In this document: in pieces, positions 1-64,000 of the stretch
How positions within the stretch are numbered: position 1 is the first letter of the stretch
Layout of the letters: each line of letters opens with the position of its first letter
Origin: an uncultured archaeon
GTDB lineage: Archaea > Asgardarchaeota > Thorarchaeia > Thorarchaeales > Thorarchaeaceae
Assembly: GCA_964558645.1 (NCBI GenBank)
Contig: CAZLEV010000006.1
Coordinates: forward strand, 32,001-96,000
DNA length: 64,000 nt
Reading direction: 5' to 3'
Program-made: the position numbers and the translations under genes
The notes under the pieces: model-generated
Told to the model about the DNA's origin: nothing
Database searches by the model: none
The model's input: the letters and a program-made list of their open reading frames with translations, nothing else

Positions 1-242
1 TCGTCGGTCTGGAAGGCCCAAGGTACTACCAAGACAGTGTCGCCGATTCTCATCCATATACGTTTCTTCATTCTGCCTGGAATACGGCCGATACGAATCT
101 CCCCATCCTCACATCGGACCCGGACTCTGTCATGACCAAGCATCTGGATTATGATACCGAACATCTCGCCTTCGTCACGTCTCGGCGTTCTGACTCTGAA
201 TGTCTCATCGTCTCCTTGGGAATTTCTGTTTCTGCGGGACAA
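1..242 (-). CDS. eif1a: Translation initiation factor aIF-1A (3' end runs off the window)
   Basis: Not in the ORF track. Manual translation from TTG at 242 gives MSRRNRNSQGDDETFRVRTPRRDEGEMFGIIIQMLGHDRVRVRCEDGEIRIGRIPGRMKKRIWMRIGDTVLVVPWAFQTD, with the eIF1A OB-fold signature (C.DG..R..RIPG.MKKRIW...GD.V.V.PW). Confidence 0.95.
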   Translation of the reverse strand, partial: MSRRNRNSQGDDETFRVRTPRRDEGEMFGIIIQMLGHDRVRVRCEDGEIRIGRIPGRMKKRIWMRIGDTVLVVPWAFQTD

Positions 243-342
243 AGTAATCATCCGTCTACGAGGCAGACTCTAGGCCCATCTTACCTCGACCGAGCTTGGA
301 TTCCCACGCCATTTAAGCGTACCGAAATAACAGGGAGCGCCG

Positions 343-1437
343 TTATTCTTGGTTGTTTCTTGGAACAACATAGATATGGCCTTCAACGTCAAGCAGATGA
401 ACCGTATCACCCACTTCAACATCTTCAGCAAACCGGGCACGATCAACCTCTATAGTGCGATAGGATGAAGAATCCATCAGTTGAAATGGTTGGTTGTAGC
501 CCTCAGCAATTATCTTGTATTCCCTGCGCTCATTCTTAAGTGCAACAAATTCTATGGTCCTCCACTTTGAGCTCTTGGGATTTATCGTAAAGCTTGTCTG
601 CTCAACTAGATCATAGCACCCGAGTCCACCTCTTCCAATAGAAACAACCTCACATGTATTCCCCAAGACCTTGATGAAATCGCCCTTTCTGAAGCGCGGT
701 AGCCTGAGAAGGATAGTGATTCTATACTTCTCCCTTCCGTCCTTGTCTTGACCAAAAAGTTTGTAGTTCTCTTTTCGTTCGGCAAGGTAGCTGAATTGGA
801 TGTGGTCTGCAATCTTCTTAGCCAGATGCTCCGACCCAATCTTGAAATCCAGACCATGGCGATCTCGTGAGATCTCTGTGACATAGGCCTTGACATCTTT
901 GCCGTATTCGGCCACAGTCATGTCGGTAACGATTCCGGCGATTTCTTCGGCTTCGTTATCTGTAAGGCTTCGCTCGTCCGTACGAATCTGAATGATGGCC
1001 TCGTGGTAGCCCCCGCTCATCATTCCACAAGTATCGCAGGTTCCATGACTGAATCTTATTTCAACAGGAAACTCTTCTTGATGCTCAGGAAGAACTGGAT
1101 GGGATTGCCCACACGCTGTTAGAGTCACATGGAGGACGCGATCCAGGTTCTTGTCTTCGTGTATCTCCAACTGTACATCAGGAACGAGATAGCTGATTTC
1201 CTGTGAGAGCAGAATAGACACCTGAATCCCCCTCAATTCTCCTTCATCTTGATATCGTTCCTCTATGGCCCTCCATCCGCCAGGCACTTTCACAGCACCG
1301 CATCGTTTGCACACTTGTATGGCGAGCGGCGTATCTACTTGAATGAGTGGATGTGATTCGTTGTAGCACTTGATACAGAGTCCTTCCACTTCTGCATCTG
1401 CACCACATACATAACAGGGAGGCTTCATGCTTCTCAT
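343..1437 (-). CDS. nmd3: NMD3-family ribosome biogenesis protein
   Basis: Four CxxC pairs (CYVC, CIKC, CKRC, CDTC) and the GYHEAIIQIR motif. Confidence 0.9.
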   Translation of the reverse strand: MRSMKPPCYVCGADAEVEGLCIKCYNESHPLIQVDTPLAIQVCKRCGAVKVPGGWRAIEERYQDEGELRGIQVSILLSQEISYLVPDVQLEIHEDKNLDRVLHVTLTACGQSHPVLPEHQEEFPVEIRFSHGTCDTCGMMSGGYHEAIIQIRTDERSLTDNEAEEIAGIVTDMTVAEYGKDVKAYVTEISRDRHGLDFKIGSEHLAKKIADHIQFSYLAERKENYKLFGQDKDGREKYRITILLRLPRFRKGDFIKVLGNTCEVVSIGRGGLGCYDLVEQTSFTINPKSSKWRTIEFVALKNERREYKIIAEGYNQPFQLMDSSSYRTIEVDRARFAEDVEVGDTVHLLDVEGHIYVVPRNNQE

Positions 1438-1531
1438 TACTAGAGGCCCAGTTAAGCGCTTAAAGAATGGGGTATGGTCAAGGCTCCGTCCTAGCAGAAG
1501 TCTTTTGTTGCCAACGATTCTTCAGAGTGAT

Positions 1532-1957
1532 ATGCCTCGCAGTAAGCGTTGGAGACGGGTTTCGAGAGAGCCATCTGTTTCCGTCTACAAGCCTGCCGGG
1601 ATTCCGGCAAAGGATTTGGATGAGATTCTCATAACAGTTGATGAGTTTGAGGCGATACGCTTGGCAGACTTTGTTGGGATGACTCAAAGGGAGGCAAGCG
1701 AAGTGATGAACATAAGCCAACCCACCTTCAACCGGACTCTCGCATCTGCAAGGGCAAAGATTGCCCAGGGACTGGTTGAGGGGTGTGTGATCAGGATTGA
1801 GGGAGGTCGTTATGTTCTCGCTGACGGGTCAGGTGCTCTGGAATGTAGAGAGTGCGGCCATGCTATTGAGGGTTCGGCCAGCAACCAGACTACCTGTCCA
1901 AAATGTGGCTCCGCAAGGCTTCGTTGGGTTCGATGGAAGAAAGATGACGGTGATTAG
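1532..1957 (+). CDS. DUF134 HTH protein with C-terminal zinc ribbon
   Basis: MPRSKRWRRV...DEFEAIRLAD...Q.EAS..M.ISQPTF.R.L..AR.KIA..LVEG..I.IEGG, then CREC and CPKC. Start moved to ATG 1532. Confidence 0.9.
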   Translation: MPRSKRWRRVSREPSVSVYKPAGIPAKDLDEILITVDEFEAIRLADFVGMTQREASEVMNISQPTFNRTLASARAKIAQGLVEGCVIRIEGGRYVLADGSGALECRECGHAIEGSASNQTTCPKCGSARLRWVRWKKDDGD

Positions 1958-1960
1958 ACA

Positions 1961-2341
1961 ATGACTACTAGCAGAATAGCGATTCCGATAGATAGCAATC
2001 AGGGACTGGAGAGTGCAGTAAGTGGACACTTCGGACACTGTCCAGCCTTTGCCCTGGTGACACTCGAGAATGGAAAGACAACAGGACTTGACTTGGTTGA
2101 GAATGTTCCTCATTCCAGCTGTGCCGGGCCAGTTAATCTCCTCGCCGAACACGGGGTAGAGGTTCTGCTTGCTTCGGGAATGGGCATGCGCCCCTACGTG
2201 ATTGCAAAACAGCTTGGAATAGCAGTACTGAAATCAGATGGCAAGACTGTTGCTGAGGCCATAGAAGGTTATACTAGAGGAGATGCAAAGGATATAAGAG
2301 ACGGAGGCCTTTGCCAAGGCGGGCGAGGAGCCAATTTCTAG
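1961..2341 (+). CDS. NifB/NifX-family (FeMo-co biosynthesis domain) protein
   Basis: RIAIP...VSGHFGHCP.F...GMG.R motifs; commonly paired with DUF134. Confidence 0.9.
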   Translation: MTTSRIAIPIDSNQGLESAVSGHFGHCPAFALVTLENGKTTGLDLVENVPHSSCAGPVNLLAEHGVEVLLASGMGMRPYVIAKQLGIAVLKSDGKTVAEAIEGYTRGDAKDIRDGGLCQGGRGANF

Positions 2342-2637
2342 AGCTTGACCCATTGGGCATGGGGGTGGCCTTCAATGTACATAACAGCCTTTTCGTGAAC
2401 AAGGCCTGCGCTAATTGCAGCATCAACTGTATCCTGACCCACCATATTGAGAATAGTAGCTTTCTTGATGTGTTCCAGACAGGTTTCCATATCAACAAGG
2501 GTATCGCCATAGAAGGCCTTGCTTACTTTAAACTCAATGTCCCCCTGAGTGAGGGTTCTTCCCAGTAACGTCTCATCACAGATTGCTACAAGATAATGTT
2601 CCAGCGTTTCTCTTACCCGCATGTAGACGGATGACAT
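2338..2637 (-). CDS. DUF424 family protein
   Basis: LVAICDE.LLG...V...FYG...A.I.N.VG...V..AI..G motifs; likely start ATG 2637. Confidence 0.88.
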   Translation of the reverse strand: MSSVYMRVRETLEHYLVAICDETLLGRTLTQGDIEFKVSKAFYGDTLVDMETCLEHIKKATILNMVGQDTVDAAISAGLVHEKAVMYIEGHPHAQWVKL

Positions 2638-2648
2638 TCTGGGACCTC

Positions 2649-3068
2649 CTATACGGGACGAATCGAGGTTCTTGCACCACAAGCAGAACAATGGAGATAG
2701 TAGGCACTCTGTTCCTTTATGATGCTCGTATCTGGCCTTCCGCACACAGGGCAAATAACGTATGAATCGATGTATCTTCGCAGCATCTCTTCTACCATAT
2801 ACTCGGAGAACTTACCGTTGAATATTGCATTGCTACCTTCAATGGTACCTGCTGTTGCAAGCTGCCCTGATACGAACTTTAGTACTTCTTTTCCAGGACG
2901 ATTCAAGACGTTCACTATCTCTTGAAAGTTCTGCCATATGCTTCTGTTACCTTGGACTATCAGCTGTACATCAGGAACTTGAAAGCGCTCACCAGATCTC
3001 TTGAAGGCATCTTCTGGCACTTGTGACCTGGCCCTATCGAGTAGGCTATTGTAATCGTCCATATGCAA
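2649..3068 (-). CDS. eif2b: Translation initiation factor aIF-2 beta
   Basis: Y..LLDRA...P...RF..P, then YV.CPVCGRPDT and CSACGA zinc ribbon. Confidence 0.95.
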   Translation of the reverse strand: MHMDDYNSLLDRARSQVPEDAFKRSGERFQVPDVQLIVQGNRSIWQNFQEIVNVLNRPGKEVLKFVSGQLATAGTIEGSNAIFNGKFSEYMVEEMLRRYIDSYVICPVCGRPDTSIIKEQSAYYLHCSACGARTSIRPV

Positions 3069-3124
3069 GTGTGCTACCTGTCTGCTATTGAAGCTTCTGC
3101 TCTATGACATCTGTGATGGTTGGT

Positions 3125-3862
3125 CTAGCTGCTGGGGTCCAATACCCCAATGTCTTCTGGACGCTCTCGAACGTATCCGTTCTCAAGTAGTTCGACCACT
3201 CTCATGTTTATTTCCATCTTGTCAATTCCTTCACCATGGAAGTGTTCAATCACTTCCTCAATCTTGACACCGTCGGGCCCCCTCTTCTCTTTGATGTAGT
3301 CCAGAATCTGCCGGGAGAGCTTGCCGAGCATGCTGATGGGTGGGGTAGCCAATTCATCAGTGTCCTTCGTGCCTGTTGACGACTCAGAAACATAGTCCTC
3401 GAGACCTACTGTTTCTTCCACATCCACCTCTTCACTCTCGGGAGCAGTAACCCCGCTCAGTGTAAGAAGCCCCCAGAGTCGCTGTAACATGTGTAAGGTC
3501 ATGTAATTTCCATCATCTATTCTTCGGACGATCTCGGAGAGAAGATAGATACGGTCTTCATACTGACGGACTTTCCCGATCACCAAATATAGCTGATCTG
3601 CTTCAACCTGTTCCAGCAATGATGTATCAACGCCGAATGTACGAGCCTGAATTACACCAGATCCATCATCGATAGTAATGCTTGCTAGATTCCGGTCCGC
3701 ATTCACAAATTTCTCAACGATAAACCCCACTATACCGACCCGTCGTAGCTCAACACCATACTTTGAAACAACGCGAGGGCCTCCCGAATCATCAAACTGG
3801 CCCTCAACAATGTCAGCCACGGAGGCTCGAACTGTGGTCATTCTCGGCTGCATCTTATTCAC
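3125..3862 (-). CDS. RPA32/RPA2-like OB-fold protein with acidic linker and C-terminal winged helix
   Basis: RV.IVG.IV...ITIDDGSG.I...V.VIGKVR OB fold, then QILDYI...G....EV...LLENGYV winged helix. Confidence 0.8.
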   Translation of the reverse strand: MNKMQPRMTTVRASVADIVEGQFDDSGGPRVVSKYGVELRRVGIVGFIVEKFVNADRNLASITIDDGSGVIQARTFGVDTSLLEQVEADQLYLVIGKVRQYEDRIYLLSEIVRRIDDGNYMTLHMLQRLWGLLTLSGVTAPESEEVDVEETVGLEDYVSESSTGTKDTDELATPPISMLGKLSRQILDYIKEKRGPDGVKIEEVIEHFHGEGIDKMEINMRVVELLENGYVRERPEDIGVLDPSS

Positions 3863-3941
3863 ACACCAACATCGACATTCAGGTTTTTCTTACATTGCTA
3901 TATATCGTTCACGGATTCGTACCAAAGGGTATCTTGGACAA

Positions 3942-4976
3942 TCAGAAGAAATCGGTCAGGGTGCTCTGCTGTTGCATATCTCTAATCTCTTCGAGAGCCT
4001 CCTCCAACCTCTTGAGAGAACCTGAGATTCTCCCTTCGCTGAAATCATGCTCTGTACAGAGAATTCTATGGATAAGCTTTGGGTTGGGGTCATTCCACAC
4101 AGGGTCATTGATAGGAACCTCTGGAGGATCCAAGAAGATTTCCCGGATACGTTCATATGGGAAATCAAGTTCAAATCCCTTCTCCTTGCGTGCTTTTTCC
4201 AAGTCACCATATTTCCGGATGATTTTAAGAGCGGTCTTGGGCCCAATGCCCGGGATCTTGTCGTTGTAGTCCGTACCCACCAGAATGGCGATGTCAACAA
4301 GCTGTTTTCTCGATATCTTTAGGAGACGGAGGTTCAAGTCCAAGTCGATAACCTCTGGATTGATGGTCTTGTATCGATTTGACCTAGCAACCCGCCTTCT
4401 TCCGGTTATGGAGAGATTTCTTATCATACGGGGACAGTTGTATAACAACGAATCATTGTCTTGGCTTGCACTTCCCCAGACCTGTTTCTGCCGAGCCATC
4501 TGAGCGGCAAGCGCCTCACCTTCTGATGGTGCTTGATATACCGGAATCCCCAATGCCACAAGCAACTCCTTACTCTCTTGTACCATCGGGTCCGTGAGTC
4601 TGGAACTTGCCTGGGCCGCCTTCCGAGCGTCTTCTATTCGTCCCTCCTCCTTCGCGCGCGTCCATTCGTTTCTTGCACTTTCTCGTATCTCTCTCCTTCT
4701 TTCGATCTCATCCTGTTTCAGGTCAGGAGGCTCACCATCAAACACATAGACAGGTTTTATGCCGTTCATGAGCAAGTTGATATTCCGATAGAAGAGGCCA
4801 CTGAGATGGCTGGTTACTCGTCCTTGTCCATCCATGAGGGGAGTGCCATCAGGCTGCCGGATTATCGAGAGGAATTGATAGAGGGTATTGAATGCGTCAA
4901 CAGCCACCTTCTTCCCGGACAACTCTTCCAGAGTGACGGTCTCAGCCCTCATGATGTCGCCAAGTTTAGTTCCCAT
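3942..4976 (-). CDS. fen: Flap endonuclease 1
   Basis: DAFNTLYQFLS.IRQ.DG.PL, APSEGEA, SQD.D, GTDYN..PGIGPK motifs; C-terminal PIP box QQSTLTDFF; start ATG 4976. Confidence 0.97.
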   Translation of the reverse strand: MGTKLGDIMRAETVTLEELSGKKVAVDAFNTLYQFLSIIRQPDGTPLMDGQGRVTSHLSGLFYRNINLLMNGIKPVYVFDGEPPDLKQDEIERRREIRESARNEWTRAKEEGRIEDARKAAQASSRLTDPMVQESKELLVALGIPVYQAPSEGEALAAQMARQKQVWGSASQDNDSLLYNCPRMIRNLSITGRRRVARSNRYKTINPEVIDLDLNLRLLKISRKQLVDIAILVGTDYNDKIPGIGPKTALKIIRKYGDLEKARKEKGFELDFPYERIREIFLDPPEVPINDPVWNDPNPKLIHRILCTEHDFSEGRISGSLKRLEEALEEIRDMQQQSTLTDFF

Positions 4977-5078
4977 GGATTTGGTCTCCCAATGGAGTGG
5001 ATACCTATGAACTATCAATTGCGCATATATGACTTGAGATGGACTGACCCAAGCCTTGTCTGCGGATGCTTCGGTAGG

Positions 5079-5088
5079 TTTATAAAAA
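5079..5088 (+). promoter_or_regulatory. TATA box upstream of DUF1610/aEF-1beta
   Basis: TTTATAAAAA about 60 nt upstream of the start, in the divergent intergenic gap. Confidence 0.55.
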
Positions 5089-5147
5089 ACTCATCGCTCG
5101 GCCCCAAGACAGTAGCAAGAACAAGCCCTGGTGATAATTTGTCTTCA

Positions 5148-5315
5148 ATGAAAGCACTAAGATGCACCTCATGTCACGGGTCGATATCTCCCGAAGAAGA
5201 TAGCGTGAGATTCCAGTGTCCATCGTGTGGAGGATTCTTGATTTGGCGCTGTGAAGTATGTAGGAGATTCTCTGTTAGATACACATGCCCCAATTGTGGT
5301 TTTGAAGGGCCTTGA
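5148..5315 (+). CDS. Small zinc-finger protein (DUF1610/HVO_2753-like)
   Basis: CTSC...F.CPSCG...IWRCEVCR...YTCPNCGFEGP; conserved position before aEF-1beta. This is the 3' end of track ORF 4533..5315. Confidence 0.9.
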   Translation: MKALRCTSCHGSISPEEDSVRFQCPSCGGFLIWRCEVCRRFSVRYTCPNCGFEGP

Positions 5316-5333
5316 CAAGGGAGAAGGATCATT

Positions 5334-5600
5334 ATGGCAAGAGTGGTTATTACTCTCAAGATTATGCCGGAAGACACGGATGTGGACTTGGAGGAGCTTC
5401 TAGAGAAGATAAGGGAGAATGTTCCAGAGGGTACTGATGTGAGGGCAAACGAGATAGTACCTATCGCCTTTGGACTCAAAGCAATACGAATGAATGTTGC
5501 ACGTGACGAGTCCTTGGGTGGTACCGATGATATTGAAGAAGCTATTTCAATGCTCGATGGAGTTTCTCAAGTCGAGGTTGAACGAGTTTCAAGGATGTAA
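5334..5600 (+). CDS. ef1b: Elongation factor aEF-1 beta
   Basis: KIMPE..DVDL...PIAFGLKA...GGTD.IE...V..VEV motifs. Confidence 0.96.
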   Translation: MARVVITLKIMPEDTDVDLEELLEKIRENVPEGTDVRANEIVPIAFGLKAIRMNVARDESLGGTDDIEEAISMLDGVSQVEVERVSRM

Positions 5601-5743
5601 TCGTATAGATTGATTCGGGAAATGGTTCTTGGATGATTCCGAAGCGTTTGGCGCGCAATTTGATACTAGATTATTAGCTATAGAGATAAACTCATTAGCG
5701 AACTCTCGGCAGGACAAGCTAGGTAGGCCCACAGGCCCGATAA

Positions 5744-7990
<2,247 letters not shown>

Positions 7991-8008
7991 ATACAGGAGA
8001 AAGAGATA

Positions 8009-8269
8009 TTGTCAACATGGAATACGATACCGCTCAGAAGTCTTGTAATGCGCATCTTAAAGAAGAGGCACGGGGTTATCTTGGACGACGAGCTAGGACG
8101 TGCGCTCAAGAAGGAACTCGGACACGAACCAAGTGAGGCTGAACTCAACTCTGCATTGATGCAACTCGAAATCAACGGCTTGGCTCATGTAAGCCAGATT
8201 ACTAAGACGAAACGTCGAATCGAAACAATATCCGAGGATTCAGAGTTCTTGGCAGTTGACGAGGACTGA
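8009..8269 (+). CDS. Small winged-helix protein
   Basis: Helix pattern and ELNSALMQLEINGLAHV wing; immediately follows cdc48. Confidence 0.7.
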   Translation: MSTWNTIPLRSLVMRILKKRHGVILDDELGRALKKELGHEPSEAELNSALMQLEINGLAHVSQITKTKRRIETISEDSEFLAVDED

Positions 8270-8301
8270 GTACAGGATAGAGTATCTGAGGGAAAATCAA
8301 A

Positions 8302-8772
8302 ATGCTTGGCAGGAGAGTCCTTGCAGCCGGTAAGTTTGACATTCTCCATCTTGGACATATCGCATATCTCGAACAAGCGAAGGAAATTGCAGGGGCTGAG
8401 GGACATCTTATTGTAGTTGTTGCGCTCGATTCCACCATTAAGCGAGAGAGAGGTGCACAGCCAGTATTTCCTCAGGAACAGAGAAGAAGGATAGTCCAAG
8501 CTCTTTGTGTTGTGGACGAGGCGGTATTAGGATATGATACCGATGACCACACAAGAATCGTTAAGGATTTGAAACCGGATGTACTTGCGCTTGGCTATGA
8601 CCAGCAGACGAACATAGAGGCTCTTGAACAGCTATTCAAGAGAGAAAAGCTGGATATCGAGATTGTCCGACTTGAGAAAAGAGACGCTGATGGACTCTGC
8701 TCATCCACTCAAATCCGAAAGAGAATTCTACAGTATTATAACGAAAATGGCAAAGCAAGACCTGGCTGCTAG
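8302..8772 (+). CDS. ribL: FAD synthase (cytidylyltransferase-family nucleotidyltransferase)
   Basis: GKFDILHLGH (HxGH), LGYDQ, SST.IR motifs. Confidence 0.8.
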   Translation: MLGRRVLAAGKFDILHLGHIAYLEQAKEIAGAEGHLIVVVALDSTIKRERGAQPVFPQEQRRRIVQALCVVDEAVLGYDTDDHTRIVKDLKPDVLALGYDQQTNIEALEQLFKREKLDIEIVRLEKRDADGLCSSTQIRKRILQYYNENGKARPGC

Positions 8773-10115
8773 ATTATCAGTTCTCCACGCTCCTCAGCCT
8801 CTCTCACCGCTCTTGCCCTCCGTTCCCTTCTTTCAATCTCAAGTCTCCAGATGAAATAAGACATCAATGCCACTGCAATCATGACAATGATTCCAACGAC
8901 TGTATACCATCCTGAAATGAAATGCGAGAGGAAGTCCTTAAGCGGGGCACTTGTGAAATATGGCCAATTGAACGCTAGACCGGAGCTGTAGAGGAAGCCC
9001 ACTATAGTGATTTCCTTGAGATAGCCGATGCTGTACTCATCGCGATCAAAGAAGAATATCATTATCCCCATCCAGAACAAGTACCAAGGCATTACCCACC
9101 TGTAAAGAAACAAGATTGCTGGGAGCATATAGACATACAGAGGAACAAGACTGTTAATCCGCTTCCTCCAGCTCTGTGCCTTGAAATCGGAGAGTGCGGG
9201 CAAGTAGAGTGGGAGGGTATAGAAGAGAAAAGCGACGTAGAGAACCAAGGGAATCAATGCAGGAGGCCACAGGTAATACGTAATGGGATCACGAGTTAAA
9301 TCAGGTGTTGCAAAAGTTAGCCCCGGGTACATTGGATTCACGACATGTGCACTGTAAGAGGATAAGTTCAGGAAGTGCATGATAAGCGACTCGAATCCCA
9401 CTCCCGCAAAAGCAAAGGGTATAACCGTCAGCAACGCAGATACGAAGAACCACACGGATGCCAAGGGGGCGTCAAGGAAGAAAAGAGGGAATGCAACACC
9501 CGGGTATATCTTCGTCTGGACTGCTAGCCCAAGTGTGAACATGGCCTTCCCCATTTGTTTCTCTTGCCTTAATACAAGAGCCATAAGAAGAAGGCAGTCT
9601 ACTATGGGCTCCAGTTTTCCTCCTCCCGCTGACATTATCAACCCATAGACAAAATAACCACCGAAGAACAACCGGGCCCAACGCTCGTGGTAGATCTTGT
9701 CTTTCAAGAGGATGGCAATCAGTACCAGATTAAGATTGAACACAAGTACGAGCAAGAAGTTCAGCCAAAGTGGCTGTAGTTCATTGACACCTGGAAACAG
9801 AGCTGTTGCTATCGAGAAAAATATGAGACCGAACACAGGATACTCATAGGTGATGTTACCTAGGTAATCGGGTAAGACGTGGTTGCCATCATTGAAATCC
9901 CACTCCTCTGGTAAAGCCTCAGCGAGCTCCTGATCAGTCATGTTGTACACAGCAAACCCATAAATCCAGAAAGCCTCACCATACATTTCGTTTCTATTTC
10001 GATCTCTTTGGATAACAAAGGAATTCGCAATGGGTATGGCTACCATGGAGATAACAAGGCTCAGTACAAGATATCTTCGCATCTCGTAAATCTTGAAGGA
10101 GATTGCGCTGAGCAT
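8769..10115 (-). CDS. Multi-pass GT-C fold glycosyltransferase (GT87/PIG-M-like)
   Basis: Many TM helices; YEYP, GLAVQTKIYP and PWYLFW motifs typical of lipid-linked mannosyltransferases. Confidence 0.65.
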   Translation of the reverse strand: MLSAISFKIYEMRRYLVLSLVISMVAIPIANSFVIQRDRNRNEMYGEAFWIYGFAVYNMTDQELAEALPEEWDFNDGNHVLPDYLGNITYEYPVFGLIFFSIATALFPGVNELQPLWLNFLLVLVFNLNLVLIAILLKDKIYHERWARLFFGGYFVYGLIMSAGGGKLEPIVDCLLLMALVLRQEKQMGKAMFTLGLAVQTKIYPGVAFPLFFLDAPLASVWFFVSALLTVIPFAFAGVGFESLIMHFLNLSSYSAHVVNPMYPGLTFATPDLTRDPITYYLWPPALIPLVLYVAFLFYTLPLYLPALSDFKAQSWRKRINSLVPLYVYMLPAILFLYRWVMPWYLFWMGIMIFFFDRDEYSIGYLKEITIVGFLYSSGLAFNWPYFTSAPLKDFLSHFISGWYTVVGIIVMIAVALMSYFIWRLEIERRERRARAVREAEERGELII

Positions 10116-10228
10116 TTACTATCGACCTGCCATGTCTGGTTCAACTGAGGAGTTCTTGAACGAGCTCCGAGGGGTGGACAAGTAATTAACCTTTTGTCGG
10201 AAAGCACTAGTATCCAAGGCTCTGCGAC

Positions 10229-12172
10229 CTATGCGAGATAGGTGGGGCAAGGCCAGTTGTCGCACTCTAGGCAATGAGAACACTTCTCGTTATTGATAGT
10301 CACTTTTCCGTCCACAAGATGAAGGGCATTGTGCTCACATTGGGAGATACAAGAACCGCACCCCTGACAGAGAATAGCGCGTTTCACTGCACGTTCAACC
10401 TGTCTACCTAGCAAAGTAATCTCTTCCTCGTTTCTTCCTCGAATGATTAAGGAGCCAGAGCTAAACAGGTTGATGCTATTCTCCCCACGCTTAATCCTGA
10501 GCGCACCAATTTCGTCCCAGTAGACAGTCTTGCCAAATATAGATAACACCTCAGAAAGACGGTTCAGATCTAGTCCAGACGAGAACTGTCCTTCAATCGA
10601 ATAACCGGCTGACACACATGGCGATACCCCCTTCACAATACTCAAGGAGAGGGAGTCACTTGGGGAAGGTCTGTTCTCAGATATCGGGAGGTCAAGTTTC
10701 TCAATTAGACTCATCTGTCCTGATGGCAGTTTTTTCCATCTCCAGAAGCCCATCTCAGCCCATTCCTTTGGAAAGCCATATTCCTCAGCCCAACGCATTA
10801 AGGCATTCATCCAGCGTTCATACAGCACGGGATGACTATGCTCGAGCTGTTGGATTTCGGCGAGAGGAGAAGAAGGACAGAGGTAGCAGCCCATTCTCTG
10901 ATAACCTTCATTATACAGAGGATTGAACTCTGCTTTCTCCCGAAATATGTAGAGCCATACTTCTAGAGCATTCCAGTCTTGGATTGGGTTTGCAGATATC
11001 TGTCCAGGTACCCAGGGATTGGATGAGACTCTGGGTTCTATTGAGCGGTTGAAGGACTCCAGCTTGCGTTGTCCCATGAAGGCCAGTGTATCGCTACCGA
11101 GCTTCTCTGCTATCGCAGTTGCTGCAGGACCTAACTTTAGCACTTTACAGCACCAACGGAAGTCTCGTGCCGGAGGACCGAATATTTCAAGGGAGTCCCA
11201 GAATCGATCAGCTGCATCCGAACTTATCAGGTCTGCGTCCCTTCCAGCTGCAAATCGTTCAATGTAGTCCACAGTTTCAGGTAACTCTAGCCCCGTATTC
11301 AGAAAGAAGATAGGGGGTGACCTCCCGAGAGCCTTCTCTACCAAGAGGTACGTGACCAGTGAGTCCTTGCCACCACTAAAGCCCACTGATATTGGAAGAT
11401 TCTTCTCTTCAGAAACATGACGTATGAACGAAATGGATTCGTTTTCAATCCGCTCAAGATTTCCACTATTGGACTTGATTGCTTCGTCCCACGAAGACGC
11501 CTTGGTGTTGACCTTGGGAGGTGTGGGTTCGGAGAACTCACGTATCTTGATTGCATAGCCCTTTTCCTCTTTCCCCATGGCCTCACCATTCATACGGGCA
11601 ATGCCCACCCCAATGACCAGACCATCATAGTCAATAAGCCACACTTCGGCTCCCTCTTCGATTTCAGCATCGCACCCAGCAATTCCGGGCAACATAAGAT
11701 TGGCACCTTTTCGAAGAAAGGGTATCGCATCTTGATGTACTGATATCCAATTCTTCTTGCTGTGTTGACTTACTCTGCGGCCGCCCTCGGGCGTGAGTAG
11801 AAATGTGTAACCCATCGTCGCGATATCGAATCTGAGTCGTCCAATTATGTAACCGTCCACGATAATCTCGTACATAGCATCGAGAGCACCGACTTTGTTT
11901 ATCACAACCGTTTTATTGCTCGGGACAGTCTTCTCCCCAACCCCCTCTCCGTATTGCTTATCGAGAGTGGCTCTTATCGATTGGATGTGCCCTTCCATGG
12001 CAGGATAGGGATCACCTGGTGGAGTTATCTGGACTTTCTTTGGGCTCTCTCCACAGACCGAACAAGGGTTGGCTTCAACTAGTGGAACATTGCATGTGTC
12101 ACACCAGAATAGCCGTATGCGCGTTAGGTACGGTGCATGCCCTCTACGAAACCTTCTGCTTCTCTTAGCCAG
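10229..12172 (-). CDS. PAPS-reductase-family PP-loop protein with N-terminal Zn ribbon, PUA domain and C-terminal ferredoxin
   Basis: SGGKDS, RWCCKVLK, RMGCYLCP, PUA (GANLMLPGI), two CxxCxxC clusters. The frame stays open upstream of ATG 11998 to CTG 12172 and encodes WCDTCNVP...CSVCG. Confidence 0.85.
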   Translation of the reverse strand: MAKRSRRFRRGHAPYLTRIRLFWCDTCNVPLVEANPCSVCGESPKKVQITPPGDPYPAMEGHIQSIRATLDKQYGEGVGEKTVPSNKTVVINKVGALDAMYEIIVDGYIIGRLRFDIATMGYTFLLTPEGGRRVSQHSKKNWISVHQDAIPFLRKGANLMLPGIAGCDAEIEEGAEVWLIDYDGLVIGVGIARMNGEAMGKEEKGYAIKIREFSEPTPPKVNTKASSWDEAIKSNSGNLERIENESISFIRHVSEEKNLPISVGFSGGKDSLVTYLLVEKALGRSPPIFFLNTGLELPETVDYIERFAAGRDADLISSDAADRFWDSLEIFGPPARDFRWCCKVLKLGPAATAIAEKLGSDTLAFMGQRKLESFNRSIEPRVSSNPWVPGQISANPIQDWNALEVWLYIFREKAEFNPLYNEGYQRMGCYLCPSSPLAEIQQLEHSHPVLYERWMNALMRWAEEYGFPKEWAEMGFWRWKKLPSGQMSLIEKLDLPISENRPSPSDSLSLSIVKGVSPCVSAGYSIEGQFSSGLDLNRLSEVLSIFGKTVYWDEIGALRIKRGENSINLFSSGSLIIRGRNEEEITLLGRQVERAVKRAILCQGCGSCISQCEHNALHLVDGKVTINNEKCSHCLECDNWPCPTYLA

Positions 12173-12203
12173 TCAGAAACACATCTCCTCGTGTACCGTG
12201 AAC

Positions 12204-12866
12204 TCAGTCGAATCCTTCGAGAATCGTCTTTCCACGACTTGCCCCGATTCGGGTGGCTCCCGCCTCAATCATCGACTTTGCATCCTCAAAGCTGCCGATA
12301 CCTCCAGCGGCTTTGATTCCCAGACGACCTCCAACAACCTCATGCATGATTTGGATGTCAACCACTGAGGCACCTCTTGGGCCGAATCCAGTGGATGTCT
12401 TAACAAAACGAGCCCCTGCCTTCTCCGCCAGATTGCAGGCCATCCGAATCTCATTTTCGGACAGATAGCCTGTTTCAAGAATCACTTTCACAGGGTTTGC
12501 TTTTGCGGCCTCTACAACTGCTTGGATATCCTCAATCACATATCCAGTCTTTCCGGATTTGAAAGCGCCTATGTTCATTACCATGTCGATTTCGGTTGCG
12601 CCACTTCGTATTGCCACGGCGGCTTCAAACGCCTTGGCTTCCGTGGTCATTGCACCCAAGGGGAACCCAACAACACTGCAAATCTCAATGTCGCTCCCTT
12701 TCAGGGACTCAGCTGCAGTACTGACATTGCAGCTATTCACACAGATTGCTCCAAAGCCATAATCGAGAGCCTCCTTACAGATCTCGCGAATCCTCTGTTC
12801 GGTTGCATCGGGTTTGAGTTCTGTATGATCAATCATCTGAGCCAGTTTCTCTCGGGTAAGAGTCAC
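12204..12866 (-). CDS. deoC: Deoxyribose-phosphate aldolase
   Basis: IDHT.LKP, VGFPLG, EIDMV, KVILE, FVKTSTGF, KAAGGI, RIGAS motifs. Confidence 0.97.
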   Translation of the reverse strand: MTLTREKLAQMIDHTELKPDATEQRIREICKEALDYGFGAICVNSCNVSTAAESLKGSDIEICSVVGFPLGAMTTEAKAFEAAVAIRSGATEIDMVMNIGAFKSGKTGYVIEDIQAVVEAAKANPVKVILETGYLSENEIRMACNLAEKAGARFVKTSTGFGPRGASVVDIQIMHEVVGGRLGIKAAGGIGSFEDAKSMIEAGATRIGASRGKTILEGFD

Positions 12867-12944
12867 GCTATCAACTCCAGAGAGAAGGGCCGACTGCTAT
12901 ATTATTAACCCCTTCGAATGGTGAGTTTTCCCAAAGGAATAGAA

Positions 12945-13280
12945 TCAGGGTCCACCAAGATAGCTCCGAATATCATCAAGGACTTCCTTTTGAAGCCGGA
13001 TTACGTCATGAACTTCAATCTCTTCGGCATCCTTCACGACAGAACTCAGTTGCACAACAGTACCGACAGCTTCTACCTTAGCGAAATCGACTGGAAACTC
13101 AACTTCTGCGCCTTTGACAATGAGCTCAGATCGTGTAGGATGAAGCCCGATACGGATACTTCGTACGATTCCTATTCGACGAGCTCGGCTGTCCAGTACC
13201 TCTTTTCCCAGTAGCCGTCCAGGCATGCTGAGTTCGTACAACTCGGCCTCGATGTTCGGCATTGCCTCCTTCGTAGTCAT
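12945..13280 (-). CDS. PRC-barrel domain protein
   Basis: LLGKEVLD...IG.V..I...P.....AVG.VV pattern. Confidence 0.75.
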   Translation of the reverse strand: MTTKEAMPNIEAELYELSMPGRLLGKEVLDSRARRIGIVRSIRIGLHPTRSELIVKGAEVEFPVDFAKVEAVGTVVQLSSVVKDAEEIEVHDVIRLQKEVLDDIRSYLGGP

Positions 13281-13475
13281 TCCAGATGGGCTCCTATGTT
13301 TCTAAGCCTGACTCGCAAAGCAGGCTTTAAACAGTGAGTATTATCATGTCTTCGTGGATGTGCTGTGCCACTACAAGAATCAAACGAACTGAAACGTTAT
13401 CCAGTAGGAGGCTTTAAACAGACAGGCTAACTCGTTGATAGTGTACACCCATTTCCTAATCCAGAGGCTGGTCGA

Positions 13476-15791
13476 TTGAGCGGAACTGAGTCCTTCGTCA
13501 GGACTGAACTAATCAGGGAGGGCAGCATAGAATATCGTACATACCAAATGAGCCTAGCTGACATAGCTTCCAAGAAGAGTTCGCTCATAGTCTTAAGCAC
13601 CGGTCTCGGAAAGACCATCATTGCAGCGCTTGTTGCTGCCAAGAGGCTCTCGGAACACGAAGGCTCGAAAGTGGTCTTTCTGGCCCCCTCCAGACCGCTG
13701 GTGGACCAACAGACAAGATTTCTGAGACGAGTAATTGATATTGACTCTGCCAGTATTGTATGCCTAACAGGTCAAGATTCCCCCGATGAGAGAGCCGCCA
13801 CATGGAGAGACGCACAGATCATTGCTATGACACCGCAAGCCCTCCAGAATGACTTGATACAGAGAAGCTACAATCTTGAAGATGTGTCGCTGATAGTATA
13901 CGACGAGGCTCATAGGGGAGTCGGAAACTATGCGTACACCTTCGTTGCAGAGCTTTACGAGATGCAGGGGAAGAACAGACTCTCTCTGGGGTTGACAGCC
14001 TCACCAGGTCACAGGACAGAAGACATCCGGACCGTATGCGAGAACCTACGACTGGATCACGTAGAGGTAAGAAGTGAAACAAGTCCTGATGTGAAGCAGT
14101 ATATTGTGTCGATAGACAGAGACATTCGCTATCTCCATCTTCCATCCGAAGTAGAGGTATTGCGAGATATCCTGTATGAGCTACTAGAAGAATACGCACG
14201 TCCTGTGCGAAACTATGGGTTTTCACTGCCCGATAGTAGACGTATGAGTCGAAGAGACATTCTAAAGACACAGGGCCAAGTGAGAAGAGAGATTGGCTCA
14301 TATACGAAACCGCCCAGTCATCTCTTTCTCCTTATCAGAAATCTCACTGCAGCCATTCGGATTGTGTATCTTCTGGAGTTCATAGGAACTCAAGGTCTTG
14401 CACCAACACACAGATACATTCAAGGTATGTACGAGGAGGTTAGGAATAAGAAGAGCTCTAAAGGGGTCAAGGACCTCATGTCTCGCAGCGAGTTCAAGCA
14501 GTTTGAGAACCTTCTACAAGCACTGATTGAAAAAGGATACAGACATCCAAAGGCAGATGCCATACTTGAGATTGTAAGCGAACAGCTTTCATTCGACAAG
14601 GACTCTAGAATTCTTATATTCACGAGATTCAGGGACACAGCGGCAGAAGTGGTTGAAGTCCTTGAACAGCTTGATGATGTTCGTGTTAGCAGATTTGTGG
14701 GGCAGAGCTCGAGAGGCTTAGACAAAGGATTCACTCAGAAGAAACAAGTTGAGATTCTAGACGGCTTTCGAAACAACGAGTTCAATGTACTGGTCGCGAC
14801 ACAAGTAGGAGAGGAGGGACTTGACATTCCTGAGTGTAACCTTGTAGTTTTTTATGACTGCGTTCCGTCCATAGTGCCCTATATTCAACGCAGAGGAAGG
14901 ACCGGAAGAAGAGTTCCAGGACGCGTAGTGATATTTGTGGCAAAGGGAACCCATGATGAATACTATCACTGGAGTGTGGTGAGCAAGCTGAAGAAGATGC
15001 CAGAGGCGCTCAAGGAAACGGAGGACGGCGGAGAGAGCTTACAGACCAATCTCGAAGAGTATGTCTTGAAGGAAACAGGCGAAGACCCGCCAGAGATCAG
15101 GATACCAAAGGTGCACACGAAGGATGAACGAGTCCGTTTGATCGTAGATTCGCGGGAGCTTCCTACTGCAGTCCCCCGAGAGTTGACACGACTAGGTGTC
15201 GAGATATCAGGAGAATCACTGCAGATTGGCGACTACATAGCGTCCGAAGAAGTTGGAATCGAGAGAAAAGAGAGTGGAGATTTCCTTCAGTCTCTTATCG
15301 ATGGTAGACTGTTCTCGCAACTGAACTCGCTTCGTTCCGCCTATAGAAGAGCTGTTTTGATTATAGAAGGAGAACAACTAACGGGTCAGAGAGCAATAAA
15401 TCCTGCATCTATATACGGTGCTCTTGCATCAATTGCCATTCGAATTCAAGTACCCATCATCTGGACGAAAGACGCGGAGCAAACTGCCCAGGTATTATAC
15501 AGGATTGCCAGAATGGAACAGATTGACGAGAATAGGTCATTGCGTACACGCACAGGTGACGCCAAGAGCTCGGATGCAGAAACACTCGAGTACATTCTCT
15601 CAGGGTTCCCTTTTGTTGATACTGTCACGTCACGGGCCATCTTCGAGAGATTTGGCACGCTTGAACGCATATTCAGTGCCTCAGAGAAAGAGCTCAAGAT
15701 AGTGAAGGGTGTTGGACCTAAGATTGCTGGAAGAATGAAGCGACTGTTGGGTACGATTCATCCCATGTACAAGAAATCGGAAGAAGACTAG
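13476..15791 (+). CDS. hef: Hef (FANCM/XPF-like) helicase-nuclease
   Basis: TGLGKT, DEAH, QRRGRTGR helicase motifs; ERCC4 nuclease GDY...ERK...D; HhH VKGVGPK. Confidence 0.95.
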   Translation: MSGTESFVRTELIREGSIEYRTYQMSLADIASKKSSLIVLSTGLGKTIIAALVAAKRLSEHEGSKVVFLAPSRPLVDQQTRFLRRVIDIDSASIVCLTGQDSPDERAATWRDAQIIAMTPQALQNDLIQRSYNLEDVSLIVYDEAHRGVGNYAYTFVAELYEMQGKNRLSLGLTASPGHRTEDIRTVCENLRLDHVEVRSETSPDVKQYIVSIDRDIRYLHLPSEVEVLRDILYELLEEYARPVRNYGFSLPDSRRMSRRDILKTQGQVRREIGSYTKPPSHLFLLIRNLTAAIRIVYLLEFIGTQGLAPTHRYIQGMYEEVRNKKSSKGVKDLMSRSEFKQFENLLQALIEKGYRHPKADAILEIVSEQLSFDKDSRILIFTRFRDTAAEVVEVLEQLDDVRVSRFVGQSSRGLDKGFTQKKQVEILDGFRNNEFNVLVATQVGEEGLDIPECNLVVFYDCVPSIVPYIQRRGRTGRRVPGRVVIFVAKGTHDEYYHWSVVSKLKKMPEALKETEDGGESLQTNLEEYVLKETGEDPPEIRIPKVHTKDERVRLIVDSRELPTAVPRELTRLGVEISGESLQIGDYIASEEVGIERKESGDFLQSLIDGRLFSQLNSLRSAYRRAVLIIEGEQLTGQRAINPASIYGALASIAIRIQVPIIWTKDAEQTAQVLYRIARMEQIDENRSLRTRTGDAKSSDAETLEYILSGFPFVDTVTSRAIFERFGTLERIFSASEKELKIVKGVGPKIAGRMKRLLGTIHPMYKKSEED

Positions 15792-16543
15792 TACACCTTG
15801 GGGTTTCGTCCTTTGCCCTCTCGAAAGGCCTTTCTGAAGAAGTCAGTGACTTGGCGACTTACCGTCCAATATCGTTCGTAGTCGGGATCATCGAGGTAAA
15901 GAATGCTCAGAATTCTTCTTAGAGCGATATATACCTCTGGATCGATTGCCGATACTTGTTCTAGTGTTTCCTCTGCGCTCTTACGGCCCTTCCTCCAGAG
16001 AGAATCCCATTCAATGAACTGATCTACTATCCTCCTGAGAGTCTCCTCATCTGGAATGGCAAAGCCAAGAGTCCTCATGACCTCAATGATGTCTAGTGAG
16101 GTACTGATATCCGCTGTAGGACGTTCAGGCAATGCTGCCAAGTTTCCAGTGGCAAGGAATATGTTCTCTGCCGTTGCGCGCCAAAGCTTCTTGAGAATGT
16201 GAGTGTCCCCATTTCCTGCAGGTTCGTATCCATCCTGTTTGACAAGCCCACTCCGCTCCAGCTCCTTCAGGTGATAGCGCACTGTCTGGGGCTTAATGGT
16301 ATTGTCTGGATCCTTCTTGGCAAGGAAATCTACTAGTTCGGATGTTGACATACGTCTTGCCTTGAGTGCGTACAGTATACGACGGCGACTCTCATCATTC
16401 AATGCATGGACTGCTGCAACGGCCTCTTCACCGGTGAGTATCTTCAGGGTGTCCATGTTCTTGTCTCCGAGGTCTTGAGTCAGGGCTCGTGACAGTGCTG
16501 CCAGCCCTGATGTCTCTTCGTCAGTATCTAACCCTACCCCCAA
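15788..16543 (-). CDS. ArsR-type winged-helix transcriptional regulator
   Basis: AL.DESRRRIL..L....S..EL...QTVRYHLKELE.SGLV. Confidence 0.8.
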   Translation of the reverse strand: MGVGLDTDEETSGLAALSRALTQDLGDKNMDTLKILTGEEAVAAVHALNDESRRRILYALKARRMSTSELVDFLAKKDPDNTIKPQTVRYHLKELERSGLVKQDGYEPAGNGDTHILKKLWRATAENIFLATGNLAALPERPTADISTSLDIIEVMRTLGFAIPDEETLRRIVDQFIEWDSLWRKGRKSAEETLEQVSAIDPEVYIALRRILSILYLDDPDYERYWTVSRQVTDFFRKAFREGKGRNPKVY

Positions 16544-16593
16544 CAGAATCGCGCCCTATTAGAGTGTCATGATTCGTGAACATAGACATAGGT

Positions 16594-16905
16594 CTATGCC
16601 GGAACGTAAATCCACTGGCGCATATCTTGTAGGCAGGGTACTCTCTTGATTAGTCTCTTCTTCAACAGTTTCCGAAGAGCGTATCTGACAGTTCGTGGTG
16701 CAAAAGAAACCTTATCCAATAGCTGCTTTGGAGTGACTCCATCTTTGCCGCTGCTTCTAAGGATGTCGAGCACTATCATCTGACTCTTTGTAAGCTTGAT
16801 ATCTTTCAGTTCTTCTTGAAGTTCTTTATCGGTCATCATTTTTCGTTTCGTTCTCCTATTGTAACTTGATCCCGATAGCCTGACGCGGGATGCCTGTTTC
16901 AGCAT
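16594..16905 (-). CDS. Small MarR-like winged-helix regulator (start probably near 16839)
   Basis: LTKSQ..VL.IL...T.KQL......RTVRYAL.KL...LI...L.D.RQ..Y. Confidence 0.8.
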   Translation of the reverse strand: MLKQASRVRLSGSSYNRRTKRKMMTDKELQEELKDIKLTKSQMIVLDILRSSGKDGVTPKQLLDKVSFAPRTVRYALRKLLKKRLIKRVPCLQDMRQWIYVPA

Positions 16906-16945
16906 CGCGTCACACCATATATCATTAACATCACATTTATGTTTA

Positions 16946-16992
16946 TTAAGTTATCGCAGCTCAGAGTAACTTAACGCGGTGTTAGACCGCGT
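16946..16992. promoter_or_regulatory. Two adjacent inverted repeats in a divergent promoter (candidate operators)
   Basis: TTAAGTTA-N13-TAACTTAA (16946-16974) and ACGCGGT-N5-ACCGCGT (16974-16992). Confidence 0.45.
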
Positions 16993-17107
16993 ATTTCAAC
17001 GTTTGTTTAAATAAAACTTAGTCCAAGTATTCTGATGGTTACGACCTGTAACTAGCAAGGCGCCAAATGCTTTAATCACACCATGATACATCACCAGATG
17101 ACTCACG

Positions 17108-18382
17108 ATGAAAGCAGCCGTACTAGCCGCTGGCGATTCTACACGGATGAAACCCTTGTCGGCATATAGACCAAAGCACCTGCTCCCCATTGCCGGAAAG
17201 CCCCTCATACACCACACTCTGCACTCATTGGCACAAGCAGGCATACAAGAAACTCTGATCATATATGGTTACAGGGGGATGGAGCTAAAACAGAATATTG
17301 ACTCACATGACTGGGGAGAAATGAGTATCTCGTATGTGGAGCAAGAAGAGAGGAAAGGCACGGCACATGCGGCGTCCTATGCGCGAGACTTTGCAGGTGA
17401 CGACAACGTATTACTCATGAACGGAGATGTTCTTGTTGGCTCTGGGTCGTTTCGAACGCTAATAGAGCATCATGACAAGACTGATGCAGAAGTGACTCTG
17501 TCTGTTGCATCGATGGAAGACCCCACACCATATGGAATTGTGGTAGAGGAAGATGGACACGCTCTTGATATTATTGAGAAACCATCTAGAGATCAACTGG
17601 TGAGTAATCTAGTCAATGTGGGAATCTACGTTGCTGGGCCAGCGCTATGGGATGCAATTGAGAAGACTGGCCTCTCCAGCCGGGGCGAATACGAAATCAC
17701 CGATTCTATCAGGACCTTAATTGAAGCAGGAGGCGTTACTGTATGCAAGCTGTCAACTTGGTGGAAAGACATCGGTAAGCCTTGGGACTTGCTGACGGCA
17801 AACGAGCTCGTTCTGAAAGAGGTCGCGGGAAGAACAGACGGAGATATCGAGAAAGGAGCAGTTGTTCGTGGTGAGGTAGTCATTGAGGAGGGAGCAATAG
17901 TTAGAGCAGGGGCATATATCACGGGGCCCTCGTATATTTCGAGCGGGTGTGTAGTGGGCCCTAACTGCTACATTCGTCCTCATACTTACTTGGGCCACAG
18001 AGTGAAAGTTGGCAACGCCGTAGAGGTCAAGAATTCGGTCATAATGGAGAACTCGAGTATAGGACACTTGTCATATGTTGGCGACTCAGTAATAGGTAGA
18101 AATGTAAACTTTGGAGCCGGAACTATCACCGCCAATCTCAGGCATGATGACCAGTCTGTCTGGGTAACTGTAAAGGAGAAGCGCACTGACTCTGGACGGC
18201 GGAAGCTTGGGGCCATTATTGGTGACAACGTCAAGACCGGAATAGGGACGTTGTTGTCCCCCGGAGTTGTCTTGAACGAGGACTCGCAAACAGGCATGGG
18301 TGTTATCGTGAATCAGGATGTTGGTGCCGGAGAGTTGTTGATTGTCGAACAGCCCAGACGTAGGTTGAAGAGAGAACAGTGA
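17108..18382 (+). CDS. glmU: Bifunctional sugar-1-phosphate nucleotidyl/acetyltransferase (archaeal GlmU-type)
   Basis: LAAG..TRM.P...PK.LLP, RGEYEITD, hexapeptide repeats, HLSYVGDS, NFGAGT..ANLR.D, RKLGA..GD. Confidence 0.9.
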   Translation: MKAAVLAAGDSTRMKPLSAYRPKHLLPIAGKPLIHHTLHSLAQAGIQETLIIYGYRGMELKQNIDSHDWGEMSISYVEQEERKGTAHAASYARDFAGDDNVLLMNGDVLVGSGSFRTLIEHHDKTDAEVTLSVASMEDPTPYGIVVEEDGHALDIIEKPSRDQLVSNLVNVGIYVAGPALWDAIEKTGLSSRGEYEITDSIRTLIEAGGVTVCKLSTWWKDIGKPWDLLTANELVLKEVAGRTDGDIEKGAVVRGEVVIEEGAIVRAGAYITGPSYISSGCVVGPNCYIRPHTYLGHRVKVGNAVEVKNSVIMENSSIGHLSYVGDSVIGRNVNFGAGTITANLRHDDQSVWVTVKEKRTDSGRRKLGAIIGDNVKTGIGTLLSPGVVLNEDSQTGMGVIVNQDVGAGELLIVEQPRRRLKREQ

Positions 18383-19920
18383 CCGGAGTCAATCGCGCCA
18401 TGGAGAAGTTACAGGAATACAATGTGTACCAAAAAGACATGAGAAACGTTTCGGTGCTCTTTGGATTCTGTTATCCTTCAACCTATCGGGCGGGAATGAC
18501 AGGCCTTGCAACTCACCTCTTCTATTCGCTCCTCAATCTGAGAGAGGATACCTCCTGTGAGAGATACTTCAGATTCGATACAGAAAGTCCAGCGCAATCA
18601 GTGGAATCGGCCCGCCCTCTCCGGGACAACCATCTGGTTGGATTCTCGCTGACCTACGAAGAGGACATCTTGAATCTGGTGCAGATGCTGAGAGTCGGCG
18701 GAATTCCAGAGAGACGAGACGATCGTCGGCCTGAGGATCCAATCGTACTCCTTGGAGGACCTGTTGTCAGTGCAAATCCTGTTCCATACTCCATCATTGG
18801 CGATGCCCTGATGATCGGAGAGGGAGACATGGCTATTCATGACATCGTGAATTCGGTTCGAGACTCCAACAGTAGGAGCGACGCACTCGCTGCAATGACA
18901 TCAATAGGGGGGCTCTATCTGCCAGATATTGGGCCTCTTCTTGTTCAGAGAAGAATTCATTCAGACATAGACAACCTATTCTATCCCACAGCACAAGTGG
19001 TGCCGATGGTTGATTCGGAGTCGCAATATGAGCCGGTCTTCGGCCCATCTCTGTTGACAGAAGTGACCAGAGGGTGCGGGCATACCTGCAAGTTCTGCCT
19101 GATAGGCCATATCTGTAGACCGCGTCGTTCACGTTCTCTAAAGAGGCTTAAGGAGATTGTAGAAGCAGGCCTCGACCAGACCCCTGTTTCCAAAATTGCG
19201 CTAATCGGTTCCTCACTGGGGGATATGGCTCGACTTGAGGAATTCACAACATGGATTGTCGATAAAGGACTCGACTTGTCGGCCCCCTCACTCCGGGCAG
19301 ACTCGGTATCCGAGATTCTCTTGGATAATATGGTAAAGGGGGGGCAACGTACGCTCACTATCGCACCAGAGACTGGTTCGGAGCAGCTGCGGAACATGAT
19401 AGGCAAGGACATTACAGATGAAGATATCATGGATGCTGCAAGGCTTGCAGAGAGTGCCGGAGTCAGATTTCTCAAGCTGTATTTCATCATAGGATTGCCG
19501 GGTGAGAGTGACAAAGACGTCGCTGCCATAGCCAATTTGGTCCAAAGAATCACAAGTACAACAAGTGTGATTGTGACAGTAAGTGTGAATCCTTTTGTTC
19601 CAAAAGCAAACACTGCGTTCCAGAGGTCGCCACAGCCAGCGCTAGATGAAATACGTAGAAGATTGAAGATTGTGGATTCTGAACTAAGGAGGATACCGCG
19701 AGTGAATCTTGAAACACTCGACCCTAGGTCCGCTCGCATTCAAGCGGCTCTATCCTTGGGTGATGAATCGACAGGTGAAGTTGCCATTGCTGCATCCAAA
19801 TATGGAGGGTATTCGGGATGGCGAAGGGCGGAGAAGGAAACGGGGATCCGTTTCTTCTCCTTGGCGAGTGATGGGGATCGTCTGGAGGGTAGTCTCCCCT
19901 GGTCATTCATCCGAACCTAG
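18379..19920 (+). CDS. Radical SAM protein (COG1032-like)
   Basis: EVTRGCGHTCKFC, SLRAD, APETGS..LR, KLYFIIGLP, PFVPK..T motifs; start overlaps the glmU stop. Confidence 0.88.
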   Translation: MTGVNRAMEKLQEYNVYQKDMRNVSVLFGFCYPSTYRAGMTGLATHLFYSLLNLREDTSCERYFRFDTESPAQSVESARPLRDNHLVGFSLTYEEDILNLVQMLRVGGIPERRDDRRPEDPIVLLGGPVVSANPVPYSIIGDALMIGEGDMAIHDIVNSVRDSNSRSDALAAMTSIGGLYLPDIGPLLVQRRIHSDIDNLFYPTAQVVPMVDSESQYEPVFGPSLLTEVTRGCGHTCKFCLIGHICRPRRSRSLKRLKEIVEAGLDQTPVSKIALIGSSLGDMARLEEFTTWIVDKGLDLSAPSLRADSVSEILLDNMVKGGQRTLTIAPETGSEQLRNMIGKDITDEDIMDAARLAESAGVRFLKLYFIIGLPGESDKDVAAIANLVQRITSTTSVIVTVSVNPFVPKANTAFQRSPQPALDEIRRRLKIVDSELRRIPRVNLETLDPRSARIQAALSLGDESTGEVAIAASKYGGYSGWRRAEKETGIRFFSLASDGDRLEGSLPWSFIRT

Positions 19921-20022
19921 CGCCGGATTACCATCGGGATAGCTGTTATAAGCATCTGGGGGGAGTGTCCTTGTGAAAACGGACATTTGAACCCAATTCA
20001 AGAACTGGTGTATTGGATGCCT

Positions 20023-20358
20023 ATGAACAAAGACTTCGAAGATACATTCCCCGCATTGAGCAAGGAACTCCAGAACGGAGAAACTCAAAAGAAGAGGATA
20101 GATGGAGTGCGTCATAGTATGAAGGAAGAGGCGGATACGGATGGTGAAAAGACCTTCCTACCGGATGCCGTGGACTACATACGAAGATGTGATACCGCAT
20201 CTCAAGCTCGAGAGATCATAGACTACTTAGTCGAGCAGGGAGAGCTGTCCAGCTCTGATGCTCGAGAGATGAAGATGCAACTTAAGAGTGAGGGGCTTCG
20301 AAGTTTCGGCAGTAAGAAGGAGAAGGGACACTATCTCCGGTTCGGATTGGAAGAATAA
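20023..20358 (+). CDS. DUF2095 family protein
   Basis: F...FPAL.KEL...P..VDYIRRCDT...A.EIIDYL...GEL...GLRSFG.KK..G.Y. Confidence 0.85.
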   Translation: MNKDFEDTFPALSKELQNGETQKKRIDGVRHSMKEEADTDGEKTFLPDAVDYIRRCDTASQAREIIDYLVEQGELSSSDAREMKMQLKSEGLRSFGSKKEKGHYLRFGLEE

Positions 20359-20602
20359 AGCGGCCCTTAGACAGATTAGTCTTAGCAGGATATGTATTTT
20401 GAGAAGGGTAAGATTCCGATTCGGTACAACGCCGATAAGTTCCGCAACATAGAACTCCCAGTGGTGGCCATGCTGTCCTATAGATGTGCGACACTCTGAC
20501 ATCCAGGAGGGGCCATCCCATATCTAACCATAGTCACAACATATCTCCTAGAATCGGTGATTGTTCTCATCCCTTCAAACAGCAGGCATGAGAAGAAACA
20601 AG

Positions 20603-21124
20603 CTAGAGCCAGTGGGATATTTGAAAGAAGACAATGACCGGTGCGAGCAGCAGCGCTCTCACCATCAGTGACTGTCCTCTGTTCTTCAGCTCTCTGGAGG
20701 AGGGCGTAAAATAAAGAATAGCGCCCCCCAGTATTGCCACGGCAACCATGATTTGTGCCAGAAACAGTAGCAGGGCCACCAGATCTGTATCACTCATGCC
20801 GAGTAGTGATAACCACGCCTGGGTAGCTGTTTCCAGCGTGATACCGCTGATACCAGCAATTCCGGCAAATAGGGTAACAAGATAGGGGCCAATGAAGTAG
20901 AGGGCAACTCCGACTACAATCAATATCTTTGCCAGTGAATCACTCAGGGAGGAAACGAACACTATGAGCCCTGCAAGAATCAGAATGAAATACCCTCTGA
21001 TGGATAGTGCGTAAAGAACGTTGAATGCAAAAGCAACGATATCAAGCCAAGACTGGAGCTGTTCATCTGGAAACGGCATCTGCATCAGCGATGCCCAGAG
21101 TAAGACATCGTCCATTACATCCAC
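20603..21124 (-). CDS. Four-TM membrane protein, apparent tandem CedA1/VirB2(TrbC)-like pilin
   Basis: Two hairpin halves; the second reads AILGGAILYFTPSSRELKNRGQSLMVRALL. Confidence 0.5.
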   Translation of the reverse strand: MDVMDDVLLWASLMQMPFPDEQLQSWLDIVAFAFNVLYALSIRGYFILILAGLIVFVSSLSDSLAKILIVVGVALYFIGPYLVTLFAGIAGISGITLETATQAWLSLLGMSDTDLVALLLFLAQIMVAVAILGGAILYFTPSSRELKNRGQSLMVRALLLAPVIVFFQISHWL

Positions 21125-21158
21125 GAAATTAAGTGACTATAGAGGAATATAACCACCG

Positions 21159-21710
21159 CTACTCAAGTTCCTCCATTAGAAGCTGAAAGTCCTTCTCAAT
21201 CTGTGACCTTATCTTCGGAAATCTGAGAGCTGCTGCAGGATGATATGTTATGAAGTAGGTATAACCATCTGCCTCATAGAAGCTACCGTGAGCATCAGAG
21301 ATCTTCCAAGGCCCTATCAGAGACGAGGTTGCTACACCTCCAAGTAATACAATGATATCAGGTTGAATTATCTCGATCTGTCTATCAAGGTACGGAATAC
21401 ATGCCTCGATTTCGTCCTTCCGGGGCGTTCTGTTCTTTGGAGGTCTAGACTTTAGAATAGATGTGATAAACACCTTCTCCCGAGGAAGTCCAATCTTGTT
21501 CAGTAAATCAGTGAGCAACTTACCAGAAGAACCGACGAAGGGACGGCCAGTCTCGTCCTCTCTCTTCCCTGGTGCCTCCCCCACAAGCATGACTTGAGCG
21601 TCTATAGGACCCTCTCCCGGGACTGCGTTATTTCGTGTCTTATGTAAGTCACACTTTGTGCAGTTCCTGATCTCTCTGTGTAGAATTTCAAGTGACTCCA
21701 GCCTGCTCAT
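21159..21710 (-). CDS. udg: Family-4 uracil-DNA glycosylase
   Basis: CTKC.L, GEAPG, GRPFVG, RPPKNR.P, TYHPAA motifs. Confidence 0.95.
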   Translation of the reverse strand: MSRLESLEILHREIRNCTKCDLHKTRNNAVPGEGPIDAQVMLVGEAPGKREDETGRPFVGSSGKLLTDLLNKIGLPREKVFITSILKSRPPKNRTPRKDEIEACIPYLDRQIEIIQPDIIVLLGGVATSSLIGPWKISDAHGSFYEADGYTYFITYHPAAALRFPKIRSQIEKDFQLLMEELE

Positions 21711-21828
21711 TATAGACCACATTGAGATAGGCTTTACGATTAAAAAGGACAACCAAACCGATACCAGCACGATTAGAGCTGAAGGGCCTGCTTACACTTG
21801 TACGAAATAGACCTTAAAAGCAGAATCA

Positions 21829-23508
21829 ATGAGTTCTCAGGTAGTAGTTCTAGGAGTTGCAGAAGACATGCGTATGCTACGAACCACTTCGGAAACCTTT
21901 CCGGCCGAGAAAGAAATGATGAGTGATATCCCATATGTACTTCGAGTGGAGTTTGGGGCCCTTGAAGAAGAGGCAGAGAGAATCATCGGCAGGCCGATAG
22001 TGTGTTACAAGTGTGGTGGTTTTCTCCTCAGTGTGGATCAGATAATTGAGGAGGACAAGGTCGGCAGGCATTTCATCTGTTCCTTTTGTGGAACACTAAA
22101 TGTTATTGAGGGGAAGATAATCACTGCAGGGGATAATACCGACTTCGTTGTCGAGCCCCCTCGTGAGGTCGCAGAATCTCAGAAAGAACCAGTAAAGCAA
22201 TTTGGAGGGAGCTTTCTCGCACTCATAGACGTTTCAGGTTCTATGGCAGGCGCCAACCTCGCTGCTGTCAAGAGGAGTCTCAGGACATCAGTTGAGAGCC
22301 TAGCTAAAAACGCGCCAAACACCATGTTCGGCCTGATTGAATTCGAGAGTGGAGTCTTATTCAGAGACCTCCATTCGGGTGGAAAAATAGCCCTCCCGCG
22401 TAACTCCTATGCCAGTTTTCACGAGATACAGAAAGAAACCAAGAAGCTGATGGACCAGATTAGATTTCTGAGTGTTGGCGAGAATTCAGACAAGATCAAG
22501 AAGCATCTCAATGCATTGCGTGATCAAGGAGGAACGGCTCTCGGCCCCGCTGTTGCCATGGGATATACTATTGCAAAACACCGAGATGTGGGTCGTGTTG
22601 TGCTGTTAACCGATGGGCTAGCCAATGAGGGCATAGGGGCGCTGGAAGGCTACCAAGTCACTCCCGCAGCCAACTTCTACGAAGAAGTAGGGCTTCAGTT
22701 CATGGAAAACGGTACTGCAGTCGATGTTGTAGGCATTGCGTCGGGCGCCGGGATGGAGCTCAAGACATTGGGCCTTCTTGCAGAGGCTACAGGCGGGCAG
22801 ATGTACTATGTTACACCTAACGAGCTTGACCAGAGTATAGCGGAGTTGGCAGGCAGTTCTCTCCTTGGTCGGGATGTGGAAGTGCGACTGATTACACCCA
22901 CCGGTGTCAAAGTGAAAGATGCATCAGGGGTTTCGCGCGCGATTATTGAAGAACTGAGAACCAAAGGCGAGAGCAAAATCGGAGCAGTTGGGGAGAATCA
23001 CGAACTCTATTTCGAGATTGAACCCGAAAGTAGAATTGAGGCGGAAGATGTGCCCATTCAGGTTCAGGTGACCTATACCGATGCAGAGGGGGCCCGAAGA
23101 GTTCGGGCAGTGACAACCATACTTAAGGTTGCAAGGGATAACAAGGAATTGCTGGAAACCCTTGACCCCACCATAGGTGCAACGTTTGTGACTCAAAAAG
23201 CAGGAGAAGAGTCTTTCAGAGGGAATCGAGAGGGGGGGAAGAAACGTATTGCGTCTTTCAGAGCAGCAATGAATAAACAGGCCAAGTCAGCGCCAGGGCC
23301 AATTCAGAATCGGATGAATGAGATAGACAATGTCTTGGCTGAGGAAGAGGGTGAAATGGAGCGTTTGGATGATATGATGAAAGCTGCACCCGCTTCGGCG
23401 CCATCTACAGCAGCCGATCAGGCATACACCTCAGGACTTCAGCAGATGCGTCGTAGTTCGAAGCAGATGTTCGGCAAGAATAAGGCCGACGAAGAGGAAG
23501 AGGAGTAG
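21829..23508 (+). CDS. Sec23/Sec24-type zinc finger + VWA (trunk) + beta-sandwich + helical protein (CPRas-VWA-like)
   Basis: CYKC...FICSFCGTLN zinc finger; MIDAS DVSGS, GGTALGPA, LTDGLAN.G.G, AEATGG; QVQVTYTDAEGARRVRAVT. Confidence 0.8.
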   Translation: MSSQVVVLGVAEDMRMLRTTSETFPAEKEMMSDIPYVLRVEFGALEEEAERIIGRPIVCYKCGGFLLSVDQIIEEDKVGRHFICSFCGTLNVIEGKIITAGDNTDFVVEPPREVAESQKEPVKQFGGSFLALIDVSGSMAGANLAAVKRSLRTSVESLAKNAPNTMFGLIEFESGVLFRDLHSGGKIALPRNSYASFHEIQKETKKLMDQIRFLSVGENSDKIKKHLNALRDQGGTALGPAVAMGYTIAKHRDVGRVVLLTDGLANEGIGALEGYQVTPAANFYEEVGLQFMENGTAVDVVGIASGAGMELKTLGLLAEATGGQMYYVTPNELDQSIAELAGSSLLGRDVEVRLITPTGVKVKDASGVSRAIIEELRTKGESKIGAVGENHELYFEIEPESRIEAEDVPIQVQVTYTDAEGARRVRAVTTILKVARDNKELLETLDPTIGATFVTQKAGEESFRGNREGGKKRIASFRAAMNKQAKSAPGPIQNRMNEIDNVLAEEEGEMERLDDMMKAAPASAPSTAADQAYTSGLQQMRRSSKQMFGKNKADEEEEE

Positions 23509-23677
23509 CACTAAACAGACGGCCGTTTGTTCATCTTTCGCCTGTCTGTGGGAGAAACATGATTCCCACAGAATGCGCAAAAGAGATATGCATGAGGGGA
23601 CACACTGCCACAACTCTCAAATACCCAAGAGCGACCTAGAAACTGCTGACGCACTATCTAACAGTGGGGATTCACGG

Positions 23678-23968
23678 TTGATTAGCCAAGAGCGACTTGA
23701 TGCAATTCTAGCAGATCTTACAGCCCAGGAGGGCGTTAGAGGAGTCGTAGTCACAACCATGGAAGGTCTACCATTGAGCAGTGATCTTCCACCTGAAACC
23801 ACTGAAGCCGTCGCTGCAATACTGACCTCTCTGGTAGGTAAGGCACTTGATGCAGTTCGAGAGCTTAAGGAGGGGTCTTTGTCGTTCCTGACCCTCGATA
23901 CAACCGAGGGACAGATAAACATCGCACCGGATGTTAAGGAGGGCCTCATATTAGTAGTCCTCAAATAG
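23678..23968 (+). CDS. Roadblock/LC7 protein, DYNLRB-like (96 aa, no terminal helix)
   Basis: TTG start at 23678; GVRGVVV...EGLP..S, KA...VR, L.FL, I.APD. Confidence 0.85.
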   Translation: MISQERLDAILADLTAQEGVRGVVVTTMEGLPLSSDLPPETTEAVAAILTSLVGKALDAVRELKEGSLSFLTLDTTEGQINIAPDVKEGLILVVLK

Positions 23969-23993
23969 GAAGGTATCCAAGAGGTACACCATC

Positions 23994-24461
23994 ATGAGCG
24001 ATCCGAAAGCCTTTGACAAGATACTCACGGAGATTATTCGGCAAGATAAGGGAATCAAGAAAGTGATTCTTGTCGATAAGACTGGGCTGACAATAGCCAA
24101 TGTGAGCAAGTTGAGTTACTACCCTGTGGATGTGGACAGTATCGGTGCAATTGCGAGTGCCGTGTTTTGTGCTAGTGAAGAACAGGGTAAGAACCTGCAA
24201 ATAGGAGAGCTTGAGATTGTGACATCCGAGTTCTCGGAGGGGAAGATTTTCGCCTCGGCCTGTGGTAAGGGAGTTCTCTGTGTGGTATCAGAGGCAGAGG
24301 TCAATATCGGCCTCATTCGTCTGGTAATGAAGAAACAGGGTAAGCAACTGGCAGACGAACTGGACAAGTTCCTCGCAGTGGAACCAATGGCACCCAGCAA
24401 GGATCGCGAGCTTGACGAGGAAGACCTCAAGTCCGCCTTGGCCGAACTCGAGAGAGTTTAG
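23994..24461 (+). CDS. Roadblock protein, LAMTOR2/MglB-like, with acidic C-terminal helix
   Basis: PKA, ILVD..G..IA, GAIAS, EGK, VLC, VNIGLIRL; tail ELDEEDLKSALAELERV. Confidence 0.85.
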   Translation: MSDPKAFDKILTEIIRQDKGIKKVILVDKTGLTIANVSKLSYYPVDVDSIGAIASAVFCASEEQGKNLQIGELEIVTSEFSEGKIFASACGKGVLCVVSEAEVNIGLIRLVMKKQGKQLADELDKFLAVEPMAPSKDRELDEEDLKSALAELERV

Positions 24462-24751
24462 GTTCACATGTTCATGTCCGTGATCACTGGTACTCCCTTG
24501 ATATGTGGACCCCCAGTTCCAAAACCGGGAAAGGTCTTCCAAGCAGGGGTTGATTTCTTGGCGGGCCACACGACGGACAAAGGCTTTTATGAGACTAAAC
24601 TTCTATCACCTTCAACCTCCCGAGGCTAGGCCCGAAACTCGTGAGGATACTCTGACCTTTGTGGGTCGCCCCTGATGCAATTGCATCCGGCAAGTTGGAT
24701 CCTCTGGGTCTCATCGAACACGGGTAAGCAGTGAATCTACGAGGTGTTCCA

Positions 24752-25315
24752 GTGAGAAAGGACGACAAAGGGCGAATACATCTGAAGCTGGTATTCTATG
24801 GTCCAAGCTTAGGTGGAAAGACGACCGCTCTTCGCTGGCTTTATGGAAAAGTGGAAGGTTTACAGAAAGGAGAGTTCACTGCGATCGAGGATGAAACAAA
24901 CCGAACTCTGTTCTTCGACTATGTGCCAATGAGTGCAGGAGGGCGGGTCTTATTCGACGTTTTCACTGTTGCTGGTCAGAAACGGCACAGGCATCAACGA
25001 AAGGTGGTTTTACAGGGTACCGACGGAATTCTGTTTGTTGCAGACTCTTCACCCGATCAACGTGATGAGAATACGGAGAGTTTCGAAGAACTCAAGCTCT
25101 TTCTAGGGGATGCCTTGGGCCGGGAGATTCCCATTGTTGTGATGTTGAACAAACGAGACCTTCCCAACCGCATGTCGCGTGATGAGATGCTCGATCTACT
25201 GGGTCTGGGAGGCAATGTGCCCATTTATGAAACGATTGCTATCCAAGGCGTAGGAGTTAAGAGAGCATTTCAGGCTATAGCACGAGAAGTAATCCTCAAA
25301 AGGATGTACAAGTAG
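24752..25315 (+). CDS. mglA: MglA-family small GTPase
   Basis: G1 YGPSLGGKTT, RTLFFD, G3 TVAGQ, DGILFVADS, G4 NKRD; GAGGTG RBS before GTG 24752. Confidence 0.9.
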   Translation: MRKDDKGRIHLKLVFYGPSLGGKTTALRWLYGKVEGLQKGEFTAIEDETNRTLFFDYVPMSAGGRVLFDVFTVAGQKRHRHQRKVVLQGTDGILFVADSSPDQRDENTESFEELKLFLGDALGREIPIVVMLNKRDLPNRMSRDEMLDLLGLGGNVPIYETIAIQGVGVKRAFQAIAREVILKRMYK

Positions 25316-25331
25316 AGCCAGGTGAACTGAT

Positions 25332-25703
25332 ATGAGTGAATCCCGTGGAGAAACCCTCGAAGGTGTTCTAAATGAGCTACAGGGTAGTATCCCTGAGATT
25401 GAGGCCTGTGCCATTGTTAGTGTAGAGGGGTTGCCAATCGTGTCAGCCCTGCCCGCAGATGTTGATGAGGCAAAATTAGCTGCGATAACGGCTGCGATGC
25501 TAACTCTTGGTGAGAAGGCTGCAGTTGAACTAGGAAAGGGTGAGCTCGAACAGGTCAATGTAAAGGGCAGGGAAGGGTGGGTTCTTGTCATTCAGGCGGG
25601 TATGAACGCCTGTCTTACAGTTTCAACAACAGGCACCGCCAAACTTGGTCTTGTATTTCTTGATATGAAACGAGCAGCAGAGAAAGTCGCGATGATGATA
25701 TAG
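25332..25703 (+). CDS. Roadblock/LC7 (MglB-type) protein
   Basis: AIVS.EGL.I.S.LP..VDE...AA..AAML.LGE....EL..G.LEQV.VKG..G...KLGLVFLDM. Confidence 0.92.
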   Translation: MSESRGETLEGVLNELQGSIPEIEACAIVSVEGLPIVSALPADVDEAKLAAITAAMLTLGEKAAVELGKGELEQVNVKGREGWVLVIQAGMNACLTVSTTGTAKLGLVFLDMKRAAEKVAMMI

Positions 25704-25767
25704 GACCGGATTTCTTCTATCACCAACTCTTTTAGGGTACCAGGGATTTTCTTGTGTACACGAGAGA

Positions 25768-26547
25768 GTGTGTTGCTCAGTGAATATCACAGGCCCCATG
25801 TACCGACTCTATGAGTATGTACTGAACAGACAGCTCAGTCGAGATAGAGCTCCAAAACATGTAGGAATAATACTGGATGGAAACAGACGATATGCTCGAG
25901 AACATGGCCATGATGTCCCATGGTTTGGACACCGCAAGGGTGCTCAAAAAGTCATGGACGTTCTCCGAATCTTGTGGGAAGCGGGCGTTAAAATCTGCAC
26001 ACTCTATGCCTTCTCTGTTGAGAACTTCCAGAGAAACAAACATGAGGTTTCTGAAATAATGGAGATTGCCAAGGAGAAATTTGCAGAGGTTGTAGATAAT
26101 CCAGACATTCACCGCCACAGAGTACAGATAAGGGCCATTGGCCGTGTGGATCTCCTACCAGCTGACGTGCAGCGGGCAATAGCTGCTGCCGAAGGAGAAA
26201 CCGCGGACTATGAGGAACATATTCTGAACGTTGCGATAGGCTATTCGGGTAGGGCTGAAGTAGTCGATGCAGTTCAAGCAATTGGAGCGAAGATTCAAGA
26301 TGGAGATCTTGCGCCATCAGAAGTGAACGAACATATTATCGAACAGCACCTCTACACATATGGCGTCCCAGACCCTGATTTGATAATCCGGACTTCAGGC
26401 GAAGAACGTCTCTCAGGGTTTCTACTCTGGCAGTCCGCCTATTCCGAGCTGTACTTTGCTCAAGTCTATTGGCCGGCGGTTCGAAGGATTGACATCTGGC
26501 GAGCTCTACGATCATATGAGCGAAGATCGAGAAGGTACGGAAAATAG
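25768..26547 (+). CDS. uppS: cis-prenyltransferase (polyprenyl diphosphate synthase)
   Basis: HVGIILDGNRR, YAFS.ENF.R, PDLIIRTSGE.RLS.FL.WQ motifs. Confidence 0.96.
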   Translation: MCCSVNITGPMYRLYEYVLNRQLSRDRAPKHVGIILDGNRRYAREHGHDVPWFGHRKGAQKVMDVLRILWEAGVKICTLYAFSVENFQRNKHEVSEIMEIAKEKFAEVVDNPDIHRHRVQIRAIGRVDLLPADVQRAIAAAEGETADYEEHILNVAIGYSGRAEVVDAVQAIGAKIQDGDLAPSEVNEHIIEQHLYTYGVPDPDLIIRTSGEERLSGFLLWQSAYSELYFAQVYWPAVRRIDIWRALRSYERRSRRYGK

Positions 26548-26632
26548 GGAGTTGCATTGTCTTTCCGTTCTGGTTACACAGCGGTTTATATGTCCCATCT
26601 AATGAGGTTCTACCAGTCAGTCACTATGCGGC

Positions 26633-27868
26633 ATGATGCTTCCCGCACTTCAAGGAGAAGAAGTGGAATTGACACGAAACCCACTTGAAACATATCAAGG
26701 ACTTATCACGAGTACTCTGACCGACGAGATCCAATCATATATCTTAAAGGTCGTTGAGAGATATTCGGATGCCACCTTTGCTGATGAGAAGTTCTCCGTT
26801 CACTTGGGGCGTTTCGTGGAGCTTGTCTGTCGACTTATTTCGAACCTGAACAACCGGAAGGAGGCGACTCTGACTGATCTTATGCAAGCTGTTGACATTC
26901 TAGATTATTTTGCATCCACAACTCGATGGTGGAATATGACACGTTCATCGCCCGGGATAATTCTCCGGCCTGCAACACGAGAGCCACGTGAATTCATAAA
27001 GTCGGTTCCATCGGTGCGGCTAGGTAGTGAAACCATCAGCAGGATACAAGGTGCGTCAGACCGTCTTTCGTCATTTCTGAATGAGCACGAGATTGCCGGT
27101 TCGGATACCAGAGATCATCTACAACGTTCTATGGTGTCAGCATGGACCATCCTCAGTGCATTCTGCTGCAAGAGTCAAGGGCGCAATGTGTCTTCCGAAG
27201 TAGATTTCGAAACCGCATACGACATCCTCAGGATACTCCTCTTCCACACACCCCGCGTTGATTTTGTTGCACTAAGCGCGATTAGGAATATCGCCACCAG
27301 TTCTCGACTTCCGAAGATTGCTGACGTTGCCTTTTCACCCGGCTTTGAGAAGAAACTCGATTCATCGATAGCTGCGAAGCTGGAGGCAGCCCATGGTGAA
27401 TACCTCGGGGATGCAGGCGATACAGTCCCCAGAGTATCTCGTGCCATCTTGACAAACTCAATCAGATTGCTTGCACAGATTGAGAGTGTGAATATAGGTA
27501 TCAATAGAATAGAAGAGGACGACTATGATAGAGTGACCATGGGGGCCCTCAGCCTACTGGAGAAGGTCCGCATTGACCCGGAGATATTTCACGATGAAAA
27601 CGTTGTGGTTGGACTTTTCAAGAGGCTTACACCTGCAGAAGAGGACATTGGCGAGGGGCTGGCACTACTCACACGAAAACTGGAGAGTCTGATTGTTGAC
27701 TCCACAGGCAATCGCAATTTCCTGCTCCAACACGCAAGAGTGGTACCTCGACTAATTGCTTTGCTTCTTTTGATCTCGAGCGGCACCAAGTCACCCGAGG
27801 ATGATGGACTAAGAGATATCGATTTGAAGAGAGGTTTGATTCTGTTAGAGAACCTGATCAGTGATTAG
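26633..27868 (+). CDS. Hypothetical all-helical protein with four internal AAA-lid/histone-fold-like repeats
   Basis: Long ORF with an upstream TATA-like TTTATA; repeated long helix-loop-(x)D-helix motif. Confidence 0.7.
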   Translation: MMLPALQGEEVELTRNPLETYQGLITSTLTDEIQSYILKVVERYSDATFADEKFSVHLGRFVELVCRLISNLNNRKEATLTDLMQAVDILDYFASTTRWWNMTRSSPGIILRPATREPREFIKSVPSVRLGSETISRIQGASDRLSSFLNEHEIAGSDTRDHLQRSMVSAWTILSAFCCKSQGRNVSSEVDFETAYDILRILLFHTPRVDFVALSAIRNIATSSRLPKIADVAFSPGFEKKLDSSIAAKLEAAHGEYLGDAGDTVPRVSRAILTNSIRLLAQIESVNIGINRIEEDDYDRVTMGALSLLEKVRIDPEIFHDENVVVGLFKRLTPAEEDIGEGLALLTRKLESLIVDSTGNRNFLLQHARVVPRLIALLLLISSGTKSPEDDGLRDIDLKRGLILLENLISD

Positions 27869-28589
27869 CATGATCATCAATGAGAATCCTTGCATCAATG
27901 ACGAGAGCACCTTCACCTTCTTCATAGACAAATGTGGGATTACAGTCGAGTTCCGTAATCTCAGGATTCTCATCCACCATTTTAGAAACTGATAAGATGA
28001 CATCAATGAGCGCATCTATATCTCTGGGTTTCTGCCCTCTCACACCTTCGAGAATCTTCGACGCTTTGATCTCCTGCACCATCTCCCTTGCATCTGTTTC
28101 GCTAAGCGGGATAAGTCGAAAAGTCACATCCTTTAGGACTTCCACAAAAATGCCGCCGAGGCCGAACATAAGGGCGTGTCCAAACTGCGGATCTTCCGTG
28201 ACACCTACGATCACCTCAGTTCCCATATCTGCAAATTGTGAGATGAAAACACCACGACTGAGATCAACAGTCAGATTGTTTCTCCGACCGTACTCCCTTG
28301 CGTTTTTCATTATTTCATCGAATGCTTCGGTGACTTCTTCATCGCTTTTCAGGTTGGTTTTCACCCCGCCGGCATCAGACTTGTGAAGAATGTCCTTGGA
28401 GAGAATCTTCAGCACAACTGGATATCCGATCTTATTCGCTTTTTCCACTGCCTCATCAGCAGTAGCCGCAGTATCGTATTCTGGAATCGGAATTCCATAG
28501 GTACTCATGATATCCTTTGCCTCGTGCTCAAGGACGAAAGACCGTCCTTCCTTCCTTGCCTCTTCGAATATTCTCTTTGCAACTTTCAT
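27858..28589 (-). CDS. acdB: ADP-forming acyl/acetyl-CoA synthetase beta subunit
   Basis: ATP-grasp motifs GYPVVLKI.S..I.HKSD.GGV, DPQFG, GLGGIFVE, LD.NP. Confidence 0.93.
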   Translation of the reverse strand: MKVAKRIFEEARKEGRSFVLEHEAKDIMSTYGIPIPEYDTAATADEAVEKANKIGYPVVLKILSKDILHKSDAGGVKTNLKSDEEVTEAFDEIMKNAREYGRRNNLTVDLSRGVFISQFADMGTEVIVGVTEDPQFGHALMFGLGGIFVEVLKDVTFRLIPLSETDAREMVQEIKASKILEGVRGQKPRDIDALIDVILSVSKMVDENPEITELDCNPTFVYEEGEGALVIDARILIDDHANH

Positions 28590-28634
28590 GACAATTCCAG
28601 ACCTCTCTCTGTCGTTCTCAAGAGCCTCTGCTAT

Positions 28635-30101
28635 TTATGAATTGTTCACCGTCTTCTTGAAGGCCTCACCATACTTCACTTCCCCATATTTGGCCAGGGC
28701 TTTGGCTGCCAATGCTGCTCTCTCGCCTGTATCATATGTTGGAACCCCCATCAGCTCCATTATCTCTCCAGCTTTGATTGTGAATCCTCCGCCCATAGAA
28801 ACGACCACAAATGGAACACCAGATGCTCTCTGATGATTAGCAATTACATTTGTGATGTCCATCCCTAGGCTTGGCGTCTGCATCAGCATTCCCACGAGAA
28901 CGATGTCATATTCTCCGGTCTTCAGTGTCTCTTCGAACACGGCATCATAACGTGATGAATCGCTGTCGCCCACAACATCCACAGGATTACCTATGGCGCA
29001 GTATCCGGGCAACCTCTCACGCATTCGCTCTCTCAGTTGTGCAGAGGGATGAGGTATACTCAGCTCAAGCGCCTCAAGAGCGTCTGTCGTCATCACTCCC
29101 AGCCCTCCTCCATTTGTTATCATAAGTACCCTGTCACCTCTGGCAGGAGGTTGCATTGACAGCGCCTTTGCCATGTCAAACATCTGTTCGAAGTTATCTG
29201 CTCTGATGATACCAGCCTGTCTGTATGCCGCGTCGGCTATGTTGTCAGATCCAGCCAGTGAGCCAGTGTGCGAGCTTGCTGCCACCTTTGCACGTTCCCC
29301 CCTTCCTGATTTGACTACCAGCACCGGCTTCTCAGAGGTAACGGTCTTCGCATGCTCAAAGAAGGACCGTCCCTTTCCTGGGTCATATCCCTCAGTGTAG
29401 AAACAGATGACTTGGGTAGTGGAGTCCGCTGCGAGATAGCGGAGCAAATCATCATCATCCACATCACATTTGTTGCCCAGACTGATGATTTTGCTGATTC
29501 CTAGACCAAGTTCGGCAGTCCAGTCAGAGATGGCCGCCGCAAATGCACCCGATTGGGACACAAGAGAGATGTTCGCCACGTTGCTGGCCTTCGGGCGAGC
29601 ACATCGAAACTCGGGAAGAAAGAATGTGTCAATCTGCGTGGTTGTATCTATGACACCAACACAATTGGGTCCAATAATCTTGATGCCATTCTCTCTCCCG
29701 ATTCGTACAATCTCATCCTCAAGCTCTGCGCCCTTTGGCCCGGTTTCTGAGAATCCCCCTGAGATGACAATTGCAGCTTTTGTGCCCTTCTTGGCTATGT
29801 CTTCGAACACCATTGGTGCGATTCGGGCAGGAACTGCAACAACGACCATGTCTACGGGGCCGGGTATCTCCTGAAGTGATGGGTAACAGGGTACCCCAAG
29901 AACTTGGTCGTATTTCGGATTCACCGCGTAGACTCTACCAGTGTACTGCGGTTTAATGAAGTTCTGGAGGATGGCCTGACCAACGCTATTAGGGGTGGCC
30001 GAAGCACCATAGATGGCTACATTTCTTGCATTGAAGAAAACATCAATCTCTGTCATTGAATCATCTGACAACGATATCACCCTGAGCCCACTGCTGAGCA
30101 A
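28635..30101 (-). CDS. acdA: ADP-forming acyl/acetyl-CoA synthetase alpha subunit
   Basis: GGFSE.G, IGPNC.G, SQSGA, SLGN..D, phospho-His SSHTGSL, TNGGG, NPVD. Confidence 0.93.
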   Translation of the reverse strand: MLSSGLRVISLSDDSMTEIDVFFNARNVAIYGASATPNSVGQAILQNFIKPQYTGRVYAVNPKYDQVLGVPCYPSLQEIPGPVDMVVVAVPARIAPMVFEDIAKKGTKAAIVISGGFSETGPKGAELEDEIVRIGRENGIKIIGPNCVGVIDTTTQIDTFFLPEFRCARPKASNVANISLVSQSGAFAAAISDWTAELGLGISKIISLGNKCDVDDDDLLRYLAADSTTQVICFYTEGYDPGKGRSFFEHAKTVTSEKPVLVVKSGRGERAKVAASSHTGSLAGSDNIADAAYRQAGIIRADNFEQMFDMAKALSMQPPARGDRVLMITNGGGLGVMTTDALEALELSIPHPSAQLRERMRERLPGYCAIGNPVDVVGDSDSSRYDAVFEETLKTGEYDIVLVGMLMQTPSLGMDITNVIANHQRASGVPFVVVSMGGGFTIKAGEIMELMGVPTYDTGERAALAAKALAKYGEVKYGEAFKKTVNNS

Positions 30102-30197
30102 CGACCATGTTTCGATACAAGTAGTACTTGTAATTTCTCATGTGGTAGTCATCATAACTCTAATAGCGTCAGCAACTCCAGTTGAACAAGGTTCATC

Positions 30198-31202
30198 TTG
30201 CCATTTGATATCATAAGAGAAGGAGAAGAGATTCTAGAGCTGAAGGAAGATCAGCTGGAATCGACAATGCATTCTGCATTCCAAATGAGAAGAGAGAGGT
30301 TTGGTTCAACTCTCTATTGTTATGGTCCAACAAGCTACCCTTATAGTATCAACGAACACATACAGGCGAACAAACACAATTTTCCTTCGTTAAGCGTGAC
30401 CGGCACAAGCTGTGCACTAAGGTGCGAGCATTGTGATGGGCGATTATTGAAAGGGATGAATGCAGCGTTATCTCCCGAGGAAATGCTGGTTCGATTCTCA
30501 GAGATAGTTGAAAGTGGTGGCAGAGGTGCTCTTGTCAGTGGTGGCTCCGATATGCGGGGAAGAGTGCCTCTTGGGCGGTTTAGAGATGCTATTGCTCGGG
30601 GCAAAGAGATGGGACTGGAAATCGTGGTTCACACTGGAATAGTTGATGAGCCCACAGCTGAGATGCTTTCGGCTGCATCAGTAGACGCAGTGATGCTCGA
30701 CATCATTGGTGATTCCAAAGTCATGGCAAAGGTGTATCACTTGAGGGACGGAAGGGAGGCCATGAATAGAAGTCTTGAGATCCTCCAAGCCCATGGTCTT
30801 CCTACAGTGCCACACATACTGGTAGGCTTAGACTATGGTGAACTGAGTGGTGAACTTATCGCCATTGACATGGTGTCTAGATACGATGTTGCGGGTCTTG
30901 TCATCATCGCTCTCAGTCCTCTTCGTGGCACCTCCATGGAGGGGGTGACCCCTCCCACTCCTAAAACAATCGGGCGTATATTGACCATTGCACGCTTTGG
31001 ACTACCTGAAACACCCATTTTACTTGGTTGTGCACGTCCAATCGGCCAACACAAGATCCTCACCGACAAATATGCTATTGATTCGGGAGTGAATGGAATC
31101 GCCTATATTAGTCAGGAAGGAGTCGACTATGCCAAGGAGCAATCACTGGAACCGGTCTTTCAGGATATATGTTGTAGTCTTGCATTTCAGAATTACGAGT
31201 AG
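30198..31202 (+). CDS. lipS1: Radical SAM protein, archaeal-type lipoyl synthase subunit LipS1-like
   Basis: CALRCEHC plus GCAR and C-terminal CC motifs described for Thermococcus LipS1. Confidence 0.75.
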   Translation: MPFDIIREGEEILELKEDQLESTMHSAFQMRRERFGSTLYCYGPTSYPYSINEHIQANKHNFPSLSVTGTSCALRCEHCDGRLLKGMNAALSPEEMLVRFSEIVESGGRGALVSGGSDMRGRVPLGRFRDAIARGKEMGLEIVVHTGIVDEPTAEMLSAASVDAVMLDIIGDSKVMAKVYHLRDGREAMNRSLEILQAHGLPTVPHILVGLDYGELSGELIAIDMVSRYDVAGLVIIALSPLRGTSMEGVTPPTPKTIGRILTIARFGLPETPILLGCARPIGQHKILTDKYAIDSGVNGIAYISQEGVDYAKEQSLEPVFQDICCSLAFQNYE

Positions 31203-31741
31203 AAGTGTTTCATCGATCGCCCTGCGAGCTCATAACCCAAATCAAAGGCCCATAGCCCGACCGCTGAGAGCAGAAAGTCAGGCCAGACAAGAGGTAGGAG
31301 TATAGCGGAAACCTTCAATGTGAACCTGTACTCAAAGAACAGTGATAAGACTGACTGATTGCGTCCATTTGCCCAGTTGTTTCCCAGTTCATCCAATACC
31401 GAAGCCAAGAAGAGTATGACAAGTGATGTCAACCATTGGCAAGACTCGGTGACAGGAGGAACGCCAAGCAGCACTAACGTGAGAAACATCACAACGAAGC
31501 CTATTCCAAACTGGGGGCGATTGACTTTTCCAGAGGCAAGAACTCCAAGGATGATTGAAACCATCAAGACCATGTCCCACTCAGATGTGCTCATTAAGAA
31601 GCCAAAGAGGAATCCGGAGATTCCAAGTGGAAACCACGCAAAATCAGATCTGTTAGCCTCATCCAGGAAATCATCCCCTATCTTGAGAGTGAGTCCTGCA
31701 AGACAGTATGCCAAGAGCACGAACAATACTTCTAACATCAA
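31193..31741 (-). CDS. Hypothetical multi-pass membrane protein
   Basis: About 6 TM helices with acidic motifs KIGDDFLDE and LDELGN. Confidence 0.7.
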   Translation of the reverse strand: MMLEVLFVLLAYCLAGLTLKIGDDFLDEANRSDFAWFPLGISGFLFGFLMSTSEWDMVLMVSIILGVLASGKVNRPQFGIGFVVMFLTLVLLGVPPVTESCQWLTSLVILFLASVLDELGNNWANGRNQSVLSLFFEYRFTLKVSAILLPLVWPDFLLSAVGLWAFDLGYELAGRSMKHFYS

Positions 31742-31882
31742 AATCAGGCTTCTTCCTTGATTGATTGGTGGCTCCTCGGCTTAACTATGATTCGTCCTTG
31801 GGATAAACCCTCAGATAGCCAACATCGTCATCGGAGCCAACACTAGGTAATGATAGCATTCTGATAAAACTTGACACACGTA

Positions 31883-32167
31883 CTATTGGAGTGTGACCGC
31901 AGTCCCTATTGCTTGCCCTGGGAGGTTCGTCCTGAATTTGGCTCTTACTGCACCACTGTTACCGTGGGGTCCCAAGATCTTGCCCAAGAATTCACGGCCG
32001 GTTTCCGAAACCCATACTACCTTCTTACCGATTAGGATAGCCGCCTTATTTCGTGATGAGATGCCGTCAAATAGGAGTATCACTTGGTTTGGGTGTTGTA
32101 GATGCTTCCCTCTCCGGTAGCTAGTGACCACACCCTTACGGCCTTTGACTGTATCACTCTCTGACAT
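31883..32167 (-). CDS. rpl35ae: Ribosomal protein eL33 (L35Ae)
   Basis: G....YRRG...Q, GK.V.W, GKI...HGNSGAVRA.F..NLPGQA.G. Confidence 0.95.
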   Translation of the reverse strand: MSESDTVKGRKGVVTSYRRGKHLQHPNQVILLFDGISSRNKAAILIGKKVVWVSETGREFLGKILGPHGNSGAVRAKFRTNLPGQAIGTAVTLQ

Positions 32168-32263
32168 TTTCGGAATTCCCCGTGTAATCAGGTCTCGTTG
32201 ACGCGCTAGAGACTCCATTTAAGACTTGCTGAATGAGCTACTCTGTTCGGAAATGGATTTCGT

Positions 32264-32890
32264 CTAGGTTTCTATACCAGGTCCTTCATCCGCAGAGCCC
32301 AATTTGGTATTCTGATTTGCGCTTCGCTTCTTTATCTCGTCTTCTTTCTCTAGAATAACATCGCGAACCGACCATCCCATCTTGTCTTGGCGTTGAGCAA
32401 TCTGAAAGAGTGCAAACCATGTCCTTCCCTTCGAGGCAGATTCCGAAATGAGAAGATCGTCGATGATATTCCTTGCCCCTTCCACGAGGTATTCAGAGTT
32501 GTCGAGCCGCCCCTCAACCCTTCTTCTTGCTTCAATCAAGTTGTGGACGCGTCTTGCCACGAGTACAGCCCCAACTATTGCCACCACTGCGACAAGAATA
32601 ATGAAAGGCAGCAGCTCTACTATCATATAGATGCTCTCAAAAATGAGCGCGTAGATAACCACCGCGGCAATAGCCATCATATTCACAATCAACGATTCAG
32701 ACGCAGCTCTTCTTACACTTCCAACTCGCCAATTATAGTATTTGGATAGTGGACCATTGGGTTCGCGGAAGTGAGTGATATCTCGCACATAATTATCTCT
32801 CGCTTTTCGGACAACGAACATCCACAGGAATTGGAATCCCAATGCCGTTATTATGATGAGTAAAACAAAGCTGTCAAGTATCAGTTGCAT
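32264..32890 (-). CDS. Hypothetical membrane protein (3 TM plus cytoplasmic helical tail)
   Basis: Hydrophobic segments; TATA-like TTTAAA upstream; no family recognised. Confidence 0.7.
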   Translation of the reverse strand: MQLILDSFVLLIIITALGFQFLWMFVVRKARDNYVRDITHFREPNGPLSKYYNWRVGSVRRAASESLIVNMMAIAAVVIYALIFESIYMIVELLPFIILVAVVAIVGAVLVARRVHNLIEARRRVEGRLDNSEYLVEGARNIIDDLLISESASKGRTWFALFQIAQRQDKMGWSVRDVILEKEDEIKKRSANQNTKLGSADEGPGIET

Positions 32891-33157
32891 GGCTAACTAT
32901 CATGGACATTGGTTTAAAGCCTATTGAATACCGAATCCGCAGTATTACTTTCGGTCTTCTCTCCAGCATGGAAACGTACGGCCAACAAGACCATAACCTC
33001 ACGAAATCCTGAAGCGTTCTCAGACTGCTCATGCCATGGTAATTAGTTACGGAATGCGTGGGTTCGGGTCAAGCTCTCCCGGCAATCACCTGTGCTCACG
33101 CTCACTTCTTCTCTACAGAATGGTTTATCATCTATCGAATCTGGTTCGATATGAACG

Positions 33158-34087
33158 ATGATGGTGGATCCTGTAAGTCACATCTCAGTAGAAGTCAACA
33201 TGTCTGTGGCAGAGATTGTGCGTCAAATGGAACGAGTAGGGGTTCTGGGCGCAGGACGAATGGGTAGGGCAACAGAAATAGCTGCCCGAATGTTTGAGGA
33301 TCCCGATTGTTTCACATATTTGTCCATATCCGGCCCCATGGTACCGGGTGGAATGCGTCTTCTGATATCACACTTGGTCCGTGAGGGCTTGGTTGATGTA
33401 ATTGTGACCAGTGGTGCTAATATTGTGCATGATCTTATCGAAGCTTACAGTGGCAGACACTATCGCGTACCCCAAGGAAGAAACGACGTAGAGCTGAGGT
33501 CTGCAGGGATGGGACGAATTGCAGACATCTTTGTCAAAGACAATGACTTTGAGGAGCTGGAGGCAAGAATCTATCACCTTCTAGATAATCTAAGTGAACG
33601 AAAGCTGACCGGCCTTGCTCCAAGCGAATTTCTATCAGAACTGGGATCCACTCTGACGGATCCTTCATCGATTGTCAGGCAGGCATTTCTCAAAGGAGTA
33701 CCTATCTTCTCACCTGGACTCATGGACTCGATGCTCGGATTTCATATGTATACATTTAGCACTACAACCAGTTTCTCGCTTGACTTTGTCAAGGATCTCC
33801 GTATACTAGGAACAATGATAATGGAGGCAAAAAAGACCGGTGCTATAATGCTAGGCGGGGGACTCACAAAACACTTCACAATGGGAAGCACCATTCTGAA
33901 GGGGGGTCTCGATATGGCAGTCCAGATAACATTGGATCGACCAGAAGGTGGAAGCCTTGGCGGTGCTCCATTGGTGGAAGGTGTATCTTGGCAGAAGATG
34001 CAGAAGGATGCAGATTTTGAGACCGTGATAGGTGACGCCACTATCCTCTTCCCACTACTTGTAATCGGGGCTCTCAACAGAGAATGA
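33158..34087 (+). CDS. dys: Deoxyhypusine synthase
   Basis: SG.MV..G, TSGAN..HD, GGG..KH, GSL.GA...E.VSW.K (catalytic Lys). Confidence 0.9.
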   Translation: MMVDPVSHISVEVNMSVAEIVRQMERVGVLGAGRMGRATEIAARMFEDPDCFTYLSISGPMVPGGMRLLISHLVREGLVDVIVTSGANIVHDLIEAYSGRHYRVPQGRNDVELRSAGMGRIADIFVKDNDFEELEARIYHLLDNLSERKLTGLAPSEFLSELGSTLTDPSSIVRQAFLKGVPIFSPGLMDSMLGFHMYTFSTTTSFSLDFVKDLRILGTMIMEAKKTGAIMLGGGLTKHFTMGSTILKGGLDMAVQITLDRPEGGSLGGAPLVEGVSWQKMQKDADFETVIGDATILFPLLVIGALNRE

Positions 34088-34345
34088 GTTACCCACGCCA
34101 TGGACATTCCTTGAAGACTGAGCATCAACGCCCGCACCTTGACGGTTTGCTGGAAAAAGCCTATCTGGACAGTCGACAGGTGGTAACCGAGAACATCGAT
34201 CTCGCCCCGTTGAAAACGAAACAACTCTCAAGCTGTCACTCCTTCATTGAGAGACCCATGCCAAAATCCTTTTATTCAGACCTCAAGGCGTTGCAATGAA
34301 TCTAGCCACTCAAGGCCATAGACCGATTGACCAAGGTGAATCAAA

Positions 34346-34891
34346 ATGGGTAAACGACCAGGTCACTGCTATAGAGAACAAAACCGTCCTCCATATGTGC
34401 GCAAACGGTATATTCACAGGCAGCCAGCCTCCCGTATCGTATCATTTGATATGGGAACCACGAACGGAAGCTTTGAAGTCGTCATGTCCTTGGTCGGTCT
34501 TGAAACATGTCAGATCCGTCACCAGGCGCTTGAGGCGGCGAGGATTGCTGCTAACCGGTGGTTGCTCAGGAATGCAACACGCCGTAACTACCATCTCCGT
34601 GTGCGGGTCAAGCCGTTTCACTATCTACGTGAAAACAAGATGATTTCAGGCGCTGGCGCAGACCGTGTTCAGGATGGTATGAGAAAGGCTTTTGGCAAGG
34701 TCATAGGCCTTGCAGCAAGAGTCGATGCCGGACAGCCTCTTATGACTGTACGTGTCAATAGAGAACATATTGGGGTAGCCATGAAGGCTCTTAAGAAAGC
34801 TGCACCAAAGCTGCCAACTCCTTGCAAAGTTGTATTTGATGAGATTGACCCCGAGCTGGCCCGGAAGATGGGCTACGGCTATGCTGAGTGA
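34346..34891 (+). CDS. rpl10e: Ribosomal protein uL16 (L10e)
   Basis: RP..CYR, QIRH.ALEAAR, LRENKM..GAGADR..DGMR.AFGK. Confidence 0.97.
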   Translation: MGKRPGHCYREQNRPPYVRKRYIHRQPASRIVSFDMGTTNGSFEVVMSLVGLETCQIRHQALEAARIAANRWLLRNATRRNYHLRVRVKPFHYLRENKMISGAGADRVQDGMRKAFGKVIGLAARVDAGQPLMTVRVNREHIGVAMKALKKAAPKLPTPCKVVFDEIDPELARKMGYGYAE

Positions 34892-35640
34892 TTCCTCCTA
34901 GATTCTCTTAGGCTCTCCAAGATTTTGCGTATTGTGCCTATGAGGGTTGTGACTTCGCGTCCGGTGAGATATGAACGGCCCAACAAATTCTCAAATACTT
35001 GCTTAACAAGTGGCCTTCTGAAGTCACGGAAGGAAACCATATCAACCAGTTCATTGAAGAATATGGTAGCCTGCTTTTTCTCCGTCCTATTGGCAGGACG
35101 GGCAGACGATCGCGAGAAATCTTCCACGCTTGAATACTGCACAAACATATGGTAGAGGGTCACGGCCACTGCATGACTGAGATTGATGCTGGTATACCTC
35201 TCAGAAACAGGAATTGAGAATGCTAGGTCGCAGACGGCGACTTCTTGGTTTGTAAGACCTGAACTCTCTCGTCCGAATACAAGAGCCACTCTTCCATCCA
35301 GTGAGAGTGGGTTTGGGAGTTCTGGCAAGGGAACCACCGCTCTTGTTACACTGTGATTTCCACCTATCCGGGCGGTGGCAGCCCATGAAGCGTGAATACC
35401 ATTCAGAGCTGATTCAAGAGTTTCAAAGATAGTAGCCGATTCCAGAATCCCTAGGGCATGAACTGAGTAGATCTGCGCCTCCTCCTCCTCGCGAGGGTCT
35501 GTACCCACAATTCGGAGATCCGTGACGCCGAAATTCGCCATGACCCGGGCAGTGAAACCTACATTGCCCGGGGTTTCTGGTTCTACGAGTACTACTGTAA
35601 GTCGATCAAGTTCAGCAGCCTCACTTGTCATCAAGACCAT
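34879..35640 (-). CDS. trmJ: TrmJ-family SPOUT tRNA methyltransferase
   Basis: VVLVEP...GNVG..AR.M.NFG, VFGRE..GLTN.E, S.NLSHAV. Confidence 0.9.
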   Translation of the reverse strand: MVLMTSEAAELDRLTVVLVEPETPGNVGFTARVMANFGVTDLRIVGTDPREEEEAQIYSVHALGILESATIFETLESALNGIHASWAATARIGGNHSVTRAVVPLPELPNPLSLDGRVALVFGRESSGLTNQEVAVCDLAFSIPVSERYTSINLSHAVAVTLYHMFVQYSSVEDFSRSSARPANRTEKKQATIFFNELVDMVSFRDFRRPLVKQVFENLLGRSYLTGREVTTLIGTIRKILESLRESRRNHSA

Positions 35641-35653
35641 CTCATCCGTTATA

Positions 35654-36832
35654 TTAGCGATGCATCAACTGAAGCACGTCACCGTCTCGAAGAGAGTAGT
35701 TCAGGCCCACCTGTCTTCTCTTTATCTTCGACTCGTTTCGAATGATAACTGCGGCTCTGAATTTCTCCACGAACAGCTCCTTGTGGACCTTCTCGGCAGC
35801 ATCTTCTACTACCGATCCTTCTGGCAGGACTATGGGTCTGTCTTCTCTCTTCTTCCCGGGAGTCTTCGTATAGACACGGAGAATATCGAGATGCTCATAC
35901 ATGGCCCATTTCATCTTGTCAAGATTGTCATTGCTCTTGATGCTGACTGGAACTATGTGAAACCTCTCCCCGTATTTCTCTTGAAGCTCCTTGTATCGTG
36001 CCTCGGAGTGTGCTGCATCACCCTTTGTTGCAACCATCATAGCACGGATGTAGGCCACGCTTGAATCAAGGGCATCTTGCAGATGCTCTAAAGTTGCCGG
36101 CATCTGAAAACGCACAATCATATTGGTAATCTTTCTGTCTTTCAGATACTCAATGACTTCGTCCTTCGAACCCTCATAGTAGTGCGCCCCGTAGATCATG
36201 AGACCGCCCATTCCTGTTCGCTCTACCCTGACTGCGCTCCTTTCCCGGTTCAGCCTGATTCTCGCCTTGTCAAGTTCTCCCATGATTATGCTCATTTGCC
36301 TGTCGATATCTTGGGACAAGTCAACAACCAGGGCAATGCAATCAGAATTCCGAGCCACTGACAATGATTGACGGCCGATTGCAGAATCATAGCTCCCCTG
36401 AAAAAGACCGGGGAGCTCAACCAACTGGATGTTGATGTCTTCGAGATGCATCATTGCCGGTGTTGGGATTGGTGTGGAGAGTGGATAGTCCGCCACCGTT
36501 AGATCTGCATTTGTTACAGTGTTGACAAGGGCCGATTTGCCACTGTTTGTTACCCCAATAAGGCATATCTGACCCGCACCCTCCTTTCGGATAACGCCTT
36601 CCTCAGGGCCTGCACTGGACCTGCGCTGTCTGTCCTGCTCCCTCTTCTTTTCTAGTTCAGCCTTTAGTTTGGCAAGCTTCTTGCGATAGTCGCCAACCAT
36701 CCTCTCGGCGCCCTTATGATTGGGGGCAAGTCCGAGAAGCTTCTCAAGTTCTACTATCCTCTGTTCGAGACCTTCTGTATCCTCATAGATTTGCCGCTGT
36801 TTATCGAATTCTGGAGTGACGTTGGTTGGCAA
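35654..36832 (-). CDS. DRG/OBG-family GTPase with TGS domain
   Basis: MPTN start, G1 GVTNSGKS, YPLST, ELPG, TKGD, and RVYTK.PG...TGS domain. Confidence 0.88.
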   Translation of the reverse strand: MPTNVTPEFDKQRQIYEDTEGLEQRIVELEKLLGLAPNHKGAERMVGDYRKKLAKLKAELEKKREQDRQRRSSAGPEEGVIRKEGAGQICLIGVTNSGKSALVNTVTNADLTVADYPLSTPIPTPAMMHLEDINIQLVELPGLFQGSYDSAIGRQSLSVARNSDCIALVVDLSQDIDRQMSIIMGELDKARIRLNRERSAVRVERTGMGGLMIYGAHYYEGSKDEVIEYLKDRKITNMIVRFQMPATLEHLQDALDSSVAYIRAMMVATKGDAAHSEARYKELQEKYGERFHIVPVSIKSNDNLDKMKWAMYEHLDILRVYTKTPGKKREDRPIVLPEGSVVEDAAEKVHKELFVEKFRAAVIIRNESKIKRRQVGLNYSLRDGDVLQLMHR

Positions 36833-36913
36833 TCTGACTCATACTCGTGGATTGGCTTTGGATATTTGATATCTTTGTCTGACTCATTATGAAGCTTTCC
36901 TAAAGGAGAAATC

Positions 36914-37516
36914 TCATGAATAGTCAAAAGCTCTGTTCAAATCATTGATGAAACGTTCAGGGTGTTTCATCTTATGAAGACGCTTGAAGGGAACCTCCTG
37001 AGGAAGGATGGTCGATGAATCACCGATTGCATACACGAAGACACCTTGTGGGTTCAGACTGATTTGGTCGGGAAGTTTGTCTGATGCTTGATCCGCTAAG
37101 TACATCGACCTCTTAGAGAAGGAACCGAAAATAGTTCCCTTCGTCCCCTTCTCCAATCGAATTCCATTATCCATGGTCATCTTTTGGCCCAGATCCATTT
37201 CGTCAAGATGCTGGGTGGCCTTCATGATAAAGAACGAGATTGAGCGCTCATCAGGTGAAACCCGCTTCAGTTCATCTCCCGGAAATGTGATGAGCGAAAC
37301 CAGATTGTGTTCAGAACGGCCTAACGATATTTCAACATCCCTTCTCAGGTCTCTAGAAACAAATAGTGATGTGTTCACACATCGGCAGGCTGTCACCAAA
37401 TTAGCTGGATTCATCCCGGCTCTGATCATACGCTTCTCAACCGGAATTGAATCGAACAGCACCATATACGTGCGCAAAGAAACCATCAGCCTCGCTAGAA
37501 CCTCCAGTGGTTCCAC
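36914..37516 (-). CDS. trmY: TrmY-like tRNA pseudouridine-54 N1-methyltransferase (divergent)
   Basis: CRCVN..LF.S..LRRDV and PDERS motifs; C-terminal knot degenerate. Confidence 0.65.
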   Translation of the reverse strand: MEPLEVLARLMVSLRTYMVLFDSIPVEKRMIRAGMNPANLVTACRCVNTSLFVSRDLRRDVEISLGRSEHNLVSLITFPGDELKRVSPDERSISFFIMKATQHLDEMDLGQKMTMDNGIRLEKGTKGTIFGSFSKRSMYLADQASDKLPDQISLNPQGVFVYAIGDSSTILPQEVPFKRLHKMKHPERFINDLNRAFDYS

Positions 37517-38859
37517 TACATCCCGGGCATTCCGGGGATTCCTGGAAAGCCCCCCCGTCTCCCTCTCCGTTGCTTGCTCATAGCCTTCATCATCTTCTTC
37601 ATCTGTTCGTACTGCTTTAGAAGCTCTCTGACATCTTCGGGTTGGACCCCTGCGCCTCGTGCGATGCGCTTTATTCGTGAAGACTTGATGACCTTTGGAT
37701 TGTTGAGCTCTTCTTTCGTCATCGAGTTCATGATGACCTCGAATTTTCGGAGGTTCTCCTCTTGGAGTTCTGCCACATCATCGGGAAGCTTATACTGTAG
37801 TCCCAACATCTCCATGACCTTTCCAATTGGCCCCATCTTCTTCAGCTGCTTCATCTGAACCATCATGTCTTTCAGTGTAAACTGTCCCTTCATCAGGCGC
37901 ATGGCCGCATCTTCATCAACATCTATCTGAGCCTCTCGGACCTTATCAATGAGACCCTTGATGTCCGACATTCCTAGAAGTCTTCCCGCGAACTTGGTGG
38001 GATTGAATGTTTCAATGGCATCCATCCCCTCACCGACCCCTATGAACTTGATTGGCGCGCCCGTAGCGGCTACAGCAGATAGCGCACCGCCTCCCTTTGC
38101 TCCACCATCGAGTTTGGTAACGATTATGGATCCGATGTCAGTTGCCTCTTTGAAAGCAGCAGCCTGAACACTAGCCTGTTGCCCCAAGGTGCCATCAATC
38201 ACCAAGATGATTTCCTGGGGTTTCACTGCTTTCGCGATATCCTTCATTTCTTTGATGAGTCCAGATTCCTCTCTATGCCGACCGGATGTGTCTATGAGAA
38301 TGAGCTCTACGTCTTTCCTCTTCATCTCCTCGACACCCCGCTTAGCGAGTTTGGAGGCTTTGTCTTCCTTCTCATCACCGTAGAATGGAACATTGGATTT
38401 GTCGGCCAGTTGTTTGAGTTGGTTGTATGCGCCCGGTCGGAAGTTATCGGCACATATTACTCCACTGCGAATACCCCTCTTCTGATAATATCGAGCAAGC
38501 TTACCCACAGTAGTTGTCTTCCCCGACCCCTGTATCCCAACAAGCATGATGACATTGGGCTGACCCGGGTGTATTGTAAGAGGGACTGGCTTTTCTCCTA
38601 AGAAGAGGGCAAGATTGTCCCATACAACTCGTACAATATGCTCTCGTCTGGATACGCCCCGCGGAAGGCTTTCATCAAGGGCTTGTTCCTCCACTCTCTT
38701 AGTTATTGCAAGAACAAGATTCACGTCAACATCCGCTTGTAAGAGTGCTCGCTGAAGATCTCTGACGAGTTCTTTGACAAGCTCTTCATCGATGACGCTT
38801 GCACCGAAGAGCTTCTTCAGAGCGGAATTGAGTGACCTTCCCAGACTTTCTAAGACCAA
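37516..38859 (-). CDS. srp54: Signal recognition particle protein SRP54
   Basis: GIQGSGKTT, DTSGRH, TKLDG, Met-rich M domain (SR..RIARG); TTG start at 38859 after GGTGAT. Confidence 0.97.
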   Translation of the reverse strand: MVLESLGRSLNSALKKLFGASVIDEELVKELVRDLQRALLQADVDVNLVLAITKRVEEQALDESLPRGVSRREHIVRVVWDNLALFLGEKPVPLTIHPGQPNVIMLVGIQGSGKTTTVGKLARYYQKRGIRSGVICADNFRPGAYNQLKQLADKSNVPFYGDEKEDKASKLAKRGVEEMKRKDVELILIDTSGRHREESGLIKEMKDIAKAVKPQEIILVIDGTLGQQASVQAAAFKEATDIGSIIVTKLDGGAKGGGALSAVAATGAPIKFIGVGEGMDAIETFNPTKFAGRLLGMSDIKGLIDKVREAQIDVDEDAAMRLMKGQFTLKDMMVQMKQLKKMGPIGKVMEMLGLQYKLPDDVAELQEENLRKFEVIMNSMTKEELNNPKVIKSSRIKRIARGAGVQPEDVRELLKQYEQMKKMMKAMSKQRRGRRGGFPGIPGMPGM

Positions 38860-38986
38860 GTCAATATCACCAATCTTACGGTCCTTTGTCAAGCAGTGCA
38901 CATATCAACCTTCGCCTATCTTTAAACACTAATTCGGATGGGAAAGCCTAATACCTAGTTAAGGAGGGAAAAGTCACAGTTCAAAG

Positions 38987-39478
38987 GTGATCGGTTTGGT
39001 CAAGAAGAGTGACAAAATCAGGATTGTCAAAATACACAATGGAACCGTGATTGATCATATTCGTGCGGGTCATGCACTTGAAGTGCTACAGATCTTGGGA
39101 ATCTCCGGCAAAGAAGGAAATACGGTCACCTTGGCAATGAACATCTCAAGTTCCAGAATCAGCACCAAGGATATTGTGAAAGTCGAAGAGCGGTTCCTCG
39201 AGGATGAGGAGGTTGCACGCATAGCTCTCGTAGCACCCGAAGCAACAATCAACCTCATCAAGGATGACGAGGTTGTCCGGAAGACTCGCGTCAAGCTTCC
39301 GTCCACCTTCACTAATATAGTCCAATGTCCTAATACGCGATGTATAACCAATAAGGAACGTGAGCCCATAGAACCCAAGTACCAAGTTGTTTCCATGTCG
39401 CCGATACGAATCAAATGCCTGTATTGCTGGACCCTACTAGACGAGCACGAGATTGTAGAGCAGTTCACGGCGAACTGA
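38987..39478 (+). CDS. pyrI: Aspartate carbamoyltransferase regulatory chain
   Basis: NGTVIDHI, KDIVK.E, CPN..CIT, C.YC motifs. Confidence 0.96.
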   Translation: MIGLVKKSDKIRIVKIHNGTVIDHIRAGHALEVLQILGISGKEGNTVTLAMNISSSRISTKDIVKVEERFLEDEEVARIALVAPEATINLIKDDEVVRKTRVKLPSTFTNIVQCPNTRCITNKEREPIEPKYQVVSMSPIRIKCLYCWTLLDEHEIVEQFTAN

Positions 39479-39655
39479 GGCGATTAGATCCAAAATCCCA
39501 TCTGGAGAACTCGAGTGAACAATGTCCATGGTATAGCTTGTACTCTGACTGCGAAGTGCAGAAGAGAGAGCCTATATGCTGTGCTAACAGAAGATATAAA
39601 CGGGTCAGTTGAGAAGAGAGAATAGATTCGCAGAAGCCCCAGGAGAAGGAAAGAG

Positions 39656-40024
39656 ATGGTTGATGAATCAAGAATCAAAACCATAGTTGCCGATACAATG
39701 GCTGCAAATGCAGACATTCAAGGTATGATTGTATGTGATGCTGAGGGAAATGTGGTTTTTGGCCATACAATCACTGGTGACATCAAACACGGCGAAGTTG
39801 CCAATCTGGCTGTCAATATAGCCTCAAATTCGGCACAAATGGTCAGTGGGCTCGATAAGGGGGGCCTAAATGAGATAGCAATAGCGGCTGACAAAGGACT
39901 TGTCATTATCCTCGGCGATGTCAAGCTGGTTCTTGCAGCAATAGCTGGAGAGAACGCTCGGGAATCCATGGGTCTAATTAGGATGGCCGTCAAGCGCGCG
40001 CTAGTCAACATGCTAACAGAATAA
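39656..40024 (+). CDS. Roadblock/LC7 domain protein
   Basis: I.G.IV.D.EG.V...L..G.LNE..I....G...MGLIR pattern. Confidence 0.8.
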   Translation: MVDESRIKTIVADTMAANADIQGMIVCDAEGNVVFGHTITGDIKHGEVANLAVNIASNSAQMVSGLDKGGLNEIAIAADKGLVIILGDVKLVLAAIAGENARESMGLIRMAVKRALVNMLTE

Positions 40025-40036
40025 AGAGTCAGACAG

Positions 40037-40150
40037 AGCTACCTTTTTGTAGCTAACAACAGTAGCACGACGCAATCGAGAGTATACCTCGATGAGCCCA
40101 GAGTAATACTTAGGTATTACCAAGTGTATTTAGGAGTCTGTATCCTCCTA
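40037..40150. repeat. Array of four short perfect inverted repeats upstream of smc
   Basis: AGCTAC-N6-GTAGCT, ATCGAG-N7-CTCGAT, GTAATAC-N4-GTATTAC, TAGGAG-N8-CTCCTA. Confidence 0.7.
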
Positions 40151-40218
40151 GTGATATAGAAACAGAATTTCACAGTGTATATTGCTGATGTAAGAATGGT
40201 CATGGATGGGAAGGTGTC

Positions 40219-43200
40219 TTGGTTCACATAGAGAAGCTAGTATGCAAGGGCTTCAAGAGTTTCGGCCGAGATACCGTTACAATAAAGTTCAGCAAGGGGT
40301 TTACATGCATTGTTGGGCCAAATGGTTCGGGAAAGTCAAACGTAATTGATGCCGTCCTTTTCGTCCTCGGACAGCTTAGCGCAAAAACCCTTCGCGCGAA
40401 TGTGTTCTCGGATCTCCTCTATTCGCCGCCCAAGCCGGATATGCCGCCTAAAGCCAGCAAGGCATCGGTTGAGCTCTATTTCAACAACAAAGACCGTAAG
40501 TTGCAGATTGAGTCTGATAGAGTAGTAATAGAGAGAGAGCTTGACGAATCAGGAAGTTCAACATGTAGAATCAACGGAAAGAATGTAACGCGTTCCACAG
40601 TGCTGGACATTCTTGGTGGAATCGGCGTAGACCCAAATGGGTACAATCTGGTACTCCAAGGGGAGATCGCTCAGATGGTCCAAGTCAGTCCTAATGACCG
40701 ACGAAAACTCATCGAAGAGATAGCTGGAATCTCAGCCTATGACGAGCAGAAAGAGCGAGCAATGAAAAAGCTGGCCGAGAGTGAAACGAATCTATCAAGA
40801 GTTGAAACTCAGCTTCAGGAGAGAAGAAGGCAGCTTGAGAAATTAGAATATGAGAGAACCGATGCGCTCCGCCATCAGAATCTGAGAAACCAGATTCAGG
40901 ATATTCAAATCGATAACCTTGCTTGGACCATAATCAAGTCAAGTACGAGAATTGATACAATCAATGAAACGCTTGCAGAAAGAGCAGAAGAAGCGGAGAA
41001 ACTCAACAGAGAACTCGTACAGGTTGAACAAGAAATAGAGAATGCGGAATCCGAAATCGATGGTATTGATAGTCAGATAGATCAGATTACCGGAGGGGAT
41101 TCCGCAAGAGTTTCTGAGCAGTACGGCATTATCTCTGCAGCAGTAGATCACATCCGAAACGACTTGGAGAGAGCCGAAAATGCATTCAAGGAGAAGCGAG
41201 ATGAACGCCACTCATTGAAGGAACAGCTCGGTTCTGTGCAGCAAGAACTGGAACTGGCTGATAATCAGGCCAAATCAAAGCGAAAGGAACTGGAAGCTCT
41301 GAATATCGAGATTGATAGGACAACTGACCAGATAGGAGCCCTCGAAGAGAGCCTCAATCGTGAACAAGAGAGTTACTACGAAACACAGCAAAAGCTTCAG
41401 GATCTCAACAATCAGATGGTGTCTCTTGACGAGGCCGTATCTGACGTGCGTTCAGCAATAAAGTCACACGAGAGAGAGTTAGGTTTGGCCTATGAGGAGC
41501 TTCGGGATGCAACCGAAGGGCTTGAGCGCACAAGAACTGAGCTTCAGGAACTACAAGAGACTGTTCCAGCAAAGAGAGAAAGTCTCAAAGAATCTGACAA
41601 GGAAGAGGAGAAGAAACAGAGAGAACTGGAAACTGTGAATGCACGGCTAGAGACTGTTGATGCAGAGGTCAGCGAAGCTGCAGATGTGTTGAGTTCCGCT
41701 AGAGAAGAGCTCATCAAGTTTCAGGCCAGACAAGATGCCCTCAAGGAGGCTGAAGAGGCCTTTCTGAAAAGAAAGAGAGCTGTGGCACGAGTATTGGAAT
41801 TGCGTGACAATGATATCATCGAAGGAGTACACGGCACCGTTGCAGAGCTTGGCACAATAGACCCCGACTATGCAATTGCCATGGAGATTGCAGGTGGAAG
41901 TAGACTGAGCTATGTGGTGGTTGAAGATGAAGAGGTTGCCACCAAGTGCGTGAACATCCTGAAACGAGACAGGGTCGGACGCGCGTCCTTCATTCCACTT
42001 GACAAGATTCGCACGAGAAGTCCCGGCAGAACATCTGATGAGATTGGTGTCATTGGCTATGCAATAGACTTGGTAAGCTTCGATCCAAAGTTCCAAGCTG
42101 CATTTGAGTTCACATTCTCTGATACTATAGTCACAGAGGATTTTGAATCAGCAAAACGACTTGGTTTCAAGGGTAAACGAGCAGTGACCCTTGATGGGGA
42201 TCTGGTGGAGAGGTCAGGTCTCATAACAGGGGGACACTACACAAGGGGAGGATCAGGGCTCACCCTTCAACTCGAGGATAAGAGTCCTGAGATTATTAGG
42301 AAGCTTCAGGGTCTAGAGGGGATCCATGCAAATCTAAGGAAGAAACAGGACGATCTCAGGGGAAAGAAGAAGGAACTAAGTCTAGAAATCCAAGAGCTTT
42401 CGAAGCACAACTATCGTAAGAGAATCGAGCTCGAAAGAGATGAGGAGAACCTTCAAGAGAAATCAGCTCGAGAAGAGGCACTCCAAGAGATCATCCAGAA
42501 GTCCGAAGTTTCCATTGAGGCATTTGAACAGCAGATTGCGGAGCTAAGAGAGAGAGACCGAGAACTCTCGGCACATCGGGAACATATCCGAGAACAGAGA
42601 GACAGCTGTAACGAGATCCTTGCAAAGTCAGATGCTTCGAAAATCACCCAAGATATGAAGGACCTGAAAGAAGTCCTCGAGCACATGAGACGAAGGAGAG
42701 ACCGTCTTCATAGTGAAGTGACTGGCTTTGAAGTGGCAATCGACGAACGTCTAGAACCAAAAACTGTTGAGCTGGAGATGCGATTGCAGGCCCTTGCTGC
42801 GGTAATTCCTGAACTGAAGGAAGAAACCGAGAATCTACGCACGAAACTCTCTGATAAGGAAGAAGAGATGCTAGATCTGAGGTCTGAGAGAGAAAGGATT
42901 GAAGATGCTGTAAAAGACAAAAGAGTCAGACAGGTCAGACTGAAAGAGGACCTACGTAATCTCCGATTGAGGCATGAAGAAATCAGGGAAGAGCAAACGA
43001 ACAATGAGAAGGCAGTCTATCGCCTCCAGACTGAGCAGTCACGATTGGAGGAGGACATAGTTGCCCTCAGAGCGGAGTTAGGCAATCTCTCTGAAGTGGA
43101 CGAGGAGCTTGAAGCAAGAGAAGAGAAGGAAGAGCTCACCTATAGAGAAATAGAAGAGCTAGAGGAGAAAATCAAAGAGCTGGAGCGAGAGCTAGAGGAG

Positions 43201-43809
43201 ATGGGAGCCGTGAATCTCAAGGCTCTGACAGACTATGATGTTGAGAAAGAAAGATACGAAGAGATAGTTGATAAGAAGACCACCCTAGAGCGTGAACATA
43301 AAGAGATACTTGAGTTCATGGAGGAACTTGAGAGGGAAAAGACGCGTAAGTTTCTGCAGGTCTATAATGAGATTGCTGATAATTTCGCAAAGGTGTTTGC
43401 AAGACTCTCACCGGGGGGCGAGGCAAATCTCATGCTGGAAAATCCCGAGCACCCGTTGATGGGAGGGATAACTGTACGCTCTAAACCACAAGGAAAGGAC
43501 TTGGTGTCCCTTGAGGCTATGAGTGGAGGAGAGAAGACTCTGACCGGTCTAGCGCTGATCTTCGCGGTACAGATGTATAATCCTGCCAGTTTCTATGTTT
43601 TCGATGAGATTGATGCTGCTTTGGATGATGTCAATGCCCACAATGTTGCCCTGCTGATATCAGACATGGCCAAAGAGTCACAGTTCATTGTGGTTTCTTT
43701 GAGAGATGTGACCGTCAGAAAGGCAGATCTGCTCGTAGGTGTTTCAAATCAGGATGGCATCTCTCGGATTGTAGCAGTTGATTTGGAGGAGGTCGCCGGG
43801 ACTGCATGA
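40219..43809 (+). CDS. smc: Chromosome segregation protein Smc
   Basis: FKSF, GPNGSGKSN, coiled coils, hinge, MSGGEK, FDEIDAALD. Confidence 0.97.
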   Translation: MVHIEKLVCKGFKSFGRDTVTIKFSKGFTCIVGPNGSGKSNVIDAVLFVLGQLSAKTLRANVFSDLLYSPPKPDMPPKASKASVELYFNNKDRKLQIESDRVVIERELDESGSSTCRINGKNVTRSTVLDILGGIGVDPNGYNLVLQGEIAQMVQVSPNDRRKLIEEIAGISAYDEQKERAMKKLAESETNLSRVETQLQERRRQLEKLEYERTDALRHQNLRNQIQDIQIDNLAWTIIKSSTRIDTINETLAERAEEAEKLNRELVQVEQEIENAESEIDGIDSQIDQITGGDSARVSEQYGIISAAVDHIRNDLERAENAFKEKRDERHSLKEQLGSVQQELELADNQAKSKRKELEALNIEIDRTTDQIGALEESLNREQESYYETQQKLQDLNNQMVSLDEAVSDVRSAIKSHERELGLAYEELRDATEGLERTRTELQELQETVPAKRESLKESDKEEEKKQRELETVNARLETVDAEVSEAADVLSSAREELIKFQARQDALKEAEEAFLKRKRAVARVLELRDNDIIEGVHGTVAELGTIDPDYAIAMEIAGGSRLSYVVVEDEEVATKCVNILKRDRVGRASFIPLDKIRTRSPGRTSDEIGVIGYAIDLVSFDPKFQAAFEFTFSDTIVTEDFESAKRLGFKGKRAVTLDGDLVERSGLITGGHYTRGGSGLTLQLEDKSPEIIRKLQGLEGIHANLRKKQDDLRGKKKELSLEIQELSKHNYRKRIELERDEENLQEKSAREEALQEIIQKSEVSIEAFEQQIAELRERDRELSAHREHIREQRDSCNEILAKSDASKITQDMKDLKEVLEHMRRRRDRLHSEVTGFEVAIDERLEPKTVELEMRLQALAAVIPELKEETENLRTKLSDKEEEMLDLRSERERIEDAVKDKRVRQVRLKEDLRNLRLRHEEIREEQTNNEKAVYRLQTEQSRLEEDIVALRAELGNLSEVDEELEAREEKEELTYREIEELEEKIKELERELEEMGAVNLKALTDYDVEKERYEEIVDKKTTLEREHKEILEFMEELEREKTRKFLQVYNEIADNFAKVFARLSPGGEANLMLENPEHPLMGGITVRSKPQGKDLVSLEAMSGGEKTLTGLALIFAVQMYNPASFYVFDEIDAALDDVNAHNVALLISDMAKESQFIVVSLRDVTVRKADLLVGVSNQDGISRIVAVDLEEVAGTA

Positions 43810-44522
43810 GTGATGAAGAGAATCCCTTTTGGATTACACCACCCTACATACTCCTCACTGACGTGCTCCAGCTTGATAAGGTCGAGCCTTGGAATGTTGA
43901 TGTGGGCAAACTAGTGGCGGGTTTCCTGCAAGAGATGAAGAGGTTAGGGAATATTGATTTCAGAGTATCAGGCAATGCACTCTATTCTGCTTCAGTTATC
44001 TTCATGAAGAAGACCCGGGATCTTGTAGACCTTGGCCTGTTGCCTGATGATGACGAGGATAGTGACGAGGATATAGAGATTCCACTTATTCGACCACCAT
44101 TTCGACTGACAAACAGACGAGTCACAATCCAAGAGCTTCTTCTTGCAATGGACAAGATGTTGAAGAAAGGAGTCCGACGACGACCACCGCCCAAAAAGAG
44201 GAGGGCGAAAGATGAACTTGACCCGATATCCTTCCAAATGGATGTCACAAGGGCTGATGTCGAAGAGACCATTGGAGAAGTATATTCTGATCTCAGGAAG
44301 ATTGTGGATGTTGGCGATACTGTAAGATTCCAAGACATCCTTGTGAACAACACTCGACGGGAGATTGTACGAGTGTTCTTTGCAGTGTTACACCTTCACG
44401 GACGCGCTTTTGTGGATATGTGGATGGATGAAGATTGGACAATCTGGATTACAATCAGGGAGCCTCCACAGGTCTCTGAGAGAGAGATGGAGATTCTTCA
44501 GCAACAGTTAGTCGAGGAGTAG
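43806..44522 (+). CDS. scpA: Kleisin ScpA
   Basis: PWNVD...L, SG.AL..A, R.VT..ELL.A, C-terminal F.AVLHL winged helix; overlaps the smc stop. Confidence 0.88.
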   Translation: MSDEENPFWITPPYILLTDVLQLDKVEPWNVDVGKLVAGFLQEMKRLGNIDFRVSGNALYSASVIFMKKTRDLVDLGLLPDDDEDSDEDIEIPLIRPPFRLTNRRVTIQELLLAMDKMLKKGVRRRPPPKKRRAKDELDPISFQMDVTRADVEETIGEVYSDLRKIVDVGDTVRFQDILVNNTRREIVRVFFAVLHLHGRAFVDMWMDEDWTIWITIREPPQVSEREMEILQQQLVEE

Positions 44523-45083
44523 GTGCAGATGTTGGATGACGATATGCTAACACTGGAAGCAGCACTATACGCAGCAGGACGCGCGCTTGCCATTGAAGAA
44601 CTATCGGAATTGATCGGGAAGGCAGAATCAACAACGGAGAAACTTCTGAAAGACTTGGAGTTTGAATATCACAAGAGAGGGGGAGCACTAGAGGTTGTCC
44701 AGCTCCCACGTGATCGCTACGTGATGCAGCTCAGGCCAGAGCTTACCCCAAGAGTGGGCAGGCTGATTCCGGGAGGCTTGCTGACTTTTGCAACCCTCCA
44801 GACTCTGGTATTCATCGCATTGAAACAGCCGATACTCCAGTCAGACTTGGTAGCTCACCGGGGCACACACGTGTACGAACATGTCAAGGAGCTGGAAGAG
44901 AAGAAGTTCATCCGTAGCGAACCGGAGGGAAGAACAAAGATGTTAAGGACCACCCAGTTGTTCTCTGACTACTTCGGGTTAGACCGTGACAAAGTCAAGA
45001 TGAAAGCACAGTTGAAGCACAAGATGAAGCGGATTCTGGATGAGCAGCGCGAGGTCGAAGATGACAATCAGACCAAGTTCTAG
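44523..45083 (+). CDS. scpB: KITE subunit ScpB
   Basis: LEAALYAAG, TL..IA..QPI...L...RG, GRT....TT..F.DYFGL. Confidence 0.93.
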   Translation: MQMLDDDMLTLEAALYAAGRALAIEELSELIGKAESTTEKLLKDLEFEYHKRGGALEVVQLPRDRYVMQLRPELTPRVGRLIPGGLLTFATLQTLVFIALKQPILQSDLVAHRGTHVYEHVKELEEKKFIRSEPEGRTKMLRTTQLFSDYFGLDRDKVKMKAQLKHKMKRILDEQREVEDDNQTKF

Positions 45084-46093
45084 CAGACGCGCGGGACAGG
45101 TTCTCCGTAGGGCACCTGTATTATCTTCCTTCCGCCAATGCCAGTCTTCATAATCACTCGCCCTTTTCCCTTAGAAACTGTCCCAATTACCTTGGCCTGT
45201 ACTGTCGATTCGTGTTTCTCTAGTGCGTCAATTATCTCGTCGGTTTTTGAGGATTCAACTGACATGACGGCTGTTCCCTCGCAGCTCATATGGAGGGGAT
45301 CGAGACCAAGTATGCCACACAGCGACTCAACCTCTGGCCGAATGGGAAGGCTCCGCTCATCAATCTCAATTTCAACCCCAGATTTGGCGGCAATTTCATT
45401 GAGAGCCACAGCGGTCCCACCACGGGTCGGATCTTTCATTGCATTGATGCCCCCGATGTCCAGACAATCTCTGATAGGTAACCATAGTGCTGCCACATCG
45501 CTAATCAGGCTCGTGTCAAAATCCAAGCCTTCCCGATGCGCCAGTAGTGTGGTTCCATGGTCGCCAATTGGTCCTGTGACAATCAGTGTATCACCGTTTT
45601 GTGCGCCACTGTCAGTGACTGCACGGTCACGATACACTACACCTATACCCGAGGTGGACATGACCAGCTGATCAATGGTGCCTCTCGGCATGACTTTCGT
45701 GTCGCCCGCAATCATGGCTACTTCAAGAGAGTTGATTACATCATTGAGTGATCTTAGAATCACCTTTAGAGTATCAATCTCGAAGCCTTCTTCCACTATG
45801 ATAGTATTGGTCATTGCTATCGGCCTTGCCCCCATAACAGCGATGTCATTGATTGTCCCACAGGCGGTGAGTTTCCCAATGTTGCCACCCGGGAAGAAGA
45901 GGGGCTGAACTGTATGGGCATCGGTACAAACAACTAGTTCATTCCCATCTATCCTAAGAGTTGCACCATCATCCATCTCATCCAAGCCGATATCACCTGC
46001 ATGTCGGCGACTGAACGACGGAATTATGACCTCTTCCAGCAGGCGCTGCATAATCTTCCCGCCGGCACCATGGGAAGTTTCGATCTTTGTCAT
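45080..46093 (-). CDS. hypE: Hydrogenase maturation protein HypE
   Basis: HGAGG, PLFFPGG.IG, GDTKV, DPTRGG, C-terminal PRVC. Confidence 0.96.
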   Translation of the reverse strand: MTKIETSHGAGGKIMQRLLEEVIIPSFSRRHAGDIGLDEMDDGATLRIDGNELVVCTDAHTVQPLFFPGGNIGKLTACGTINDIAVMGARPIAMTNTIIVEEGFEIDTLKVILRSLNDVINSLEVAMIAGDTKVMPRGTIDQLVMSTSGIGVVYRDRAVTDSGAQNGDTLIVTGPIGDHGTTLLAHREGLDFDTSLISDVAALWLPIRDCLDIGGINAMKDPTRGGTAVALNEIAAKSGVEIEIDERSLPIRPEVESLCGILGLDPLHMSCEGTAVMSVESSKTDEIIDALEKHESTVQAKVIGTVSKGKGRVIMKTGIGGRKIIQVPYGEPVPRVC

Positions 46094-46242
46094 GCGTTCC
46101 TCACGTACCTGATGGTGCCTCAACATCCAAAGATGTATTTGAAGAGGTCGATATATGCGGTCCGACTATTCATCGTCACTAAGCAAAGTTTAAAACAACC
46201 CCTAGATGTGCCTGATTGAACCCAACCAAGAGGTAGTCAGAA

Positions 46243-46620
46243 ATGGGTGTATGGCATAGAAGATCTAGACGCACATCCACAGGCGCGCGACTTAGAAGAT
46301 TCAGAGGTAAGAGAAAATACGAACAGGGTCGCACACCAACTGAGACCGTACTGGGTAAGACCAAGCGTAGAACAGTTGACAGCAAGGGCACCTATAAGAA
46401 GATGCCCGCCCTTAAGGCCAAGATGGTCAATGTTACTGACCCAGAGAAGAATGAGACCTACCGCGTAGAGATCGAGGATGTAGAGAAGAACCCGGCCAAT
46501 ATGGATTATCAGAGAAGAAAAGTCATTACACGGGGCACAATAATCAAGACCTCGAAAGGGCGTGCAAGAGTCACTAGCCGCCCCGGCCAAACGGGTATTC
46601 TGAACGCAGTTCTTGTCTAG
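46243..46620 (+). CDS. rps8e: Ribosomal protein eS8
   Basis: RS.R..TG, KRKYE.GR, NPAN..Y.RR..IT.G, VTSRPGQ.G..NAVL. Confidence 0.97.
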   Translation: MGVWHRRSRRTSTGARLRRFRGKRKYEQGRTPTETVLGKTKRRTVDSKGTYKKMPALKAKMVNVTDPEKNETYRVEIEDVEKNPANMDYQRRKVITRGTIIKTSKGRARVTSRPGQTGILNAVLV

Positions 46621-46649
46621 CTGATCAACGTGTGACAGCACGTCATACT

Positions 46650-47039
46650 TTATCTCGATGAATCGATCTCGGCCTCGATGTTCGTTATGAAGAACTCCTT
46701 TCCTCCTACTATCTCAGTAGAACTGCCTCCACATCTCGGACACTTCAGAGGGGCAAAGACTGCAATCTCTGGGGGAAGCTCATGAGCAGACTCTGATTCT
46801 CCCTCGAAACCGCAATCATCACACTTGAGAGTTCCTCGAACCTTAGTGATGTTCAGCTTTGCATCTTCGAGAATTGTATCTTTGCCTGCAATCTCAAAGT
46901 TGAACTCCAGTTGTTCAGGAACCAAGAAAGTGAACTCACCAACTTCAATATTTACTGCGGTTACTTTCTTTGCATTGTGTTCGCGTGCGGCTTGAAGAGC
47001 AGTTTCTACTATCGAGCAGGCGGCTGAGAATTCATGCAC
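46650..47039 (-). CDS. hypA: Hydrogenase nickel chaperone HypA
   Basis: MHEFS start, CDDC, CPRC, GGKE motifs. Confidence 0.95.
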   Translation of the reverse strand: MHEFSAACSIVETALQAAREHNAKKVTAVNIEVGEFTFLVPEQLEFNFEIAGKDTILEDAKLNITKVRGTLKCDDCGFEGESESAHELPPEIAVFAPLKCPRCGGSSTEIVGGKEFFITNIEAEIDSSR

Positions 47040-47201
47040 TTGTATACACTCTAACCGTATCGTGGCAGGTCTATGCTTTTCTCTTTTCGTCTAGGTGCAT
47101 CAAGCATCTGGATGATGAGGGTCTATCATTCGGGCGAGAGAAGGAGCTAGTCGCTTTTTTTCCGTTCTCGTTTACCTTATATAACAATCAGATTTTCGAT
47201 T

Positions 47202-47765
47202 GTGACAAGGAGACACAGAAGAACGATGGGTTCGAATCAAGACAGGGATGAATTAACTAAGAAGGTCAGAGATCTAGACCTAGATTATATGCGTGGTCTG
47301 ATAAGCGAGAATGACTACAAGAAGAAGATTGGGGAGTTGAAGACCAAACTGACTGAGTTGGGAGGGGAAGAAGCAGATATCCCATCAATTTCCATCTACC
47401 TAGAGAAGCAGGTAGGCTCAGGAACAGTTACTTCCCCTGCGAAGAAGAATGCCACTGTTGACCCTGTCACCGCAATCAGGAGGACAATTCAAACTATGAG
47501 GCGACTTCCTATCGAGAGAATCGCCCAGGAATCCGGCGTTGATGCAATAAATGCCACCAAGATACTGGGAGATCTTCTGGACGGCCGAGAACTCTCAGGC
47601 AGAATAGATCATGATTCTGGAGACTTCATCCTTGGAACTGGTACTGGACCCGCACCAAAGACAATAGCGGCCTGTCCTTACTGCAAGAATGATTTAGAAC
47701 GGATAGCAGTTCGTGGAGAAACGATAAACTGCCCGGTTTGCAACGAATCGTTTATTGTATCCTAA
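47202..47765 (+). CDS. SHOCT-like helix + PCI-type winged helix + zinc ribbon protein
   Basis: LD.DY.RGLISE.DY; I..IA...GVD......L..L.....LSGRID; CPYC and CPVC. Confidence 0.7.
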   Translation: MTRRHRRTMGSNQDRDELTKKVRDLDLDYMRGLISENDYKKKIGELKTKLTELGGEEADIPSISIYLEKQVGSGTVTSPAKKNATVDPVTAIRRTIQTMRRLPIERIAQESGVDAINATKILGDLLDGRELSGRIDHDSGDFILGTGTGPAPKTIAACPYCKNDLERIAVRGETINCPVCNESFIVS

Positions 47766-47798
47766 GTATATGCTCGCCAGCTCTCTGAAGAGATAAAT

Positions 47799-49112
47799 GT
47801 GTACTGTTCTATTAGTTCTTGTCTGAGGTCAGCCGCATTGAGTGACAAGTTGAATCTCTTTCAGGCTTGCATGAAGAACGATGAGAGAATCGCAGCAATT
47901 CAAGTAAACCAGATGGTATCAAGAGCTCAGACACCAGCAGTCTGGGCGATACTTCTACATGTCGCAGCTTGGCATGAGGAACGGACCTATGATACACCTC
48001 ATGCCACCATACTCGTTAATTCGATTCACGGTATGATTGGGGATTGTGGATCCAATCCGGACTTGTTGAATGGAAGTTCAGCAGAGTCGGCAGTAGTTCT
48101 TCCTGATGAATTCAGGGAGAATCTTCAGAGATTCCTGATTGAGCGCCTAGCATTATATCTGGCCGCGGTAGACCACTGGCAGCCTGAAAAAGGACCACAG
48201 TATAAGGTCGAAAGAAGAGGAGAATCACCCGATAATGCCCTTCACTCGTATGTACAGGCGATACGCGAGAAGAGTCATATCGGCGCTCTTCGTTCGGCGG
48301 TGACCTTGACAGCACAGGGCAGCTACACAAGATTGCTGCGCATGACAGCAACACTGGGAGCGGAACACCCAGATCGTCTTGGTCATGCGTTCATTCTGCC
48401 GGTATCCCTGCTTCATGAGTTACCAAAGGCTCGATTCACAATGCCCCACGAGGCAGGACTATGGCACCTCACTGAGTATCTTGTCAGAAAGGTGCCCAAT
48501 CGAAGACCGGGCGGCTTCAATCCGGAACCTACTTACGCTGACATGGCGTCGCCTACGTCAGTATCGCAATACAAAGAGCTCTTCAAAAGAGCGACAGTCA
48601 ACTATGGAATCTTAGGGCATAATGCGATATTCGCACATCGAATAGCTATTGCTGCTAAGAATGGAACAGCTGACTCCAACACCATTCATTGGCTCATGAA
48701 AGAGCTGGAGTCTAACACGGATGGAAACCGTCTTCAAGATGAGGATATTTCTATAGAAACTCTTATTGACCAACAGGGAGGCGCTGACTGGGAAGAATCA
48801 CCCCATAAGATTCTCTCGCCACATAGTGGGCCCTTGAGAATGTGGCTTAACGAAAATTTAGGTGCCTACTGGAAAAGCATGCTGGATAAAAGGGGGCAAA
48901 CCTTTGAGAGAGAGATTCCATATATTGGGGAAGAAGAGTGGGATCTTGTCAGAGCTGCCCAGTACGCGATGGCCTCGTTGAATGGTACGTCCAATGCATC
49001 ACATGTCATAATATTCGCTCATGCAACATGGAATCTGTCCGACTTGGGACTCATACCTCGAGAACTAGCAGCACTTCAGACGCATCGTATGCTGAGAGAG
49101 AATCTGGAGTGA
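47799..49112 (+). CDS. Hypothetical helical protein with repeated His motifs
   Basis: Long ORF containing PHATI, GHAFI, GHNAI and SHVII. Confidence 0.7.
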   Translation: MYCSISSCLRSAALSDKLNLFQACMKNDERIAAIQVNQMVSRAQTPAVWAILLHVAAWHEERTYDTPHATILVNSIHGMIGDCGSNPDLLNGSSAESAVVLPDEFRENLQRFLIERLALYLAAVDHWQPEKGPQYKVERRGESPDNALHSYVQAIREKSHIGALRSAVTLTAQGSYTRLLRMTATLGAEHPDRLGHAFILPVSLLHELPKARFTMPHEAGLWHLTEYLVRKVPNRRPGGFNPEPTYADMASPTSVSQYKELFKRATVNYGILGHNAIFAHRIAIAAKNGTADSNTIHWLMKELESNTDGNRLQDEDISIETLIDQQGGADWEESPHKILSPHSGPLRMWLNENLGAYWKSMLDKRGQTFEREIPYIGEEEWDLVRAAQYAMASLNGTSNASHVIIFAHATWNLSDLGLIPRELAALQTHRMLRENLE

Positions 49113-49171
49113 GGCCGGACATGATTCAAAGAAGACCAAGAGAGAGGATTCCTCCCCCCTCAGGTGTATCC

Positions 49172-50737
49172 CTACTTGTCACCTTTTCGGTATGAATCAG
49201 CTAGAAGATCAGGAATGTATTTTGTTTCAATAGAGGTCCCCTTCATGATGTCCTTTATCTGAATTGTACAGAATGGACACTCTGTGGTCACCATATCAGC
49301 CCCTGTCTTCTCGATATATTCCTTCTTAGTGGTGGCAATCTTCATAGAGAGATCACGCAGTCCAGCACGAACACCACCACCAGCCCCACAACAACGGTTC
49401 TTGTATGGGTCCTCGATATATTCGACACCAGGAATCATCTTGAGAAGCTCGATTGGCTGATCAACGACTCCTTGACCTCGACCGAGGTGACATGGTTCGT
49501 GATATGTGATTTTCATCCTAATCTCACCTGTCGGTTTCACCATGTTCTCCTCCCCTATCACATCAAGAAGATACTCTGCAAGATCATAGACCTTGAATCT
49601 CGGAGGTTCTCCTCGCATCTCCTCAATGATGGGACGGTGGTCCTCACGAAGAGTCTTGCCACAGCCTGCACAGGCAACGACTACCTCATCCAAGTCATAT
49701 TTCTCCATCACATCCTCGAATATCTCTGTGACTCGGACAGCTGCTGCCTTTCCTGTGTGGACATCGCCTGTCCTGAAAGCAGGACTGGCACAACACCACT
49801 GCTCCTTGGGGACAATCACGTCAACATTGTTCCTGTTTAGCACCTCAATTAGAGCTCTACCAGTTTCCTGCATCCGATAGTCAATGAGACAACCCGTGAA
49901 AAAGGCCACCCTGCCTTGAGGGGTATCCACAAGAAACTCCTCGGTTTCCGTACTCTTGAGCAAGGGCGTGTCCTTCTCAGGAACAGATCGTCCAGTCTTG
50001 TTTATCTCGTCGATAAAGCCCTGTTGACCTGTTGCGAGGGGATAGCCAGCCTCGACAGCCTTTGCTCGAAGCAGCTCCACAGCAAGACTTGGAATCTTGA
50101 TGTTCTTTGGACAGATGTCCTCACACATCTTACAGGTTGTACAGGTGTAGACAGCCTCATCTAGGGCCATAGAAACCCTGTCCTCAACATCTCGAGGGTC
50201 AAGCTGAAGCCGAGCAAGCTGGCGGATAATCATGGGCCCAGGATAATCCCAAGTTTCTGCAACAATGGGACAATTGGAGAGACAAGCACTGCATTCTATA
50301 CATTTTCTTATCTCACGGAGTTTCTCAATCTCCTCGGCCTGAATGATCTCTGGTCGCTCAGGCGGTTTATCACGAGCAACATACGGACGAATGCGTCGAA
50401 TCCTATATGTGACCTGTGCCATGTCCACAACGAGGTCTTTGATGATAGGCATCTTGTCAAGGGGTTCTAGTACAACCTCCTCATCGGGATTCACCTTCGT
50501 CCGGCATGATATCCGTGCGGTCCCATTGACCTTAATGGCACAAGATCCACATTGACCACCTCGGCACTCCCAACGGAATGCCAAGCTTGAATCGTACTTG
50601 TCTTGGATATAGAGCAGTGCATCGAGTACAGTCATTCCTGGCTCGTATTCGACTTCGAAGTCTTGGAAGTATGGACTGTCGTCCACATCAGGGTTGTATC
50701 TCTGAACAGTTGTTTTGAATTTCTTAGCCATCTTCAA
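49172..50737 (-). CDS. tfrB: Thiol:fumarate reductase Fe-S subunit (SdhB-like plus two CCG domains)
   Basis: 2Fe-2S CRGGQCGSC, CIECSAC, CTTCKMC; CCG domains CCASP/CAGC and CCGAGGG/CPFC. Confidence 0.88.
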   Translation of the reverse strand: MKMAKKFKTTVQRYNPDVDDSPYFQDFEVEYEPGMTVLDALLYIQDKYDSSLAFRWECRGGQCGSCAIKVNGTARISCRTKVNPDEEVVLEPLDKMPIIKDLVVDMAQVTYRIRRIRPYVARDKPPERPEIIQAEEIEKLREIRKCIECSACLSNCPIVAETWDYPGPMIIRQLARLQLDPRDVEDRVSMALDEAVYTCTTCKMCEDICPKNIKIPSLAVELLRAKAVEAGYPLATGQQGFIDEINKTGRSVPEKDTPLLKSTETEEFLVDTPQGRVAFFTGCLIDYRMQETGRALIEVLNRNNVDVIVPKEQWCCASPAFRTGDVHTGKAAAVRVTEIFEDVMEKYDLDEVVVACAGCGKTLREDHRPIIEEMRGEPPRFKVYDLAEYLLDVIGEENMVKPTGEIRMKITYHEPCHLGRGQGVVDQPIELLKMIPGVEYIEDPYKNRCCGAGGGVRAGLRDLSMKIATTKKEYIEKTGADMVTTECPFCTIQIKDIMKGTSIETKYIPDLLADSYRKGDK

Positions 50738-50743
50738 CTCCTC

Positions 50744-52447
50744 CTACGGCGGTTGGATCTTGGTTATGACAAGGTCCTTCCTCTTGAGCTCCATCTCCCC
50801 GTCGTCACCCTTGCGTATCACGATGTTGTAATAGCCCTTATCATCAGGGTCAGCATCGACTCGATAGTGGGCACCACGACTTCCCTTTCGCATATATGCA
50901 GCTTCAGCCACCATTCGAGCTGTGGTCACCATATGGGCAAACTCGATTGCTTGGTGCCATCCAGGATTGAATCGCTTGATGGGTACATCCACTTTGATCT
51001 TGGGAACAACCTCTTTCTGGATGCGCTTGAGCTCCTTGACTGCATCCTCTAGATCCTCTTCCTTCCTGAAAATCTGGACCTTGCTCCACATGAGGTCATT
51101 AAGCTCATCACGAGCATCAGCAGGTGATATACCATCCTTGCGTTGTAGCATTGCCTCAACGCGGTCAAACTCCTGCTTGGCCACATCTCGGTCGAATCCA
51201 GCGAGTTTGTGATTCTTGGCAAACTTTGCTGCACTCTCACCAGCCAAGGCGCCAAATACCTGGGTGTCAGCCAGTGCATTTCCTCCCAAGCGGTTTCCTC
51301 CATGGAGACCGCCCATGCACTCACCAGCAGCAAAGAGCCCGGGAATACTGGCTTGTGCATCAGTATCAATAGAAATGCCTCCCATGAAGTGGTGACAGGT
51401 CGGTGACACCTCCATTGGTTCTTCTCTTATGTCAACTCCCGCATCACCGAACTGTTCTATCATGCTTTCTAGACGAAACTCAACGATTCGCTTTGGCAAG
51501 TGACTGATGCTGAGATAGGCCCCACCAGTGGGTGAACCCCTTCCTTCGATGACTTCGGTCATGATAGACCGGGCCACCTGGTCACGACCTGCCAGTTCCA
51601 TGACCTGCGGATAGTAGTTCTTCATGAAGCGTTCGCCCTCACTATTGAGAAGAATACCGCCCTCTCCACGCACTGCCTCCGTAACAAGCCTTCCTTTGGC
51701 GGATTCGGGTCTTGTCATGCCGGTTGGATGAAACTGTATCATCTCCATGTCAATCATTTCACATCCAGCCTCGTAGGCCATAGCATATCCATCGCCAACA
51801 TCAAGCTGAGCATTGCTTGTGACCTTGTAGATTCGACCAGCTCCGCCTGTTGCCATCACCACGGACTTTGCACGGAAGACTAGGTAATCACCGTACTTCA
51901 TGTCAATGGCTGTGACGCCCGCAATCCTGCCATCTTCGACAAGCAGTTTGGTTGCAAATATCTCATCGAAGACTCGAACAGCACTCTTTCGAATCGCCTC
52001 TACCAGAGTGACCATAATCTCTGATCCCGTTCTATCAGAGGCATAGGCCGTTCTTCTCCAACTCTGCTTCCCAAACGGTCTCTGAGCAATCTTACCCTCG
52101 GGAGTTCTATCGAAAACCGCACCCATTTCCTCGAGATCATAGACTCTGGCTGTGGCATTGTCAACAAGAATCTCGACTAGTTCTTGGTTGTTAATGTAGT
52201 TGCCACCGACAACCGTGTCTTTGAAGTGGGTTTCGGGATCGTCCTTCGGGTCAACATTTCCTAGAGCAACATTGATCCCACCCTCGGCCATAGAGGTATG
52301 CGCCTTGCCGAGGAGCTCTTTGCTTAACATTATGACATCCAAGTTATGGTTTGAGGCCTCTATTGCAGCCCGACAGCCTGCACCGCCGGCGCCCACAACA
52401 AGCACGTCACATACAATGGTCTTGTATTCCAAACTGTGGTCCTCCAA
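50744..52447 (-). CDS. tfrA: Thiol:fumarate reductase flavoprotein subunit
   Basis: GAGGAG, AHT.MAEGG, QFHPTG, EAVRGEGG, HHFMGG, HGGNRLGGN. Confidence 0.9.
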   Translation of the reverse strand: MEDHSLEYKTIVCDVLVVGAGGAGCRAAIEASNHNLDVIMLSKELLGKAHTSMAEGGINVALGNVDPKDDPETHFKDTVVGGNYINNQELVEILVDNATARVYDLEEMGAVFDRTPEGKIAQRPFGKQSWRRTAYASDRTGSEIMVTLVEAIRKSAVRVFDEIFATKLLVEDGRIAGVTAIDMKYGDYLVFRAKSVVMATGGAGRIYKVTSNAQLDVGDGYAMAYEAGCEMIDMEMIQFHPTGMTRPESAKGRLVTEAVRGEGGILLNSEGERFMKNYYPQVMELAGRDQVARSIMTEVIEGRGSPTGGAYLSISHLPKRIVEFRLESMIEQFGDAGVDIREEPMEVSPTCHHFMGGISIDTDAQASIPGLFAAGECMGGLHGGNRLGGNALADTQVFGALAGESAAKFAKNHKLAGFDRDVAKQEFDRVEAMLQRKDGISPADARDELNDLMWSKVQIFRKEEDLEDAVKELKRIQKEVVPKIKVDVPIKRFNPGWHQAIEFAHMVTTARMVAEAAYMRKGSRGAHYRVDADPDDKGYYNIVIRKGDDGEMELKRKDLVITKIQPP

Positions 52448-52673
52448 TTGAAGACGAACGTTCTGTTTATCGTGATGGCGGACCTCTCTTCCCCTTTATT
52501 GTTGTTACTGTTGAGGTGGAAACTGGATTATGGCAAGGAGATGTCCCGATTGAGACGAAGCCCGTTATTATGTGCATAAGCTTGCATTGGCGCTAAACTC
52601 AGTGTTTTTGAATCTAAACAGCTAACTTCTAAAAGAAAAGATCACATATCGTGCTTGTCTGGGAGTGATATGA

Positions 52674-52775
52674 GTGAAGGCCGAGAATCTGTTCCTATTG
52701 GTGGCGTTTTTCGTTTTGCTCTTCTTTATGATATACGGCATCACAATCCCAATTATGAATGCCTTGGGATCCTGA
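52674..52775 (+). CDS. Putative 33-aa single-TM microprotein
   Basis: GTG...TGA encodes MKAENLFLLVAFFVLLFFMIYGITIPIMNALGS; GGAGTGAT RBS 4 nt upstream; lies in an intergenic gap. Confidence 0.55.
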   Translation: MKAENLFLLVAFFVLLFFMIYGITIPIMNALGS

Positions 52776-52842
52776 GGGGTCATACCAAAGAGAAAGGACA
52801 GACAGGCCAAGACCTGTCTATCAGGAGCAAGCTTAGCTGCTG

Positions 52843-53448
52843 CTATTCGATACCTAACTTGGCATAGATGCCATGTCGCTTTGCCTCAACCTTCTCATCC
52901 ATCTCATCATGTAGGCTTCTACCGTGAGAGTCCATGGTGACGAGGAGGGGGCCGAACTCTTCAGCAGTAATGACCCAGAGAGCCTCAGGCATACCCAAGT
53001 CCTGCCACTCATAAGCTCGGACTTCCTTCAGCCCACGGGATGCCAGAGCACCACAGCCGCCTGTGAAGCTGCAGTAGACGGCGCCCACATCACTCAGTGC
53101 AGCAAGGGTCTTGGGTCCCATACCTCCTTTGCCTATGATGATCCGTGGTTTGTACTTCTTCAGGAACTCATCTTCGAAGAGCTCCATCCGAATGCTCGTT
53201 GTTGGACCTGCCGAAACAATGTACCATTTTCCATCTCTCTGTTGTGCTACAGGCCCGACATGGTATACGACACTTCCCTGAAACTCTACAGGGGGCTTCT
53301 CACCCTTCTCATACATTTCAAGAGCGCGTTCATGGGCCTCATCTCGGGCGGTATACACGTGCTCGCCCGTAACATAGACAACATCGCCGGCCTTCAGCTT
53401 TCTTGCATCTTCCTCTGAGATCGGTGTAGTAAGATGATACTCCGTCAT
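52843..53448 (-). CDS. Class I fumarate hydratase beta subunit
   Basis: TARD.AH, GPTTS.RM, IGKGG, LGMPEA.W, GPL.V..DSHG. Confidence 0.93.
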   Translation of the reverse strand: MTEYHLTTPISEEDARKLKAGDVVYVTGEHVYTARDEAHERALEMYEKGEKPPVEFQGSVVYHVGPVAQQRDGKWYIVSAGPTTSIRMELFEDEFLKKYKPRIIIGKGGMGPKTLAALSDVGAVYCSFTGGCGALASRGLKEVRAYEWQDLGMPEALWVITAEEFGPLLVTMDSHGRSLHDEMDEKVEAKRHGIYAKLGIE

Positions 53449-53449
53449 T

Positions 53450-54337
53450 CTACTTGCCCTCCAGTGGGTGTGTGAGATAGTCAACTTGTAGGTCCTTGGA
53501 TATCACTGCTGTGCTTCGACGTGCAGCCCAGCATTGGACTGCAACACCAACAGGAAGACTAGCAGGATGCCGCATTGCATAGTCCATCTTCACTCCGAGG
53601 ACTGTGGTCTTACCACCTAGCCCCATCGGACCGATACCTGTGGAGTTGAGGGCCTCCTTCAGTTCGTCTTCAATTGCTGCAACCTCTGGTTCGGGATGAC
53701 TGTCAGCTAAGGGGCGCATCAGCTGTTGCTTTGCAACCTTGATTGCAATATCAGCCCCCCCACCGATTCCTATGCCAATGATGTTCGGCGAGCAGGCCTT
53801 TCCCATGTAGTCCATAGCGTTGTCAATGACTAGCTTTTTCACACCTGTTAGCCCAACACCTGGCTTCAGCATACCCACTATGGAAACGTTCTCGCTGCCC
53901 CCGCCTTTGGGAAATGCAGTGATCTCCAATGTATCACCTTCAACAATCTCCCAGTTAATCCATGGGATCTTTCTACCAGTGTTATCACCGGAATTGCCTC
54001 CCACAATTGGGTTCACTGCATTTGGTCGCAAAGGGACTCTGGTGGTTGCTTCCACTGTTGCCTTTTCCAGGGCTGATTTGATGTCACCTAGGAAAGGAAA
54101 CTCATCTCCCACTCGCAAGTAGAATATGATAATTCCTGTATCTTGGCACATCGGCACACCGGTAGCTGCTATCTCGATGTTCTTGAGAATCGCAGCAAAC
54201 TGTGTCTTTGCTGTTTCTTCGGTTTCGTCCTCGTATGCTGCCCTCAGAGCCTCTTCGATATCCTGAGGCAGTTTTGTGGCAGCCATTCGAAGAAGACGAA
54301 CCGTTGTGTCCTGAATTACTTGTGTTGGATCCTTCAT
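53450..54337 (-). CDS. Class I fumarate hydratase alpha subunit
   Basis: CQDTG, LRPN, KGGGSEN, AC.P, GIGPMGLGG, QCWA.R. Confidence 0.93.
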   Translation of the reverse strand: MKDPTQVIQDTTVRLLRMAATKLPQDIEEALRAAYEDETEETAKTQFAAILKNIEIAATGVPMCQDTGIIIFYLRVGDEFPFLGDIKSALEKATVEATTRVPLRPNAVNPIVGGNSGDNTGRKIPWINWEIVEGDTLEITAFPKGGGSENVSIVGMLKPGVGLTGVKKLVIDNAMDYMGKACSPNIIGIGIGGGADIAIKVAKQQLMRPLADSHPEPEVAAIEDELKEALNSTGIGPMGLGGKTTVLGVKMDYAMRHPASLPVGVAVQCWAARRSTAVISKDLQVDYLTHPLEGK

Positions 54338-54527
54338 CCTGTGATCATCTTCTGAGTTCTCTGTTTGAGGGCCCCAAGGGGCTCCTGTCCATATGACATG
54401 AATCTGACGGCTATTTAATCTGTGTTGCTATATGCGGCAACTCTGATAGCTAAACTAGGCAAATATATGGAGAGGATACAATATCTAAGTGTGCTCTGAT
54501 TAACCATGCTCCGAGTTGAACTGAACG

Positions 54528-55028
54528 ATGGAATCTCTACCCGTCACGATAGTCGTATTCATTGAGTGCGTAGTTGTGCTTACATGGTTCAGTCATGTAG
54601 ATATTTCAACCAGGAGGATTCCAAACCGGCAAATACTTGTAGCTCTCGTTCTCGCTTCTCTCACAGTCATTGCTTCGGGTTATTTGTTTGACCATCTCAT
54701 ACTACATGCATCGGCAGTTGGATTCACGGGATTCATGGTCTGTGTGTTGTATCGACTGGGTTCTATAGGCGGGGGGGATGTGAAACTGCTTCTTATTGTG
54801 GCATTCCTAAGCCCGGGTGTAATCTTTGTATCAGGTATGAATCCAGTGTTCGAGGGAATAATCGCCTCAGGGCTTCTCATCTTTGGCATGCTACTACTCG
54901 GATGGCTCTATTCGAGAATGTGTGAGAAGAAGGATGCCTCATGTCCGAGGACAATAATCCCTCTGGTACCTTGTCTCACCCTAAGTTACATTATTCTACA
55001 GACAATTGCAGTAGTGCTCCGGTCCTGA
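54528..55028 (+). CDS. A24 family prepilin/prearchaellin peptidase
   Basis: Two catalytic Asp motifs, D...RRIPN and GGGDVKL; C-terminal IP.VP. Confidence 0.85.
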   Translation: MESLPVTIVVFIECVVVLTWFSHVDISTRRIPNRQILVALVLASLTVIASGYLFDHLILHASAVGFTGFMVCVLYRLGSIGGGDVKLLLIVAFLSPGVIFVSGMNPVFEGIIASGLLIFGMLLLGWLYSRMCEKKDASCPRTIIPLVPCLTLSYIILQTIAVVLRS

Positions 55029-55145
55029 TGCCTAAAACAATCTTGGCGACTTTTAATCCGATCTGGAAGAGATGCCAGTCTATGTTATGAGGTGTAGATA
55101 TCAGTGAAAGATCTGGGGCTTCTTGAACGACGACCAGACACCTCT

Positions 55146-55568
55146 TCAAGAGAACTGAGAGACCTGCAATGTGATATTCTCTAGAAGGGGAAGGAGTTGT
55201 CCCTCAAAGGCGCTGGGGGGAACGAAGAATCCGTAGAGCAATGACCAGAGAAGCACCCACAGAAGCAAGTAGGATGGGAGCGTCTTGACAATCAGTTTCT
55301 GTCGTCCACCAATCTCTTCCGGGTCGATTTCAAGCAAATAGACGATAACAAAGAGAGAGAGAACATAGATTAGAAGACCCAGCCAGAGGCCCCTGACCCC
55401 TGCAAAAGCTTGCCCTCCAAGAGCGCAGGCAATAGCACTTACGAATGCGAAGAATATCTTGACATAGTAATCCTGATTGTCAGGATCGCCTTCCCATCTG
55501 CCGAACATGGTCTTGAAGAGATTCTTTAGCGGCTCCACATGGTACACCTCAGAGTATGAGGTCGTCAA
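55146..55568 (-). CDS. EMC6/Rab5ip-like three-TM membrane protein
   Basis: Three TMs with G..G...G..Y and the terminal SYLLLWVLLWSLLY motif. Confidence 0.65.
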   Translation of the reverse strand: MTTSYSEVYHVEPLKNLFKTMFGRWEGDPDNQDYYVKIFFAFVSAIACALGGQAFAGVRGLWLGLLIYVLSLFVIVYLLEIDPEEIGGRQKLIVKTLPSYLLLWVLLWSLLYGFFVPPSAFEGQLLPLLENITLQVSQFS

Positions 55569-55609
55569 TCGACTATGTTATAAAATCCTCGGTTCGATGA
55601 TGAACCGAA

Positions 55610-57616
55610 ATGAAGGACGCAATGAGCAACGTAGATATCAGAATCATGATGCAAGAGATACAAGAAGTATCTGAAGGCGCATTCATCAAGAATGTATACC
55701 AATATGGAGGCGTGTTTGTCCTCAAGGTGTATCAGCCAGGCGAGGGAACGTTTCAGCTGCTCATCGAGCCCGGGCACAGGATTCATGTGACTGACTACAG
55801 ACGTGTTGCTCCCCGGCTACCTCGCAAGTTCGTTAGCGTCCTTCGGAAGTATCTTCGGGATAGACGAATCATATCTGTGAAACAACATGAGATGGACAGG
55901 ATTGTTGTCATTGAGGTGGGGGACGAAGAGAGTTCACATAAGTTAGTGGCTGAGCTATTTGGCAGAGGGAACCTACTTCTACTAGATAATGAAGATAAGA
56001 TATTCATTGCACTTCACTACAAGAAGATGCGCGACAGGGATGTAATCCCCAAGGAAGTATACGAGTTCCCTCCACAGCGAGGAACGAATATCTTCAATCT
56101 AGACGATGATGTAGTGGGGAGTGTCATAACCGGCTCAGAGGTTAGTGTCATAAGAACCCTGACAAGACAGTTGAACCTTGATTCTCTGAGCTGTGAAGAG
56201 ATCTGCAGCTTAGCAGAGATAGAACCCGGTTCCAAAGTGAGTGATATCGATCAAGACTCACTGAGAGCCCTGACTGACGGAATTCAGGAATTCAGACTAA
56301 AGATAAAGAAGGGAGTGGACGACCCAAGAGTGGTTTACGATAAAGAGGACGAATCCGAGCCGGTGGCATTTGTCCCCTTCAGATTCAAAATCTTCAAGGA
56401 GCATCCTCAGACAACTTTTGATAGCTTCAGCCAAGCTTTGGATGAGTATTATGGGGTCACTGAAGAAGAGATAGATCAGGAAACACCAGATACCGCAGCC
56501 TTAGAGAGGGAACAAGAACGGCTCAAGACAATAATCGAAAAACAACAAGAGAATGTTGACGGTCTTCTTCTCAGGGCGGAAAAACTGCGGAATGCAGGCG
56601 AGCTGATATACACAAACTTCCAGATCGTGACAGATATTCTTGAAACGATTAGGCAAGCACGATCGGAGGGTGTTTCTTGGGAGGAGATAGAGCACACGAT
56701 AGAGGAGGGAAAGGAGCAAGGAAATAAGACTGCTCAGAGAGTTGTGAATCTCTACCCCTCTCAAGGAGAGGTTGTAGTGGAACTCCAAGGCCAGAAGATT
56801 GTATTGGATATCCGAAAGACTCCGCAAGAGAACGCGTCACAAGCATATGAGGGAGCTAAGAAAGCAGAGCATAAGGCGAAAGGGGCTAGGAAGCAAATTG
56901 AGAAGACAAGAGAGAAGCTTTCTGAATTAGATCTTTCTGACATTGAAGACACGAAAGAGCCTGTTCCCATCAAGATTAGGAACAAAGGCTGGTATGAGAA
57001 GTATCGATGGTTCATTTCATCAGAAGACTACCTTGTCATAGGAGGAAGAGATGCTCGAACAAATGAGAGGATTGCTAAGAAGCATATGGGGCCGAATGAC
57101 GTGTTTCTGCATGCTGCTGTACACGGGGCGCCATACACGGTGATCAAGGTGCCCGATAAACCTCCTGGAGAACAGACCCTGTGGGAAGCAGCTCAGTTTG
57201 CTGTCACTTTCTCAAGAGCATGGCAAGACGGTTTGACGGCAGGAGACGCCTACTGGGTAAATCCGGAACAGGTTAGTTTCACTCCCCCCTCAGGAGAATA
57301 TCTCCCATCCGGAGCAGTTATGATCTATGGAAACAAGAACTTCATCAAGAGTGTCCCAGTGGAGCTTCGGGTGGGAGTCCTACTCGAAGAGGAATATGCG
57401 ATTCCGTTCTCTGGGCCGCCCTCAGCTGTGGAAAAGAACACGAAGTATCATGTGAGAGTAATCCCTGGAGGGGACAAGAAAGGACAACTGGTTAAAGACA
57501 TCCTGAATGCCCTTGAATCAATAGTTCCCGATGAGAGAGCACATCTTGTCTCGCGCATTCCTGAGGCAGAGATGATGAGAGTCCTTCCTCCGGGTGAAGG
57601 AGTACTAAAACGATAG
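55610..57616 (+). CDS. rqcH: Ribosome quality-control factor Rqc2/NEMF (NFACT)
   Basis: MS..DI, DRI, ELFG.GN, WYEKYRWF.SS, GGRDA..NE, QVS..P.SGEYL..G..MI.G. Confidence 0.93.
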   Translation: MKDAMSNVDIRIMMQEIQEVSEGAFIKNVYQYGGVFVLKVYQPGEGTFQLLIEPGHRIHVTDYRRVAPRLPRKFVSVLRKYLRDRRIISVKQHEMDRIVVIEVGDEESSHKLVAELFGRGNLLLLDNEDKIFIALHYKKMRDRDVIPKEVYEFPPQRGTNIFNLDDDVVGSVITGSEVSVIRTLTRQLNLDSLSCEEICSLAEIEPGSKVSDIDQDSLRALTDGIQEFRLKIKKGVDDPRVVYDKEDESEPVAFVPFRFKIFKEHPQTTFDSFSQALDEYYGVTEEEIDQETPDTAALEREQERLKTIIEKQQENVDGLLLRAEKLRNAGELIYTNFQIVTDILETIRQARSEGVSWEEIEHTIEEGKEQGNKTAQRVVNLYPSQGEVVVELQGQKIVLDIRKTPQENASQAYEGAKKAEHKAKGARKQIEKTREKLSELDLSDIEDTKEPVPIKIRNKGWYEKYRWFISSEDYLVIGGRDARTNERIAKKHMGPNDVFLHAAVHGAPYTVIKVPDKPPGEQTLWEAAQFAVTFSRAWQDGLTAGDAYWVNPEQVSFTPPSGEYLPSGAVMIYGNKNFIKSVPVELRVGVLLEEEYAIPFSGPPSAVEKNTKYHVRVIPGGDKKGQLVKDILNALESIVPDERAHLVSRIPEAEMMRVLPPGEGVLKR

Positions 57617-57744
57617 AGAATTCATCGACAGGACAGGACGGTTAGATAAGCTTTTTAATCAAACAAATTTGCACTCTTCCGTGATGCCCAAACACACTTG
57701 TGGGCACCAACTGCCAAGTTCCTGAGTAGATTGAGGTCAATAAG

Positions 57745-58308
57745 ATGGCAAATCCAGCACAGCATAGCATGTCGGTGCGCGATATCATGACTCACGATGT
57801 CGTCACAATGGCGCCAACCGCAACTGTATTTGAAGTGGCAAAAGCAATGACCGATATGGACATCGGCTCCATAGTTATTGCTGAAGGAGAGCGCCCCCTA
57901 GGAATAATCAGTGAAACGGATCTTATCAGGCGCGTGATTGCTAGGGAAGTCGACCCGAAGGCGACAGCTGCACGAGAAATAATGTCAGCACCGTTGATTC
58001 ACGTCACACCAGCAACGGGCCTGACAGAGGCTATGCGTGTGATGGCAAGAAGCGGAATCAGACGGCTCATAGTCCTGAAAAACCACTCTCTTGCAGGCAT
58101 CTTGACCTCTCGTGACATCTTGCAGTGGTCACCTGAGTTGATCGATATCCTTGTCGAGTCATTGAGAGTGCGAGGAGAACCCACAAGACGCGAAGTGGAT
58201 GAAGATGAATTAGTGGCCTACGGCGGGATATGTGACAGTTGTGGAGAATACTCTACTGATCTCGCAATGCAAGATGGACGTTATCTATGTGAGAGTTGTC
58301 GTAGTTAG
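57745..58308 (+). CDS. CBS-pair protein with C-terminal zinc ribbon
   Basis: Two CBS motifs followed by GICDSCG...LCESC. Confidence 0.88.
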   Translation: MANPAQHSMSVRDIMTHDVVTMAPTATVFEVAKAMTDMDIGSIVIAEGERPLGIISETDLIRRVIAREVDPKATAAREIMSAPLIHVTPATGLTEAMRVMARSGIRRLIVLKNHSLAGILTSRDILQWSPELIDILVESLRVRGEPTRREVDEDELVAYGGICDSCGEYSTDLAMQDGRYLCESCRS

Positions 58309-58370
58309 TTAAGTGAGGTTTTCGGTTCAGACAATCCTTAGTCGTAAGCATCATTTCGGAGGTACTGTAA

Positions 58371-59189
58371 GTGGAAGTCAGCCAGATAATGAGTGAGCCA
58401 GTAACGATTGACAAAGACCAGCGATTATCTCATGCTCTGGATTTGCTGGATAAGAAAGGTGTTGATAGACTTGTCGTCATTGATGACAAGGAAGTGACAG
58501 GAATACTCACTTATGCCGACATTGCAGACAGGCTTGGTGTGAGCAAAGTAGTAGCAGTCTCGATAGGAAGACTCCATGTATCAAGTGCTATGTCTGATAC
58601 TGTCATCAGTGCGAAACCGGAGCATGATGTCACTGATGTTGCCAATCTTATGATTGAGAGAGGCATGAGTGGATGCCCAGTAGTTGATGATGAGGGGACC
58701 CTTGTGGGAGTCATTACCAAGATGGATCTTGCCGATCTTATGAAGAAGTTCACTGATGTCAAAGTGAAGGAGCTTATGACGTCAGAAGACCTCTTGGTTG
58801 TGAATCCGGTTGACCGCCTCATCAAGGCTAGAAGTGACATGTTGACTGCAGGATACTCTGGATTACCTGTGACCGATGGAAAGCGGGTCCTTGGTCTTCT
58901 GACTCAGAAGATGGTAGCAGAAGCAATGGCCCGATTCAGCGTCGAAGTCCCCGATAAGTATCGTGCCAATCAGGTAAGGCTTCTTAGAGTTGTTGACGCT
59001 ATGGCTCAGCAGCCCCCGATGATCGGGCCGGAGGATTCGATTGCAGAAGCAGCCACTGTTATGCTTGACAACGGCCTGAATACCCTTCCAGTGGTAGAAG
59101 AGGGAAATGCGATTGTAGGAGTAATCAGCACTACAGATTTCACACGATTTGTGGCCAACAAATTCAAGATACCTGCCGACAAAGAGTAG
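58371..59189 (+). CDS. Four-CBS-domain protein
   Basis: Repeated V..IM...PVV...GI.T..D motifs. Confidence 0.88.
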   Translation: MEVSQIMSEPVTIDKDQRLSHALDLLDKKGVDRLVVIDDKEVTGILTYADIADRLGVSKVVAVSIGRLHVSSAMSDTVISAKPEHDVTDVANLMIERGMSGCPVVDDEGTLVGVITKMDLADLMKKFTDVKVKELMTSEDLLVVNPVDRLIKARSDMLTAGYSGLPVTDGKRVLGLLTQKMVAEAMARFSVEVPDKYRANQVRLLRVVDAMAQQPPMIGPEDSIAEAATVMLDNGLNTLPVVEEGNAIVGVISTTDFTRFVANKFKIPADKE

Positions 59190-59231
59190 AACAATTAAGA
59201 GGGTTTGCCTGTAGTACACTTGTGATATTGC

Positions 59232-60545
59232 ATGCCAGTTGAACTCCTTCTGAAGGATGGCAGGGTCATTATTGATGGTAAGGAAGAAGTGCGTTCTGTT
59301 GGCGTGAAATATGGCAAGATAGAGGGGCTATACCATCCAGGACAAGAACCTCTGGCTGACAGAGTTATCGAGTGTGCAGGACTCTATGTTCTTCCCGGCA
59401 TGATTGACATACACGTACACCTTCGTGATTTGGAGCAAGAACAGAAGGAAGACTATCGGACCGGCACGATGGCTGCCGCTGCAGGAGGTGTAACTACTGT
59501 TGTTGATATGCCAAATTCCAGACCGCCTGTCCTCGATAGGGACGTTCTTGATAGAAAGATAGCAAACGCGGTTTCGAATAGATATGTGAATGTGGGATTC
59601 TATGCAGGAATACCAAAGAGTGTGGAAGATTTTGATGCAAGACTAGTCCCAGATATTCTTGGCCTGAAAGTCTACCCTCACTCACCCCTCACGCAGGGCA
59701 CTGAGTATACTAGAGGGAGAATAGAGAGTTGTGTGTCACTTGCGAAACGACATGGTCTGCCCCTCATGTTTCACCCCGATTCTTCAAGTGACACGACGCC
59801 CGTCTCCAGTATCCAAGACCATTTCATGGTACACAGCTGTGATAACGAGTACAAATCGGTGAGCATGTTCATAGACGCAAAAGAGAAGGTGGATGGGCGC
59901 ATTCACGTTTGCCATGTGAGTTGCGCTAGTGCTGCCCGATTGGTTGCCCAGAGCCGTGCTGAGGACTCACTGACCGCAGAGGTCACGCCTCATCATCTGC
60001 TTCTCTCAAGCGACCAGTTTCCCGTGGAGGATGGGGTGGCCAAGATGCTTCCGCCCTTACGATCACCCTATGACTGTCAGACTCTCAGGCAGATGCTATG
60101 TAATAAATGTGCAATTGACTGCGTGGCATCCGACCATGCACCACATACCGCAGAGGACAAGAGAACCGACTTTTTGAGAGCTGCAGCTGGAATCCCAGGT
60201 CTTGAAACGTCTGTTCCCCTGCTTCTGACCCAGGTATTTGATGGAAAGCTTACATGGGTTGATTACCTACGCATTTGTTGTTCTGCACCAGCTGACATAC
60301 TTGGCCTGTCAGGAAAGGGGGTTCTCGCAGAAGGATTTGATGCAGATATCATAGTAGTGTCAAAGGAAGAATATAAGATTCGAGGAGAGAGATTCTTCTC
60401 AAAAGCCAAGATAACACCCTTTGAGGGCTATCGCGTGCTAGCTCGTCCAATCATCACAATGGTAGGAGGAGAAACTGTCTACAGTTATGGCAAGTTTGTC
60501 ACAGGAGCAGGATTGGTCGGAAGAGTTCCATTGCGAAAACGTTAA
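59232..60545 (+). CDS. pyrC: Dihydroorotase
   Basis: PG.ID.HVHLR, AA.GGVT...DMPN, HVS, EVTPHHL, PPLR, SDHAPH. Confidence 0.88.
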   Translation: MPVELLLKDGRVIIDGKEEVRSVGVKYGKIEGLYHPGQEPLADRVIECAGLYVLPGMIDIHVHLRDLEQEQKEDYRTGTMAAAAGGVTTVVDMPNSRPPVLDRDVLDRKIANAVSNRYVNVGFYAGIPKSVEDFDARLVPDILGLKVYPHSPLTQGTEYTRGRIESCVSLAKRHGLPLMFHPDSSSDTTPVSSIQDHFMVHSCDNEYKSVSMFIDAKEKVDGRIHVCHVSCASAARLVAQSRAEDSLTAEVTPHHLLLSSDQFPVEDGVAKMLPPLRSPYDCQTLRQMLCNKCAIDCVASDHAPHTAEDKRTDFLRAAAGIPGLETSVPLLLTQVFDGKLTWVDYLRICCSAPADILGLSGKGVLAEGFDADIIVVSKEEYKIRGERFFSKAKITPFEGYRVLARPIITMVGGETVYSYGKFVTGAGLVGRVPLRKR

Positions 60546-60589
60546 CGGCAGCCGCTTGTCACTCTGATGATGCAGCAGGTGAGACACAA

Positions 60590-61225
60590 TTGGAACATGC
60601 ATATGAAATCGAGGACGGAAGATTTCTGATAGGAGTGGCACGGGACGCAATAACGGAGTATGTGAAGGACGGAATTCAAATCGCAATCCCCGGGGAAACT
60701 CCAAGTCATCTTCAGGTCAAATCTGGCGTTTTTGTCACTCTGAACAAGGTACTGAAAAACCAAGCTGTTCTACGAGGGTGCATTGGAAGACCTTATCCCA
60801 CCCAGCCGCTAATACAGGCCACGATTGAGTCGGCAATAGATGCTGCAGTAAACGACCCAAGATTCCCGCCGGTCACAAAAGAGGAACTGGATTCGATTGC
60901 TCTTGATCTGAGCGTTCTGACTCCACCAAGAAAAATAGAGTACAGCAATCCGAAAGAGCTATTGGAGAAGGTCAGAGTTGGTCGGGATGGCCTCATTGCA
61001 GCCAGAGGGGCTTGGCGGGGACTTCTTCTCCCACAAGTCCCGTTGGAATGGGGATGGGGTGTGAAGGAGTTCCTGGAACACACCTGCAATAAGGCAGGTC
61101 TTCCCAGAAGTGCTTGGATAGACCCCGCAACAGAGTTTTATGCATTCCAAGCTGACGTGTTTGGCGAGAGAGAGCCAAAAGGCACAGTGGTTAGAAACCC
61201 CAAGGGAGAAGTCTGCAGGAGTTAG
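60590..61225 (+). CDS. AMMECR1-domain protein
   Basis: GVFVTL, LRGCIG, DPRF.P, GLLLPQV, C.KAGL. Confidence 0.95.
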   Translation: MEHAYEIEDGRFLIGVARDAITEYVKDGIQIAIPGETPSHLQVKSGVFVTLNKVLKNQAVLRGCIGRPYPTQPLIQATIESAIDAAVNDPRFPPVTKEELDSIALDLSVLTPPRKIEYSNPKELLEKVRVGRDGLIAARGAWRGLLLPQVPLEWGWGVKEFLEHTCNKAGLPRSAWIDPATEFYAFQADVFGEREPKGTVVRNPKGEVCRS

Positions 61226-61231
61226 GAAGAG

Positions 61232-62086
61232 ATGAGAGAGCTACCCCCTGAAGCCATCGATGCGCTCCGAGGATTCCTAGACGAGGATGTCAGGTCTGGA
61301 GACCTGACCACTGAATTGATGGGGTCGTTGGCTACAGAGGCGACTGGCACCGTCTATGCAAAGTGCAAGACAATTGTGGCCGGGATCAAAGAAGCAGTAG
61401 CCCTCGCTGACATGGTGGGACTTGAACACAAGATACTGACGGTTGAGGGCGACTGGGTATCACCCGGTGCGGCAATACTGGAGTTGAGTGGAGAAACGGA
61501 AGCTCTTCTGAAAGTCGAGAGGGTGATTCTCAACATCATGATGAGAATGAGTGGTATAGCAACCAAGGTCAACACCATGCTTCAGGCTGCTCGGAGAGGG
61601 AATCCAGATATTGTTGTTGCGGCCACAAGGAAGACAACTCCCGGATTCAGGTTCTTTGAGAAACGAGCAGTACAGATTGGCGGCGGGGATACCCACCGGT
61701 ACGCACTTGATGACATGGTTCTAATCAAAAACAATCACATCTCGGCAATGGGAGGGGTTTCTGAAGCTGTCCGTGCTACAACAGGAGCGGTCTCCTTTAC
61801 GAAAAAAGTCTCATGCGAAGCCAGATCACTGAGCGAAACAATAGAAGCTATTGAAGCAGGGGCAGATATCGTGCTTCTAGACAATCTAACACCGGACCAA
61901 ATCAAGAACATTCAAGGTGTATTGGAGGAAAGAGGGCTAAGAGAGAGTATCATACTTGAAGGTTCTGGAGGCATAGATGAGGGCAATGTTGAAGAATATG
62001 CCAGGAGTGGTCTTGATGTCATCTCTTCGGGAGCTCTGACACATTCCTATGTTTCCGTAGACTTGAATATGATATTACAGCTGTGA
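61232..62086 (+). CDS. nadC: Quinolinate phosphoribosyltransferase
   Basis: ED...GDLTT, ER..LN, TRKT.PG, HR..L.D..LIK.NH, LLDN, SGGI. Confidence 0.95.
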   Translation: MRELPPEAIDALRGFLDEDVRSGDLTTELMGSLATEATGTVYAKCKTIVAGIKEAVALADMVGLEHKILTVEGDWVSPGAAILELSGETEALLKVERVILNIMMRMSGIATKVNTMLQAARRGNPDIVVAATRKTTPGFRFFEKRAVQIGGGDTHRYALDDMVLIKNNHISAMGGVSEAVRATTGAVSFTKKVSCEARSLSETIEAIEAGADIVLLDNLTPDQIKNIQGVLEERGLRESIILEGSGGIDEGNVEEYARSGLDVISSGALTHSYVSVDLNMILQL

Positions 62087-62102
62087 TGAGGAAGAGATTG
62101 TG

Positions 62103-62180
62103 TGGTGCCCCGGCCGGGATTTGAACCCGGGTCGTCGGATCGAAAGTCCGAGATGCTGGGCCGAGCTACACTACCGGGGC
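62103..62180 (-). tRNA. tRNA-Glu(TTC), CCA encoded, no intron
   Basis: Reverse complement GCCCCGGTAGTGTAG...TCGGA-CTTTCGA-TCCGA...GGTTCAAATCC...CCGGGGCACCA folds as a cloverleaf. Confidence 0.96.
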
Positions 62181-62231
62181 CTATTCGCAGCAAACCCGAA
62201 ATTCAGGTTATTAACATTGCGTAAGTGCCCA

Positions 62232-62732
62232 TCACTGGATTGCTTGCGAAGAAGCCTCTGGTGAATCTCGTTCGCTCGATTCTTGAGAGGGAGGCTCACC
62301 GGATGTGGCACTGGGCACTTCTTCCCTAACAGGTTGTGTCATGTTGATTGTGTTATTGTTAGCCTGCGGAGTGGCGAACTCGGCCTTGCGCAAGAGTAGC
62401 GCGTGGTCGATTATCCGGCCAATGTCTATAGAATCGGCAGTTCGCTCAGAGAGAGCACGGAAAAGGAACGACCTGAGGTCATCTGGCTCTGGAACTCCGG
62501 ACAGGGTGCTAGAACGGGCCACCATCGTAGGCACGGTCATGATACCGTAGGCCTTGGCAACTCTTGCATAGCTATCTACATCAATTTCACATACCAGACT
62601 GCTCTCTCCAAAGAGATCTGTCTCTTCGACTATCATATCCTTCAAGAGGTCGCACCACGTGCAGTCTTTCGATGTGAACAGGAGAATCATTACTAAGGCC
62701 CAGTCCTTTTCTAGTTGTCCTGATGTTGCCAT
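62232..62732 (-). CDS. Thioredoxin-fold protein with low-complexity C-terminal tail
   Basis: CTWC, IDVD, YGI..VPT (cis-Pro) motifs. Confidence 0.8.
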   Translation of the reverse strand: MATSGQLEKDWALVMILLFTSKDCTWCDLLKDMIVEETDLFGESSLVCEIDVDSYARVAKAYGIMTVPTMVARSSTLSGVPEPDDLRSFLFRALSERTADSIDIGRIIDHALLLRKAEFATPQANNNTINMTQPVREEVPSATSGEPPSQESSERDSPEASSQAIQ

Positions 62733-62900
62733 TTAAGGTCGGATTCGAAGATACTGCATATACAAGAGCCAATCTACTACGTGCGCCCTCATCAATCTGG
62801 ACTTACAACGATCATCTGTGAACAGGTCAGTGCCAATCCAAGCATTCGCCATCTTTCGCAAGCTTAATATCGGCAACTCGGGGGCATGATTCTGGATAGC

Positions 62901-62977
62901 GGGCCCATAGCTCAGCTTGGTAGAGCGGCAGGCTCATAACCTGTCGGTCAAGGGTTCAAATCCCTTTGGGCCCACCA
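62901..62977 (+). tRNA. tRNA with CAT anticodon, most likely tRNA-Ile2 (agmatidine-modified)
   Basis: GGGCCCATAGCTCAG...CAGG-CTCATAA-CCTG...GGTTCAAATCC...TGGGCCCACCA. The GGGCCC acceptor stem is typical of archaeal Ile tRNAs and lacks the A1:U72 pair of the initiator. Confidence 0.85.
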
Positions 62978-63062
62978 TTCCTCCTATCTTTGAATGGAAA
63001 ACCTCATCTATCGACCTCGAAAATGAGATAAACCCATGATTTACTCTCTCTGAAGAGGTATA

Positions 63063-63851
63063 ATGATGCAAATACTGTCAGATCCGGTCATCATGGGCGC
63101 AGTTGCCAGTCTAATAGCGGGGACTGCAACCGGACTGGGGGCAATCCCTGTTCTACTAGGGGGCAAGTTCAGTCGGAAGTTCCTAGACGTCATGCTTGGT
63201 TTCGCAGCTGGGGTCATGCTTGCGGCTTCAGCATTCAGTCTCTTAGTTCCTGCGTATGAGATGGTTGTTGATTGGGTGGGTGTTCTCAGCGTTGTGGGAC
63301 TTGGGTTCGCTCTTGGTGGAGTCTTTGTCCACGAAGCGGACAAGCACGTTCCCCATGAACACTTTCAGAAAGGACATGAGGGGCCATCATCCTCCCTAGC
63401 CAGAGTATGGCTTCTGATTCTTGCTATAACTATTCACAACTTCCCGGAGGGCCTTGCCGTAGGTGTTGCTTTTGGCACAGATGACGTCGTGACAGGAATC
63501 TCGGTTGCCGTGGCCATCGGCCTGCAGAATATACCGGAAGGACTGGCAGTGGCAGCGCCATTGGTACGAGAGGGGTACTCCAAGAGATATGCAGCAGGTT
63601 TGGCTCTGCTTACAGGTCTTGTTGAGCCAATAGGAGGAATAATTGGGGTCTCGATTGTGACAGTTGCAGCATTCCTATTGCCCTATGGCCTGGCTTTTGC
63701 TGCAGGAGCCATGATATTTGTGGTTAGTGACGAGATGGTGCCAGAGAGCCATGTGGGAGGACATGCTCGCGAAGCGACATGGGGGATCATGGTGGGATTT
63801 CTGATAATGATGACTCTGGACAATATCTTCGCTTTCATCTTTGCAGGATAG
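63063..63851 (+). CDS. ZIP family metal transporter (ZupT/GufA)
   Basis: GFAAGVML.AS, PHEH, HNFPEG.A.G, QN.PEG, AAGAM..VV.DE. Confidence 0.93.
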   Translation: MMQILSDPVIMGAVASLIAGTATGLGAIPVLLGGKFSRKFLDVMLGFAAGVMLAASAFSLLVPAYEMVVDWVGVLSVVGLGFALGGVFVHEADKHVPHEHFQKGHEGPSSSLARVWLLILAITIHNFPEGLAVGVAFGTDDVVTGISVAVAIGLQNIPEGLAVAAPLVREGYSKRYAAGLALLTGLVEPIGGIIGVSIVTVAAFLLPYGLAFAAGAMIFVVSDEMVPESHVGGHAREATWGIMVGFLIMMTLDNIFAFIFAG

Positions 63852-63895
63852 GTTACGCGACCAGAGGACATACGAAAGGGGGCGATGGAGCTGTG

Positions 63896-63976
63896 CTAGA
63901 AACTGGCAAGAAGAAGAACCAGTAGGATTGCTGCAGCCAGTGTCAACGTAACCAATGTGAAAAGGAGAGTATCCAT
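63896..63976 (-). CDS. Possible 26-aa hydrophobic microprotein
   Basis: MDTLLFTLVTLTLAAAILLVLLLASF, starting just after an in-frame TGA near the window edge. Confidence 0.3.
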   Translation of the reverse strand: MDTLLFTLVTLTLAAAILLVLLLASF

Positions 63977-64000
63977 CACTGGTCAAATGATTGATGCCCT

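Follow-up and report, generated by a model that had tools for sequence, protein, structure and literature searches.

Results

A small-GTPase and roadblock cluster beside a Sec23/24-like gene

The window, the whole 64,000 nt stretch that was analysed, covers positions 32,001–96,000 of the forward strand of contig CAZLEV010000006.1, and features are numbered in window positions (Table 1). The five co-oriented plus-strand open reading frames reported at 21829–25703 in the preliminary description were present, and all five genes were confirmed as genuine and correctly called. Pfam and PDB matches bore out their proposed identities, a zf-VWA (Sec23-like) protein, three roadblocks and a small GTPase. 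The roadblocks belonged, as claimed, to three classes: LC7-like (RB1), MglB-like with an acidic tail helix (RB2) and plain (RB3). A fourth roadblock gene, RB4, displaced in the window genome, had been overlooked.

Table 1. Positions of genes and promoter-like elements in the window.
Feature	Position	Strand	Evidence
Sec23/24-like (CPRas-type) protein gene	21868–23508	+	Pfam, AF2 model, yeast Sec23/Sec24 structural alignment
Promoter-like region, RB1–RB2 unit	23572–23623	+	Conserved non-coding block
RB1, truncated LC7/DYNLRB-type roadblock	23678–23968	+	PDB matches
RB2, MglB/LAMTOR2-like roadblock	23994–24461	+	PDB matches
BRE/TATA-like element upstream of MglA	24577–24593	+	Consensus across 67 loci
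MglA-type small GTPase	24752–25315 (ORF from 24731)	+	Motifs, PDB matches
RB3, full-length roadblock	25332–25703	+	Pfam, PDB 7F8M and 9JUE
UppS, cis-prenyltransferase	25768–26547	+	Pfam
RB4, fourth roadblock	39656–40024	+	Synteny in relatives

The gaps put at about 170 and 290 nt measured 169 and 290 nt, and neither Rfam nor ARAGORN detected an RNA there. A sigma-70 and terminator scan of the locus, with models ill-suited to archaea, gave chance-level results. The conserved block ahead of the RB1–RB2 pair, which contains a TGCGCA palindrome (23574) and a BRE/TATA-like element (23608–23623), may act as a promoter. The palindrome lay 60–200 nt upstream of RB1 in 60 of 62 loci, upstream of the Sec23-like gene in 0 of 54 and upstream of MglA in one of 75; it is specific to RB1 and was rejected as a mark of every unit in the cluster. 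The Sec23-like gene is separated from the roadblock genes by their own conserved promoter-like element, and the suggestion of two or three transcription units is supported.

The GTPase is of the MglA type

The best PDB matches of the GTPase were MglA proteins (E = 5e-38). Translation likely starts at the GTG at 24752, which is preceded by a GAGGTG element. The protein has a P-loop, an intrinsic Arg in switch I, a TVAGQ G3 and an NKRD G4. Three traits of Group 1 MglA (defined in PMC4316618) were present: an Arg next to the G2 Thr, the RT pair aligning to Myxococcus MglA; an insertion between G1 and G2, where the alignment to MglA is gap-free; and a coupled MglB/roadblock gene, RB2 and RB3 flanking MglA. 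Among 31 orthologues the G2 Thr was invariant and the Arg was found in at least 90%. The G3 motif differs from the Group 1 TVPGQ by a change of Pro to Ala throughout the orthologues, with Thr, Val, Gly and Gln retained. By these motifs, the GTPase is a Group-1-type MglA. Its N-terminus is short and charged and lacks an amphipathic helix. Orthologues were found in 189 of 301 Asgard genomes, with identities of 92–99% within the window's family, 85% in the sister family and 58–66% in most others. The sister-family protein has the same switch I although the Sec23-like gene sits elsewhere there.

Four distinct roadblock proteins

RB1 (96 aa, from a TTG start) lacks the C-terminal helix. A 131 aa version starting at the ATG at 23573 was rejected, as the extension is not conserved and contains stops in relatives. 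Its leading PDB match was 7F8F (E = 1.5e-23), a chain sharing its first 40 residues with the syntenic RB1 of another genome (G087), followed by dynein light chain roadblock (E = 1e-10). The roadblocks share just 27–29% identity with RB1. RB3 (123 aa), which has no acidic tail, begins 16 nt after MglA, and 16 nt is also the median gap across loci.

RB2 (155 aa) found its best PDB match, tail included, in Myxococcus MglB, a weak match (E = 3.5e-5) in which its acidic, amphipathic C-terminal helix aligned to the Ct-helix of MglB; LAMTOR2 came next. The role of the MglB tail is described in PMC6785124. The RB2 tail was conserved except in families f9 and f24, where it is replaced and the MglA orthologue is missing. 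RB2 itself was present in 259 of 301 Asgard genomes and was retained in families having no MglA orthologue. We propose RB2 as a GAP candidate for MglA, and also as a candidate allosteric GEF.

RB4 is followed by SMC-ScpA-ScpB in the window genome. In relatives it is divergent and adjoins the Sec23-like gene, upstream of it in all 51 loci with enough DNA. A rearrangement, probably an inversion of about 18 kb, displaced it in the window genome.

The roadblock–MglA core is conserved across Asgard archaea

The five-gene order recurs in nearly every Thorarchaeota genome and is not due to chance. With RB4, the core in relatives reads RB4 ← → RB1-RB2-MglA-RB3. The order RB1-RB2-MglA-RB3 was kept in at least nine families (f1, f2, f7, f8, f12, f13, f15, f16, f19). 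This core is pan-Asgard, and we read it as an old signalling switch. The earlier idea of several roadblocks partnering an MglA switch is supported. In f3 and f21, all four roadblocks persist with MglA gone from the cluster, indicating that they are not only MglA regulators.

These genes could instead be passengers, with no shared function, in a slowly rearranging block that includes SMC-ScpAB, UppS and an acyl-CoA synthetase. Unrelated neighbours are equally conserved: UppS, which is probably co-transcribed with the cluster, comes after RB3 in 69 of 69 loci of this family and also in further Asgard families; SMC and UppS likewise border the cluster outside this family. The RB2–MglA gap also tolerates inserts, which upstream of the BRE/TATA-like element exceed 500 nt in 21 of 68 loci, and which reach 3.9 kb. 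However, outside the window's family the gap was 23–48 nt in six measured loci, RB2-MglA-RB3 stay together in f22 despite all flanks differing, and coupling of MglA to a roadblock is the prokaryotic rule (PMC4316618). We regard the passenger explanation as very improbable.

A stand-alone Sec23/24-fold protein lacking the gelsolin domain

The Sec23-like frame opens at 21829, and the likely start is the ATG at 21868, where orthologues begin. Pfam gave Sec23_trunk (E = 8.5e-12) and Sec23_BS, with weak zf-Sec23 and VWA matches. The 546 aa product is stand-alone, without a fused circularly permuted Ras domain, and has the COPII Sec23/Sec24 architecture of beta-barrel, Zn finger, vWA trunk and helical domain. 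An AF2 model (pLDDT 84) aligned to residues 8–646 of yeast Sec23 and to Sec24 over about 500 residues (Z 26–29, rmsd about 4 Å). Sec23 acts on Sar1 through a C-terminal gelsolin-like domain carrying an Arg finger. This domain is absent from the Sec23-like protein, the last residue of the model aligning to residue 646 of 768 in yeast Sec23, and PMC11914678 agrees that Asgard Sec23-like proteins lack it.

The MIDAS (D121/S123/S125/T223/D249) and four Cys were invariant in 50 sequences; a Zn finger–vWA module with a full MIDAS is a CPRas trait. Against the Asgard profile, CPRas and CPRas-like proteins scored 200–250 bits, Sec24 68, ArnA–ArnB 41 and Sec23 26; by profile scores only, the protein lies nearer to the CPRas type of eukaryotes than to Sec23/24. 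Among its closest relatives in eukaryotes are Ras-fused CPRas proteins, such fusions making up 24 of the 109 nearest non-prokaryotic matches.

The Sec23-like gene joined the cluster in a single family

Within the window's Thorarchaeota family the Sec23-like gene adjoins the cluster in 56 of 58 loci. Background adjacency, with UppS as synteny control, was just as high (RB4–SMC, 49/50; RB3–UppS, 69/69; UppS–next gene, 64/65), so the Sec23-like gene has not been kept more faithfully than unrelated genes nearby. The five-gene synteny held within Thorarchaeota. The Sec23-like gene was unlinked in all 39 other Asgard genomes in which both positions are known, and on a single-contig chromosome it lay 860 kb away. 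None of 27 flanked outside Sec23-like loci had an RB1, RB2 or MglA orthologue, and twelve families with an MglA orthologue gave no Sec23-like match. In three near-complete family genomes the gene is lost or moved, and MglA there is still 93–97% identical. A quick tree, built without L068 (a split gene) and about two-thirds of the nearly identical sequences of the family, is consistent with a single gain followed by a move. The gene appears to have entered the cluster once, in the window's Thorarchaeota family only, and since the adjacency arose in one family, its position alone is no proof of a primitive vesicle coat.

The preliminary description had seen the locus as a single machine, the Sec23/24-fold protein being an effector or proto-coat that MglA-GTP recruits. 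Besides the family adjacency and the true Sec23/24 architecture, this could draw on the use of small GTPases by both eukaryotic branches of the fold (Sec23–Sar1 and the CPRas fusion) and on a few outside Sec23-like copies near other small GTPases. Yet such GTPases occur in about 4 of 20 independent contexts, close to a rough chance estimate, and the GTPase fused in CPRas is a Ras, which is regarded as a derivative specific to eukaryotes (PMC2430557). The lack of linkage elsewhere, synteny at background level, poor co-distribution with MglA, loss or relocation in genomes that retain MglA, separate promoter-like elements with no roadblock-pair motif before the Sec23-like gene, and the missing gelsolin domain and MglA amphipathic helix also count against the proposal. 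Asgard Sec23-like proteins did not bind an Asgard Arf in a nucleotide-dependent way (PMC11914678). A predicted complex of the Sec23-like protein, MglA, GTP and Mg scored 0.00, which counts neither for nor against binding. We consider the one-machine proposal improbable, and find it just as doubtful that, within this family, the Sec23/24-CPRas-type protein has come to partner MglA or the roadblocks in a GTP-dependent way, which would make a prokaryotic module of small GTPase and Sec23 fold parallel to Sar1–Sec23 and to the CPRas fusion. A proto-coat link, if true, would be a major finding; the evidence here is not in its favour.

Discussion

With confidence a little better than even, we favour an MglA switch of ancient origin in which the MglB-like RB2 is the GAP, the Sec23-like gene being a lodger particular to this family. 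The core, RB4 ← → RB1-RB2-MglA-RB3, would be an ancestral Asgard small-GTPase switch. Having its own catalytic Arg and Gln, like bacterial Group 1 proteins, MglA would need a repositioning roadblock dimer rather than an Arg-finger GAP. An RB2 dimer may be that GAP, its acidic tail helix binding MglA distally like that of MglB. RB3, RB1 and RB4 could play parts like those of RomY and MglC in Myxococcus, whether as a co-GAP, as localisers or as a scaffold. The output would likely be a membrane site marked for cell shape or polarity. The Sec23-like gene would encode a separately transcribed MIDAS scaffold, not required for the switch, that was inserted between RB4 and RB1 in the family ancestor and, we propose, stays in place because the whole block is conserved.

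The four roadblocks might alternatively form a Ragulator-like hetero-oligomer (for example RB2/RB3 with RB1/RB4) serving several GTPases, with MglA as one client and the Sec23-like gene again a lodger. The four distinct classes are kept together whether or not MglA is present, RB2 is found in families lacking an MglA orthologue, and RB2 and RB1 also match LAMTOR2 and LAMTOR5/LC7, respectively. Solved Asgard roadblocks, including a truncated Odin RBLC7, nevertheless crystallised as homodimers (PMC10933270), the GTPase is MglA and not Rag, the cluster has no LAMTOR1-like gene, and the RB2 tail is replaced in f9 and f24, where the MglA orthologue is missing. This alternative seems unlikely, if less so than a proto-coat.

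Some observations count against the lodger and RB2-GAP reading that we favour. The Sec23-like gene occurs in single copy, shows about 65% conservation and has kept its place across 16 genera, in the window genome even though a rearrangement cut away RB4, and Ras-fused CPRas proteins are among its nearest relatives in eukaryotes. The RB2–MglB match is weak (E = 3.5e-5), and the roadblocks persist without MglA in f3 and f21.

The core resembles the MglA–MglB polarity switch known from Myxococcus xanthus and Thermus thermophilus, together with its RomY and MglC (PMC6785124, PMC9481161, PMC4316618), in having a GTPase of the Group 1 type that bears an intrinsic Arg and a Thr-type G3, in its adjacent roadblock genes and the MglB-like acidic helix of RB2. 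It differs in being archaeal, in its four roadblock classes (one LC7-type), in its TVAGQ G3 and in the absence of RomR, RomX and SgmX from the locus. Several roadblocks linked to a small GTPase and conserved across Asgard archaea also recall Ragulator and the Asgard roadblock–GTPase–DENN operon (bioRxiv 10.1101/2020.10.19.343400), but the cluster has a single MglA-type GTPase, no Rag GTPase, no longin gene and no DENN gene recognised by Pfam. That operon was described as having a Rab-like GTPase and is apparently a different locus. Pfam DENN matches were absent from the cluster genes and from the whole genome, so that the sensitivity of this profile is doubtful. A literature search confined to papers outside subscription found no description of the MglA–roadblock cluster.

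Asgard GTPases have been described as hard to pair with regulators, since in MK-D1 the GTPase genes as a rule do not share an operon with roadblocks (PMC10933270). The cluster links one GTPase to four candidate regulators, together across much of the phylum, making GAP, GEF and heterodimer tests directly possible, and for one member a crystal structure is available (7F8F). The cluster is also relevant to the route from MglB homodimers to the Ragulator and dynein LC7 roadblock platforms.

The Sec23-like protein shares with COPII the fold (Z up to 29) and a small GTPase nearby, but is a single gene without a gelsolin domain and has as its neighbour not Sar1 but MglA, a GTPase with no amphipathic N-helix; the locus has no Sec13/31. 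The first report of Thorarchaeota Sec23/24 is said to be that of Zaremba-Niedzwiedzka in 2017. The protein belongs to the family of Asgard 'Sec23-like' proteins that have every Sec23 domain but gelsolin (PMC11914678), in the available text of which the neighbourhood, invariant MIDAS and CPRas closeness are not described. Like eukaryotic CPRas and Ras-less CPRas-like vWA proteins (PMC2430557), it combines Zn finger, vWA and beta-sandwich with a MIDAS; unlike CPRas, it has no fused GTPase, and its neighbour is MglA, not Ras. The vWA–beta-sandwich–helical core with MIDAS recurs in Sulfolobus ArnA–ArnB (Z 25.5; PMC12852372, PDB 8S05), which is split in two proteins, ArnA supplying the Zn finger, and is phosphorylation-controlled. 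With its MIDAS kept and its sequence nearer the CPRas type, the Thorarchaeota 'Sec23/24' gene should not be taken as a COPII subunit; the SMTZ1-45 orthologue is named 'SEC24 family transport protein'.

Identity of the GTPase and the roadblocks

The five genes lie where the preliminary description had placed them, with three starts refined from orthologues (table below); the closest-matching records are labelled Thorarchaeota. Among solved structures, the GTPase is closest to MglA of Myxococcus and Thermus (E 5e-38), with Arf far behind. It shares features by which bacterial and Group 1 MglA have been described (PMC4316618), namely an intrinsic arginine adjoining the G2 threonine, a Thr-type G3 that keeps the catalytic glutamine, and a G1-G2 insertion, and departs from them only in replacement of the G3 proline. 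Its earlier assignment as a bacterial-type MglA is upheld. An orthologue was present in 189 of the 301 Asgard genomes searched. Across the Thorarchaeota family to which the window belongs (hereafter the family), MglA is 92–99% identical, compared with 77% for the cis-prenyltransferase UppS and 65% for the Sec23/24-like vWA protein. Almost every genome of the order carries a second MglA-like GTPase (52% identity, N-terminal extension of ~90 aa).

Coordinates of the features (window positions unless a contig or locus is named)
Feature	Position	Remark
Breakpoint 1	21770-21829	
Sec23-like (vWA) gene	21868-23508	refined start ATG 21868
RB1	23678-23968	refined start TTG 23678
RB2	23994-24461	
RB2-MglA gap	24462-24751	
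MglA	24752-25315	refined start GTG 24752
RB3	25332-25703	
UppS	25768-26547	
411-aa protein	26633-27868	
Breakpoint 2	39478-39656	
RB4	39656-40024	
Second MglA-like GTPase	G000:C19:771-1610	
Second roadblock-GTPase cluster	G000:C19:8762-15091	
Frameshifted Sec23-like gene	L068:492-2318	
Sec23/24-like and WD40 genes	L167:5001-8049	also in L168

The module does contain three different roadblock classes, as had been proposed (27–29% identity to RB1). RB1 is a short roadblock of LC7 type; over the 40 residues compared, the syntenic G087 orthologue agrees with PDB 7F8F, which we infer to be the homodimeric Odin RBLC7 of PMC10933270. RB2 best matches Myxococcus MglB, including the acidic tail that gives MglB allosteric exchange activity (PMC6785124). 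This tail is widely conserved. It is replaced in families f9 and f24, both lacking an MglA orthologue, and retained in four other families that also lack one; in L123, L124, L126 and L138 (f9 and f24) RB2 is solitary, with a different acidic tail. RB3 follows MglA at a median gap of 16 nt. In relatives a fourth roadblock, RB4, is divergently oriented and followed by SMC-ScpA-ScpB. A rearrangement has moved it away in the window's genome and in G074, RB4-SMC-ScpAB being split from the Sec23-like gene at two breakpoints, probably by an inversion of ~18 kb; the two are not separated in G073, of the same genus.

Linkage of the Sec23-like gene

The preliminary description had taken the five genes to encode one machine, with a Sec23/24-fold effector. 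Inside the family the linkage held, the Sec23-like gene directly preceding RB1 in 56 of 58 informative loci (one split copy counted). This retention says little, because unrelated adjacencies of the same block are kept equally well (RB4-SMC, 49/50; RB3-UppS, 69/69; UppS-next gene, 64/65; a convergent pair, 60/62). Behind UppS, a 411-aa protein without a Pfam or NCBIfam match is fixed in the family (~49% identity). In G082, G079 and G005 (96–98% completeness), the Sec23-like gene is lost or moved and MglA is still 93–97% identical.

Outside the family the linkage failed in all 39 genomes with both positions listed, the Sec23-like gene lying away from the cluster; in G120, whose chromosome is a single contig, 860 kb separate the two. 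Eight other families share the order RB1-RB2-MglA-RB3, in most cases immediately preceded by RB4 and with no Sec23-like gene beside it. The Sec23-like gene is present in f2, f12, f16, f19 and f27 and sparse in f9 and f24. None of the 27 outside Sec23-like loci read had an RB1, RB2 or MglA orthologue nearby; one had another roadblock-domain gene two genes off. Among the sampled genomes, many of them incomplete, twelve families have MglA without a Sec23-like match, and in five f9 genomes the Sec23-like gene is accompanied by weaker MglA-like paralogues only. In the sister family, switch I of MglA is already that of the family, yet the Sec23-like gene is unlinked. In a quick tree the Sec23-like proteins group by family, a pattern that fits one gain of linkage and a later move in G005. 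A single insertion into a stable block best accounts for where the gene lies in this cluster. We conclude that the cluster is a genuine and conserved variant of the MglA-roadblock switch in Asgard archaea, and that the Sec23-like gene is its family-specific neighbour.

Upstream of several f9 Sec23-like genes (L155-L158), at a distance of one to three genes, lies a small GTPase gene in the same orientation, at a frequency near a rough chance estimate. L104, labelled Hermodarchaeota, sits among Thorarchaeota in the tree, probably through a labelling or binning issue.

Transcription units

One conserved BRE/TATA-like element precedes RB1 and one precedes MglA. A TGCGCA palindrome lies ~105 nt upstream of RB1 in 60 of 62 loci and upstream of the Sec23-like gene in none of 54. 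Foreign inserts occupy the RB2-MglA gap in 21 of 68 loci; this hot spot has received unrelated genes of up to 3.9 kb (L036, L039, L060, L093, L102). Of the two or three units suggested earlier, three are likely.

Proposed mechanism

Sequence features, synteny and fold are established; the mechanism proposed beyond them is that MglA would cycle GTP with an RB2 dimer as its GAP, and possibly also its allosteric GEF. The remaining roadblocks may tune or place MglA, as RomY does (PMC9481161), and the output would probably be a membrane position cue. A shared roadblock scaffold, rather than a set of MglA-only regulators, is a serious rival, since the roadblocks outlast MglA in f3 and f21: L113 and L118, from these families, keep RB4 and RB1-RB2-RB3 with MglA cleanly absent.

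The individual parts of the cluster are already published; a literature search extending to papers outside subscription found none on the cluster itself. GTPase genes of MK-D1 as a rule do not share an operon with roadblock genes (PMC10933270). The Liu preprint (bioRxiv 10.1101/2020.10.19.343400) reports a conserved operon of a roadblock, a Rab-like GTPase and DENN, apparently a different locus. A second cluster in G000 (roadblock, 1288-aa protein, 286-aa protein, GTPase) could be that operon as described there; it gave no match to Pfam DENN.

The Sec23/24-like protein

The predicted model of the vWA protein (pLDDT 84) aligned with both Sec23 and Sec24 over ~500 residues (Z 26–29, rmsd ~4 Å), bearing out its proposed identity. 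It stops at yeast Sec23 residue 646, short of the gelsolin domain, which, according to PMC11914678, is likewise absent from all Asgard Sec23-like proteins; the same paper reports that nucleotide-dependent binding of such proteins to an Asgard Arf was not found. The protein family is already known, the SMTZ1-45 orthologue being annotated as SEC24 family, and its MIDAS is invariant. After ~40 prokaryotic clusters, the nearest matches to its profile come from eukaryotes, namely CPRas and CPRas-like proteins without Ras (200–250 bits in similarity scores, not a tree; Ras domain in 24 of 109), compared with 68 bits for Sec24 and 26 bits for Sec23, both of which may simply have evolved faster. We regard the protein as a probable metal-dependent scaffold that has partners of its own; given CPRas and Sar1, it may also be connected with small GTPases.

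A frameshift splits the gene in one MAG (L068). A member annotated to a bacterial MAG (P0147/L169, Eremiobacterota; ~35% identity to Asgard copies) is a case of transfer or misbinning. L167 and L168 come from another prokaryote, in which the neighbouring genes are archaeal (fibrillarin, Nop). There the Sec23/24-like gene overlaps the next gene downstream, which encodes a 485-aa WD40 beta-propeller, an arrangement more coat-like than the window's cluster.

Follow-up and report, generated by a model that had tools for sequence, protein, structure and literature searches.

Our comparisons support the conclusion that a Thorarchaeota protein, encoded by a gene of the type usually labelled a Sec23/24 vesicle-coat homologue in the Asgard archaea, is far closer by sequence to the zinc finger-VWA (zf-VWA) half of the eukaryotic circularly permuted Ras (CPRas) proteins than to Sec23/24. 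[quoted passage not shown] The gene lies within the window, by which we mean the whole stretch of 64,000 nucleotides that was analyzed, and is followed in Thorarchaeota by a conserved cluster of Roadblock and MglA genes on the same strand. A functional tie between the zf-VWA protein and the adjoining GTPase is weakly supported.

Gene and domain architecture

The gene and the domains of its product are located as follows.

21829..23508, + strand: gene for the protein with zinc finger, VWA domain (MIDAS), beta-sandwich and helical domain, 559 aa as an open reading frame (translation, Pfam, AlphaFold model)
21877..21987, + strand: N-terminal beta strands, aa 17-53 (secondary structure in the AlphaFold model, which superposes on Sec23/24 from about residue 10 onward)
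21994..22104, + strand: four-cysteine zinc finger, aa 56-92, with invariant cysteines C59, C62, C84 and C87 (weak zf-Sec23_Sec24 match, E 0.042)
22210..22854, + strand: VWA domain or Sec23-type trunk, aa 128-342, with a complete MIDAS (Sec23_trunk, 8.5e-12; VWA_2; VWA)
22228-22242, + strand: MIDAS motif D134-x-S136-x-S138 within the trunk, to which T236 and D262 are added
22861..23133, + strand: beta-sandwich, aa 345-435 (strands in the model; Sec23_BS, E 1.6e-7, at 32.2 bits just short of the cut-off of 33.5 bits)
23140..23502, + strand: C-terminal helical domain with an acidic end, aa 438-558, and nothing C-terminal to it (helices in the model)

The relatives of the protein begin at MPMLRT, which matches M14 of the 559-aa reading frame, and the true start is therefore probably M14 at base 21868; a TATA-like CCTTAAAAG is located 5' of this putative start, at 21812-21820. 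The stop codon is followed by a gap of 169 bp that contains a hairpin and a T-rich run, which makes co-transcription with the downstream genes doubtful. There is one copy of the gene in its own genome, and nearly all Asgard genomes that have the gene gave a single match.

The motifs on which the earlier note had based its reading, an intact MIDAS among them, are all present in the translation of 21829-23508: DVSGS (aa 134-138), TALGPA (236-241), LTDGLANEGIG (260-270), FYEEVG (283-288), LGLLAEATGG (314-323) and QVTYTDAEGARRVRAVT (413-429). The Sec23_trunk model of Pfam was passed at 45.6 bits. Furthermore, a set of 38 diverse Asgard-type sequences shows no variation in the MIDAS residues D134, S136, S138, T236 and D262 or in the cysteines C59, C62, C84 and C87, and the same is true of a set of 60 sequences including 42 from eukaryotes, so that chance can be ruled out. 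In the AlphaFold model (pLDDT 89.8, pTM 0.89), the MIDAS residues are found in the canonical loops, with D134, S136 and S138 after the first strand, T236 before the helix at 238-251 and D262 after the strand at 256-261. The binding of a metal ion and of a partner at this site is predicted from the conserved residues.

The model superposes over residues 10-559 on residues ~6-640 of Sec23A and 361-951 of Sec24A (Z 28-29, ~505 residues), and the beta-barrel, zinc finger, trunk and helical domains have the same fold. In Sec23/24, the beta-barrel is made up of the equivalents of the N-terminal strands and the later sandwich. The C-terminal 120 aa correspond to the helical domain and superpose on that of Sec23/24. 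Sec23 and Sec24 have five domains including the gelsolin-like domain, whereas the Thorarchaeota protein has four: the superposition stops at residue ~640 of Sec23A and nothing in the model corresponds to the gelsolin portion of the COPII proteins. Neither Sec23_helical nor Gelsolin gave a Pfam match in the protein, nor was either listed for any of the 60 family members, 32 of which match zf-Sec23_Sec24. These comparisons show that the zf-VWA family has the Sec23/24 fold without the gelsolin domain, for which the note had seen no room in this protein; the absence of the domain is already published. In Sec23, the gelsolin domain is described as carrying the arginine finger that completes the active site of Sar1 (PMC11914678). 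Since this domain is absent, the zf-VWA protein should not be a GAP of the Sec23 type.

Relationship to the CPRas-type proteins

The best matches outside the Asgard archaea in an exhaustive profile search were eukaryotic CPRas1-like and stand-alone VWFA proteins, with scores of 104-144 bits over nearly the entire length (E 1e-37 to 1e-25 for the CPRas and eukaryotic VWFA proteins). With the Thorarchaeota profile, the "circularly permutated Ras protein 1-like" of Diadema scored 135 bits, its counterpart in Lineus 122 bits and the CPRas proteins of Pyxidicula and Willaertia about 108-110 bits, compared to 20-31 bits for the solved Sec24 chains, and no Sec23 chain was matched among the solved chains. 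The likeness to the zf-VWA region of CPRas, which had been proposed from the series of motifs, is thereby supported. The Asgard profile covers the CPRas proteins from position ~9 to ~523 of its 529 positions, and in pairwise comparisons the zf-VWA protein (P0001) aligned with the Diadema CPRas over 539 columns (E 2e-33) and nearly end to end with a VWFA protein of 547 aa from Entamoeba (E 2e-44). The best local match to Sec24 was at aa 408-471, aligned with residues 672-735 of the Toxoplasma protein, and in the Sec24 chains that align with the zf-VWA protein other residues occupy several of the MIDAS positions. The low scores for Sec24 could reflect a fast evolution of Sec23/24.

CPRas1-type proteins combine a permuted Ras (cpRAS) domain with a zinc finger and a VWA domain (Elias and Novotny, 2008; PMC2430557). 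In these proteins and in the stand-alone zf-VWA proteins, such as the VWFA proteins of 520 and 547 aa in Entamoeba invadens, the zinc finger, VWA, sandwich and helical domains are collinear with those of the Asgard protein, and the CPRas-type family shares with it the four invariant cysteines, the MIDAS and the lack of a gelsolin domain. The cpRAS domain, in contrast, is a feature of CPRas proper (22 of the top 150 matches), and is absent from the Thorarchaeota protein, from all Asgard members seen and from the stand-alone eukaryotic members. We know of no function for the eukaryotic family, and we found no paper that links the Asgard gene of the Sec23/24 type to CPRas.

Several additional searches were negative. 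An alignment search among proteins of 1697-4845 aa yielded nothing of use, a search for longer relatives of P0001 brought up just four long proteins, all eukaryotic and none a Sec24, and the control genomes had no match to the Sec23_trunk family. A fused Asgard form longer than 979 aa was not found, which is weak evidence, and no relative of protein P0183 was identified in the viral contigs. Bacterial ArnB-like relatives reached 54-76 bits with the Asgard profile. Ten bacterial VWA relatives were matched by the generic VWA models and by none of the Pfam models specific to Sec23/24 (trunk, sandwich and zinc finger).

The phylogeny was computed from the Asgard proteins, their eukaryotic CPRas1-like and stand-alone relatives and bacterial VWA proteins, the last of these serving as the root. 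The Asgard and the eukaryotic proteins each formed a clade with support of 100/99, and the two were sisters, with the Thorarchaeota protein inside the Asgard clade and outside the eukaryotic clade. Both stems are long (0.86-0.87 changes per column, support 100/99) and neither clade is nested in the other. A grouping with generic bacterial VWA proteins, which would have spoken against the CPRas reading, was not obtained; these were placed as the outgroup. The other outcome that would have counted against it, a position within Sec23/24, was assessed in part and indirectly, through the bit scores, and was not seen either. The eukaryotic clade includes members from Amoebozoa, Heterolobosea, stramenopiles, choanoflagellates and animals, and the CPRas fusions, in which the partner is a Ras-family domain, form a single subclade within it (99/99). 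The nested position of the fusions, with the Asgard proteins as sisters to the whole eukaryotic family, indicates that the fusion arose later, within the eukaryotes.

The MglA/Roadblock neighborhood

Downstream of the zf-VWA gene, the window contains three Roadblock genes and a gene for a small GTPase.

23573..23968, + strand: first Roadblock/LC7 gene (Robl_LC7, 6.5e-15), the start of which is probably the TTG at 23678, because orthologues are 97-105 aa
23994..24461, + strand: second Roadblock gene, LAMTOR3/MAPKK1_Int-like, with a C-terminal acidic helix (Robl_LC7, 1.5e-9; MAPKK1_Int, 1.2e-7)
24731..25315, + strand: small GTPase of the MglA family (E 5e-38 to solved MglA structures; ETNRTLFFD, FTVAGQ and NKRDLPN aligned)
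25332..25703, + strand: third Roadblock gene (Robl_LC7, 1.1e-16; E 1e-22 to the solved Robl_LC7 protein 7f8m)

The GTPase has the hallmarks of MglA: DxxGQ is replaced by TxxGQ, switch I contains an intrinsic arginine, and a Roadblock gene lies next to the GTPase gene. In bacteria, MglB is a Roadblock protein and the regulator of MglA itself. The MglA-MglB polarity switch contains one MglB, whereas three different Roadblock paralogs are present at the Thorarchaeota locus, and we know of no zf-VWA protein that partners the bacterial switch.

Related loci were searched for with an alignment of 12 sequences as the query. The order zf-VWA, Roadblock, Roadblock, MglA, Roadblock was recovered in 23 of the 24 species-level loci in Thorarchaeota with enough downstream sequence, and one Thorarchaeota locus (L073) is without the MglA/Roadblock cluster. 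Upstream synteny varies among the Thorarchaeota genera, whereas the downstream block is kept and extends past the cassette to uppS and additional genes. The zf-VWA gene adjoins the cassette in Thorarchaeota only. In Freyarchaeota and Hermodarchaeota the cassette is intact but unlinked: 860 kb separate it from the zf-VWA gene on a closed chromosome of the former, and it is on a separate contig in the latter. An MglA orthologue was identified in 330 of 400 Asgard genomes and a zf-VWA gene in 155, and many Asgard families have MglA orthologues but no zf-VWA gene. Since the 3.6-Mb genome has only ~23 small-GTPase-like open reading frames, chance is a priori an improbable explanation for the adjacency in Thorarchaeota.

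We also considered GTPase genes near the zf-VWA gene in other lineages as support for a link to GTPases, but rejected them as significant: Ras-family genes were located 2-4 genes away in just two of about ten other lineages, and these are of another GTPase family and occur in differing arrangements. Taking the 27-72 first-look matches to the MglA query per genome as a proxy for small GTPases, about as many chance neighbors as were observed would be expected, by a rough estimate. The idea that a Ras-like gene beside an Rce1-like protease encodes a CAAX protein was likewise discarded, the protein having no CAAX box.

Taken as stated in the earlier note, the argument that the eukaryotic fusion is a Rosetta stone for the gene neighborhood is not supported. 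The fusion is a later eukaryotic event that involves a Ras-family domain, the neighbor here is an MglA with Roadblock proteins of its own, the cassette is unlinked in other lineages and the adjacency is confined to Thorarchaeota. Of the accompanying proposal, a metal-binding GTPase effector rather than a Sec23-type GAP, the intact MIDAS and the lack of the arginine-finger domain remain in its favor; a coupling to a GTPase, which the note derived from the mirroring of fusion and neighborhood, is possible but weakly supported.

A probable MIDAS-dependent scaffold and alternative explanations

The explanation that we favor for the Asgard-wide family is that of a metal-dependent, protein-binding scaffold. 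The coordination of the cation in the MIDAS would be completed by an acidic or phosphorylated residue in the partner, as in VWA domains of the integrin or ArnB type, and the zinc finger, sandwich and helical domains could provide additional docking surfaces. In Thorarchaeota, the partner may belong to the MglA/Roadblock module, where the zf-VWA protein might, for instance, serve MglA-GTP as an effector or an adaptor, a proposal that we put forward tentatively and consider somewhat doubtful.

Another explanation is that the protein is a signaling scaffold like ArnB, regulated by phosphorylation and operating without a GTPase, in which case the proximity to MglA would be an inherited gene order without function. 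This we consider unlikely, despite the structural likeness: ArnB of the Sulfolobus ArnA/ArnB pair and the bacterial ArnB-like VWA proteins (PDB 8s05, 5a8j, 4fx5; Z 22-25) also have a MIDAS-bearing VWA domain, which is followed by a beta-sandwich and a C-terminal helical domain, and ArnB superposes over 366 residues (Z 25.2). The zinc finger of the ArnAB complex, which is switched by Ser/Thr phosphorylation (PMC12852372), comes from the partner ArnA, an FHA-domain protein, and is absent from other proteins of this type, whereas it is located in the same chain in the zf-VWA protein. A conserved block that reaches uppS and beyond is what plain synteny would produce, and the autonomy of the cassette and the loss of the adjacency outside Thorarchaeota point in the same direction. 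However, there is no kinase, phosphatase or FHA gene in the neighborhood of the zf-VWA gene, the family groups with eukaryotic proteins and away from the bacterial ArnB-like proteins, and the recurrent association of its relatives with GTPases, in the CPRas fusion and in the Sec23-Sar1 complex, would be left unexplained.

Less likely still is that the protein is an inner-coat subunit of a proto-COPII system and a direct ancestor of Sec23/24, which an Arf/Sar-like GTPase would bring to membranes and which would bind cargo, with the CPRas-type family as a slowly evolving side branch. The top structural matches are indeed Sec23 and Sec24, with four of the five domains in common, and the Pfam models for the Sec23/24 trunk, sandwich and zinc finger match the family and none of the ten bacterial VWA relatives. 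A recent study treats Asgard "Sec23-like" proteins, which by their description match the zf-VWA protein in kind, as true ancestors of Sec23; in the passages covered here, it takes up neither the CPRas-type family nor the MIDAS nor the MglA/Roadblock neighborhood (Nat Commun 2025; PMC11914678). It is difficult to reconcile this view with the absence of the gelsolin domain and arginine finger, with a MIDAS that is intact here and partly substituted in the aligned Sec24 chains, with the marginal sequence similarity to Sec24 and with an adjoining GTPase that is an MglA and not an Arf/Sar protein. Furthermore, a single gene copy per genome makes a heterodimer of paralogs of the Sec23/Sec24 type impossible, and the co-precipitation of Asgard Arf with Asgard Sec23-like proteins in yeast is described in the same study as weak and independent of the nucleotide state (PMC11914678).

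Horizontal transfer between the eukaryotic CPRas-type family and the Asgard archaea in either direction, which would make the similarity uninformative about eukaryogenesis, is the least probable of these explanations, since the patchy distribution of the eukaryotic family (PMC2430557) is set against reciprocal monophyly on long stems and the breadth of the eukaryotic clade.

Implications for the origin of Sec23/24

The Asgard "Sec23/24 homologue" has often been taken to indicate that vesicle-coat machinery is older than the eukaryotes. With the CPRas-type zf-VWA proteins as the closest eukaryotic relatives found, whether this gene points to a proto-COPII coat has to be re-examined. To judge from their sequences, the CPRas-type zf-VWA proteins have kept the residues of the metal site and lack the GAP domain throughout.

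One hypothesis, which may be correct but to which we give less than even credence, is that the Asgard "Sec23/24" gene and the CPRas-type zf-VWA family of eukaryotes are orthologous, and that Sec23 and Sec24 branched off later, within the eukaryotes, as fast-evolving proteins that lost the MIDAS and gained the gelsolin domain and arginine finger. The ancestral protein would then have been a metal-dependent scaffold that worked with small GTPases. If so, the presence of the zf-VWA gene in Asgard genomes is no evidence for a proto-COPII coat, and the association with GTPases recurs three times: in the MglA adjacency in Thorarchaeota, in the cpRAS fusion in eukaryotes and in the Sec23-Sar1 complex. 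The relationship between the Asgard, CPRas-type and Sec23/24 proteins thereby becomes a three-way phylogenetic question that ordinary methods can settle, and the CPRas family gains an archaeal sister group that is open to biochemical study.

Gene Start and Conserved Residues

The zf-VWA protein P0001 (559 aa) is translated from the open reading frame at 21829-23508 (+) in the window, which derives from a Thorarchaeota genome. The proteins most similar to P0001 carry the name Candidatus Thorarchaeota, and one is called a "SEC24 family transport protein." Since its relatives begin with MPMLRT, aligned to M14 of P0001, and a TATA-like CCTTAAAAG is located at 21812-21820, the real start of the gene is probably 21868. 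The motifs quoted in the earlier note were all found in the translation, each where expected, including the intact MIDAS described there. The five MIDAS residues (D134, S136, S138, T236 and D262) and the four cysteines C59, C62, C84 and C87 are invariant in 38/38 diverse Asgard-type sequences and also in a set of 60 Asgard and eukaryotic sequences, among them 42 eukaryotic proteins.

Relatives in the Eukaryotes

In a profile search with 12 Thorarchaeota sequences against 1.84 billion representative proteins, the top of the list was occupied by about 40 Asgard-type proteins of 500-570 aa, followed by proteins of 520-970 aa with E-values of 1e-37 to 1e-25. The non-Asgard matches were identified through Pfam and source names.

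Non-Asgard matches to the Thorarchaeota profile
Diadema, "circularly permutated Ras protein 1-like," 135 bits
Lineus, "circularly permutated Ras protein 1-like," 122 bits
Pyxidicula, CPRas-type protein
Willaertia, CPRas-type protein with a RING finger
Platysulcus, stand-alone protein, 144 bits
Entamoeba invadens, stand-alone proteins of 520 and 547 aa
Chrysoparadoxa, a choanoflagellate and Rotaria, stand-alone proteins

A Ras domain in permuted order was present in 22 of the best 150 matches, and the permuted-Ras proteins were matched over positions ~9-523 of the 529 in the Asgard profile. Pairwise comparisons with P0001 gave E 2e-33 over 539 columns for the Diadema CPRas protein and E 2e-44, nearly end to end, for an Entamoeba VWFA protein; another family member, P0183, is encoded on a clearly eukaryotic contig. 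The similarity to the zf-VWA region of CPRas-type proteins proposed in the earlier note is thus borne out by matches in the 104-144-bit class, and its motif series was recovered in the consensus of the joint Asgard and eukaryotic alignment. The sequence similarity to Sec24 is marginal: solved Sec24 chains scored only 20-31 bits with the profile, several MIDAS positions are substituted in these chains when aligned to P0001, and no Sec23 chain was found among the solved structures. Elias and Novotny (2008; PMC2430557) described CPRas proteins as a circularly permuted Ras domain (cpRAS) combined with a putative zinc finger and a domain of the VWA or "Sec23/Sec24 trunk" type, and noted stand-alone relatives from Dictyostelium and Entamoeba as well as from ciliates and some animals.

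Phylogenetic Placement

Two trees were inferred from many Asgard lineages (Thor, Hermod, Jord, Frey, Heimdall-labelled and several labelled only Promethearchaeota), eukaryotic proteins and an outgroup of bacterial ArnB-like VWA proteins, with Sec23/Sec24 left out.

Support in the quick tree (87 rows, SH-aLRT) and the careful tree (51 rows, ultrafast bootstrap/SH-aLRT)
Asgard clade: 97; 100/99
Eukaryotic clade: 98; 100/99
Asgard and eukaryotes together versus the bacterial outgroup: 100; 100/99
CPRas fusions as one clade within the eukaryotes: 99; 99/99

The Asgard protein is the sister of the entire eukaryotic zf-VWA family and therefore not a specific relative of CPRas, and the nesting of the CPRas clade indicates that the cpRAS fusion arose later, within the eukaryotes. 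The Asgard protein does not group with generic bacterial VWA proteins, since Asgard and eukaryotic sequences are united apart from the outgroup. Furthermore, the bacterial relatives (n=10) matched generic VWA Pfam models and in no case Sec23-type models, whereas the Asgard and eukaryotic set matched Sec23_trunk (51/60), Sec23_BS (37) and the Sec23/24 zinc finger (32), which places the family with Sec23/24 and not with the generic VWA proteins. Neither Sec23_helical nor Gelsolin was among the Pfam families listed for these 60 sequences.

The family was identified in 155/400 Asgard genomes, almost always in one copy, as in the genome of the window; it is present in 76/85 genomes of the family to which the window belongs, as well as in several further families, and absent from many. 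Genes from loci labelled Bathyarchaeia (L089) and Undinarchaeota (L099) fall inside the Asgard clade, the former at a branch position almost identical to Heimdall-labelled ones, and these labels are probably binning or naming errors. A 1200-aa protein, P0318, joins a complete actin domain (E 3e-145) to a VWA region of the Sec23_trunk type from this family; it represents either a genuine fusion or an artefact of the gene model.

Domain Structure and Fold

In P0001, Pfam recognized Sec23_trunk (8.5e-12), VWA_2 and VWA, Sec23_BS slightly below the cut-off (1.6e-7) and, weakly, zf-Sec23_Sec24 (0.042), and found neither Sec23_helical nor Gelsolin. An AlphaFold model based on the 38-sequence alignment was confident (pLDDT 89.8, pTM 0.89).

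Domains of P0001 in the AlphaFold model
aa 17-53 and 104-109, beta strands
aa 56-92, zinc finger
aa 128-342, alpha/beta trunk
aa 345-435, beta-sandwich
aa 438-558, helical domain

Sec24 and Sec23 ranked top in Foldseek (E 1e-29 to 1e-24) and were equal in a second structural alignment (Z 28-29, ~505 residues aligned), followed by Sulfolobus ArnB (Z 25.2, 366 residues). The model covers residues ~6-640 of Sec23A and 361-951 of Sec24A, and the gelsolin domain of the COPII proteins therefore has no counterpart in P0001, although the fold is otherwise shared. The missing domain, which the earlier note had also recognized, and the Asgard protein itself are already known. In a literature search covering sources other than subscription journals, we encountered no publication connecting the Asgard proteins with the CPRas-type family or pointing out the conservation of their MIDAS.

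The Neighboring MglA/Roadblock Genes

Four genes follow the zf-VWA gene in the window.

23573-23968 (+), Roadblock 1, likely start 23678
23994-24461 (+), Roadblock 2
24731-25315 (+), MglA-family GTPase (E 5e-38 to solved MglA; NRTLFFD, TVAGQ, NKRD)
25332-25703 (+), Roadblock 3

The order of the zf-VWA gene and this cassette is kept in 23/24 Thorarchaeota species-level loci with enough downstream sequence, the exception being L073; upstream genes vary between genera, and the downstream block is retained on through uppS and further genes. The linkage is lost in the Hermod-, Jord- and Frey-labelled loci and in most Heimdall- and Promethearchaeota-labelled ones, so that the association is conserved within the Thorarchaeota only. 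Elsewhere the cassette stays intact, 860 kb from the zf-VWA gene on a closed Freyarchaeota chromosome and on a different contig in a Hermodarchaeota genome, and the MglA orthologue occurs in 330/400 Asgard genomes and extends to entire families without the zf-VWA gene. The four genes look like a core Asgard module of their own.

The earlier note had read the eukaryotic fusion as a Rosetta-stone link to the neighboring GTPase. We consider this argument weak on three counts: the GTPase in the fusion and the one next to the zf-VWA gene are of different families, the fusion is a later event within the eukaryotes, and only one lineage shows the adjacency. P0001 probably serves as a metal-dependent protein-binding scaffold, as MIDAS-type VWA domains and ArnB (PMC12852372) suggest by analogy, and it would be unable to act as a Sec23-type GAP. 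In bacteria, MglA carries an intrinsic arginine and is under the control of the Roadblock protein MglB (PMC10933270), and thus does not need a Sec23-type finger. That P0001 works with the MglA module in the Thorarchaeota is a speculative and somewhat doubtful suggestion.

A Ras-family GTPase is located two to four genes from the zf-VWA gene in two other lineages, in differing arrangements. A first look with the MglA query gave 27-72 candidate matches in their genomes; if these are taken as a rough GTPase gene number, such neighbors are expected at about chance level, and we discarded them as support for a GTPase link. Nor did the proteins >979 aa include an Asgard fusion of this family with a GTPase, which is weak evidence.

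Other Observations

In one Asgard genus, an Rce1-like CAAX prenyl endopeptidase, a Ras-family GTPase, a redoxin fragment and the zf-VWA gene occur in this order (L038 4910-8650; also L039, L050, L094, L095, L097 and L105); this GTPase has no CAAX box and ends in LLFED. In a lineage of mostly Heimdallarchaeota-labelled records, a Rab/Ras-like GTPase whose tail is polybasic (KKKKK) is encoded on the opposite strand, four genes upstream of the zf-VWA gene (L031 2361-2957 (-); also L048, L090 and the Bathyarchaeia-labelled L089), and two further loci from this clade lack it.

The cassette has been conserved as a unit between distant Asgard lineages: each of the three Roadblock paralogues has a one-to-one orthologue on the closed Freyarchaeota chromosome (L133, at ~base 1,970,416) and in the Hermodarchaeota-type genome G100 (L134); within the window's family, MglA orthologues are 92-100% identical.

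The zf-VWA stop codon is followed by a 169-bp spacer. Directly 3' of the codon, at 23515-23555, this spacer contains a hairpin-like inverted repeat (ACAGAC...GTCTGT) followed by a T-rich run, which could mark a transcript end. An unusually long gap of 269 bp (24462-24730) separates Roadblock 2 from the MglA gene, and in several relatives a TGA immediately 5' of the predicted MglA start is read through. Immediately downstream of uppS, a 411-aa protein without a Pfam match is encoded at 26633-27868, a position that is kept in other Thorarchaeota genera (gene cluster c14).
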